This document shows positions 1 to 34,590 of a DNA stretch of 34,590 nt, piece by piece. The stretch lies in IMG/VR virus record IMGVR_UViG_3300029951_000077; one strand, 5' to 3'. Both the position numbers and the translations under genes were made by a program. Positions within the stretch are counted from its first letter, which is position 1; every line of letters starts with the position of its first letter. This DNA is from a virus. The notes under the pieces are model-generated. The model was given only the letters and a program-made list of their open reading frames with translations. It was not told the origin of the DNA and did no database searches.

Positions 1-133
1 TGCGGCTACCGCGTCTGGGGGCTACGGTGCGGCTACCGCGTCTGGGCGCTACGGTGCGGCTACCGCGTCTGGGTACTCTGGTGCGGCTACCGCGTCTGGG
101 GGCTACGGTGCGGCTACCGCGTCCGGGTACTAC
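1..133 (+). repeat. 27-bp in-frame tandem repeat, continuation of the array at 34460-34590
   Basis: Units GGTGCGGCTACCGCGTCTGGG+6 variable nt start at 26, 53, 80 and 107; the first unit is truncated by the window edge. Each unit encodes GAATASG-x-x. Confidence 0.95.
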
Positions 134-292
134 GGTCGCGCCAGAGGGGCAATCGGCAACGCCCTGTTCCTCACCGAACGTGACAGCGCATGGAAGATAA
201 TCAACGTTGCCGCAGTGATCGTTGACGGCACCACGATCAAAGCGGACACCTTCTACCGCCTCGTTGCTGGTGTGGTCACGGAGGTGAAGTGA
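2..292 (+). CDS. C-terminal part of the tandem-repeat protein that starts at 34061 (partial at window edge)
   Basis: Frame 2 is open from the window start to TGA 290-292. It reads AATASGGY GAATASGRY GAATASGYS GAATASGGY GAATASGYY, then GRARGAIGNALFLTERDSAWKIINVAAVIVDGTTIKADTFYRLVAGVVTEVK. The phase matches the ORF running off the 3' end of the window. Confidence 0.85.
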   Translation, partial: AATASGGYGAATASGRYGAATASGYSGAATASGGYGAATASGYYGRARGAIGNALFLTERDSAWKIINVAAVIVDGTTIKADTFYRLVAGVVTEVK

Positions 293-726
293 TGCTTCTC
301 ACTGAACAACTTCCCCCGATCGGTTCGGAGATCATCGCCGTCCGAGGTCACACCGTCATTGTCGGGACTGTCATTGAAACGTCCCGCACTCTTGCCACTG
401 TCTCCCTGCCGTGCCTTGACGAAGACCTGTCCCTCGCGCCCACCGTGGATTTGTGGGTTCGCGATGCCTGGGACTGGCAGTCGCACTCGTCAGTGTTCGA
501 TGACGGCGACCTGTCGCGACTCCCGCCGAAACAGTTCGACTTCGCGGACCACCACTTCCGCTATCACGGGTTCTCGGCTGATCGTCCACGCCAATACGAG
601 TACATGGCTGTGTGTGCTTGCTCCAACCCGGACGGGGACGGGGTTGGTGCTGTCGAGTTTTACGACTCCACCATTTCCGGGGTTGCTGAGGCGTGGGCTG
701 AACACCTGCTCGAGGTCGCGAAATGA
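289..726 (+). CDS. hypothetical early protein
   Basis: 145-aa ORF. GTG/ATG start overlaps the upstream stop (GTGATG); its end overlaps the next start (ATGA). Confidence 0.6.
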   Translation: MMLLTEQLPPIGSEIIAVRGHTVIVGTVIETSRTLATVSLPCLDEDLSLAPTVDLWVRDAWDWQSHSSVFDDGDLSRLPPKQFDFADHHFRYHGFSADRPRQYEYMAVCACSNPDGDGVGAVEFYDSTISGVAEAWAEHLLEVAK

Positions 727-1295
727 GTTGGACATCCGCCACTGTCATCTGCGATTCCGCAGACCGCCCCGCATGGCTGAAAGCTCGAGCCCGCGGGATC
801 ACCGCCACCGATGTTGCACGCCTGATGACACCCTCAGGTCGCGCGATCGTCATCGCGGAGAAACTGTACGGCACCGCCGATTCTGACACCTCCTACATGG
901 CGCACGGCCGCGAACGCGAACCGATCATCGCTGAGGGTGTGAAAGCGAAGTTCGGGATGGAACACAACACGTTCCTTTACGCCGGCACGAACCTGCAGCA
1001 CCTTGCAACCCCGGACGGTGTGCATCTTCACCGACCGGATCTGGCAGAGATCAAAACGTCAACGAAGCCGCTGCAAACAACCCCTCGTGTGTACGTCGAC
1101 CAGATGCAGTGGCAGGCGTGGGTGCTCGGTGCGGAGCGTGTCCTTCTCGCGTGGGAGCAGCACCGCAACGGCATTCCTGTCGATCTTGAGCCGACCTACC
1201 GGTGGGTTGACCGTGACGAGAAACGCATCTCCGAACTCGTCACCGCTGCTGATGACCTTCTCCGCTACCTCGCAACTGAAAGGAGCGCGGCCTGA
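723..1295 (+). CDS. YqaJ/lambda-Exo-like PD-(D/E)XK recombination exonuclease
   Basis: RARGITATDV near the N-terminus, HGREREP, and D...EIK (PDGVHLHRPDLAEIKTS), as in YqaJ-type viral exonucleases. An annealing-protein-like gene follows. Confidence 0.8.
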   Translation: MSWTSATVICDSADRPAWLKARARGITATDVARLMTPSGRAIVIAEKLYGTADSDTSYMAHGREREPIIAEGVKAKFGMEHNTFLYAGTNLQHLATPDGVHLHRPDLAEIKTSTKPLQTTPRVYVDQMQWQAWVLGAERVLLAWEQHRNGIPVDLEPTYRWVDRDEKRISELVTAADDLLRYLATERSAA

Positions 1296-1843
1296 TGCCC
1301 GCTGACCTGTCCGAATACAAAACCGTCCCCGAACGGATCGCTGAGTTTGGTGAGAAGCATCCTGGTGGGTCTTTGCAGCAGGTTTCCCTGCAGTTCGTGA
1401 CCGTCGCCAATGTGGAGTGGATTGTTTACACCGCCGCCGCGTACAGGGCACCTGACGATCCGCGTCCCGGTCACGGGACAGCGTGGGAGCGAGTCCCCGG
1501 CCTGACGAACTTCACAAAGAACTCGGAGCTGCAGAACGCGGAAACCTCCGCATGGGGTCGCGCGATCGTCGCTGTCCTCGCCGCTGATACGAAACGTGGT
1601 GTCGCGTCTCTTGCGGAGGTGCAGAACCGTCAAGCCGAACGCGACCCGCAAGCGCTCGAAGATGCCATCCGTGAGGCCCGCAGCGCCACCACGAAAGCGC
1701 AACTGCGTCCCCTCTACAACGCTGTCGTCTCGTTGGGGGTCTCGGCTCCTATCGCGGCGGAGTTGCGGAAGTTCGCGGAAACACTCCCCGAACGCGAAGC
1801 AGTCATTGATCCTGCAGCGCCACTGCCAGGAGAGACCGTATGA
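1295..1843 (+). CDS. putative single-strand annealing protein (Rad52-superfamily, Sak3/DUF1071-like), partner of the exonuclease
   Basis: Good RBS AAAGGAG. The pattern TVPERIAEFGEKHPGG ... ELQNAETSAWGRAIVAVL recalls the conserved NAETSA.GRA motif of a phage recombinase family. It sits directly after YqaJ. The family assignment is from memory, not verified. Confidence 0.5.
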   Translation: MPADLSEYKTVPERIAEFGEKHPGGSLQQVSLQFVTVANVEWIVYTAAAYRAPDDPRPGHGTAWERVPGLTNFTKNSELQNAETSAWGRAIVAVLAADTKRGVASLAEVQNRQAERDPQALEDAIREARSATTKAQLRPLYNAVVSLGVSAPIAAELRKFAETLPEREAVIDPAAPLPGETV

Positions 1844-2181
1844 ACATCGTCACCCCCGACCAGATCGTCGCGGAACTGCGGCAGATCGCGGACATGGCTG
1901 ATAACGGTCCCGAAACAGTCCGTGACGCCGAAGTCAGATTCGACCAGGCGTTCATGGCATGGCAGAAGGAATGGGATGTCCGTTACGCCCAAGCCCAAGG
2001 CACCGTCGCGGACCGGGAGATTCAAGCCCGCGGATTCACCACGAGTGAGAAAACCCGTCTTGATATTGCGAAGGCGGCACTGAACTATGCGAAAGCGACC
2101 GTCCGCCAGTTGGAGTCGAAGCAATCCAACCTGCAAACCCAGCTCCGGGCTGTGCAGATCGCGATGGGGCAGACGCGATGA
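1840..2181 (+). CDS. hypothetical coiled-coil protein
   Basis: 113-aa ORF with ATGA overlaps at both ends. Confidence 0.6.
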   Translation: MNIVTPDQIVAELRQIADMADNGPETVRDAEVRFDQAFMAWQKEWDVRYAQAQGTVADREIQARGFTTSEKTRLDIAKAALNYAKATVRQLESKQSNLQTQLRAVQIAMGQTR

Positions 2182-2540
2182 CTCGCAACAGATCGTCCGC
2201 GAAAGCCGCCGGCACCCGCCAGGAATCCTTGGTCGCCAACTTCCTTGCCTTCCGTCTCGCTGATGACCGGATCGAGCGGCGCGCAAAAACGGGGGCGAAG
2301 GATCGCGGCGATATCGGTGGTGTCCGGTTGAACGGTCAACGTGTCGTCATTGAGGTGAAAGACACGGCCCGCGACAACCTGCCTGCATGGATTCGTGAGG
2401 CGGAGGTGGAGCGCGGAAACGATGACGCGGTGATTGGTGTCGTCGCGCATAAGAAGCGGGGCTCAGCGAACCCGGCAGACCAGTACGTCTCGATGACGTT
2501 GGAGACGTTCGCTGTGCTGCTTGAGGGTGGCATCCGATGA
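2178..2540 (+). CDS. PD-(D/E)XK Holliday-junction-resolvase-like endonuclease
   Basis: Nuclease core pattern: GAKDRGDIGGV ... VVIEVKD (D ... E-x-K). Size is about 120 aa and it lies in the recombination module. Confidence 0.6.
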   Translation: MTRNRSSAKAAGTRQESLVANFLAFRLADDRIERRAKTGAKDRGDIGGVRLNGQRVVIEVKDTARDNLPAWIREAEVERGNDDAVIGVVAHKKRGSANPADQYVSMTLETFAVLLEGGIR

Positions 2541-2800
2541 TGCGCTCAGAAAAGCTCCGAACTGTCCTGGAGGACGTTGATGATCTTGGTCTCCTTGTCC
2601 TCACCGATGGGAGATACAGCTTCCGGGTGAGGAACTCCGACATGACCAACCTCGCCTTCTACATCGTGGATGACGACGAGTACTTCTCGTGGGGCTGGGT
2701 TGAAATGCCCGGCTCGGGTGGACGTGTGGACTGCCTCGATTGGGCAACCTTCTACCGCGAGATTCGTGCTCGAGCTAGAAAGCCGAGGGCGTACAAGTGA
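2537..2800 (+). CDS. hypothetical protein
   Basis: 87-aa ORF, ATGA coupled. Confidence 0.6.
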   Translation: MMRSEKLRTVLEDVDDLGLLVLTDGRYSFRVRNSDMTNLAFYIVDDDEYFSWGWVEMPGSGGRVDCLDWATFYREIRARARKPRAYK

Positions 2801-2961
2801 CGGCCCAATCTGAGCGCCTCGAGCGAGAAGCTGCAGCGCGCGAGCGCGCGGGCCTTCCGGTGCTGCGCTGCCCGAAATGTGGCGCACCCCAGCCTCACTT
2901 CGTTCCTCCATCGATAAATGACCGTGGTTACTTCACCTGCCAGACCGAGCGGGTGTCGTGA
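2797..2961 (+). CDS. small hypothetical protein (54 aa, CPKC...C motif)
   Basis: Not in the supplied track (below 60 aa). GTG overlaps the upstream TGA (GTGA), and its stop overlaps the next start (GTGATG). It fills an otherwise non-coding 157-nt gap. Translation: VTAQSERLEREAAARERAGLPVLRCPKCGAPQPHFVPPSINDRGYFTCQTERVS. Confidence 0.35.
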   Translation: MTAQSERLEREAAARERAGLPVLRCPKCGAPQPHFVPPSINDRGYFTCQTERVS

Positions 2962-3251
2962 TGGATCAGGGCCACACGTATGGGACGGCGAACGGTCTTC
3001 GCGCGAACATCTATTGCCCTCCCGAGTTCGAGGTTCCGAACGAACTGACGCTCACGCGCGACGGAGCACATGTCGTCCTTTCGCTGCTGTCCGTCGCCTC
3101 CCTTGAGTGCCGTGACGTAATCGGCGTGAAGGGCCACTGCGGTTCTTTCGACTGCCACCGCGCTGAGCTAGGAAATTGCCAGTGCGGACGCCACGGTAAC
3201 GACCTAGACGGCAACCCGGTCCGCGTGAGTTACGCGAGAGCCAACCGATGA
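2958..3251 (+). CDS. hypothetical Cys/His-rich protein
   Basis: 97-aa ORF containing ECRDVIGVKGHCGSFDCHRAELGNCQCGRHG. Confidence 0.5.
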   Translation: MMDQGHTYGTANGLRANIYCPPEFEVPNELTLTRDGAHVVLSLLSVASLECRDVIGVKGHCGSFDCHRAELGNCQCGRHGNDLDGNPVRVSYARANR

Positions 3252-3547
3252 CGGGATCAATCATCTTCAAGTTCGCGGTCGGTCATTGGCGAACCCTGCG
3301 CGCCGAATTTGAGACCGTTCGAGAGAGCGCATACAGCGAAGCTGCGGACGCCTGCAACGGCGTCCTGCTGAACGCACGTGGCAAGCGGGCGGGCATTGAC
3401 CCTTACTCGCTATTCATCGGCAACGAGACCCGCGCTCACGCCTACGCATCGGAGGAACTCGTTGAATGGTGGGCATCGCACCCGCGTCTGACCTGGTCTG
3501 CGTTTGAGAAGCAGTCTGTCGAGCCGGACTGGGAGGAATCCGCATGA
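3248..3547 (+). CDS. hypothetical protein
   Basis: 99-aa ORF, ATGA coupled on both sides. Confidence 0.6.
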   Translation: MTGSIIFKFAVGHWRTLRAEFETVRESAYSEAADACNGVLLNARGKRAGIDPYSLFIGNETRAHAYASEELVEWWASHPRLTWSAFEKQSVEPDWEESA

Positions 3548-4020
3548 CCGCGCCGACACGGAAGCTCCGTGAGCTCGTCTACACACGCGACCACCATCGT
3601 TGCTTGGACTGCGGCTCGAGCAGTCTCACCATCCAACATCGAGAAGCCTCAGGCGCTGGCGGTCGTGGGTCGAAAGCACCCCAACTGACCGCAGCTGACC
3701 TCATCACCCTCTGTGGGCCTTGTAATGCTGCGTGTGAAGCTCACGGGCAAGAACGGGCCCTCCACATGGGCTGGAAGTTGCGCAGGAACCGCGGGCAGAT
3801 GCGAGCGTCTGAGATTCCCGTCTATGACCGCAACACACACGACTGGTTGCTGCTTACCGAGGACGGCGACACCGCCTGGATAGGTGCTTCCCTCGCCGCC
3901 GAACTGCTCGGCGTCGCAGGCAACCTGACGATGAAAGGGGTCGCGCCGTACGCTGCTCCCGTCGAACGCGAACGCGATCGCGTTCGCATTGACGAGGAAG
4001 GAACCAATCATGGCCGTTAG
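3544..4020 (+). CDS. HNH endonuclease
   Basis: RDHHRCLDCGSS ... TIQHREA ... LITLCGPCNAACE (Cys pair, His, Cys pair plus N of an HNH finger). Confidence 0.8.
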   Translation: MTAPTRKLRELVYTRDHHRCLDCGSSSLTIQHREASGAGGRGSKAPQLTAADLITLCGPCNAACEAHGQERALHMGWKLRRNRGQMRASEIPVYDRNTHDWLLLTEDGDTAWIGASLAAELLGVAGNLTMKGVAPYAAPVERERDRVRIDEEGTNHGR

Positions 4021-4552
4021 CAAGCGCACCCGATTCGAAGTTCTCAAACGCGACAACTTCACCTGCCAGTACTGCGGACTGCAAGCGCCCGACACCGAGT
4101 TGACAGTTGATCACGTCATCCCTGTATCGCTTGGTGGCCCCGACGATCCCAGCAACTTGGTGGCAGCCTGTCGCGACTGCAACGCGGGCAAGTCTTCCGC
4201 GCAGATGGGTGACTCGAAGGTGGCTGAACTTGGTTCCTTGCAGATGGCGTATCTCGCAACTGTCCGCCAGGCACTCGAAGGATTGACGGACTCCTACGAG
4301 TTGGATGTCGCCTACTACAACAGGTTCATCCAAATGTGGAATGCCCTCAAGCCCTCGTTCTGGCGCATCGAACCGCCCGTGGACGCGCTGGTGTCACTAT
4401 CCAAATGGCGTGCGATGGGCGTTCCCATGCACCTGCTCGAGCGCGCACTCGCCGTCTCATTCGCCAACCCGAGAGTCGAGCGCGTCGACAAATGGCGTTA
4501 CTTCGCCGGCACCGTTTTGAACATGGTCAAGGAGGCACTCCCCGATGGCTAA
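4010..4552 (+). CDS. HNH endonuclease with a DnaD-like C-terminal extension
   Basis: RBS GAGGAAGGA lies 8 nt before ATG 4010 (the ORF is open from TTG 3989). HNH core: RDNFTCQYCG...LTVDHVIPVSLGG...NLVAACRDCNAGK. The C-terminal ~110 aa (SKWRAMGVPMHLLERALAVSF...KWRYFAGTVLNMV) resembles DnaD/DnaB_2-type replication domains. Confidence 0.85.
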   Translation: MAVSKRTRFEVLKRDNFTCQYCGLQAPDTELTVDHVIPVSLGGPDDPSNLVAACRDCNAGKSSAQMGDSKVAELGSLQMAYLATVRQALEGLTDSYELDVAYYNRFIQMWNALKPSFWRIEPPVDALVSLSKWRAMGVPMHLLERALAVSFANPRVERVDKWRYFAGTVLNMVKEALPDG

Positions 4553-5327
4553 GGAATACGGTCAACTGCGCCACGACATGTGGTCCGACGACGACTGGCT
4601 GAACCTCACCGTCCCGGCGCAGCACCTCTACATGACACTGCTCGGCGACGGCGCACTCACCTACTGCGGGGTCACTGATTGGCGTCCTGGGAAGCTCGCA
4701 CAGCGCGCCGCGGAGAATCCGACCCACGCAACCTTGCTGGCGGCTCAGGAGCTCGCCTACGCGTTCTTCATCGTCATTGACGAAGACACGGAGGAAGTCC
4801 TTGTGCGGTCATATCTGCGGCATGATCCGATCCTCAAAAACCCGAGACTCGCGGTGACCATGTCGAAGGAGTACGGGGCGATTGGGTCGCGGAAAATTCG
4901 GGCTGCGATCGTCTGGGAACTTGCTCGGCTGCGGAAGGAAAATCCGGATTGGGCGGCGTGGGAGAAGCCGGGAGTGAAGACGATTCTGCGTCAGCAGTCG
5001 GCTAATCCGAAGGAGATGGACACGGACCTTACCCACCTGTCTGAGATGTATTTACCCACCGGTTTACCCAGCGTTATTGGTAACGGCGAGAAGCCGTTTA
5101 CCAGTGGCCTACAACAGCAACGTGCAACAGCAACATCAACCTCAACATCTACAAAAGAAGATGCGGTCCCGCGAGGACGAAGTTATGCACACCCGGTGGA
5201 AGGTGCTGAGCCTGCCGGAGTTTGCTCGGTGCATTTGTTCCAGAAGAAGGTTGGCGATTGTCCTGAGTGCGATGCCGCGGTGCTCGAGCGTGCGGACTGG
5301 CTGCGATCACAGGCGGTGGCATCGTGA
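4545..5327 (+). CDS. conserved phage early protein, possible replication initiator/organiser
   Basis: The N-terminus MAKEYGQLRHDMWSDDDWLNLTVPAQHLYMTLLGDGALTYCGVTDWRPGKLA matches a pattern I recognise from actinophage and plasmid replication-region proteins. The function is inferred only. Confidence 0.45.
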   Translation: MAKEYGQLRHDMWSDDDWLNLTVPAQHLYMTLLGDGALTYCGVTDWRPGKLAQRAAENPTHATLLAAQELAYAFFIVIDEDTEEVLVRSYLRHDPILKNPRLAVTMSKEYGAIGSRKIRAAIVWELARLRKENPDWAAWEKPGVKTILRQQSANPKEMDTDLTHLSEMYLPTGLPSVIGNGEKPFTSGLQQQRATATSTSTSTKEDAVPRGRSYAHPVEGAEPAGVCSVHLFQKKVGDCPECDAAVLERADWLRSQAVAS

Positions 5328-5671
5328 GGAAGTTCGATGCGGAGTTGTTCAAGTCCCTGCAATCGTCGGGCCTGAGTGCGTCGCAGATCGCAGCGCGGAT
5401 GGGTGTGACTGCTCGGACAGTGCAGCGGTGGCGTGGTCGTCTGGGTTTGCTGCAACGCAGCGATTCGCCGTTCGCGACACGACCGATTACCACGGACAGG
5501 CTCGAGCGTGCCTGCGCGCTGCTTGAGGATGGTGCTTCCCGGCGTGAGGTGATGCGCTCGGTGGGGGTCAGTTATGACACGTTGCGGCGGCATTTCCCGG
5601 ATTTGAAGTGGCGTCCTGGTGACGGTAATTACGGTCGCATGTTTCGCGAGTTGAACAGGCTCGGCAGTTGA
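5324..5671 (+). CDS. helix-turn-helix DNA-binding protein (two HTH-like segments)
   Basis: GTG 5324 overlaps the upstream TGA (GTGA). HTH segments: LSASQIAARMGVTARTVQRWR and ASRREVMRSVGVSYDTLRRHF. Confidence 0.7.
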   Translation: MRKFDAELFKSLQSSGLSASQIAARMGVTARTVQRWRGRLGLLQRSDSPFATRPITTDRLERACALLEDGASRREVMRSVGVSYDTLRRHFPDLKWRPGDGNYGRMFRELNRLGS

Positions 5672-5697
5672 GTACATCTACCCGAAAGGAAACACCT

Positions 5698-6075
5698 ATG
5701 AGTGAAACGTCGTTGTCTGTGGTGGAGGCGGAAACAGTCAAACGCAGAATCCCGGAGCCGGAGCGTGAAGCATGGATTGCTGCGTTCGGACTCGCCCAAC
5801 CCGAGCCTCAGATTGGTCGTGTGCAGCGAGACGGATTCGTAATCGTGACGGTCCCTGAATGTTGGGTGCTGTTCAACCCGGACGGTCGCGCTGATGGGTG
5901 GATGCGTGGCGATACGCACCTTGACGTGTTCACTCCTGACGCGGCGCACATGCTGTTCTCGAAGGGGAAGGCGTTGAGGCATGAGCGGATCACTGGTTGG
6001 ACTGTCCGGGGGATGTCGAACGATGAGGGTTTGGCGCTCACTCGGGCCGCTCAAGCTGCGTCGGTGGTGTTGTGA
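5698..6075 (+). CDS. hypothetical protein
   Basis: ATG 5698 is preceded by GAAAGGAAACACCT. The ORF is open from 5668. Confidence 0.6.
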   Translation: MSETSLSVVEAETVKRRIPEPEREAWIAAFGLAQPEPQIGRVQRDGFVIVTVPECWVLFNPDGRADGWMRGDTHLDVFTPDAAHMLFSKGKALRHERITGWTVRGMSNDEGLALTRAAQAASVVL

Positions 6076-6404
6076 TGTTGGTTCCTGGTAGAGAAACCGA
6101 AAAGACAACGCTGCCGTATTTGAAATTCGGTGGTGGTCATGGCGAGGTCACGGGTGATCGGTTGAACCTCGGCATGGGTGTGGAACGACGCAATGGCCGC
6201 AATAACTGGCTGTTCCACATCGCGCTCGGTTACGCATCCGGGTATCCGGTTTCAGCGATCTTCTACTTCTGGCTGACTCGCGACACGTTGCCGATCATGC
6301 TGCATTGGGCTTGGAAGCGAGAGCGTGCAGAGTTCGAAGCTGCGAATGGTCAGAAGTGGCCCGCGTGTTCGCCCAGTTGTCGCTTCTGCAAGGCAACGGC
6401 ATGA
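6072..6404 (+). CDS. hypothetical protein (one hydrophobic segment)
   Basis: 110-aa ORF, GTGATG overlap with the upstream stop. Hydrophobic segment: ALGYASGYPVSAIFYFWL. Confidence 0.5.
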   Translation: MMLVPGRETEKTTLPYLKFGGGHGEVTGDRLNLGMGVERRNGRNNWLFHIALGYASGYPVSAIFYFWLTRDTLPIMLHWAWKRERAEFEAANGQKWPACSPSCRFCKATA

Positions 6405-6616
6405 ACCGTCGAATCCGAGCTCGAGTTGCCGAGCGTGCCAAGGAACGACGCACAACTGAGATAGCCGAGATCCAGAACCAGGATTCAGGTTTCCAATTCG
6501 AGCATCGTGATGGATTCGCATCAGCTGAACTTTCGTGGCAACCCTCGGGCCGCGAATTTCATATCGGTTTCAGACCGGCGGGGTTGTTGGACGGAAAGGA
6601 CAAACAAACACCATGA
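6401..6616 (+). CDS. hypothetical protein
   Basis: ATG 6401 forms an ATGA overlap with the upstream stop; 71 aa (MNRRIRARVAERAKERR...). Confidence 0.5.
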   Translation: MNRRIRARVAERAKERRTTEIAEIQNQDSGFQFEHRDGFASAELSWQPSGREFHIGFRPAGLLDGKDKQTP

Positions 6617-6918
6617 ACACCCTAGATACCGACACGCTGATCGACCTGTGTCATCGCGGAGTAGTCCCGGTCTCTAACTGGCGCGATCGGGACACTCCCG
6701 GCGCGCAAAGTCAGTTAGCCGTCGCTGGTGCCTACCTTGCATCTGGGTGCGAATGGAACCTGGCTGCAAGCCCGAAGTCTGACAAGCGAACGATCTGGAT
6801 AGAAATCACGCACCCGACATTCGGAACGTTCGACTGGGGTGAAGCGAATGACGATGAACTTTTCTACATCCCAACCGAAGAGCGTTTGACCGAGGCAAAT
6901 GGAAAGGACTGGCACTGA
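6613..6918 (+). CDS. hypothetical protein
   Basis: ATG 6613 in an ATGA overlap; 101 aa (MNTLDTDTLIDLCHRG...). Confidence 0.6.
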   Translation: MNTLDTDTLIDLCHRGVVPVSNWRDRDTPGAQSQLAVAGAYLASGCEWNLAASPKSDKRTIWIEITHPTFGTFDWGEANDDELFYIPTEERLTEANGKDWH

Positions 6919-7262
6919 TGTCTGTTGATTCGATCCGCCAGCAGATAGCCGAAGCTGTCGATGAAGTTTCGATCGTTCGTGATCGCGGAGATAACCGACG
7001 CTATTCCGAACGCATCGCGGGTGCTCTGATCGCTGCTGGTTTCATCCGTGAAACCGACAACACAGGCAGCAAGTTGATCTGCGCGCCAGGACATTACGAC
7101 GGCGACGGATGCACGTTCCCAACCGAGGGCCACCTGATTTCGGTTCTCGAAAGCGAAGTGCTGGAGCACCTATCACGGTTGAGTTCATCAGCCATCAATC
7201 GGGTCATCGCGGCCGGTGAAAAGATCACCGAAGCGCGATTTGAAGATGGAGTATTCGAATGA
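6918..7262 (+). CDS. hypothetical protein
   Basis: 114-aa ORF with a TGATG overlap. Confidence 0.6.
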   Translation: MSVDSIRQQIAEAVDEVSIVRDRGDNRRYSERIAGALIAAGFIRETDNTGSKLICAPGHYDGDGCTFPTEGHLISVLESEVLEHLSRLSSSAINRVIAAGEKITEARFEDGVFE

Positions 7263-7867
7263 TTGATGACGAACCGAGCGACGACGAATTGATCGAAGTT
7301 CACGAAGAAGCGATTATCGCGGATTGGGGTTATCGCGGTGCTGGTACTAAGGCGACCCCCGAACAGGTCCTGGCGTCTGGTCTGCGCGCTGTCTTCAATG
7401 CGGGCAAGTTGGCCCGTTCTTCGGGTGCCGACAACACAGGAGACAACACCGAACCGACATTCTCGGTAAACGATGTGCGCCGAATCATTCACCGCCGAGC
7501 GATCATGCTCCGTGAGCGAGCGCAACGCTTCAAGGGCAACGAGAACGACAGCATTCGTCGTGTCACCCATAACCAGATAGCCGATCTGCTCGACCGGTAC
7601 GCGAAACGGTTCCCGCATCTGGCCGGAGATATCGCTGAGCCCGATCTCCTGGTGGCGCGTTCTTCGGGTGTAGCCGACACACCCAAAGACCTCGACCCGA
7701 CACCGTGGACTTGGGGTGACGCGGAAACGCCGGTTGGTCATGTTCGTCAGTCATGGTCAGACCACTGGCACAAGGGCTTTGCCCCGAGGCCCGAGTACGA
7801 GCAGGACCCCTCCAAGTACCCGCACATGCAGGGTGTAGCCAACACGGTGAAGGAAGAGGACAAATGA
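7259..7867 (+). CDS. hypothetical acidic protein
   Basis: 202-aa ORF, ATGA coupled at both ends. Confidence 0.65.
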   Translation: MIDDEPSDDELIEVHEEAIIADWGYRGAGTKATPEQVLASGLRAVFNAGKLARSSGADNTGDNTEPTFSVNDVRRIIHRRAIMLRERAQRFKGNENDSIRRVTHNQIADLLDRYAKRFPHLAGDIAEPDLLVARSSGVADTPKDLDPTPWTWGDAETPVGHVRQSWSDHWHKGFAPRPEYEQDPSKYPHMQGVANTVKEEDK

Positions 7868-8139
7868 GCGAACCGACTGATGAGAAGCTACGCGAACGAT
7901 ACCCAGAGGTTGATGCGTTCGCGGTGAAGATGCGCGCCGAACTGTGGGCGAATCGCGGCAAAGGCGATCAAGCCGGTTGGCGAGCGATGACAGTACGACA
8001 AGCGTGGTCTGAAATTGCGTGGCACAACGCGAAGATGGCGACCGCGATCAAGGAGCAGAACTGGGAACTCGTTCGAGAACTCGCCGCTGACGTTGCGAAT
8101 GGCGCGCTAATGCTCGATGACCTGATCGCAGGTTGCTAA
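7864..8139 (+). CDS. MazG-like nucleotide pyrophosphohydrolase (phage dNTP pyrophosphatase type)
   Basis: ATG 7864 in an ATGA overlap. The pattern AELWANRGKGD..W ... WELVRELAADVANGALMLDD matches the helical E..ADVAN..M..D signature of phage MazG-like proteins. Confidence 0.55.
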   Translation: MSEPTDEKLRERYPEVDAFAVKMRAELWANRGKGDQAGWRAMTVRQAWSEIAWHNAKMATAIKEQNWELVRELAADVANGALMLDDLIAGC

Positions 8140-8142
8140 GTC

Positions 8143-8601
8143 ATGAGCCAAGAAGAGTACCGCGTCTATGAAGAGGCGACGGGTGTCGTTTGGAACGTCA
8201 CCCCGCCAACGTTGAAAACAGCGGTTAGAGAGTGCGCACTGGCTGGCCCCGGTCACATTGCGGCGACGAGACGCGAAGGTGAAATGTTGTCGAACGCATG
8301 GGCGCATGGTCGATTTGCTGGGGCTTCAAAGGAGACGAAAATGACTGAAAACGACTGGGCGACGACCGCACATGAATGTCCGCGTTGCGGCGATGTGCAT
8401 ATACCGCCCATTACCCCTGAGCCATTAGGCGAGGTTGAACTTCTGCGCCAGCAACTTGTGATGGCGCGGGATGCGTGGTCTCGCTATGACCGTCTCGGTG
8501 GTCGAGTGCAAGACGCTCAGGAACTTGATGCTGCACTCGATTTGAAGTTCGAGCACTCGGCTGCCTCGACTTCATCCGAAAGCGGGGCCAGCGATGACTG
8601 A
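8143..8601 (+). CDS. hypothetical protein (CPRCG motif)
   Basis: 152-aa ORF. Confidence 0.6.
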   Translation: MSQEEYRVYEEATGVVWNVTPPTLKTAVRECALAGPGHIAATRREGEMLSNAWAHGRFAGASKETKMTENDWATTAHECPRCGDVHIPPITPEPLGEVELLRQQLVMARDAWSRYDRLGGRVQDAQELDAALDLKFEHSAASTSSESGASDD

Positions 8602-8875
8602 CGACGAACTGATCGCCGAACTGCAAAACCGCGCCGGAGCGGACGGTAGAAGCGACACATGGGTTCTACTCACTGAGGCGGCTGATCGTATCGCCCAGTT
8701 GACAGACAGAACAGACGAACCCAGCGACGGCAAGTTGGACACCCTCTACATCGCTACAGCCAAGGAAGCTCGCGGGACCAACGTGCATTGGCATCACGCG
8801 GGTCTGCGTGCTGTGTGGCGTGCTGGTCGCGCTGCCTCAGAACCCGACAAACCGCGCGAAGGAGAAACAGCATGA
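8594..8875 (+). CDS. hypothetical protein
   Basis: 93-aa ORF. Confidence 0.6.
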   Translation: MTDDELIAELQNRAGADGRSDTWVLLTEAADRIAQLTDRTDEPSDGKLDTLYIATAKEARGTNVHWHHAGLRAVWRAGRAASEPDKPREGETA

Positions 8876-9123
8876 GCGACGCCGAAAAAATCATGGACGC
8901 ACTCAACGAACTGTGGACCTCAGGTGATCTCGTACTCGGCAAACTGCATGTCCGCGATGACCTCATCGACATCCTCGAAACAGCGAAAGCCGACGCCTGG
9001 GACGAAGGCGCGATCTGGGGATTCGACGAACGCGGACCAGTCGATTCGATCCACCTGCAACTCGTTCCCAGCGACAACCCTTACCGGGCAGTACCCGACA
9101 ACACGAAAGACGGAAACGAATGA
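8872..9123 (+). CDS. hypothetical protein
   Basis: ATG 8872 in an ATGA overlap; 83 aa (MSDAEKIMDALNELW...). Confidence 0.6.
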   Translation: MSDAEKIMDALNELWTSGDLVLGKLHVRDDLIDILETAKADAWDEGAIWGFDERGPVDSIHLQLVPSDNPYRAVPDNTKDGNE

Positions 9124-9428
9124 CCGACGAGAAATGCCACTACTGCAAAGCGAAACTAGGTCGCGACAATCACACCGTCGATCACATCGTCCCGCTCAGC
9201 AAAGGCGGCGAAGACAGCGGATGGAACAAAGTACCAGCGTGCGTCCGATGCAACTCCCGCAAAGGCAACAAATGGCCCACCTGCCTATGCAAAACATGCA
9301 CCCAATCGCGGACACGCCACAGACGGATGGGCACAACCATCGAAGGCCCACGCGAAGGCTGGATTCCACCGGGGAAGAAAAAACGACGAGCAACGCGACT
9401 CCAGTTGGCTGTTGGGGGTTCGGAATGA
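9120..9428 (+). CDS. HNH endonuclease (terminase-associated position)
   Basis: CHYCKAKLG..NHTVDHIVPLSKGG...NKVPACVRCNSRKGNK. It lies just upstream of the non-coding region and terS/terL, as in cos phages that need an HNH for packaging. Confidence 0.85.
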   Translation: MTDEKCHYCKAKLGRDNHTVDHIVPLSKGGEDSGWNKVPACVRCNSRKGNKWPTCLCKTCTQSRTRHRRMGTTIEGPREGWIPPGKKKRRATRLQLAVGGSE

Positions 9429-10096
9429 AAGACGACAACTTCCTCCTGGACTCAATCGACCGACTCACCCTGAACCACATCACCAAAGTCCTGCAAACGA
9501 AGCAGGTCGGGGACCTCGAGATAGCTTGCATCTCCGACGTCGACCACGCACCCCTGCTACGTATGCTCCGCGACGCTGTAGCGACCGGTAACGACGGGAA
9601 GAACGGTGCAACCTCCGGTAGCTCATTCCTCCCCATCAACCCCGCAGCAGTCGAAATGTGGGATGCCATCGTGAAGCAGATCAACACCTGGCACAGGGCC
9701 CTCCCCGCGCCACGCGAACACAAGTACATCTGGGAACGCCTCCGGGAATGGTACGTCGACTACGAGAACCGCCGCCGCGCCGGCAAGATCACCGAATCAA
9801 TGGAAGCCGACACCCTCAAACTCGTCGAAGGGTGGGCACGAAACATCTCCGCGATGTTCGACCCACCCGTGACCCTCGAAATCACCTCCCCATGCCCGAT
9901 CTGTGGGGAACGGTGGGCATTCGATCCGAGGACAGGCGACCAGATAGGTGCCCTGATCATCGAATACCGCAACGTGGGCGCTGAAACCCTCGACAAAGCC
10001 ACCGGACTATGCCGGTCCTGCGCGAACGTCTGGCACGGCCGCTCAGCACTCCGCGAACTCCGCTTCGACATCGAAACCCACGAGGAAGTCGCATGA
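9425..10096 (+). CDS. hypothetical protein with a C-terminal Cys4 zinc-ribbon-like motif
   Basis: ATG 9425 in an ATGA overlap with the HNH stop; 223 aa. Motif: SPCPICGERW ... GLCRSCANVW. The upstream in-frame extension to 8924 is R/S/T-rich junk overlapping two good genes. Confidence 0.65.
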   Translation: MKDDNFLLDSIDRLTLNHITKVLQTKQVGDLEIACISDVDHAPLLRMLRDAVATGNDGKNGATSGSSFLPINPAAVEMWDAIVKQINTWHRALPAPREHKYIWERLREWYVDYENRRRAGKITESMEADTLKLVEGWARNISAMFDPPVTLEITSPCPICGERWAFDPRTGDQIGALIIEYRNVGAETLDKATGLCRSCANVWHGRSALRELRFDIETHEEVA

Positions 10097-10101
10097 GCAA
10101 C

Positions 10102-10133
10102 GTTCCGGGAACACAGAGTTGCGTTCCCGGAAC
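10102..10133 (+). terminator. hairpin ending the early operon (11-bp perfect stem)
   Basis: GTTCCGGGAAC (10102-10112), loop ACAGAGTTGC, GTTCCCGGAAC (10123-10133), 6 nt after the stop at 10096. No U-tract. Confidence 0.4.
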
Positions 10134-10465
10134 AGCTGATGACACACCCACTTCATAGCTTGCAACCTATATAGGCCAGAAGCTATGCTTTAGCCACTTC
10201 GCATTACTATGCCCGAAGACGACCACAATCGTCCCGGGCATTCAACATTCTTCGCGATTCGGCATCGGTGGACCGACCAAGGGCGACCAGCAGCAACTAG
10301 GTAGCAGGCCACCGAATCGCGAACCCCCGTTGGTCAAGACGCCGGTAAGCCGACGACGCACCGAGTTTCCCAGCAGAGAGCGCGTCTAGCCTCACGTCGC
10401 ACCAACAACCAAACCACGAGGCGAAACGCCTCCACACGCGCCGAAACGGTGCAACGAGGTGAACC
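10134..10465. other. structured non-coding region, probable cos/packaging-recognition site and late promoter region
   Basis: Largest non-coding stretch in the genome, between HNH/Zn-ribbon genes and terS, and locally AT-richer. It holds the 10-bp palindrome CCTATATAGG (10166-10175) nested in the 8-bp inverted repeat CATAGCTT/AAGCTATG (10154-10161 / 10190-10197), plus an imperfect hairpin at 10211-10239. Confidence 0.35.
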
Positions 10466-10954
10466 ATGGCCGCTGCAACGTTCGACGTCAAACGCGGTCA
10501 TGAAGCTCGTGCGCTGTTCGATGATGGGCATTCGTGCCGGCAGATCGCGGCGAAGCTGAATGTTGCGCCGTCGACTGTTTCGCGGTGGGCGAAGGACAAC
10601 GGGCTCGCGTTCGACCGTTCTCAGACTGCGATCGCTGTTCGGGCGCACACCATTGATCTGGCTGCTGACCGTTTGGAGCTCGCGCAGCTGATGATTGTTG
10701 CGGCTCGGGATCTGCTGCATTCGCTTGATGGCGAGTATCTGGTGTACAACTTCGGCGGCAAAGACAACGACTACAACGAGCATCTTCTCGACCGGCCACC
10801 TGTTGAGGTGGTCCGTAATGCGGTGACGACGGCGGCGATCGCGTTCGATAAGGCCACGAAGGCGACTGAGGGTTCGAATCCTGGCGAGGCTGCCGCCGTT
10901 TCACTGTTGACGGGGATCGCTTCGATGCTCGGTGTCAAAGGCCCAGACCAGTAG
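10466..10954 (+). CDS. terS: terminase small subunit (N-terminal HTH)
   Basis: RBS GAGGTG. HTH: HSCRQIAAKLNVAPSTVSRWAKDNG. It is immediately upstream of terL and overlaps it. Confidence 0.75.
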   Translation: MAAATFDVKRGHEARALFDDGHSCRQIAAKLNVAPSTVSRWAKDNGLAFDRSQTAIAVRAHTIDLAADRLELAQLMIVAARDLLHSLDGEYLVYNFGGKDNDYNEHLLDRPPVEVVRNAVTTAAIAFDKATKATEGSNPGEAAAVSLLTGIASMLGVKGPDQ

Positions 10955-12260
10955 ACAGGTCGGTTGGGTGCCAGAAAACACGGGGTTAGACGTTTTCCTC
11001 TCCGATGCGCAACTCGATTCGGTGAAAGATTCCGATGGTCGAGTCTGCATTTGGGAAGGATCAATCCGGTCCGGCAAAACGCTCGGGTCGCTGATCCGGT
11101 TCCTGATATTCGTCGCCACCGCACCCGCGGGCGGCCAACTCGTTGTCATCGCCCGCACCCGTGACACTGCAGCACGGAACGTGTTCGCACCATTGCAGGA
11201 CGAGTCACTGTTCGGCATCGTCGCCTCACAGGTCCGTTACACGGCCGGTGCACCATCCGGCACCATCCTGGGACGCACCGTCTACGTCATCGGCGCTTCG
11301 GATGCGAAGTCGGAGAAGGTGCTCCGCGGTCTCACTGTCGCTGGTGCGTATGTGGATGAGATCACCGTCATTCCTGAGGAGTTCTTCACCCAACTGCTTG
11401 GTCGCATGTCGGTGAAGGGTGCGCAACTTTTCGGCACCACCAACCCCGACAATCCGGCGCACTGGCTGAAACGCCGTTTCCTCGACCGCATCACCGAGTT
11501 GACGGATTGGCGTCGCTTCCACTTCACTCTCAAAGACAACCCTTCACTGACACCCGAATACATTGAGTCGATCTCACGCGAGTTCACGGGGCTCTGGTAC
11601 CGCAGGTTCATCCAAGGTGAATGGGTTGCTGCTGAGGGTGCCATTTACTCGATGTGGGATCAAGACATCCACGTTGTCCCATGGCAGGATCTACCGCCGA
11701 TGCGCCGGCTCCTCGCGGTCGGTGTCGACTACGGCACCACGAACCCCACCGCAGCCGTCATCCTCGGTATCGCTGACGTCCTCGACGATTACGGTCGCCG
11801 TGTCGACTGCAGACTGTACGCGGTCGATGAGTGGGGCCACAACCCGGCGCAAACGTCGACACGTCTCACTGATCAGCAACTATCCGAAGGTTTCCGAACC
11901 TGGCTCGCAGGCGAGCACCTGCCGTACAAGACCGCGCTTGAACCCGAATGGGTGTTCCTCGACCCTGCCGCAGCATCGTTCCAAGTGCAGCTTCAAGAGG
12001 ACGGCGTCAGGAACCTGCGGCACGCCGACAACTCAGTCAGCTACGGCATCGGCACTGTCGCTTCCCTGCTCGCATCCGGTCACCTGTTCACCACCACACG
12101 GACACCGTCGCTGAATCAGGAAATCCCCGGCTACTCGTGGGACACGAAAGCGACCGATAAGGGCGAAGACAAACCGGTGAAAGTCGCCGACCACTGGTTA
12201 GACGCTTTCCGGTACGCGATCGTCACCACCGAAACCGTCTGGCGTCAACTCATCAACTAA
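10932..12260 (+). CDS. terL: terminase large subunit
   Basis: Walker A GSIRSGKT; Walker B AYVDEITVI; FGTTNPDNPAHWLKRRF. Nuclease motifs VGVDYGTTNPTA and ADHWLDAFRYA. GTG start; an alternative GTG is at 10968. Confidence 0.95.
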   Translation: MSKAQTSRQVGWVPENTGLDVFLSDAQLDSVKDSDGRVCIWEGSIRSGKTLGSLIRFLIFVATAPAGGQLVVIARTRDTAARNVFAPLQDESLFGIVASQVRYTAGAPSGTILGRTVYVIGASDAKSEKVLRGLTVAGAYVDEITVIPEEFFTQLLGRMSVKGAQLFGTTNPDNPAHWLKRRFLDRITELTDWRRFHFTLKDNPSLTPEYIESISREFTGLWYRRFIQGEWVAAEGAIYSMWDQDIHVVPWQDLPPMRRLLAVGVDYGTTNPTAAVILGIADVLDDYGRRVDCRLYAVDEWGHNPAQTSTRLTDQQLSEGFRTWLAGEHLPYKTALEPEWVFLDPAAASFQVQLQEDGVRNLRHADNSVSYGIGTVASLLASGHLFTTTRTPSLNQEIPGYSWDTKATDKGEDKPVKVADHWLDAFRYAIVTTETVWRQLIN

Positions 12261-12270
12261 GGCCATCCCC

Positions 12271-12486
12271 ATGGAACTCCCCGAAGCCATCGCCTCCGCA
12301 CGCCGCGACGCCGCCCTGAAAGCGCTCGGCATCAGCACCGAAGTCGCACGAGACATCCTCTCCGTCACGATCACCCCTCACGAGGTCGTCGTTTCGCACC
12401 TGGTTCGCACCCCTAACGGCAAACCCGCGATCAGCGGCGACCACTTCCTCACCGGGTCCGTCGCCATCCCTTTCATCAAGCTGTAG
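12271..12486 (+). CDS. hypothetical small protein between terL and portal
   Basis: 71-aa ORF. Confidence 0.6.
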   Translation: MELPEAIASARRDAALKALGISTEVARDILSVTITPHEVVVSHLVRTPNGKPAISGDHFLTGSVAIPFIKL

Positions 12487-12495
12487 GAGGCTGCT

Positions 12496-14205
12496 GTGCC
12501 GCTTCCCGCCAACGGTCTCACAATCTGGCCGCCCGAGAACCTCGCAGCCCCATACGAGTCATTCCAACTCTTCGACGCCTGGTACACCTCCGACACCGAC
12601 ACCCTGTCGCGCCTGTACTCGGACACGTCACCGCAGAACGTCACCACCTCCATCTGGGGGCAGTTGAAAAGACGGTTCTGGGGAACACCAACACCGGGTC
12701 TGACGTCGCAGCGTCCCGTGAAAATGCATGTCCCGGTCGCGGCTGAGGTTTCCCGGATGTCGTCGCAGATCCTGTTCGGACAAATGCCGGACGTGTCATT
12801 CGAGGAACCCGATGCTGAGGCAACGGACGACGAGATCCCCGTCGAAGGTGACAAGCCGAAACCGCCAACACCCACACAGATCAGCACGGAACGTCTCAGC
12901 GACATCCTCGACGACTCTGCACACGCCGCCCTGCTCGCCGGAGCCGAGTATGCGTCCGCTCATGGTGGTTCGTACTTGCGGGTCATCTGGAACGCCGACG
13001 TGGTCCCAGACAAACCGCTCCTTGATGTGGTCGCGGCGGATTGCGCTGTCCCACAGTTCTGGATGAACCGCCTCCAATCTGTGATCTTCTGGCGTGAGCT
13101 CGCACCGAAAGCGGGTTCGAAGTCGACGTGGCGTCTGCTCGAGTGCCATTCCCGCGGCCGCATCGAGTACGGCCTGTACGAAGCACCCGATTCCAAGGGT
13201 CTTGGTTTCGTTCAGCCGCTCGCCGACCACCCAGACACCGAATATCTTGCTGACGTTGTCGATTCGGATGCTGGTGTCGACACGGGCTCTGACCTGCTGA
13301 CTGCCGTCTACATTCCGAACATTGCCCCGAACGGTGCTTGGCGGAAACTGCCTGGCGCGTCCGCGCTCGGTCGCAGCGATTACCTCGGCGTCGAAGACCT
13401 CATGGACCAGTTGGATGAGGTGTACACGGCATGGATGCGTGACATCCGTCTCGGTAAAGCTCGCATGATCGTCCCGAAGGGTTTCCTGCAGGTCGGCACA
13501 ACCGGTTCAGGATCAACGTTCAACGCCGACCAGGAAGTGTTCGTCGAACCCGCCACCACCGCACCATCGTCGGTGAAGGACAACGAGTCCTCGTTCGAGT
13601 ACTTCCAGCCCTCGATCCGCACCCAAGACCACATGGACGCGGTCGTGCACCTGCTGGCACGCATCTACGCCGCGTGTGGGTTCTCACCGCAGTCGTTCGG
13701 TGACGCTGGTGGCGATTCGTCGCAGATCACCGCAACCGAGGTGACGGCGCGGGAGAAACTCACCATCCTGACCCGGCAGGCGAAGATCCTGTACTGGCGT
13801 CCGCAACTGTCCACGATTCTCGCAGCCCTCATGGATGTTGACGAGTTCGTGTTCTCAGGTCCCGGCCGCGGTGACGCTATGCCGCAGATCGAGTTCGCTG
13901 ACGCTGCCGCGCAAGACCCCAAAATCCTTGCCGACACGTTGCAGGCCCTCAACCTGTCGGAGTCCGCGTCGATCGAAACCCGTGTGCAGATGCTGCACGA
14001 GGACTGGACCGAGGTGCAGATCAAAGCGGAGGTTGCGCAGATCCGCGAGGACTACTCGATGCTGCCTGACCCGTCAGAGAAGAACCTGTGGGCTGCCGTC
14101 GCTGGCAACGGTTCGAACACGGGCGGCGTGAATGTGAAGGCCATCCAGGGTGTCGAGGACACCGGAACGCCGGAGGACGACGATGCCGCAGGAGCCGACG
14201 CCTGA
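12496..14205 (+). CDS. portal protein
   Basis: 569 aa. GTG start 5 nt after AGGAGG. Position follows terL and precedes the MuF-like gene; acidic C-terminus. Confidence 0.85.
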   Translation: MPLPANGLTIWPPENLAAPYESFQLFDAWYTSDTDTLSRLYSDTSPQNVTTSIWGQLKRRFWGTPTPGLTSQRPVKMHVPVAAEVSRMSSQILFGQMPDVSFEEPDAEATDDEIPVEGDKPKPPTPTQISTERLSDILDDSAHAALLAGAEYASAHGGSYLRVIWNADVVPDKPLLDVVAADCAVPQFWMNRLQSVIFWRELAPKAGSKSTWRLLECHSRGRIEYGLYEAPDSKGLGFVQPLADHPDTEYLADVVDSDAGVDTGSDLLTAVYIPNIAPNGAWRKLPGASALGRSDYLGVEDLMDQLDEVYTAWMRDIRLGKARMIVPKGFLQVGTTGSGSTFNADQEVFVEPATTAPSSVKDNESSFEYFQPSIRTQDHMDAVVHLLARIYAACGFSPQSFGDAGGDSSQITATEVTAREKLTILTRQAKILYWRPQLSTILAALMDVDEFVFSGPGRGDAMPQIEFADAAAQDPKILADTLQALNLSESASIETRVQMLHEDWTEVQIKAEVAQIREDYSMLPDPSEKNLWAAVAGNGSNTGGVNVKAIQGVEDTGTPEDDDAAGADA

Positions 14206-15316
14206 GTCTGACGGGTACGCGAACCAACTCGCCGCCATCTACGCGCTCGCGCAGCAACTGATCTTCGAACGAGTCACCGCGATCCTTCGCCGGACTTTCC
14301 CGGATCTTGCCTCACAGCAGGTGGCGCGGATTCAGATTCGCCGGGTCACCAACGACATTGTTTCTCGGCTTGTGTACCAGACGAACCCGCTGGTGCAGAA
14401 GATGATCACCGCCGCTGTCAGTGAGGGTGAGAAAGCCGCGGACGGTGCCATTGCCGCTGCTGGTGGACCACCTCCACCGCCTGGCAGTTCGCTCGAGCGT
14501 CTGTTCGACGACACACCGTTTGACCTGTCGATGCCGCATTCGGAACGTGCCGCGCAGGCAATCCGGGATGACATCACCTCCGAGTTGCAGGATGTCCGTT
14601 TCCGTCTCACCCGACTCCCGGACGACATCTACAAGGCGATCGCACCGCACGGCGGGATCGGCCAGGTCCTCGACAACGGTTTCACCCCGGCGCACGCGCA
14701 AGCGGTCGCGTGGCGGGTGTTCGTGTCGAAAGGCATCACGGGGTTCACCGATAAGGCTGGCCGGAACTGGTCACTGTCCGCATACACGGAGATGGCCGTC
14801 CGCACAGCGTCATTGCGGGCGTTCAACGCTTCCCATCTGGCACGCATGACCGCGGTGGGCATCAAATATGTGACGGTCACCGACGATGGGCATCCGTGCC
14901 CGTTGTGCCTTCCCTGGCAGAACCGTGTGTTGGCGATCTCACCGGATGGGCTCGGCACACCGACCATTGCGGATGCTGTCGCTGCTGGTCTGCATCATCC
15001 GAACTGCCGGCACACCTGGGTTGCCGTCATTCCCGGGGTTACGAAACTTCCCCCGGTGCAGGAATGGACGCCTGAGCATGCTGCCGCGTACAACGCGACG
15101 CAGAAGCAGCGTGCGATCGAACGCGACATCAGGAAGAACAAACTCGTCGCCCAGCACGCCCTCGACACGGATGTGAAGACGGATGCTCTCGCGGATGTGC
15201 GACGCCAGCAGGCGAACCTCCGCGCGCATATCGCCGAGCACGGTCTGAAACGGCAGTCACGCCGCGAGCAACCCGACCTGTCGAACGGGCGCATCAAACT
15301 CCCCACCCCGCAATAG
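14183..15316 (+). CDS. MuF-like minor capsid / head morphogenesis protein
   Basis: ATG 14183 follows GGAGGA (ORF open from 14150). Signature: DDGHPCPLCLPWQN ... HHPNCRHTW, as in Phage_Mu_F/SPP1 gp7. Confidence 0.85.
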   Translation: MPQEPTPESDGYANQLAAIYALAQQLIFERVTAILRRTFPDLASQQVARIQIRRVTNDIVSRLVYQTNPLVQKMITAAVSEGEKAADGAIAAAGGPPPPPGSSLERLFDDTPFDLSMPHSERAAQAIRDDITSELQDVRFRLTRLPDDIYKAIAPHGGIGQVLDNGFTPAHAQAVAWRVFVSKGITGFTDKAGRNWSLSAYTEMAVRTASLRAFNASHLARMTAVGIKYVTVTDDGHPCPLCLPWQNRVLAISPDGLGTPTIADAVAAGLHHPNCRHTWVAVIPGVTKLPPVQEWTPEHAAAYNATQKQRAIERDIRKNKLVAQHALDTDVKTDALADVRRQQANLRAHIAEHGLKRQSRREQPDLSNGRIKLPTPQ

Positions 15317-15382
15317 CGGCCCACAAGCCTGCGCCGAAACGGCGTAGTTCCCCACCAAACCCGAAATGGGAGCAACAGACCA

Positions 15383-15958
15383 ATGTCCGAAACCACAGAA
15401 GCGACTACTGAGCAGACAGCAGCGACCGAAACGGCCGCCACCGAAGCACAGCAGGCAGCTGCCGAAACATCAACGCTCGATCTCACCAACCTGCCCGCTG
15501 ACCACCCGCTGGTCAAGGCACTCGCCGCCCAGAAGGAAGAGCTTCGCGAACTGCGACCGCTCAAGTCGAAGGCCAAGCAGTGGGACGAGTTCGAAGAAGC
15601 GAACAAAACCGAGCTCCAGAAGGTACAGGACCGCGCCGCAGCGGCCGAGGCACGAGCTGCCGAAGCCGAAACACGCGCTCTCCGTGCGGACATCGCCAGT
15701 AAAACCGGTGTCCCCTCCGAGCTCATCCACGGTGCAACAGCCGAGGACATGGAAGCGTCCGCGCAGGCAGCACTCGCATTCAAAGGCTCAACCACCACAG
15801 CAGCTCGTTCAGGTGGCGCGGACATCAACGGCGGCCAAGGCCAGCCGAAGACATATTCGCAAGCACGGATGCAATCCGATCACGCCTACTACGTCGAGAA
15901 CCGCGACGCGATCCTCGCAGCACAGGCCGAACCGGGAGCTCCGCGCATCACCCCGTAA
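15383..15958 (+). CDS. capsid scaffolding protein
   Basis: Acidic, Ala/Glu-rich coiled coil (QKVQDRAAAAEARAAEAETRALRADIA) directly upstream of the major capsid gene. Confidence 0.75.
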   Translation: MSETTEATTEQTAATETAATEAQQAAAETSTLDLTNLPADHPLVKALAAQKEELRELRPLKSKAKQWDEFEEANKTELQKVQDRAAAAEARAAEAETRALRADIASKTGVPSELIHGATAEDMEASAQAALAFKGSTTTAARSGGADINGGQGQPKTYSQARMQSDHAYYVENRDAILAAQAEPGAPRITP

Positions 15959-15973
15959 AGGAAGTGAACCAGC

Positions 15974-16885
15974 ATGGCTAACGTCACTGGTACCTCAGCA
16001 GCACCCTTCATCCCAACCATTTGGGCCAACGAGGCCCTCGAGATCCTGCGCCCGAACTACGTCATGGCACCGCTGGTCACCCGTGACAGCGACCTTGCCA
16101 CGTTCGAGGTAGGAAACATTCTGTCCATCCCGTACCCGGGTGTTCTGGCGGCGAACGCGAAGGTCGCGAACACCCCGGTCACCAAGCAGGTGCCCACCTC
16201 GACGTCGACCACGGTCACGCTGAACAGGCACTTCGAGGCGACGATCCTCGTGGAGGATTTCGCGAAGGCTCAGGCGCTCCCGTACCTGATGAAGTCGTAC
16301 ATCGGCGCGCAGGTCGCGGCGATCGCCACCCAGGTGGAAACCGACATCATCGCCCTGTACTCGGGTTTCTCGGGTTCACTCGGAACGGCCGGCACCGACC
16401 TGTCCGCTGCAACTCTGCGTGCGGTGAACAAGAAGTTCACCGACAACCTTGTTCCTCGCCAGAACCGGCACATGCTGATCTCGACGAAGGACACGGCGGC
16501 GCTCCTCGCGGACTCGACCTTGTCGAACTACTTCGCGTACAACTCGTCGAGCCGTGGTGACATCAGCAACGGTCTCGTGTCGCAGGACATCTTCGGTCTG
16601 CAGCTTCACGAGTCGCAGCTTGTCCCGACGACCGGTTCCGCACCGATCGCCACCCACGACCTCGCATTCGACCCGGGCGCGATCATCCTCGCGTCCCGTG
16701 CGCTGCCGCAGGCACCCACCGGTGAAGGCACAGCGCAGGCAACTGTGACCGACCCCAACTCGGGGCTCGTGCTGCGGGTGACGATGTCGTACAACAACGA
16801 CAACCTCGGCACGCAGGTCACCATCGACACCCTTTACGGTGTTTCGATCCTCCGCGACGCGAAGGGCTTCCAGGTACTCACCTAG
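15974..16885 (+). CDS. major capsid protein
   Basis: 303 aa, RBS AAAGGAAG. N-terminus MANVTGTSAAPFIPTIWANEALEILR is typical of actinophage major capsid proteins. Position follows the scaffold gene. Confidence 0.85.
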   Translation: MANVTGTSAAPFIPTIWANEALEILRPNYVMAPLVTRDSDLATFEVGNILSIPYPGVLAANAKVANTPVTKQVPTSTSTTVTLNRHFEATILVEDFAKAQALPYLMKSYIGAQVAAIATQVETDIIALYSGFSGSLGTAGTDLSAATLRAVNKKFTDNLVPRQNRHMLISTKDTAALLADSTLSNYFAYNSSSRGDISNGLVSQDIFGLQLHESQLVPTTGSAPIATHDLAFDPGAIILASRALPQAPTGEGTAQATVTDPNSGLVLRVTMSYNNDNLGTQVTIDTLYGVSILRDAKGFQVLT

Positions 16886-16896
16886 GCAGCACAGTT

Positions 16897-16924
16897 CCTT
16901 TCACGCATATGACGGCGTGAAGGG
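16897..16924 (+). terminator. hairpin after the capsid gene (10-bp stem with one G-U)
   Basis: CCTTTCACGC - ATATGACG - GCGTGAAGGG, followed by TT. Confidence 0.45.
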
Positions 16925-16963
16925 TTCTGCGCCAGCTAGGCGTTTCAAACGAAAGGAATCATC

Positions 16964-17194
16964 ATGGCAAAGGCAACAGACCCCAACGAGATCCCCGACA
17001 CCCCGTCTGTCATCACCCCCGGCAAGCCGATCGAGGGTTTCTCGGCGGACACGCACGGTGAACCGGTCGAGTTCCCCGAAGGTGTCCCTGCAGGGTACGA
17101 GGACGGTCCTGAGGTGAAGTCGGACCTGTCCAAGGTTCCCGAAGACGGGCAGACGCATTTCAAGCACGGCAACTTCCCCGAGGACGCTAAGTGA
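16964..17194 (+). CDS. hypothetical acidic/Pro-rich head-module protein
   Basis: 76-aa ORF, RBS GAAAGGAA. Confidence 0.6.
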   Translation: MAKATDPNEIPDTPSVITPGKPIEGFSADTHGEPVEFPEGVPAGYEDGPEVKSDLSKVPEDGQTHFKHGNFPEDAK

Positions 17195-17481
17195 GCGACG
17201 ACACCACGAAGTACATCGAGAACGAGGCTGGCGGTGTCACCGCGGTCACGCTCGAGCATTTCGAGGCGTACCTGCAGGAAACCACCAACGCTGGCCGCAC
17301 CTACCTCCTTCACGGGTACAAGGAACTCACGGCCGCTGAGGCGAAGAAACGCAACCCGCAGTTGTTCGGTGTCCCCGACCCGCGTGTTGTCCTCACCGAT
17401 GACGAGCTCGTGAGAGCTGCGAACCGCAAGAAACTGCTCGCCGAGATCCACGCCGAGCAGGCCGAATCTGCCAAGGAGTAA
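17191..17481 (+). CDS. hypothetical head-module protein
   Basis: 96-aa ORF, GTGA overlap. Confidence 0.6.
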   Translation: MSDDTTKYIENEAGGVTAVTLEHFEAYLQETTNAGRTYLLHGYKELTAAEAKKRNPQLFGVPDPRVVLTDDELVRAANRKKLLAEIHAEQAESAKE

Positions 17482-17484
17482 CTG

Positions 17485-17910
17485 ATGGTCCTCGTCTACG
17501 CCGCTCAAGCAGATTTTCTGGCATGGACAGGACTGACGACCGCTCCAACGAACATCGCCCAGTTGCTTCGGTCTGCTTCCCTCGCGGTGAGGGAAGCGAC
17601 CGAGCTCTGTTTCTTCAACGCCGACACCACCGGTCTCCCGATTGACACACCCACTCTGCAGGCGTTCAACGATGCCACCTGCTCCCAGGCGGCATTCCTC
17701 AACTCGGAAGGCATTGACCCGAACGCGGGCGGTGTGCTTGTTGCTGGTGTGCTGGATGCTGTCGCGATCGGTTCCGGCCGTGTCGGCTTCGCCGATGCAG
17801 CACAAGCCGCTTTAGCGAAAACGGATGCCATGAACGGGATATGTCCCGAGGCGCGCCGGATTCTCGCTGATGCTGGGTTGACCCCGTCGCAACCGTGGGT
17901 GACCGGGTGA
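17485..17910 (+). CDS. head-to-tail adaptor/connector
   Basis: RBS AAGGAG. Call rests on size and position; the N-terminus MVLVYAAQADFLAWTGL... is typical of gp6-like adaptors. Confidence 0.6.
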   Translation: MVLVYAAQADFLAWTGLTTAPTNIAQLLRSASLAVREATELCFFNADTTGLPIDTPTLQAFNDATCSQAAFLNSEGIDPNAGGVLVAGVLDAVAIGSGRVGFADAAQAALAKTDAMNGICPEARRILADAGLTPSQPWVTG

Positions 17911-18233
17911 ACGCCAAGCAGGCGCTCGCCCTGTTCTACCAGCAGACCGTCTCTGTAGAACCCTTTACAGGGGCCGGCTCGAACGGGGACACTTTCGCGA
18001 CCGCGCAGAACGTCGTGGGCTTCTACGACGGTGCCCGGAAACTTGTCCGCGATTCGGATGGTGAGCAAGTCGTCTCATCGTCGACGTTCTATACGGAGCC
18101 TGAGAACGCGGCTGCGTTCACCGTGAACTCACGCGTTACCTACAAAACCGCTGTCTCTCGTGTCCTCGGAATTGAATATCACGAGTCTGGGTCACTCGGA
18201 TTACCGGATCACATCGCGGTTTCACTCACCTAG
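17895..18233 (+). CDS. head closure / head-to-tail stopper protein
   Basis: Call rests on position and size (112 aa). An alternative GTG start at 17907 makes a GTGA overlap. Confidence 0.5.
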   Translation: MGDRVNAKQALALFYQQTVSVEPFTGAGSNGDTFATAQNVVGFYDGARKLVRDSDGEQVVSSSTFYTEPENAAAFTVNSRVTYKTAVSRVLGIEYHESGSLGLPDHIAVSLT

Positions 18234-18241
18234 GAGAACCG

Positions 18242-18601
18242 ATGGCTGTTCGTGGAACCTTCAACCTCGATGCATTCCGCGAAGCCTTAGAGGAACGCAA
18301 GCCAATCGCACTAGCGCGAGGGCTCGAATATTTGCGGTCGGTTGTCACCCCGCTCGTGCCGGTGCAGACAGGCAACCTTGTCGGCTCGATCGGGATCACC
18401 GTTTACGACGACATGGGCGAAATCTTCATCCCTGGACCGTACGCCCTGTACCAGCATGAGGGCGTTTATTACCGGCACGGGAAATTCGGCGCCCCACTGA
18501 CTCACACGCATGGTGAATCCTTCTTCCTCGAGCGCCCCATGGTGCAGGAAGCCGACAACATCTTCAAAGTCATGGACGAAGCACTATACGGAGATGGCTA
18601 A
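18242..18601 (+). CDS. HK97 gp10-like neck/tail-completion protein
   Basis: RBS AGGAG. Motif PLVPVQTGNLVGSI resembles the HK97 gp10-family P..TG.L motif. Confidence 0.65.
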   Translation: MAVRGTFNLDAFREALEERKPIALARGLEYLRSVVTPLVPVQTGNLVGSIGITVYDDMGEIFIPGPYALYQHEGVYYRHGKFGAPLTHTHGESFFLERPMVQEADNIFKVMDEALYGDG

Positions 18602-19044
18602 TGGGTGCGATGCGAGACCTAAAGACCGGGCTCGCGACCATGGCCGCAAATGCAGGACTCGGCGTGTACAGATCTGATGGCAGCAACTACTTGGCCGGCG
18701 AAACCGCAATTGTCATGAACATCATGCCTGTCTCACCTGACCGGTGCGCGGTCATCAACGCAGTCCCGCTCACGGACGTCGTCAACGTACCCCAGGGCCT
18801 TGTCATGGTGCAGTTCGCCTTCCGTGGCGCACCGAATAACAACCTCGACGTTGATGACCTAGCCGACAGTTTCTTCTCCCTGTTTCACGGTTCCGTCAGT
18901 CTCGTGCTCGGCTCAGTCACTGTGGAACAGATGAACCGAAACAACGTCATCCCCATGGGTCAAGACCAGTCAACTCGAATAGAACGCGTCGACAAGTACT
19001 ACCTCGACTGCGGTTTCCCGGCGACAACCTCTCGCCCATCATGA
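18601..19044 (+). CDS. tail terminator protein
   Basis: Last gene before the major tail protein; 147 aa. Confidence 0.5.
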   Translation: MGAMRDLKTGLATMAANAGLGVYRSDGSNYLAGETAIVMNIMPVSPDRCAVINAVPLTDVVNVPQGLVMVQFAFRGAPNNNLDVDDLADSFFSLFHGSVSLVLGSVTVEQMNRNNVIPMGQDQSTRIERVDKYYLDCGFPATTSRPS

Positions 19045-19142
19045 TCCCCTCCACAGACCGCATCTAACCGGATGCGTCCAAAACCCCACACCCTCCGTGG
19101 TTTGGGGCTCATCACCATGCCCCAACGCCTGAGGAGGCAATC

Positions 19143-19844
19143 ATGACCGTGGCACTCGCCCGCAAGTACCAACTGCAGGTATCTGTCGACAATGCAACTT
19201 GGCTGAACGTCAAGGGCGTCGATGACCTGAACCCTTCCGAGAACCCGACTATCGTCGGCGCGGACACGTACGACACCAACGGTGTAAACGCGTTCGAGAA
19301 GACGATGATCGGCCCGAAGATTGTCGCCAAATTCCTTCGCCCCGTGAACGGCGGCGTGTACGACCCAGGTCAGGAGCTGATCCGGGCGACTCGCTTCCAG
19401 TTCGGCGCATCAGCACGTATTTACTTCCGCTGGTTCGACAAGAACGGCGCCGCAGATGCTTACGGCGGGTATGGCCTCGTGGAGTGGGAGCCTTCCAAAA
19501 CAGGTGTCGCGGACGTCGAAGAAATCACCGTCACCTTCACCGCTGACGGCACCTTCGCCTCGATCACCAACCCGTACAGCGTCGCAGTGGTGCCTGTCAT
19601 CACATCGATTACCCCCTCCGGCATCGGTGCTGGCGGTGCCGTCACGATCTTCGGCTCGTTCTTCACAGGCGTGGTCGCAACCACGGGTGTGAAATTCAAC
19701 GGCACGAACGCCACCTCGTTCTCGTTCATCAACGACAACCAGATCATTGCCGTTCTTCCGGCTGGCGCCGCAGGAACGACCCCGGTCATTGTCACGAACG
19801 CGACTGGCGCATCCACAGCATTCAACTACACCCGCACCACGTAG
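19143..19844 (+). CDS. major tail protein with a C-terminal IPT/TIG Ig-like domain
   Basis: RBS GAGGAGG. C-terminal PVITSITPSGIGAGGAVTIFGSFFTG..GVKFNGTNATSFSFINDNQIIAVLPAGAAGTTPVIVTNATGAS matches the IPT/TIG pattern. Confidence 0.8.
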   Translation: MTVALARKYQLQVSVDNATWLNVKGVDDLNPSENPTIVGADTYDTNGVNAFEKTMIGPKIVAKFLRPVNGGVYDPGQELIRATRFQFGASARIYFRWFDKNGAADAYGGYGLVEWEPSKTGVADVEEITVTFTADGTFASITNPYSVAVVPVITSITPSGIGAGGAVTIFGSFFTGVVATTGVKFNGTNATSFSFINDNQIIAVLPAGAAGTTPVIVTNATGASTAFNYTRTT

Positions 19845-19853
19845 TAACCAACT

Positions 19854-19890
19854 CCCGGCCCGCGCGTGATGGGGATCAGCGCGGGCCGGG
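19854..19890 (+). terminator. perfect 12-bp hairpin after the major tail gene
   Basis: CCCGGCCCGCGC - 13-nt loop - GCGCGGGCCGGG. Confidence 0.5.
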
Positions 19891-19929
19891 TCCATCCCCA
19901 AAAGATCCCCGAAGAAAAGAATCCCCACG

Positions 19930-20361
19930 ATGCCGTTCAAAGACTTCGCCGTTTTCGCTGACCCTCTCGTTTTGCCGATAAACGGCAAGAACTACACAAT
20001 CCCCCCGCTTGGGGCAGCTGATGGGCTCCGGTTTTCCGGTGTGCTCAAAAGCGGCGCCGAGGAGACATGGTCAGATGACGAATTCAAGCGTGTGTTTCTC
20101 GGCTCGGCGTATGACGAAATGCTTGCCGATAACGTACCCGAAACAGCAGTTTCCCGCGCCGCGATCACCGCTCTCGCTGAGTTCAAGTCAGGACGTGCGG
20201 CGGCAGAGATCATGTGGGAGACGAACGGCGACCCAAAAGCACTGACGTCCTACGTGAGCAAGAACCTGAATCGGGCCTCGCGGCGCTCGAGCAGTACGGG
20301 TGGGGCGAAAAAGATCCCGTCACAGGGTTCTACGAAGGCTACAACCTCCCAAAAGAGTTAG
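19930..20361 (+). CDS. tail assembly chaperone (G-like)
   Basis: 143-aa ORF between the major tail and tape measure genes. It overlaps a -1-frame ORF that ends inside the tape measure start. Confidence 0.8.
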   Translation: MPFKDFAVFADPLVLPINGKNYTIPPLGAADGLRFSGVLKSGAEETWSDDEFKRVFLGSAYDEMLADNVPETAVSRAAITALAEFKSGRAAAEIMWETNGDPKALTSYVSKNLNRASRRSSSTGGAKKIPSQGSTKATTSQKS

Positions 20362-20579
20362 CAGGCAAAGCTGGCCCCTCGGTCTCTTGGGCGCAGATTG
20401 CCGAACAGTGGTCGCTGGTCGAGTACTGCTTCCACCAGATACTTGGCGTCGATCTTGAGCCGATCTGGCCTTCTGTGACCTGGCGCTGGTTCAGCGCACG
20501 CATCCGCATGTTCCTCGCCACGGACACTCCGCTCGCCCATTACTTCTCAGACGATGAACCGGAGGTGCCCAATGGCTGA
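19930..20579 (+). CDS. tail assembly chaperone frameshift product (G-T-like, -1 frameshift)
   Basis: The -1 frame is open from 20214 to 20579. Slippery heptamers lie in the overlap (see the next feature). Confidence 0.65.
20232..20238 (+). promoter_or_regulatory. candidate -1 slippery heptamer C_CCA_AAA (alternative G_AAA_AAG at 20307-20313)
   Basis: It has the canonical X_XXY_YYZ form in the G reading frame (gaC CCA AAA gca) and lies inside the G/T overlap window 20214-20361. Confidence 0.5.
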
Positions 20580-23256
20580 TGGTCCCACCACAGTCGGTTC
20601 CATCGTCGGGCAGTTAAAACTCGACGACTCAGACCTCAACACACGGCTTGACGCTGCTGAGGCGCGAGCAAAGGAGTTTGAAGCGCTCGACCCCACCATC
20701 AAGGTCAAAGCGTCTGTCGCGGACGCAATCGCAGCTCTCGAATCGGTTAATGCTGCCGAGAAGAAACTGCAGGCCACAAATGCGGCGTCGGATGCGGCAA
20801 CGCAGCGGGCAATTCTCGCGCAGATGCGACTCAACGACGTACAGAATGCGCGCGGTCGCACCGATTATCAGGTCGCAGCCGCTGAGTTCGCACTACAGCA
20901 GGCAACCGAACGTTCTGATGCTGCTGCGGAGAAAGCGATTGCCGCCGACGATTCGTTGGCGGCGGCGCGCATGAAACTACTTGCCGTCACCGATGCGCTC
21001 GCAGCTAGCGAAGGCGTCGAAGATGAAGAAGAAAACCGTGGAAACGACATCAAAAACGAAGGCTTCAAGCGCATCAGCGCAATTGTGGCCGCTGTCGCTG
21101 CGCTAATCCCGCTTCTAGGGCCACTCGCTGCATACTCTGCCGCAGTCGGGGGCGGTCTTCTCAGCATGGGTGTCGTTGGTGTCCTTGCAGTGCTCGGAAT
21201 CAAGAACGCTATGGCTGAGGGCACGGAGACAGGTCGCGAATACTCGGCTGGTGTTCAGGCGCTCAAAAGCGATCTTGACGAGCTCTCGCAGACTGCGGCC
21301 ACGAAGATGCTCGGCTCATTCAACTGGGCACTCGCAACCCTGCAAGGCGCAATGCCACAACTGAACTCCGAGGTCAGTGCGTTCGCCGGCATCCTCGGCG
21401 GAACTGGTAACGCCGCCCTCACAGGCGCCGTTGCGTCGCTTCGGGTGCTGAACCCTTTGTTCGTGCAGGCAGGTATGTACGTCGGTGCTTTGGCGCTCGG
21501 GTTCGAGAAGTGGACTTCGGATGGCGGTCTGCAAAAGTTCGCCGCATATGCAGAGCGATCGCTGCCTCAGGTCGCTTCCCTGCTCGGAAATCTCGCTACC
21601 TCGGCATTGAACATTGTCGAAGCATTAGCTCCCGCGGGGACGGCGATGGTGCAGTTCCTGAACATCATCGCGAACGTCCTCGATTTCCTTTCCGGTTTCG
21701 GTCCCGGATTCGCAATCGTAGTTGCGGGTGCTACTGCCGGATACACGGCATTCAAACTATTCGGGTCGATCACACCCTTGATCCAGACAGTTACCGAAGC
21801 CGTCACAGGACTTGGTGTGGCAGAACAAGCCTCTCTCGGTCCGATCGGTCTCGTGATCGCCGGAGTCTCGGCATTGGTCGCAATTCTCGGCGTATCCCTC
21901 GCCACAACGGAATCCGCTACAAACGCAGTCGCAAGCTACGCGTCAGCGGTAGAAGCAGACAATGGCGTCATCGGGCAGAATGTCAAACTCCAGCTCGCTA
22001 AGAATCTGCAGGACAGTGGCTCACTCGCGATTCTTGACAAGCTCGGAGTTGCAACGAACAAAGCTGTCGACGCGGCCCTGGGCGATGCCGCAGCACGTAA
22101 GCAAGTCAATGCGCAGATTCTTGCGGGCGCGAACGCTTTAGAAGCTCATGACAAGGCATCCAAAAGCGCTACTAACAGCGACATGCTCGGAATCGGGGCG
22201 CAAGCAGATGCGTCTGTGGCGTATCACGCGGCCAAGGATGCGATCGAGGACAACGCCACCGCCATTCAGGCAGCCATCAAGGCGTACAACGATTTGCAGC
22301 GCGCACAGGGCGGCGCAACAATCAGTACTCGCGAGCAACTGCAAGCGCAGGATGATCTGGCGCAGCAGTACGGCACATCGGTTTCTGCCTACGAAGGCGC
22401 GGTGACCGCGAACCAGAAGACAGCAGCGCAGGCGGCCGCGACGACCCTGCAATTGCAACTCGAGAACGATGCGGCCACGCTCCTCACCAATGCTTTCACT
22501 CTCCTCAATGGCGGGTCGCTTGATGTCGCCCAAGCGCAGACCGGTGTCGCTGCTGCGAACAACGCCCTGTCAGACTCGTTTAAGCAAAATGGCAAGGTCA
22601 TCGATGGCACGACGGCAGCGGCTGTTGCCAACCAGCAGGCGCTTGAGTCGCAGGTATCCGCTGCGCAGGCAGCAGCAGAAGCGATCGGCAAACAGACAGG
22701 TTCATCGAAAGATGCGGTTGCCTCGTACGAGGCTTCGAAAACTGCGCTCGAAAACCAGCTGCAAGCACAAGGGGATCTCACTGCTGGAGTTCAGGCATAC
22801 ATAAACCAGCTTTATGACGTCGCGAATCTGAAAGTCCCGCCGACGAAGCTGGACGCGGACACGTCCGCTGCCGCAGCGAAGGTCGCAGCACTTCAAGCCC
22901 AATTCGATGCACTTGAGACGACTAAGACGGTGCATGTCGATGCGTCTACTGGGGCTCTCACGATCAAGTGGGCGAACGGGGTTGAAGCGCATGCGGCCGG
23001 TGGAACGGTCGGTGGTGCTGGGTCTTCGACCTCCGATTCCAATCTTGTGCGTCTTTCGCGCGGGGAGGAAGTCATCAAGGCTTCCTCGGCTGGTCAAGCT
23101 CGACCCTTTCTCAAAGCATTCAATGCGAATCCGGCTGCTGCGCTTTCATCTGTTAGCGGGAAGCAGGTTCACCATCACTGGCAGATCATCACGCAGTCGG
23201 ACCCGCAAGCCGCTGTCCAGGACGGTATTCGTCGTCTTTCGCTATTGGGGGCTTAG
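20572..23256 (+). CDS. tape measure protein
   Basis: 895 aa from ATG 20572 (RBS GGAGGTG). Ala/Gln-rich coiled coils flank a hydrophobic core (ISAIVAAVAALIPLLGPLAAYSAAVGGGLLSMGVVGVLAVLGI). Confidence 0.95.
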   Translation: MADGPTTVGSIVGQLKLDDSDLNTRLDAAEARAKEFEALDPTIKVKASVADAIAALESVNAAEKKLQATNAASDAATQRAILAQMRLNDVQNARGRTDYQVAAAEFALQQATERSDAAAEKAIAADDSLAAARMKLLAVTDALAASEGVEDEEENRGNDIKNEGFKRISAIVAAVAALIPLLGPLAAYSAAVGGGLLSMGVVGVLAVLGIKNAMAEGTETGREYSAGVQALKSDLDELSQTAATKMLGSFNWALATLQGAMPQLNSEVSAFAGILGGTGNAALTGAVASLRVLNPLFVQAGMYVGALALGFEKWTSDGGLQKFAAYAERSLPQVASLLGNLATSALNIVEALAPAGTAMVQFLNIIANVLDFLSGFGPGFAIVVAGATAGYTAFKLFGSITPLIQTVTEAVTGLGVAEQASLGPIGLVIAGVSALVAILGVSLATTESATNAVASYASAVEADNGVIGQNVKLQLAKNLQDSGSLAILDKLGVATNKAVDAALGDAAARKQVNAQILAGANALEAHDKASKSATNSDMLGIGAQADASVAYHAAKDAIEDNATAIQAAIKAYNDLQRAQGGATISTREQLQAQDDLAQQYGTSVSAYEGAVTANQKTAAQAAATTLQLQLENDAATLLTNAFTLLNGGSLDVAQAQTGVAAANNALSDSFKQNGKVIDGTTAAAVANQQALESQVSAAQAAAEAIGKQTGSSKDAVASYEASKTALENQLQAQGDLTAGVQAYINQLYDVANLKVPPTKLDADTSAAAAKVAALQAQFDALETTKTVHVDASTGALTIKWANGVEAHAAGGTVGGAGSSTSDSNLVRLSRGEEVIKASSAGQARPFLKAFNANPAAALSSVSGKQVHHHWQIITQSDPQAAVQDGIRRLSLLGA

Positions 23257-24114
23257 GTGACAATCAGCGGCAGTACCACCATTTCTCTTGGCGGTCTGCT
23301 TACGCTCAACTCCGTTGATGGCAACGGTGTTCTTTGGAGAGTCAACCCCGATGGTTTCACCGGATGGGGTGAGCCCGCTTCGACCCTGTCGCCAACGCAG
23401 AAACCGCGACAGTCGGGTGCGTGGGCTGGGGACGCGTTCAATGTGTTTCGCACGATGACGATCGCTGGGACCATAACCGCGCCGTCGCCATCGTTGCTGA
23501 ATTCCTCGATCGATAACCTGTTGACGGCTGTCACGAACGCTGGATTCGTGCTGAGCGTTACTGAGAATGGTTTCACTCGGTCGACGACGGTCCGTAAGCA
23601 GGGTGAGACGCTCACCCCGAAGATCACCAACCTGATCGCTGCTTTCTCGATTCAGGTGGTCGCTGTAGACCCCCGGAAACTTGGCACACCGCTCACTGGT
23701 GTGACCTTGCTGCCGGCGTCGACGGGTGGTCTTGTCCTGCCGATCACGGTGCCGTTCGCGATCACTTCCACCATCGTTTCCGGGCAGGTCACGTTGACCA
23801 ACCCCGGCAACGAAGAAGGACCCGTCAAACTGCGGATCGACGGACCCTGCACCGGACCTGTGATCACCCATTCGGGTGCTGTCGGTTCCTCACTGGTGTT
23901 CTCGAGCTCGCTCTCACTGGGGGTGGGTGAGTGGTTGACGATCGACATGGATAAGCGGACCGCGTTGGGCAACGACCAAGCATCCCGCTCGAGCTACATC
24001 ACGTCGCGGGGTTGGTCACAGTTCGACCCTGGCGTGAACGTGTGGGCGTTCGCCGCGTCCGCTTTCAATGCTGCGTCGCAGCTCACCGTCACAGCCACAC
24101 CGGCTTGGAAATAG
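23257..24114 (+). CDS. distal tail protein (Dit-like)
   Basis: First gene after the tape measure; 285 aa; GTG start directly after the TAG. Confidence 0.6.
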   Translation: MTISGSTTISLGGLLTLNSVDGNGVLWRVNPDGFTGWGEPASTLSPTQKPRQSGAWAGDAFNVFRTMTIAGTITAPSPSLLNSSIDNLLTAVTNAGFVLSVTENGFTRSTTVRKQGETLTPKITNLIAAFSIQVVAVDPRKLGTPLTGVTLLPASTGGLVLPITVPFAITSTIVSGQVTLTNPGNEEGPVKLRIDGPCTGPVITHSGAVGSSLVFSSSLSLGVGEWLTIDMDKRTALGNDQASRSSYITSRGWSQFDPGVNVWAFAASAFNAASQLTVTATPAWK

Positions 24115-24123
24115 GAGACTCTT

Positions 24124-25080
24124 ATGGCTGCTCGTCTGGGTTGGGTTGATGCTGTCGCAGGTGCGCCCTCGTTCGTTGGGCAGGCGTTGCGTCAGTTCTT
24201 CGGCATCGGTTTCCAGATGGGTGCCTCCACGCGACCTTTGGGTGCTCTTTCCGGTGTGCGACCTGGTACACCGTCGACGACTGTCACTGCGACGACGACG
24301 ACATGGACGGTGAACCCGTTCTCGGGTGTGATTGATGGGGAAGCAGCGGCGATCGCTGGGCCGTACCCGTTCTCGTTCGACACCGCCCAGACGGGTTCGA
24401 TGACGGCTGCTGGTGGTACGGCACGGATTGACGCTCTCGATGTGCAAGTTTCCGACCCATCCCAGTCGGATGGCACCTCAACCCCCGGTATCGCGATCGT
24501 TTACGCGGTGGGTACCGCAACCGCACCTGCGCTTACGGCACGGTCGTTCCGGCTGTGCACCATCAACGTCCCCGCCTCCGGTGGCGGGTCACCCACGGTC
24601 AACTGGACACCGTCGTATTCGGTTGCGGCGGGCGGTGTCCTTCCCTGCGCCACTTACGCGCTGCTGCCAACTGTGGGGTTGCCGGGGATGATGGCTGAGG
24701 TCATCGCCGATCCCGTGGCGACGAACAACGGCCTGTACTGGTGGAATGCGGCAGCATCCACGCCGGCATGGTGGAAGGTCGCACCGCTCATCCAGGCGGC
24801 GAGTGGCAAAACATCGGCGATGCCCGCAACCGCACAGCCGATTATCCAGACAGGTCGCGTGTCCGCAGTGACCGGTGCGTCCGGTGTTCTCCCGAACTTC
24901 ACATTTCCCTTCGCGTTCCCGAACGGTGTCGCGTCGCTGCAACTCACCGCGGGCAACGGCTCATCGGTGGCTCCGGTGCTGAACAGCGACTCGCTCACCA
25001 CTGCACTGTTCCAGGCTGTCGTACCGGGCACCGCATCCGGGCAGACCGTCGTGTACTACTTCACCGCGATCGGCTGGTAA
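24124..25080 (+). CDS. minor tail protein
   Basis: 318 aa, RBS AGGAG, Thr/Ala/Gly-rich, in the tail-tip module. Confidence 0.55.
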   Translation: MAARLGWVDAVAGAPSFVGQALRQFFGIGFQMGASTRPLGALSGVRPGTPSTTVTATTTTWTVNPFSGVIDGEAAAIAGPYPFSFDTAQTGSMTAAGGTARIDALDVQVSDPSQSDGTSTPGIAIVYAVGTATAPALTARSFRLCTINVPASGGGSPTVNWTPSYSVAAGGVLPCATYALLPTVGLPGMMAEVIADPVATNNGLYWWNAAASTPAWWKVAPLIQAASGKTSAMPATAQPIIQTGRVSAVTGASGVLPNFTFPFAFPNGVASLQLTAGNGSSVAPVLNSDSLTTALFQAVVPGTASGQTVVYYFTAIGW

Positions 25081-26202
25081 ATGCCCGTCCTGTCCTGGGT
25101 GGCTGTGGAAGTCCTCACCGGCAATGTTCTCGCCGACCTCCCCGACCTGAACGGCGAGAACGGTGAGGATCTCACCCTGCAGTCAACGATGGGCCAATAC
25201 GACACCCTCGCCGCGTACCTGCCGTTACCGACAGCGCCGGTGAACTGGCAGCGCGCCGTCCTCCCCGGCGCCGCGAACCTGATCCTGCTGCAAGACAACC
25301 TGCCCGTCTGGGGCGGCATGGTGATCAGCTCCGACCCCAGCGAATCCGACGAAGTCGCCCTCTCACTCGTCACCCTCGAGGGGTACCTTGACCGGCTGTA
25401 CATCGGCAATGAAACGTTCACAGCCATGGGTCAGAACGACATTGTTTCCTACCTGATCACGAAATACATTGTCGGTGCTGGTATTCCGATCCGTGTCCAA
25501 TACGTCAACGGTGCCGGTTCCGGGACAGCACGCACCCTCGCCTACTTGGACACCGACGACAAAACCATCTACTCCGTCGTGCAAGCCATCGCCGCTCTGC
25601 AGGGTGGCCCTGAGTGGACCATCGGGTGGGAGTGGCAGCACAACCCGGAACGCATCACCCCCGTCTTCTACATCGGCGACCGGCTCGGCGCAGCCGCCAC
25701 CCCCGGGCTTTCCCCAAACGCCACCTTCGACATGCCCGGCTGTCTGACAGCGTTCTCCAACCTCACCGACTACACCTCCGGTAAAGGCGCAACGGATGTG
25801 ATGGCGACCTCGTCCGGGCAGGGAGCCACCCGCCCTCAGTCCGCACACCAATCCGTCACCGACCCTCTGCGTCCCCGGTTCGAATGGCGTGTCAGCCCCG
25901 CAACAACCACCACCGACATCCCGACACTGAACTCCTTCGCGATGGGTGAGCTTGCGCAACTCACCGGAGGAACCGAAACAATAGCGATGGTCGCCGACCT
26001 CAACAGTGCACCGAAACTCGGTGTTGACTGGAATCTGGGTGACGACATCGGATTCCAGATCGGTGGTCTCGACGCCAACGGTCACGACACCGTTCCCGGT
26101 TTCCCTGGCGGCTTCACCGGTGTGTCCCGGGCGATCGGCTGGGATCTGCAGTTGTCCGCCACCCCCACCGTCACACCGATCATCGCAGGGGGTTCGGTAT
26201 GA
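25081..26202 (+). CDS. minor tail protein, Tal-like baseplate hub N-domain
   Basis: The N-terminus (MPVLSWVAVEVLTGNVLADLPDLNG...LLQDNLPVWGGMVISS...LEGYLDRLYI) resembles siphovirus tail-associated (Tal/gp27-like) proteins. Confidence 0.55.
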   Translation: MPVLSWVAVEVLTGNVLADLPDLNGENGEDLTLQSTMGQYDTLAAYLPLPTAPVNWQRAVLPGAANLILLQDNLPVWGGMVISSDPSESDEVALSLVTLEGYLDRLYIGNETFTAMGQNDIVSYLITKYIVGAGIPIRVQYVNGAGSGTARTLAYLDTDDKTIYSVVQAIAALQGGPEWTIGWEWQHNPERITPVFYIGDRLGAAATPGLSPNATFDMPGCLTAFSNLTDYTSGKGATDVMATSSGQGATRPQSAHQSVTDPLRPRFEWRVSPATTTTDIPTLNSFAMGELAQLTGGTETIAMVADLNSAPKLGVDWNLGDDIGFQIGGLDANGHDTVPGFPGGFTGVSRAIGWDLQLSATPTVTPIIAGGSV

Positions 26203-26912
26203 CCAACCCGGGGAAGCAACGCCCGAAGGGACGCGACTGGGTCAACCGTGACCTCGCGGACATCAAACGCACCGTCCGTGAGAACGCTGCAGCCCGCACC
26301 CTCGGCGCTTCGGAGATCGGCAACGGTGGCACCCTGAAAGTTGACGGCTCCCTTGTTGTCACCGGCTCCATCAGCGTCCCCGGGACGCTGAGTTCGGCCG
26401 GCGCCGTCAGTGCTGGTACGACAGTCACCGCTGGGACCACCGTCACAGCCGGCACGGACGTTGACGCCGGCGGTAACGTCAACGCCACGGGAAGTGTGAA
26501 CGGCAACACAGGCAACTTCCCCGGGGGTGTCAACAGCACCGGCGTCTATAACAACCTGGTGAGCACGGGCGCGTACAAAATCCAGTACATCAACGTTTCG
26601 GGCGCAATGGGGTACGTTCCCTCGTCTCGGCAATTCAAGCAGGAAATCGAGACCGCTCCCGATGTGAAGGAGGCAGCCCTCGCGCTGGAAGTCTTCACGT
26701 TCCGGTACAAAGCCGCTGTGGAAGAGCTCGGGGATGCTGCCGCACTCGAGTGGGGCGTAATGGCCGAGGACGTAGAGGCGCTCGGGCTTTACTGGCTCGT
26801 TGATTACGACGAGGAAGGCAAACCGCTCGGTATCAAATACGAACGACTGGCCCTAGCGTTAATTCCACTCGTGCAAGATCACGAGCGCCGACTGAGAGCG
26901 GCTGGACTTTAG
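26199..26912 (+). CDS. tail fibre with a Gly/Thr/Val repeat shaft and a C-terminal S74 intramolecular-chaperone domain
   Basis: Shaft: GTTVTAGTTVTAGTDVDAGGNVNATGSVNGNTGNF. Then SSRQFKQEIETAP...FRYK...EWGVMAEDVE...GIKYERLALALIPLVQD, the S..R.K / auto-cleaving chaperone pattern of endosialidase-type fibres. Confidence 0.8.
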   Translation: MTNPGKQRPKGRDWVNRDLADIKRTVRENAAARTLGASEIGNGGTLKVDGSLVVTGSISVPGTLSSAGAVSAGTTVTAGTTVTAGTDVDAGGNVNATGSVNGNTGNFPGGVNSTGVYNNLVSTGAYKIQYINVSGAMGYVPSSRQFKQEIETAPDVKEAALALEVFTFRYKAAVEELGDAAALEWGVMAEDVEALGLYWLVDYDEEGKPLGIKYERLALALIPLVQDHERRLRAAGL

Positions 26913-27424
26913 TCGCAGACGGACTCCGTGCCGTTCCATGTCAGAGCGCTTGACGCGCATGCTGTGGAGTCCGGTTCGTCCGTTCCGGGAACATCGGGCG
27001 GAACAGCGCCAGCGGGAAGACCCTGATCGTTCGTCGAAGCGGTGTGGTGGTCCTTGGCTGCTTCGGCTGCCTGCACAGCGGCTTGTGCCGCAGCGGCCTG
27101 CTGTGCGGCGAGTTCGGCGGCCGCTGCGGCCTCGACCCGCTGCTCGGTGACGATCGCTTGAGCACCATCCGCATCTGACTGGTCGAGGGTGGTCTGCTCG
27201 TCAGCGGTGGTCGCATCCCCCAACGGTGCGGCAGGAACGTCGGCTTGCGCTTTCGCCAACGCTGCGATGTGCGCGGTCTGCTGCGCGGTGGCGATCATCG
27301 GCGCGGCGATGAACACACCAGCAACGATGACCGCGACAGCGGCGATCGACCCGAGCGTGATTTTGAGTCCACGGTGGGTGCGCTTGACTACTGCGTTCTG
27401 CGGGTACTCGGTGAGTTCGTCCAT
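26909..27424 (-). CDS. single-pass membrane protein with an Ala/Gln-rich ectodomain and a C-terminal Cys pair (reverse-strand accessory gene)
   Basis: 171 aa with GC3 clearly high in this frame. TM segment ITLGSIAAVAVIVAGVFIAAPMI, low-complexity EAAAAAELAAQQAAAAQAAVQAAEAAK, C-terminal TACASSALTWNGTESVCD. Its stop codon overlaps the tail-fibre stop (TTAG). Confidence 0.75.
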   Translation of the reverse strand: MDELTEYPQNAVVKRTHRGLKITLGSIAAVAVIVAGVFIAAPMIATAQQTAHIAALAKAQADVPAAPLGDATTADEQTTLDQSDADGAQAIVTEQRVEAAAAAELAAQQAAAAQAAVQAAEAAKDHHTASTNDQGLPAGAVPPDVPGTDEPDSTACASSALTWNGTESVCD

Positions 27425-27472
27425 GAACAGAACTGTACACCCAATCGACTGACTTTGTTCCGATTTCCGGAA

Positions 27473-27640
27473 CTATTTCTTCGACAGTTCAATCACCTGC
27501 GACTGAGACATTCCGAGCGCATCCGCAATTTCAGCCCACTTAGCCCCGGATTTACGGGCGTACCGGATGTTTGCGGGCCGAGCGGCCATCATCTGCGCTG
27601 TCACCACAAGTGGGGCAAGAGCTTCCGATTTCCGGTCCAT
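27473..27640 (-). CDS. small HTH DNA-binding protein (55 aa, not in the supplied ORF track)
   Basis: Minus-strand ATG 27640-27638 to TAG 27475-27473: MDRKSEALAPLVVTAQMMAARPANIRYARKSGAKWAEIADALGMSQSQVIELSKK. The segment AKWAEIADALGMSQSQVIEL is a classic HTH. It sits upstream of the membrane gene on the same strand. There is no convincing SD, and it competes with a + strand extension of the lysin ORF. Confidence 0.55.
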   Translation of the reverse strand: MDRKSEALAPLVVTAQMMAARPANIRYARKSGAKWAEIADALGMSQSQVIELSKK

Positions 27641-27680
27641 CCTTCAATGCTACAGCCGATCTGACCCCGAAGGCGGCGAC

Positions 27681-28616
27681 ATGCCCACCCTTGAAGATGC
27701 CGCCCACGCGTGGGCGCTCGCGAATCCTGAAACACCGACACACACGTCCTGGCTGGATGGGTGCGCCCGGTGCATGTGGGACTTCAATGCTTCGTTCACG
27801 AAGAACTGGGGACCCAAAGGCAACATCACCACCGCCATGTATGTCATGGCGAACTCGGCCGTGTTCGAACCGGTGAACGTCAACGACATCATGCCGGGGC
27901 GTTTCGTCTGGATCTCACTGTCGGGCGTTCCCGCGGGCCATGTCGGCATGGTCGTGTCGGGCCAAGGTCTCGACGCTCTCGTCTTCTGGGCGACCGCGAC
28001 GCTCACCGTCGAGTGGGCACCGTACCTCGGACTTGGAACGGTCCGCGATTATCTGGCCCGGAAGAAGGGCTCCAAGTTCGTTGGCGCGTCTGAGGACTAC
28101 GCCGGCGCTATCCCGAACCTGTCCGCCTTCTCTGGCGGCGGTGTAACCCCAATCCCGGAGGACGACATGGCATACACAATCCTTGCAGCGAACGACGCAC
28201 CCCTACTGAATACGTGGGCGTATATCGGTTTACCCCTGTCGTTCGTTTTCTCGGCTGATGCAGGGACGAACCTCGCGCAAAAGCAGCTCGTCGCGGCCAT
28301 CAACGGGATCGCCGACGTGAACGCTCTCGCGGTCACACCGATCTCCTCGGTAGGCATGCAGAACGCGATCGGCCTGATCAATGCGCAGAACCCGGCGACG
28401 ACCCTCTCGGCTGCGCAGATCACCGCGCTCGGACAGACAGTCGCCGCAGGCATCACCATCCCAACCCCAGACCTTTCGTCTCTTGCGAAGGGCACGGACC
28501 TCACCGCCCTCGGTGTGGCTGTCGGCAACGATCTCGCAGCACTCGCGAAGCAGATCCCCACACCTGCTCAGAACGGTGCGGCAGCTCGAGCAGCGATCGT
28601 CGCACCCGCTAGCTGA
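27681..28616 (+). CDS. endolysin, NlpC/P60- or CHAP-like cysteine peptidase N-domain plus an Ala-rich C-terminal region
   Basis: ATG 27681 follows GAAGGCGG. Cys...His pattern: WLDGCARCMWDF ... GRFVWISLSGVPAGHVGMVV. It is the first gene of the lysis block. Confidence 0.6.
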   Translation: MPTLEDAAHAWALANPETPTHTSWLDGCARCMWDFNASFTKNWGPKGNITTAMYVMANSAVFEPVNVNDIMPGRFVWISLSGVPAGHVGMVVSGQGLDALVFWATATLTVEWAPYLGLGTVRDYLARKKGSKFVGASEDYAGAIPNLSAFSGGGVTPIPEDDMAYTILAANDAPLLNTWAYIGLPLSFVFSADAGTNLAQKQLVAAINGIADVNALAVTPISSVGMQNAIGLINAQNPATTLSAAQITALGQTVAAGITIPTPDLSSLAKGTDLTALGVAVGNDLAALAKQIPTPAQNGAAARAAIVAPAS

Positions 28617-28981
28617 TGACCGACGACGAGCCTAAGGGTGGGATTCCGCTCGTCCTGTACCGACTGGACCAGATCGAAAAGAAACTCGATGACGCGGACA
28701 AAAAATATGTCCCCATCACCATCTACGACCTGAACCAGAAGAACATCAGCGACAAATTCGGGGACGTCATCAAAGACGCCGCTTTCGAGGTCGCACGCCT
28801 CGACGCCCGTGTGGACAAACTCACCGAAGCGACAAGCGCTGTGCAGGATGCGCAGACAGCCAAGAGGTCGAAATGGTTCTACGGCTTCGTCATCGGCGGC
28901 TTCACGATCGTTGGCGGCGGGGTCGTGGCGCTCATCGTCTTCGCGATCGAAGCAGCATCCCATCTGGTGGTGACGCATTGA
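28616..28981 (+). CDS. tail-anchored membrane protein (holin-like candidate)
   Basis: 121 aa: cytoplasmic coiled coil, then one C-terminal TM (WFYGFVIGGFTIVGGGVVALIVFAI). TGATG coupled to the lysin. Confidence 0.55.
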   Translation: MTDDEPKGGIPLVLYRLDQIEKKLDDADKKYVPITIYDLNQKNISDKFGDVIKDAAFEVARLDARVDKLTEATSAVQDAQTAKRSKWFYGFVIGGFTIVGGGVVALIVFAIEAASHLVVTH

Positions 28982-29601
28982 CGAAAACCCCTTGGCGTCC
29001 CCGCGGTGCTCTCGGTCTGATCATCGCCCTCGTGGTGCTCCTCGTCGCCGGCCTCACAGCTGATGTGACTTTGCATGTGGTCGAGGCGCAACGGATCTCG
29101 AACCTGCAGTCCATCATCCAAACCACCCGCACGAACGATGCGCAGTCGTACAACTCGCTGCTCGGAAAGTACTCGGCTGTCTACAAGCAGCTCGCGGCGA
29201 CGGGTGCGAAAACGAACGAGACGAAACCGGAAGACATCGCACCACTCCCCGGACCAACCGGCACACCAGGCGCGTCCGGTTCCGCCGGTGCCACGGGGGC
29301 GTCCGGTTCGGACGGTGTCGGTATCGAGTCGGTGCAATGCAACTCGGATGGGACTTGGGCGTTCCTGTACACGAACGGTGACACGCAGACCGTGTCCGGG
29401 TCTTGTATCGGCGCTACCGGTGCGACGGGCCCAGCCTCCACCACACCGGGGCCCGCCGGCGCGGACGGTGTCGACGGTACCGATGGCGCTGACGGCCAAC
29501 CGCCCCTGTCGTGGACGTACGTCGACGATCTCGGCGTCACCCACTCGTGCACCCGCACGGACTCTTTCGATCCCATCAACCCGACATATCAATGCAGCTA
29601 G
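28978..29601 (+). CDS. type-II membrane protein with two collagen-like G-X-Y tracts and four Cys
   Basis: TTG 28978 overlaps the upstream TGA (TTGA); the frame is open from 28873, but that part overlaps the previous gene. TM LGLIIALVVLLVAGL; GXY tracts GPTGTPGASGSAGATGASGSDG and GATGATGPA..GPAGADGVDGTDGADG. Confidence 0.55.
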   Translation: MTKTPWRPRGALGLIIALVVLLVAGLTADVTLHVVEAQRISNLQSIIQTTRTNDAQSYNSLLGKYSAVYKQLAATGAKTNETKPEDIAPLPGPTGTPGASGSAGATGASGSDGVGIESVQCNSDGTWAFLYTNGDTQTVSGSCIGATGATGPASTTPGPAGADGVDGTDGADGQPPLSWTYVDDLGVTHSCTRTDSFDPINPTYQCS

Positions 29602-29608
29602 GAGCATC

Positions 29609-30604
29609 ATGAACCCCCCTTGGACTCGTACCGCGTTTCCGGCGATCGCCGGCTTCGTCATAACCGCTCTCCTGAACTACTTCACTCCACTCAATGGGTG
29701 GCTTGGCGCGCTCGGAGCGTTCGGCATCACCCGCGATACCATCACCCTTGGTCTGGCTGCGCTGATCGGTATCGGTTACCACCAGCTCGCGGTCGCTCTA
29801 GGGAAGAGATGGCCGAAGGTCGAAGCGTGGATGCTCGGATCGTCTCTGGTCCCCGTCTACATTGCGGGCAGCGCACGTAAGCGTTTCCCCCTGACGGCGC
29901 TGTTCGACCCGAGCTCGCTGGACTCGCTGATCATCGACGCAGCAAAGTTCGCGCTCCCACCCACGCCGGCCGGGTTTGTGGGGACGAAGCGTAAGCCGAC
30001 CGGGATGCTCGCGAACGATTCGATCGGTGACTGTGTGGTCGCGATGATGCTCCATGCCATCATCGTTATCACCGGTACGGCGAAGTTCACCAAAGCGGAA
30101 GCGATCAAGCTGTACTCAACGATCGGTGGTTACGTCCCCGGTAAGCCGAACACCGACCAGGGACTCGACCCTGTTGCAGCCGCGAAGTACTGGCAGAAGC
30201 ACGGCATCGTCGACGCAGCGGGTGTGAAGCACGAGCTCGTCGCTTACGGTGTCATCAAGCTCGGCGACTTCAACGCTCTCCGCGCGGCCCTGAACCTCGC
30301 CGACGAAGGCGTTGCTGTGGGTGTGTCCCTGAACTTGCCTTACTCGGCGCAGGACCAGTTCCCGACCCGCAAATGGTCTGTCGTCACCGGTTCACGCTCA
30401 CAGGTTGAGGGCGGTCACGAAGTCCTCGGATGCAACGACGACGGCGAGAACACGGGCCTCGGCACGTGGGGTTCAGAGGTGCAGGCGAACCGCCCGTTCA
30501 TGGAGAAGTACTCGTCCCTGTGGCTTGTGCTCATCACCGATGCCGCGCCCGAGAATGTGAAGACGCAGGCTGCCGCGCTGGTGGCTGCGATTAACGCCTC
30601 GTGA
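29609..30604 (+). CDS. membrane-anchored putative papain-fold cysteine peptidase
   Basis: ATG 29609 follows AGGAG. N-terminal hydrophobic helices (AFPAIAGFVITALLNYF, LGALGAFGI, ITLGLAALIGIGY), then a Cys/His/Trp triad-like pattern: NDSIGDCVVAMMLHA ... EGGHEVLGCNDDG...GTWGSE. The peptidase call is tentative. Confidence 0.5.
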   Translation: MNPPWTRTAFPAIAGFVITALLNYFTPLNGWLGALGAFGITRDTITLGLAALIGIGYHQLAVALGKRWPKVEAWMLGSSLVPVYIAGSARKRFPLTALFDPSSLDSLIIDAAKFALPPTPAGFVGTKRKPTGMLANDSIGDCVVAMMLHAIIVITGTAKFTKAEAIKLYSTIGGYVPGKPNTDQGLDPVAAAKYWQKHGIVDAAGVKHELVAYGVIKLGDFNALRAALNLADEGVAVGVSLNLPYSAQDQFPTRKWSVVTGSRSQVEGGHEVLGCNDDGENTGLGTWGSEVQANRPFMEKYSSLWLVLITDAAPENVKTQAAALVAAINAS

Positions 30605-30678
30605 TCCTCGCACCGCTCGTCCGGCAGGTGCTCATCGTCACCGCGATCATCGTCTGCATGGTCACCTGCCTGCACTAG
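30601..30678 (+). CDS. 25-aa hydrophobic peptide (possible)
   Basis: GTG overlaps the upstream TGA (GTGA). Translation: VILAPLVRQVLIVTAIIVCMVTCLH. Too short to be sure it is real. Confidence 0.3.
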   Translation: MILAPLVRQVLIVTAIIVCMVTCLH

Positions 30679-30687
30679 AACAAACGA

Positions 30688-30719
30688 AACGCCCCGCTCT
30701 CTTCGGAGGGCGGGGCGTT
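30688..30719. terminator. bidirectional GC-rich hairpin between the convergent lysis operon and the FtsK-gamma gene
   Basis: AACGCCCCGCTCTC-TTCG-GAGGGCGGGGCGTT (one mismatch), followed by TTATTCGT on the + strand. Confidence 0.7.
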
Positions 30720-30727
30720 ATTCGTCG

Positions 30728-31216
30728 TTACCGTTGGGTGCGCATTCCTTCGATGACGGTGTCGAGTTGTTCACGGGTGATGAGCACGACGCGTGCGTGG
30801 ATGCCTTCTGCTTTCCCGACAACACCAGCAGTTTCGAGCCGTCCCATGAGTTCCTGCGCTTCGACGAACGGGATTCGCAATTTTCTCTGCAGGTACGAGT
30901 CGGACGCGTAGCGTGCATCCACAACGAGTCGGGATGCTGCGATGACGAGATCGAGTGTTGTCTCGTTGGGCGGTCGCGGGACCACAGCGGCGACGCGCTC
31001 AACATGGACATGCTGCGGCGCCTGCGGCTTATTTCGTCGGGTTCGAACGCTGACCGCGATGACCACGAGCGCCATCACCAACGGGATCGTGACGTACCAG
31101 AATCTGATTGACAGCCCGATGACTCCGAGCACGATCAAGATGACGAAGGCGTAGCCGAGGAGTGTCTGCTTCTGTCTGATCGTCACCAACCCCATGAGCG
31201 AGAGCATAGCGAGCAT
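30728..31216 (-). CDS. membrane protein with a C-terminal FtsK/SpoIIIE gamma (winged-helix) domain and no motor domain
   Basis: N-terminal 2-3 TM helices (LLGYAFVILIVLGVIGLSI, WYVTIPLVMALVVIAVSV). The C-terminal LDLVIAASRLVVDARYASDSYLQRKLRIPFVEAQELMGRLETAGVVGKAEGIHARVVL aligns by eye with FtsK gamma (..AS.S.LQR..RIGY.RAA.....E..GIV......REVL). The real start may be the Met at 31207 (GAGGG lies 9 nt upstream). Confidence 0.8.
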   Translation of the reverse strand: MLAMLSLMGLVTIRQKQTLLGYAFVILIVLGVIGLSIRFWYVTIPLVMALVVIAVSVRTRRNKPQAPQHVHVERVAAVVPRPPNETTLDLVIAASRLVVDARYASDSYLQRKLRIPFVEAQELMGRLETAGVVGKAEGIHARVVLITREQLDTVIEGMRTQR

Positions 31217-31290
31217 CCCTCGGGACGGCTACGGCACTTCGTAGCGGTGCCCGAAACGGTTTCACGCTTTTGTACCCCAAAATGTGGGTG

Positions 31291-31319
31291 TTGTACCCCG
31301 TCCCAATATGTCCTAAATT
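31291..31319 (+). promoter_or_regulatory. candidate promoter for the leaderless XRE-integrase transcript
   Basis: TTGTAC - 17 nt - TAAATT, ending 7 nt before ATG 31327, which has no SD. Direct repeats TTGTACCCC at 31270 and 31291; TGTCCTA at 31309 and 31319. Confidence 0.3.
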
Positions 31320-31326
31320 GTCCTAC

Positions 31327-31692
31327 ATGAGTTCAGCAGAGACTAATCCAGTCGAGATCAACTGGGACGCCGAGATCGGCGAGAAGGCGCACATGCTCAT
31401 GTGGCGTCGAGGAATCACACAAATAGCCCTAGGCGAGCAGCTCGGCGTAGACCAATCCAGCATTGCCAAGCGCCTCAAGGGCAAACGGAAGTGGACCACC
31501 GGCGAAGTGGTGGCACTCGCCCGCGCGCTCCGCACAACCGTCGCGTTTCTCTACGGCGAGACCAGCAACCCAGACGGCCCCGATAACGGTTCTTCGGAAA
31601 CTCCCAGCAAAATAACGTTTGGATTACTTGCAAACGATCGCCCGGACTCAGTAGCCGACCTAGATTATTACCGCTCCCGTAAGGCCGGATAG
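31327..31692 (+). CDS. XRE/Cro-CI family HTH repressor-like protein
   Basis: HTH: GITQIALGEQLGVDQSSIAKRLKGKRKWTTGEVVALARAL. It is divergent from the membrane gene and directly upstream of the integrase. No SD before the ATG (probably leaderless). Confidence 0.8.
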   Translation: MSSAETNPVEINWDAEIGEKAHMLMWRRGITQIALGEQLGVDQSSIAKRLKGKRKWTTGEVVALARALRTTVAFLYGETSNPDGPDNGSSETPSKITFGLLANDRPDSVADLDYYRSRKAG

Positions 31693-31701
31693 GTCCCCGA
31701 A

Positions 31702-32556
31702 ATGAGGCCTGTCGCCTACCTGCATCAGGCCGCTAACGTTCCTCCCGATCAGGGGAACCCGCCAATGCTGACGCTCTACGAAACGTTTCTATCCCGCCGC
31801 TTCGCACCAACCACAGTGCGACTACGCATGTTCTGGATACGCAAGTTCGCATCCGCCCATGATTTGCGCGCGGCCGGCATAGACGACCTGTACGACTACC
31901 TCGATTCGAATCCCGACTGGACACCGAACACGAAGCAGACGATCGTCTCCACACTGCGCGGCTTCTACAAATGGGCCGTCTCGGCGGGGCAACTTGAATC
32001 GAATGTCGCGCTGGATCTCATGCGCGTGCGAGTCCCACGCCGACCCTCACGCATCGCAACAGACGACACCATCCTGGAGGGCATCAGCAACTCGTCGCTG
32101 CCGGAGGAAGCCATGCTCCGTCTGGGCGCTGAGGGCGGTCTGCGGGTAGCCGAAATCGCGGGTCTGCGCACAGCGGACCGTGACGGCGAATGGCTCACCG
32201 TCACAGGGAAGGGCGGCACCATCCGCACCGTCCATTTAGAGGATGAACTGCTCGAGGTACTTCGCACGCTCGAAGTCACAACCGCCAGGTGGGGCTTCTA
32301 CTTTCCCGGCCGCGTCCACGAGCCCGTCGCGCCCTCGACGGTGTGGCGTCACGTCCGAGCTCTCACCGGTTTGAACACTCACGCCCTTCGGCATCGCGCC
32401 GGCACATCCGTCTACCGGAACACCGGTTTCGATCTGCGGTTAGCGCAGGAATTCCTCGGCCACGCCTCGCCGACGACGACAGCTATCTACGTCCATGTGG
32501 ACCGTGAGGACATGTCTCGCGCTTCTCAGGCGACACGTTTACGACGCGCCGCATAA
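31702..32556 (+). CDS. int: tyrosine recombinase/integrase, short XerC/D-like
   Basis: Catalytic pattern: LRVAEIAGLR ... HALRHRAGTSVY ... FLGHASPTTTAIYVHV (R, H-x-x-R, H, Y). The more likely start is ATG 31765 (AGGGGA 8 nt upstream), giving 263 aa. There is no long arm-binding N-domain. Confidence 0.9.
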   Translation: MRPVAYLHQAANVPPDQGNPPMLTLYETFLSRRFAPTTVRLRMFWIRKFASAHDLRAAGIDDLYDYLDSNPDWTPNTKQTIVSTLRGFYKWAVSAGQLESNVALDLMRVRVPRRPSRIATDDTILEGISNSSLPEEAMLRLGAEGGLRVAEIAGLRTADRDGEWLTVTGKGGTIRTVHLEDELLEVLRTLEVTTARWGFYFPGRVHEPVAPSTVWRHVRALTGLNTHALRHRAGTSVYRNTGFDLRLAQEFLGHASPTTTAIYVHVDREDMSRASQATRLRRAA

Positions 32557-32561
32557 AAGAT

Positions 32562-32591
32562 TTGACAGATTAGTCCTTTTTGTCCTATCGT
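32562..32591 (+). promoter_or_regulatory. candidate early promoter (TTGACA - 18 nt - TATCGT) for a leaderless transcript starting at ATG 32599
   Basis: Perfect -35 hexamer at 32562-32567; -10-like TATCGT at 32586-32591. The ATG lies 8 nt downstream with no SD. AGTCCT/TGTCCT repeats 10 bp apart overlap the spacer and -10. Confidence 0.45.
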
Positions 32592-32598
32592 TTCTGTT

Positions 32599-32808
32599 AT
32601 GGCAATAGAGACTAATCAGGACAAAACAGACTGGCTGCGTCCGGCCGAAGTTGCCGCCGAATTGGGCGTCAGCACCAAGACCGTTACCCGCATGGATGCC
32701 CGCGGCGACCTCACCCCGCTGCGTCTGCCGTCCGGTCACCGCCGTTACAGCCGCGCCGAGGTTGAAGCGCTCGCGCATCCACTCAACCCGAGCCCCGAAG
32801 CCGCCTGA
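32599..32808 (+). CDS. xis: MerR/excisionase-family HTH protein (excisionase or Cro-like early regulator)
   Basis: WLRPAEVAAELGVSTKTVTRMDARGDLTPLRLPSGHRRYSRAEVEAL, the typical excisionase-type HTH_17 pattern. It is adjacent to int. Confidence 0.75.
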   Translation: MAIETNQDKTDWLRPAEVAAELGVSTKTVTRMDARGDLTPLRLPSGHRRYSRAEVEALAHPLNPSPEAA

Positions 32809-32821
32809 ACCCGAACAGGCC

Positions 32822-32880
32822 GCTGCCCACCGGTCGCCGCGTGACCCCCCTCACCGCGGCTAACCCGCCCGGTGGGCAGC
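32822..32880 (+). other. long nested hairpin (12-bp perfect outer stem plus a 9-bp inner stem with a C6 loop)
   Basis: Outer stem GCTGCCCACCGG (32822-32833) / CCGGTGGGCAGC (32869-32880). Inner stem GCCGCGTGA-CCCCCC-TCA(C)CGCGGC. Confidence 0.5.
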
Positions 32881-32903
32881 ATCACTCCCCCACAAAAGAA
32901 AGT

Positions 32904-32925
32904 GGGCCTCGCGCGAACGAGGCCC
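32904..32925. terminator. 8-bp GC hairpin
   Basis: GGGCCTCG-CGCGAA-CGAGGCCC. It is preceded by an A-rich run on the + strand, which gives a U-tract on the minus strand. Confidence 0.4.
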
Positions 32926-32949
32926 AGAACCAAAAGGAGATACGTCCAA

Positions 32950-33159
32950 ATGGCTACAGCCAATCGTAAAGCACGCAAGGCATCCGGCGAGAAGTTCGTC
33001 CGCGTGCCGAAGGTCGGAACGCCACTCGAGGAACGTGCCGAGTTCAACCGTATGGTTCCCGGGGCATCCGGCACGAAGTTCTTCGGCAAGCTCGTGCCGG
33101 TCTCAGCGAAACGCCTCGCTCGCGCGCTCAAGGATCGCGGCATCGAGGTGGAGAAATGA
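32950..33159 (+). CDS. hypothetical basic protein
   Basis: ATG 32950 follows AAAAGGAGA. 69 aa: MATANRKARKASGEKF... Confidence 0.6.
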   Translation: MATANRKARKASGEKFVRVPKVGTPLEERAEFNRMVPGASGTKFFGKLVPVSAKRLARALKDRGIEVEK

Positions 33160-33488
33160 CGACAACCGCCGCTTTTGACCTTGATTCCCTGTCTCACCGT
33201 GGCGACCCCGACACATCCCGGGATGCTGCGAAATCGCAGGAGAAGAAACTGTCGGAGATGCATGAGGTCATCCTCGGTATCTTCCGTGACCACCCGGAAG
33301 GTTTGACCAGCGATCAGCTCGCGATCATCTACCGGGACAACCAAGCCGCTCAGGGTTGGCCGGAAGCGCTCGAGGCGACACCGATCAAACGGAAATCCGA
33401 CCTCGCCAATCTCGGCAAGCTGGTTATGACGGATGAGCGTCGCCTTAACCGTCACAACTTCTTCGAAGCCGTGTGGGTGCTCGCATGA
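33156..33488 (+). CDS. winged-helix DNA-binding protein
   Basis: HRGDPDTSRDAA...EVILGIFRDHPEGLTSDQLA...RKSDLANLGKLVMTDERRLNRHNFFEAVWVL, a pattern common to a phage winged-helix family. Confidence 0.6.
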   Translation: MTTTAAFDLDSLSHRGDPDTSRDAAKSQEKKLSEMHEVILGIFRDHPEGLTSDQLAIIYRDNQAAQGWPEALEATPIKRKSDLANLGKLVMTDERRLNRHNFFEAVWVLA

Positions 33489-33574
33489 TCGCCGTCATCA
33501 TCCTCGCCATCTTCTGCGTCGCCGTCCCCGTGCTGGTCCTCTGGACTGCTTCCGTTGATCGGAGACGCGCATGA
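33485..33574 (+). CDS. 29-aa hydrophobic peptide (possible)
   Basis: ATGA overlaps at both ends. Translation: MIAVIILAIFCVAVPVLVLWTASVDRRRA. Confidence 0.35.
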   Translation: MIAVIILAIFCVAVPVLVLWTASVDRRRA

Positions 33575-33771
33575 GTGTCCTGCTGAACGGTCGCCCCTGG
33601 CTCGGCACCGTCCAAGTGGAGGCACCCCTGTCGGAGATTCAACGGTGGGCTGAGAAAGGCATCGAACTCGGTGTTCCCGGTTTGGAGATCCACGACGACA
33701 CCGTGTTCCTGGATGTCGCGGACGGGGTCACCAACTTTGTGCCCACCGCCGAGTTCGCGGAGGTTTCGTGA
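33571..33771 (+). CDS. hypothetical protein
   Basis: 66-aa ORF, coupled on both sides. Confidence 0.55.
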   Translation: MSVLLNGRPWLGTVQVEAPLSEIQRWAEKGIELGVPGLEIHDDTVFLDVADGVTNFVPTAEFAEVS

Positions 33772-33890
33772 TGGATACGACGCCTCTTGCCTTGCTGGCT
33801 GTGATGGCTGCTGCGGTCACTGTTGCCTGCATCGTCTTCGTGGCCCGCGCGATGCACCGTGAAGCGCTCGAGCGAAAGGCCGAACAGTGA
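33771..33890 (+). CDS. 39-aa single-TM peptide (possible)
   Basis: TGATG overlap. Translation: MDTTPLALLAVMAAAVTVACIVFVARAMHREALERKAEQ. Confidence 0.4.
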   Translation: MDTTPLALLAVMAAAVTVACIVFVARAMHREALERKAEQ

Positions 33891-34051
33891 GGCGCGTATC
33901 TCGCTGGTTCAAGGCAGACCACTACTACACGTTCGGTGAGCAGGTCGGTCGTGTCCTCGCACTCGTCCTGATCGCCATGTTCGTCGCCCTCCTGATTTGG
34001 GGTTGGACGGACCGCATCATTCTCCCCATCTTCGACTACCAACCCCACTGA
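33887..34051 (+). CDS. 54-aa single-TM protein (possible)
   Basis: GTGA overlap. Translation: VRRVSRWFKADHYYTFGEQVGRVLALVLIAMFVALLIWGWTDRIILPIFDYQPH. Confidence 0.4.
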   Translation: MRRVSRWFKADHYYTFGEQVGRVLALVLIAMFVALLIWGWTDRIILPIFDYQPH

Positions 34052-34060
34052 AAGCAGATC

Positions 34061-34590
34061 ATGACTTCCCCGAAGAAAACTCCCCCGCTGGTCGCCTACA
34101 AAGGCTTCGACCAGAACATGCAATGCCGTGGCTTCCAGTACAAGGAAGGCGAAACGTATGAGCAGGTTGACCCTGCTGTTCTCTGCAAGACCGGTTTCCA
34201 TGCCGTCACAATGCCGTTGGATGTCCTCCGCTACTACCCGGCCAACAAGTCCGTGTTTCACCTGGTGGAGCTTGAAGATGTTGCGGACGGTAAAGAGTCC
34301 GACTCGAAGGTCGCGGGTCGGAAGATCAAGATCGGTGCCCGCATTGAACTGCCTGCGCTGATCAAAGCGCAAGTCGATTTCGTGTTCTCGAACTCGAAGA
34401 AGGTTGCTGGTGCGTCGTCTGCGAAGGCGAACGCGGCGGTTGCTGCCGAGGTTGAGTCTGGTGCGGCTACCGCGTCTGGGCGCTACGGTGCGGCTACCGC
34501 GTCTGGGTACTCTGGTGCGGCTACCGCGTCTGGGTACTCTGGTGCGGCTACCGCGTCTGGGTACTCTGGTGCGGCTACCGCGTCTGGGGG
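34061..34590 (+). CDS. N-terminal part of the tandem-repeat protein (DUF7666-like N-domain plus GAATASG-xx nonapeptide repeats); continues at 2-292
   Basis: YKGFDQNMQCRGFQYKEGETYEQ..VLCKTGFHAVTMPLDVLRYYPANKSVFHLVELEDV..SKVAGRKIKIG matches the KGF..C.GFQY..G..Y....C..GFHA...PLDV..YY pattern I associate with the DUF7666 family. It runs off the window end in the phase that continues at position 2. Confidence 0.8.
   Translation, partial: MTSPKKTPPLVAYKGFDQNMQCRGFQYKEGETYEQVDPAVLCKTGFHAVTMPLDVLRYYPANKSVFHLVELEDVADGKESDSKVAGRKIKIGARIELPALIKAQVDFVFSNSKKVAGASSAKANAAVAAEVESGAATASGRYGAATASGYSGAATASGYSGAATASGYSGAATASG
34460..34590 (+). repeat. 27-bp in-frame tandem repeat (units at 34460, 34487, 34514, 34541, 34568)
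   Basis: Perfect 21-nt core GGTGCGGCTACCGCGTCTGGG plus a 6-nt variable tail (CGCTAC, TACTCT x3, GGCTAC across the junction). Confidence 0.95.

What the first reader, a model, noticed from the sequence alone, without database searches (positions are those of the whole stretch)
30728..31216. Motor-less, membrane-anchored FtsK-gamma domain protein beside a XerC/D-like phage integrase
**What the sequence shows.** This minus-strand gene sits in the classic lysogen-expressed position, divergent from the repressor-integrase operon. It encodes 2-3 TM helices, a linker, and a ~65-aa C-terminus. The C-terminus aligns by eye with the FtsK/SpoIIIE gamma winged helix: ASDSYLQRKLRIPFVEAQELMGRLETAGVVG...ARVVL versus the E. 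coli [31 protein letters not shown]...REVL. There is no Walker A or translocase domain anywhere in the ORF.

**Established background.** Gamma reads polar 8-mers (KOPS/SRS). In E. coli it also directly activates XerD catalysis at dif.

**Why it is interesting.** The phage recombinase about 500 bp away is a short Xer-like enzyme without an arm-binding domain. A phage that carries its own membrane-tethered gamma next to a Xer-like integrase is an arrangement for which I know no described function.

**Hypotheses (inference).**
- A self-contained gamma-activated integration, excision or dimer-resolution module.
- A decoy that interferes with host FtsK/Xer.
- Superinfection exclusion by capturing incoming DNA at the membrane.
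Basis: partly seen in the sequence, partly recalled or inferred. Interest (0 to 1): 0.7.

Follow-up and report, generated by a model that had tools for sequence, protein, structure and literature searches.

The report
Membrane-anchored FtsK-gamma protein in actinophage
A temperate phage of actinobacteria encodes a small membrane protein whose cytoplasmic end is a copy of the DNA-reading "gamma" head of the bacterial FtsK DNA pump without the pump; it is a rare new architecture of unknown function that looks like an exchangeable prophage accessory gene, not a helper of the neighbouring integrase.

Summary
ORF 30728-31216 (-) encodes a two-helix membrane hairpin, a flexible linker of about 25 residues, a true FtsK-gamma winged helix and one extra C-terminal helix. 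Evidence for gamma: Pfam 51.4 bits against a cut-off of 30.6, and an AF2 model that superposes on solved gamma domains at 1.0-1.8 A. There is no ATPase.

It belongs to a rare family, at least 11 clusters among 1.84 billion representatives, all apparently from actinobacterial prophages. The hairpin is unrelated to FtsK's own membrane domain.

The gene is its own transcription unit between the lysis cassette and a rep-int cassette. The integrase is not a Xer orthologue. It is a BPs/Brujita-type arm-less integrase.

The proposed gamma-integrase module is not supported:
- Family members sit beside long integrases (382 and 406 aa), a tRNA pair, or a Fic/Panacea toxin-antitoxin pair.
- The closest integrase relatives occur in phages without gamma.

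Two of three KOPS-reading residues are replaced (R1300 to E, E1303 to G). No KOPS-like motif is enriched in the phage genome.

Best reading (about 0.4): an exchangeable prophage accessory gene that acts at the inner face of the membrane on DNA or a gamma partner, most plausibly in exclusion or defence. Function is untested.

The parts
30728..31216 (-). TM-gamma gene. Maximal ORF 162 codons including stop at 30728-30730. Candidate starts at 31216, 31207 (gene callers, 159 aa) and 31195 (matches homologue N-termini, 155 aa).
31034..31180 (-). Helical transmembrane hairpin: TM1, a conserved (Y/F)W(Y/F)(I/V)xxP turn with an invariant Trp, then TM2. Predicted topology is N-in/C-in.
   Evidence: Hydropathy. 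AF2 helices 6-31 and 33-54 at pLDDT 93-96. Family alignment. No similarity to the FtsK 4TM domain (hhalign probability 1.9%).
30959..31033 (-). Basic cluster (RTRRNK) followed by a Pro/Ala-rich linker of about 25 residues. Its length and sequence vary across the family.
   Evidence: AF2 pLDDT 55-71 with no secondary structure. Alignment gaps.
30776..30958 (-). FtsK/SpoIIIE gamma winged-helix domain (three helices plus a wing). The recognition surface reads RKLRIPFVEAQELMGRLE, against the host-type RKLRVGFAKAGRLMDLLE.
   Evidence: Pfam. PDB sequence search. Fold search. Alignments.
30734..30775 (-). Extra C-terminal helix after the wing. The corresponding C-terminal tail also follows gamma in the actinobacterial FtsK sequences of the alignment.
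   Evidence: AF2 helix 141-154. Alignment.
30688..30719 (.). G+C-rich hairpin with a 14-bp stem and a 4-nt loop, T-rich on both sides. It is a likely bidirectional terminator shared by the lysis operon and the TM-gamma gene.
   Evidence: I4
31217..31326 (.). Divergent control region between the TM-gamma gene and rep. It holds TTGTACCCC twice and TGTCCTA twice. A possible leaderless rep promoter is TTGTAC-17 nt-TAAATT (manual reading, weak). No promoter for the gamma gene was identified.
31327..31692 (+). HTH_3 (Cro/CI-type) repressor-like gene, 121 aa. The longer TTG-initiated ORF starts at 31270. Two independent contigs end inside its 3' half, at 31556 and 31622.
31702..32556 (+). Arm-less two-domain tyrosine integrase of the BPs/Brujita type, 284 aa, C-terminus ...RLRRAA.
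32562..32617 (+). Sigma-70-like promoter (TTGACA-18 nt-TATCGT) flanked by the inverted pair GATTAGTC/GACTAATC. The 11-mer AGAGACTAATC and the 8-mer TTGTCCTA occur only here and at the start of rep. This is the probable Rep-controlled early promoter.
32599..32808 (+). HTH_17/MerR-like small protein (excisionase- or Cro-like), first gene of the early operon.
27681..30604 (+). Lysis-region genes that converge on the TM-gamma gene: a 311-aa protein, a holin-like 121-aa protein (phrog_689), a collagen-like 207-aa protein, and a 331-aa membrane protein with a cysteine-protease-like domain (phrog_19005).

Best explanation
**What it is (shown).** A real gene for a small inner-membrane protein. It has an N-in/C-in helical hairpin, a flexible linker of about 25 residues, a cytoplasmic FtsK-gamma winged helix and a terminal helix. 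There is no motor. Gamma was captured from an actinobacterial ftsK 3' end and fused to an unrelated, conserved membrane hairpin. The result is a rare family found in prophages and integrated elements of Actinomycetota, with Microbacteriaceae the only named hosts.

**How it is organised (shown).** In this ~34.6-kb temperate phage it is an independent transcription unit with its own terminator. It is one of only two well-supported reverse-strand genes. It lies between the lysis cassette and a BPs/Brujita-type rep-int immunity cassette.

**What it most likely does (inferred).** It is an exchangeable prophage accessory ('moron') gene expressed independently of the lytic operons. The protein holds a gamma module within a few nanometres of the cytoplasmic face of the membrane, probably in several copies through hairpin self-association. 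There it binds double-stranded DNA, or another gamma ligand, as that DNA crosses or lies against the membrane. The most plausible pay-off is exclusion of, or interference with, incoming foreign DNA: superinfecting phage, or FtsK/TraB-type DNA transfer. It is not a dedicated cofactor of the adjacent integrase.
For: **Architecture.**
- Domain and fold.
- TM helices and charge distribution.

**Family.**
- Full-length homologues share the N-terminal motif and the WY turn.
- The hairpin is unrelated to the FtsK N-terminal domain.
- The gamma domains of several members are near-identical to the invariant actinobacterial FtsK gamma.

**Host phylum.**
- Portal relatives are all actinophages.
- Named homologue hosts are a Microbacteriaceae MAG and a Rhodoglobus MAG.

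**Independent transcription unit.**
- A convergent bidirectional terminator.
- The gene lies on the strand opposite to almost all other phage genes.
- The operator-like motifs shared by rep and the early promoter are absent from the gamma-proximal half of the intergenic region.

**Accessory position recurs across the family.**
- Beside rep/ImmA-like/int.
- Beside int and an HTH_3 gene.
- 95 bp from a tRNA-Thr/tRNA-Met pair next to host genes.
- Beside a Fic/Panacea toxin-antitoxin pair and a tape-measure fragment at a prophage end.

**Literature precedent.**
- In cluster N mycobacteriophages, all characterised prophage defences map to the variable region flanked by the lysis and immunity cassettes, and they are expressed in lysogeny (bioRxiv 10.1101/2023.01.03.522681).
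- The Charlie prophage uses a single membrane protein to exclude DNA injection by Che9c (PMC6426606).

**Design parallel.** A similar hairpin carrying an Mrr_cat nuclease lies between the CI repressor and the integrase of another prophage.

**Valency.** Three gamma domains read one KOPS and monomers bind weakly (PMC3384302). Membrane clustering would therefore matter.
Against: - There are no expression data, and no promoter was identified for the gene.
- In one homologous locus (L015) the gene follows a 75-aa ORF in an operon divergent from an HTH_3 gene. That operon could be early-lytic.
- In this phage the gene occupies the slot that cro holds in BPs.
- There is no similarity to any known defence or exclusion family: PADLOC gives nothing, and the only PHROG hits are through gamma.
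- DNA binding is unverified. Two of the three E. coli KOPS-recognition positions are replaced non-conservatively: R1300 to E and E1303 to G. This copy may therefore read something else, or bind a protein.
- The resemblance between the hairpins of the gamma and Mrr_cat proteins rests on a short motif that was itself used as the search pattern.
- Only about six informative genomic contexts exist.
Confidence: 0.4

Rival explanations
1. Recombinase regulator. The membrane-tethered gamma binds a tyrosine recombinase, as FtsK-gamma binds XerD. The partner would be the phage's own arm-less integrase or host XerC/D. Binding would activate, inhibit or spatially restrict recombination, for example by giving directionality or membrane sequestration to a 'directionless' integrase.
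For: - Isolated gamma, or a nine-residue peptide RQFRIGYNR, is enough to activate XerCD-dif (PMC3130261; PMC5052618).
- The key salt-bridge residue R1289 and R1292/I1293 are kept here.
- In E. coli, R1300A and E1303A lose KOPS reading but keep Xer activation (PMC2680272). This copy has changed exactly those positions.
- The gene is 486 bp from an arm-less integrase.
- Directionality control in arm-less systems is described as a conundrum (PMC6109161).
- Other gamma-domain proteins occur in mycobacteriophages such as Babsiella and BigNuz. From memory, these belong to clusters I and P, which also use arm-less integrases.
Against: - R1289 is invariant in essentially all gamma domains, so it does not discriminate.
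- The integrase is far from XerC/D.
- Family members sit beside 382-aa and 406-aa integrases with extra N-terminal regions, or beside no integrase at all.
- None of the 60 closest integrase-bearing phages carries gamma.
- BPs-type Int alone performs both reactions (PMC3694055).
- The gamma proteins of clusters I and P lie among the RecET/RusA genes, not beside int.
Confidence: 0.15
2. Interference with host FtsK or chromosome handling. The protein competes with host FtsK for its guide motifs or partners at the membrane, or tethers the nucleoid to the membrane in a Noc-like way. The effect would be on chromosome segregation, dimer resolution or cell division.
For: - Several family members (P0008, P0010, P0151, P0007) keep a recognition surface identical to the invariant actinobacterial FtsK gamma, RKLRVGFAK...R.
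- Free gamma deregulates Xer recombination and yields topologically complex products (PMC3130261).
Against: - This window's copy has diverged at the same surface: G to P, A to V, K to E, R to E, D to G relative to host type.
- Six of eleven members have lost both basic residues of the recognition helix.
- No benefit to a prophage is evident.
- Gamma monomers bind KOPS weakly.
Confidence: 0.12
3. A function in the phage's own DNA metabolism. The protein anchors phage DNA to the membrane for replication, partition or packaging, analogous to phi29 p16.7, and is expressed during lytic growth.
For: - The architecture (N-terminal membrane anchor, linker, small C-terminal DNA-binding domain) parallels p16.7 (my own knowledge).
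- Phages repeatedly fuse gamma to DNA-metabolism proteins: a small terminase (PMC8190038), a helicase (L100), and ~350-aa proteins beside RecET/RusA.
- In BPs the gene divergent from rep belongs to the lytic operon.
Against: - No oriented or over-represented 8-mer occurs in the phage genome apart from a coding tandem repeat.
- The gene is a single unit with its own terminator, on the strand opposite to all replication and packaging genes.
- Homologues lie at prophage edges, next to toxin-antitoxin genes or a tRNA pair.
Confidence: 0.1
4. Component of the genetic switch. The protein is a membrane-sequestered winged-helix regulator sitting in the 'cro position', acting on the shared control region.
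For: - It is divergent from rep across a repeat-rich control region of about 110 bp.
- In BPs that position is held by cro.
Against: - Gamma is not known to act as a transcription factor.
- The operator-like motifs are at rep and the early promoter, not on the gamma side.
- A separate HTH_17 gene heads the early operon.
- The position relative to repressor genes is not conserved in the family.
Confidence: 0.06

Closest known systems
FtsK/SpoIIIE gamma subdomain (E. coli 2J5P; P. aeruginosa 2J5O, 2VE8, 2VE9)
   Same: - Same Pfam family.
- Same three-helix winged-helix fold.
- Same conserved core: S-x-S-x-L-Q-R-K-L-R ... V-G ... R-x-V-L.
- Cytoplasmic location next to the membrane.
   Different: - No alpha/beta motor and no FtsK 4TM domain.
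- Anchored by an unrelated two-helix hairpin.
- The positions equivalent to the KOPS-reading residues R1300/E1303/E1306 are E/G/E.
- Encoded by a phage.
Other motor-less gamma-domain proteins of phages. Examples: the ~350-aa actinophage 'FtsK-like DNA translocase' (Babsiella gp50, MagicMan gp54); the gamma-small terminase of Bacillus phages Sam46/Sam112; tandem-gamma proteins; a helicase-gamma fusion
   Same: - Gamma has been captured by phages and used without the translocase.
- Function is unknown in every case (PMC8190038).
   Different: - Those proteins are soluble.
- They sit among replication/recombination or packaging genes.
- This one is membrane-anchored and sits at the lysis/immunity junction.
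Prophage-expressed defence and exclusion genes of actinophages (the cluster N 'central variable region'; the Charlie membrane protein that excludes Che9c DNA injection; CarolAnn gp43/44)
   Same: - Same genomic slot, between the lysis cassette and the immunity cassette.
- A small membrane protein.
- An independent transcription unit.
- The flanking immunity cassette is of the same arm-less rep-int kind.
   Different: - No sequence similarity.
- None of the described systems carries a gamma or any other DNA-binding domain.
- Neither expression nor phenotype has been tested here.
XafT, the Xer activation factor of the TLC-phi satellite phage (DUF3653)
   Same: A mobile-element-encoded factor that can replace FtsK-gamma in activating a tyrosine recombinase.
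   Different: - No homology (no DUF3653 hit).
- XafT serves an element that has no integrase of its own and exploits host XerCD at dif.
- This phage has its own integrase.
phi29 p16.7 (membrane-anchored DNA-binding protein that organises phage DNA replication at the membrane)
   Same: The design: N-terminal membrane anchor, linker, small C-terminal helical DNA-binding domain (my own knowledge).
   Different: - Different folds, and a single TM helix.
- p16.7 is an early lytic gene of a virulent Bacillus phage.
- No homology was detected.
BPs/Brujita integration-dependent immunity cassette (this concerns the neighbouring genes)
   Same: - rep is followed immediately by an arm-less int on the same strand.
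- The best structural relative of Int is 5VFZ Gp33.
- Int ends in -AA.
- Contigs break inside the 3' part of rep, at the relative position where BPs has attP.
   Different: - The gene divergent from rep is TM-gamma, not cro.
- The early operon lies downstream of int behind its own promoter.
- An excisionase-like HTH_17 gene is present.
- attP has not been located.

Membership tests
FtsK_gamma domain (Pfam PF09397) | Profile match above the curated gathering score | tested here: met
   51.4 bits against 30.6, E=8.8e-14, residues 90-147 matched to profile positions 6-63 of 63
FtsK_gamma domain (Pfam PF09397) | Three-helix winged-helix fold that superposes on solved gamma structures | tested here: met
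   AF2 pLDDT 90-97 over the domain. The top Foldseek PDB hits are 2J5P, 2J5O, 2VE8 and 2VE9, with rmsd 1.0-1.8 A and target TM-score 0.72-0.89.
FtsK_gamma domain (Pfam PF09397) | KOPS-recognition residues of the recognition helix (E. coli R1300, E1303, E1306; PMC2680272) | tested here: not met
   The equivalent residues are E, G and E. Actinobacterial FtsK gamma has R, D and E. This implies a different ligand specificity, or none.
FtsK_gamma domain (Pfam PF09397) | Sequence-specific dsDNA binding and/or activation of a tyrosine recombinase | not testable with these tools
   Needs EMSA or SELEX and recombination assays.
FtsK/SpoIIIE DNA translocase | RecA-like alpha/beta motor with Walker A/B (PF01580, PF17854) | tested here: not met
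   No Pfam hit at E<=1 and no G-x4-GK[ST] motif in the ORF
FtsK/SpoIIIE DNA translocase | N-terminal FtsK 4TM membrane domain | tested here: not met
   No PF13491 hit. hhalign of the hairpin profile against an actinobacterial FtsK N-terminus gives probability 1.9%.
XerC/XerD chromosome-dimer resolvases (applies to the neighbouring integrase) | Score above the NCBIfam equivalog cut-offs | tested here: not met
   XerC 88.1 bits against 335. XerD 72.9 bits against 329.6.
BPs/Brujita-type simple (arm-less) phage integrases (applies to the neighbouring integrase) | Core-binding plus catalytic domains only, and closest to Brujita/BPs integrases | tested here: met
   - 284 aa, with only SAM-like and catalytic Pfam domains.
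- Best PDB hit 5VFZ Gp33, E=3.5e-17.
- 353 phage records match, led by cluster G (BPs) and small Gordonia phages.
Integration-dependent immunity system | rep immediately upstream of int on the same strand | tested here: met
   rep is 31327-31692 and int is 31702-32556, a 9-bp gap.
Integration-dependent immunity system | attP inside the 3' part of rep | tested here: inconclusive
   - Two independent contigs end at 31556 and 31622 inside rep.
- No integrated form was found.
- No tRNA-like core was found.
Integration-dependent immunity system | C-terminal ssrA-like degradation tags on Int and viral Rep; no xis | tested here: inconclusive
   - Int ends ...RLRRAA, and Rep ends ...YRSRKAG.
- An HTH_17 gene follows int. 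It scores 24.2 bits on the 'excise' model against a cut-off of 28.8.
Prophage-encoded superinfection exclusion / defence genes | Position in the accessory slot of the lysogeny module (between lysis and immunity cassettes, or at a prophage edge) | tested here: met
   Window. Homologues. Literature.
Prophage-encoded superinfection exclusion / defence genes | Homology to a described defence or exclusion protein | tested here: not met
   PADLOC gives no hit for the window protein. The only PHROG hits are through gamma.
Prophage-encoded superinfection exclusion / defence genes | Expression in the lysogen and protection against other phages | not testable with these tools
   Needs a cultured host, RNA-seq and plating assays.
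XafT-type Xer activation factors (DUF3653) | DUF3653 domain | tested here: not met
   No such Pfam hit at E<=1

The most novel reading that the evidence does not exclude
The membrane-tethered gamma is a dedicated regulator of a tyrosine recombinase, either the phage's own arm-less 'directionless' integrase or host XerCD. It would use the XerD-binding face of gamma, having lost KOPS reading. It would thereby supply the spatial or directional control that arm-less integration-dependent immunity systems are thought to lack. That would be the first FtsK-independent, phage-encoded gamma-type recombinase switch.
Probability: 0.12. Interest if true: 0.85.

Novelty: new variant of a known kind. Interest (0 to 1): 0.45.

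Why it matters
- **A captured module.** Gamma is the part of FtsK that reads chromosome polarity and switches on Xer recombination. Temperate actinophages have captured it, stripped it of the motor and bolted it to a dedicated membrane anchor. This adds a distinct architecture to the unexplained set of phage 'gamma-only' proteins.
- **A tractable entry point.** The protein is small (155-162 aa), has a clear topology and sits in a compact 34.6-kb phage.
- **If it excludes foreign DNA.** That would be a new exclusion principle: a sequence-reading head waiting at the inner face of the membrane.
- **If it talks to the integrase or to Xer.** That would bear on how arm-less integrases are controlled.
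- **An annotation correction.** The actinophage proteins examined that are labelled 'FtsK-like DNA translocase' show no detectable motor domain.

Tried and rejected
1. **KOPS-like guide motif in the phage genome.** The only over-represented, strand-pure 8-mers belong to a 27-bp coding tandem repeat at the window ends. Known KOPS/SRS motifs are not enriched.
2. **Integrated prophage form, to locate attP/attB and the host.** All 47 contigs read across the two look-ups (24 for the gamma protein, 23 for the integrase; the sets overlap) show the free circular phage. No tRNA or tRNA-like core was found.
3. **Close relatives of the phage, to test whether the slot is variable.** There is no nucleotide match among deposited phages. 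The flanking 331-aa protein has no relatives in IMG/VR and only one distant phage hit.
4. **More family contexts.**
   - Five contigs were too short to help.
   - One species-representative genome only.
   - No clear TM-hairpin+gamma member in IMG/VR.
   - P0162 and P0215 turned out to be frameshift-split host ftsK genes and were discarded.
5. **'Mini-FtsK by motor deletion'.** Rejected, because the hairpin is unrelated to the FtsK membrane domain.
6. **Net charge of the gamma domain as a proxy for DNA binding.** Not discriminating: +1 here against about +2 in host gamma.
7. **Defence-system library.** No hit.
8. **Deposited gut-phage and Listeria 'phage' gamma hits.** They are real FtsK genes or a helicase-gamma fusion, not TM-gamma proteins.
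9. **AlphaFold of a gamma-integrase pair.** Not attempted. The tool takes single chains, no integrase alignment could be supplied under the input rules, and no interface metrics are returned.
10. **A correction to my own recollection.** I first recalled N1296 as a KOPS-blind residue. The literature gives R1300, E1303 and E1306.
Full report
**1. The observation**

Its codon-position GC is 0.66/0.39/0.71, like the other genes of the window.

Profile and structure evidence for the gamma domain:
- Pfam gives a single significant domain, FtsK_gamma. The score is 51.4 bits against a gathering score of 30.6, E=8.8e-14, over residues 90-147.
- A sequence search of the PDB returns the P. aeruginosa and E. 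coli FtsK gamma domains.
- An AlphaFold2 model built on a 24-sequence alignment is confident, with mean pLDDT 87.5.
- The model's best PDB fold matches are 2J5P, 2J5O, 2VE8 and 2VE9. Rmsd is 1.0-1.8 A over about 58 residues, and target TM-score is 0.72-0.89.

The model shows these elements, numbered from Met8:
- two long helices, 6-31 and 33-54;
- an unstructured, low-confidence stretch, 55-79;
- three helices plus a wing, 80-137;
- one more helix, 141-154.

Hydropathy finds two TM segments, not three. The flanks are basic: RQKQ before TM1 and RTRRNK after TM2. The turn between the helices is four residues long. By the positive-inside rule both termini are cytoplasmic (inference).

No Walker A motif and no translocase domain is present.

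The start codon is uncertain. The candidates are 31216, 31207 and 31195. The last aligns with the N-termini of homologues.

**2. The genome around it**

The window is a complete, circularly permuted phage genome.
- Its two ends carry copies of one 27-bp tandem repeat.
- In intact contigs that repeat forms a 12-copy array inside a DUF7666 gene.
- The same ~34.6-35.0 kb genome was assembled at about 100% identity in many JGI, ENA and Logan samples.
- It has no nucleotide relative among deposited phages.
- Its portal protein resembles only portals of actinobacteriophages: Streptomyces, Microbacterium, Gordonia, Curtobacterium and others.

Almost all genes are on the + strand. The TM-gamma gene and a 171-aa gene at 26909-27424 are the only well-supported reverse-strand genes.

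On the gene's 3' side, it converges with the lysis region on a 14-bp-stem hairpin at 30688-30719, T-rich on both sides. The lysis region includes:
- a holin-like protein, phrog_689;
- a collagen-like protein;
- a 331-aa membrane protein with a cysteine-protease-like domain.

On its 5' side it is divergent from three genes, in order:
- a 121-aa HTH_3 repressor-like gene, 31327-31692;
- nine bases later, a 284-aa tyrosine recombinase, 31702-32556;
- an HTH_17/MerR-like gene.

Directly after int lies a sigma-70-like promoter, 32562-32591. The 11-mer AGAGACTAATC and the 8-mer TTGTCCTA occur nowhere in the genome except at the start of rep and at this promoter. An inverted copy also flanks the promoter. 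I read this as Rep operators on rep and on the early promoter (inference). The half of the intergenic region nearest the gamma gene lacks these motifs.

**3. The integrase is not Xer**

- It scores 88 bits on the XerC model (cut-off 335) and 73 bits on the XerD model (cut-off 330).
- Its best solved relative is 5VFZ 'Gp33', E=3.5e-17. From my own knowledge this is the Brujita integrase.
- Its best phage relatives are the integrases of BPs and other cluster G mycobacteriophages and of the small Gordonia phages. In total 353 records match.

These are the arm-less 'simple' integrases of integration-dependent immunity systems. In those systems:
- rep and int are co-transcribed;
- attP lies inside rep;
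- Int and Rep carry degradation tags;
- Int alone performs both integration and excision (PMC3694055; PMC8138268).

The BPs locus shows rep, then int, with attP about 100 nt before the rep stop. How this phage compares:
- The rep-then-int order is the same.
- Int ends in -RRAA.
- Two independent contigs end inside the 3' half of rep, at 31556 and 31622.
- No integrated form was found, so attP is not located.

Unlike BPs, the gene divergent from rep here is the TM-gamma gene, not cro.

**4. A family, and where it lives**

An exhaustive HMMER search of 1.84 billion representative proteins found 1664 gamma-containing hits. Among the best 150, eleven have the same full-length design:
- an N-terminal 'MGL(V/L)TTR(Q/D)KQ' motif;
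- TM1;
- a '(Y/F)W(Y/F)(I/V)xxP' turn with an invariant Trp;
- TM2;
- a basic cluster;
- a variable linker;
- gamma.

The hairpin shows no relationship to FtsK's own membrane domain (hhalign probability 1.9%). The protein is therefore a fusion, not a motor-deleted FtsK. Only one species-representative genome carries it, a Microbacteriaceae MAG. Another copy comes from a Rhodoglobus MAG.

Informative genomic contexts:

| Locus | Context |
|---|---|
| This phage | Between the lysis cassette and the rep-int cassette |
| L014 | HTH_3, then Peptidase_M78-like, then a 382-aa integrase, then the gene |
| L015 | 406-aa integrase, HTH_3 on the other strand, a 75-aa ORF, then the gene |
| L096 | Host genes, tRNA-Thr, tRNA-Met, then the gene 95 bp later |
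| L113 | Host genes, small ORFs, the gene, then a Fic toxin and Panacea-domain antitoxin pair, then a tape-measure fragment |
| L097 | Near the edge of an element rich in HTH genes |

The common factor is the periphery or lysogeny module of an integrated element. The class of integrase is not conserved.

**5. The recognition surface**

In E. coli the stretch RQFRIGYNR (1289-1297) contacts both KOPS DNA and XerD. R1289 is the key XerD contact (PMC5052618). R1300, E1303 and E1306 read KOPS. R1300A and E1303A lose KOPS recognition but still support Xer activation (PMC2680272).

| Source | Sequence | Residues at E. coli 1300 / 1303 / 1306 |
|---|---|---|
| Actinobacterial FtsK gamma (almost invariant) | RKLRVGFAKAGRLMDLLE | R / D / E |
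| This protein | RKLRIPFVEAQELMGRLE | E / G / E |

Across the family, some members are identical to host gamma on this surface. Six of eleven have lost both basic residues of the recognition helix.

So this copy is unlikely to be a faithful mimic of host gamma. Its ligand may be a different DNA sequence or a protein. No oriented, over-represented 8-mer exists in the phage genome apart from the coding repeat.

**6. How it most likely works**

Shown:
- a cytoplasm-facing gamma on a flexible tether, fixed to the membrane;
- an independent transcription unit in the accessory slot of the lysogeny region.

Established background:
- Three gamma domains bind one 8-bp site and monomers bind weakly (PMC3384302).
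- Isolated gamma can activate XerCD-dif (PMC3130261).
- In cluster N mycobacteriophages, every characterised prophage defence maps between the lysis and immunity cassettes and is expressed in lysogeny (bioRxiv 10.1101/2023.01.03.522681).
- The Charlie prophage blocks DNA injection by Che9c with a single membrane protein (PMC6426606).

A design parallel was also found. A hairpin with the same turn motif, carrying an Mrr_cat nuclease domain (E=5e-27), lies between the CI-type repressor and the integrase of another prophage. True homology between the hairpins is uncertain, because the motif was itself the search pattern.

Inference: the protein is an exchangeable prophage accessory gene. It places several gamma heads at the inner face of the membrane to bind DNA, or a gamma partner, there. 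The most plausible purpose is to hinder incoming foreign DNA. I put this at about 0.4.

Rivals:

| Rival | Confidence | Main points |
|---|---|---|
| Regulator of the phage integrase or host Xer | 0.15 | Attractive because KOPS-reading residues are lost while R1289 is kept. Contradicted by the comparative data in sections 3 and 4. |
| Interference with host FtsK or chromosome handling | 0.12 | Fits the host-identical members, not this copy. |
| Membrane anchoring of phage DNA, like phi29 p16.7 | 0.10 | See the Rival explanations section. |
| A switch component in the 'cro position' | 0.06 | See the Rival explanations section. |

**7. Comparison with what is known, and novelty**

The domain is a member of the FtsK_gamma family. 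The protein is not an FtsK/SpoIIIE translocase. Motor-less gamma proteins in phages are already noted, with their role 'still unknown' (PMC8190038). I found them in several forms:
- ~350-aa actinophage proteins labelled 'FtsK-like DNA translocase', which show only a gamma domain in Pfam;
- the gamma-small terminase;
- a helicase-gamma fusion;
- natural tandem-gamma proteins.

A conserved membrane-hairpin anchor, and a position in the lysogeny accessory slot, have not been described to my knowledge. No Pfam, NCBIfam, PHROG or PADLOC model covers the full-length protein.

I rate it a new variant of a known kind, of moderate interest. It is rare and its function is open. It is also small, well defined and directly testable.

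Noticed in passing
window 1-126 and 34462-34587; L001 6427-6751: A 27-bp tandem repeat (12 copies in an intact contig), all on the + strand, lies inside the DUF7666 gene. That gene's length varies from 248 to 305 aa among contigs. The window is a circular genome cut inside this array. It could be a nine-residue protein repeat, or an iteron-type origin embedded in a replication gene.
   Followed up: partly
window 31327-32556: The rep-int cassette resembles integration-dependent immunity (BPs/Brujita). rep lies directly upstream of an arm-less int that ends in -RRAA. Two independent contigs break at 31556 and 31622, inside the 3' part of rep, where BPs has attP. No integrated form was found.
   Followed up: partly
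window 31309-31348 and 32562-32617: AGAGACTAATC (11-mer) and TTGTCCTA occur only at these two places in the 34.6-kb genome. An inverted GATTAGTC flanks the sigma-70-like promoter after int. These are candidate Rep operators. Both downstream genes look leaderless.
   Followed up: partly
window 26909-27424 (-): This is the only other well-supported reverse-strand gene (171 aa). It lies between the tail genes and the lysin and has no significant Pfam or PADLOC hit. It is a second candidate accessory gene.
   Followed up: no
window 29609-30604 (+): A 331-aa protein follows the holin. It has N-terminal hydrophobic segments and a C-terminal region with a 'GDC...H' pattern. It matches phrog_19005, and its single distant phage hit is annotated as a cysteine protease. 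It may be a membrane-anchored lysis-associated peptidase.
   Followed up: partly
window 28978-29601 (+) and 28879-29661 (-): A collagen-like Gly-X-Y ORF (207 aa) sits inside the lysis region. Some gene callers instead call an antisense 242-aa ORF over the same DNA.
   Followed up: no
L012 2149-3213 (Babsiella gp50); L011 2209-3249 (MagicMan gp54); L013 2173-3234 (prophi88-1 gp18, labelled 'EccC-like translocase'): The first two are annotated 'FtsK-like DNA translocase' and Pfam finds only a C-terminal gamma domain, with no motor. All three lie beside recombination or DNA-metabolism genes: RecET-type and RusA in Babsiella and prophi88-1, ParB-like and DnaQ-like in MagicMan. The annotation appears to over-state what the sequence shows. 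The ~270-aa N-terminal domain has unknown function. prophi88-1 gp18 itself was not scanned.
   Followed up: partly
P0003, P0014, P0017, P0028 (proteins); L100 1008-3098: Natural proteins made of two or three tandem gamma domains exist, mirroring the engineered '3-gamma' constructs that bind KOPS better than monomers. A gut-phage contig encodes a gamma fused to a large Walker-A-containing N-terminal region that reads like a RecD/Pif1-type helicase (by eye; not profile-tested).
   Followed up: no
L116 9974-10768; also L114, L115 and L093: A two-helix membrane hairpin with the same 'YWYVAIP' turn is fused to a coiled coil and an Mrr_cat restriction-endonuclease domain. In L116 it is encoded between a CI/S24 repressor and the integrase of a prophage. 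It is a candidate membrane-anchored nuclease for superinfection exclusion.
   Followed up: partly
L113 6539-7449: A Fic-domain toxin and a SocA/Panacea-domain antitoxin pair lie immediately next to the TM-gamma homologue P0007, at the end of a prophage remnant.
   Followed up: no
P0018, P0049, P0124 (proteins): These unrelated proteins have a single N-terminal TM helix followed by one or two gamma domains. Membrane anchoring of motor-less gamma has therefore probably arisen more than once.
   Followed up: no
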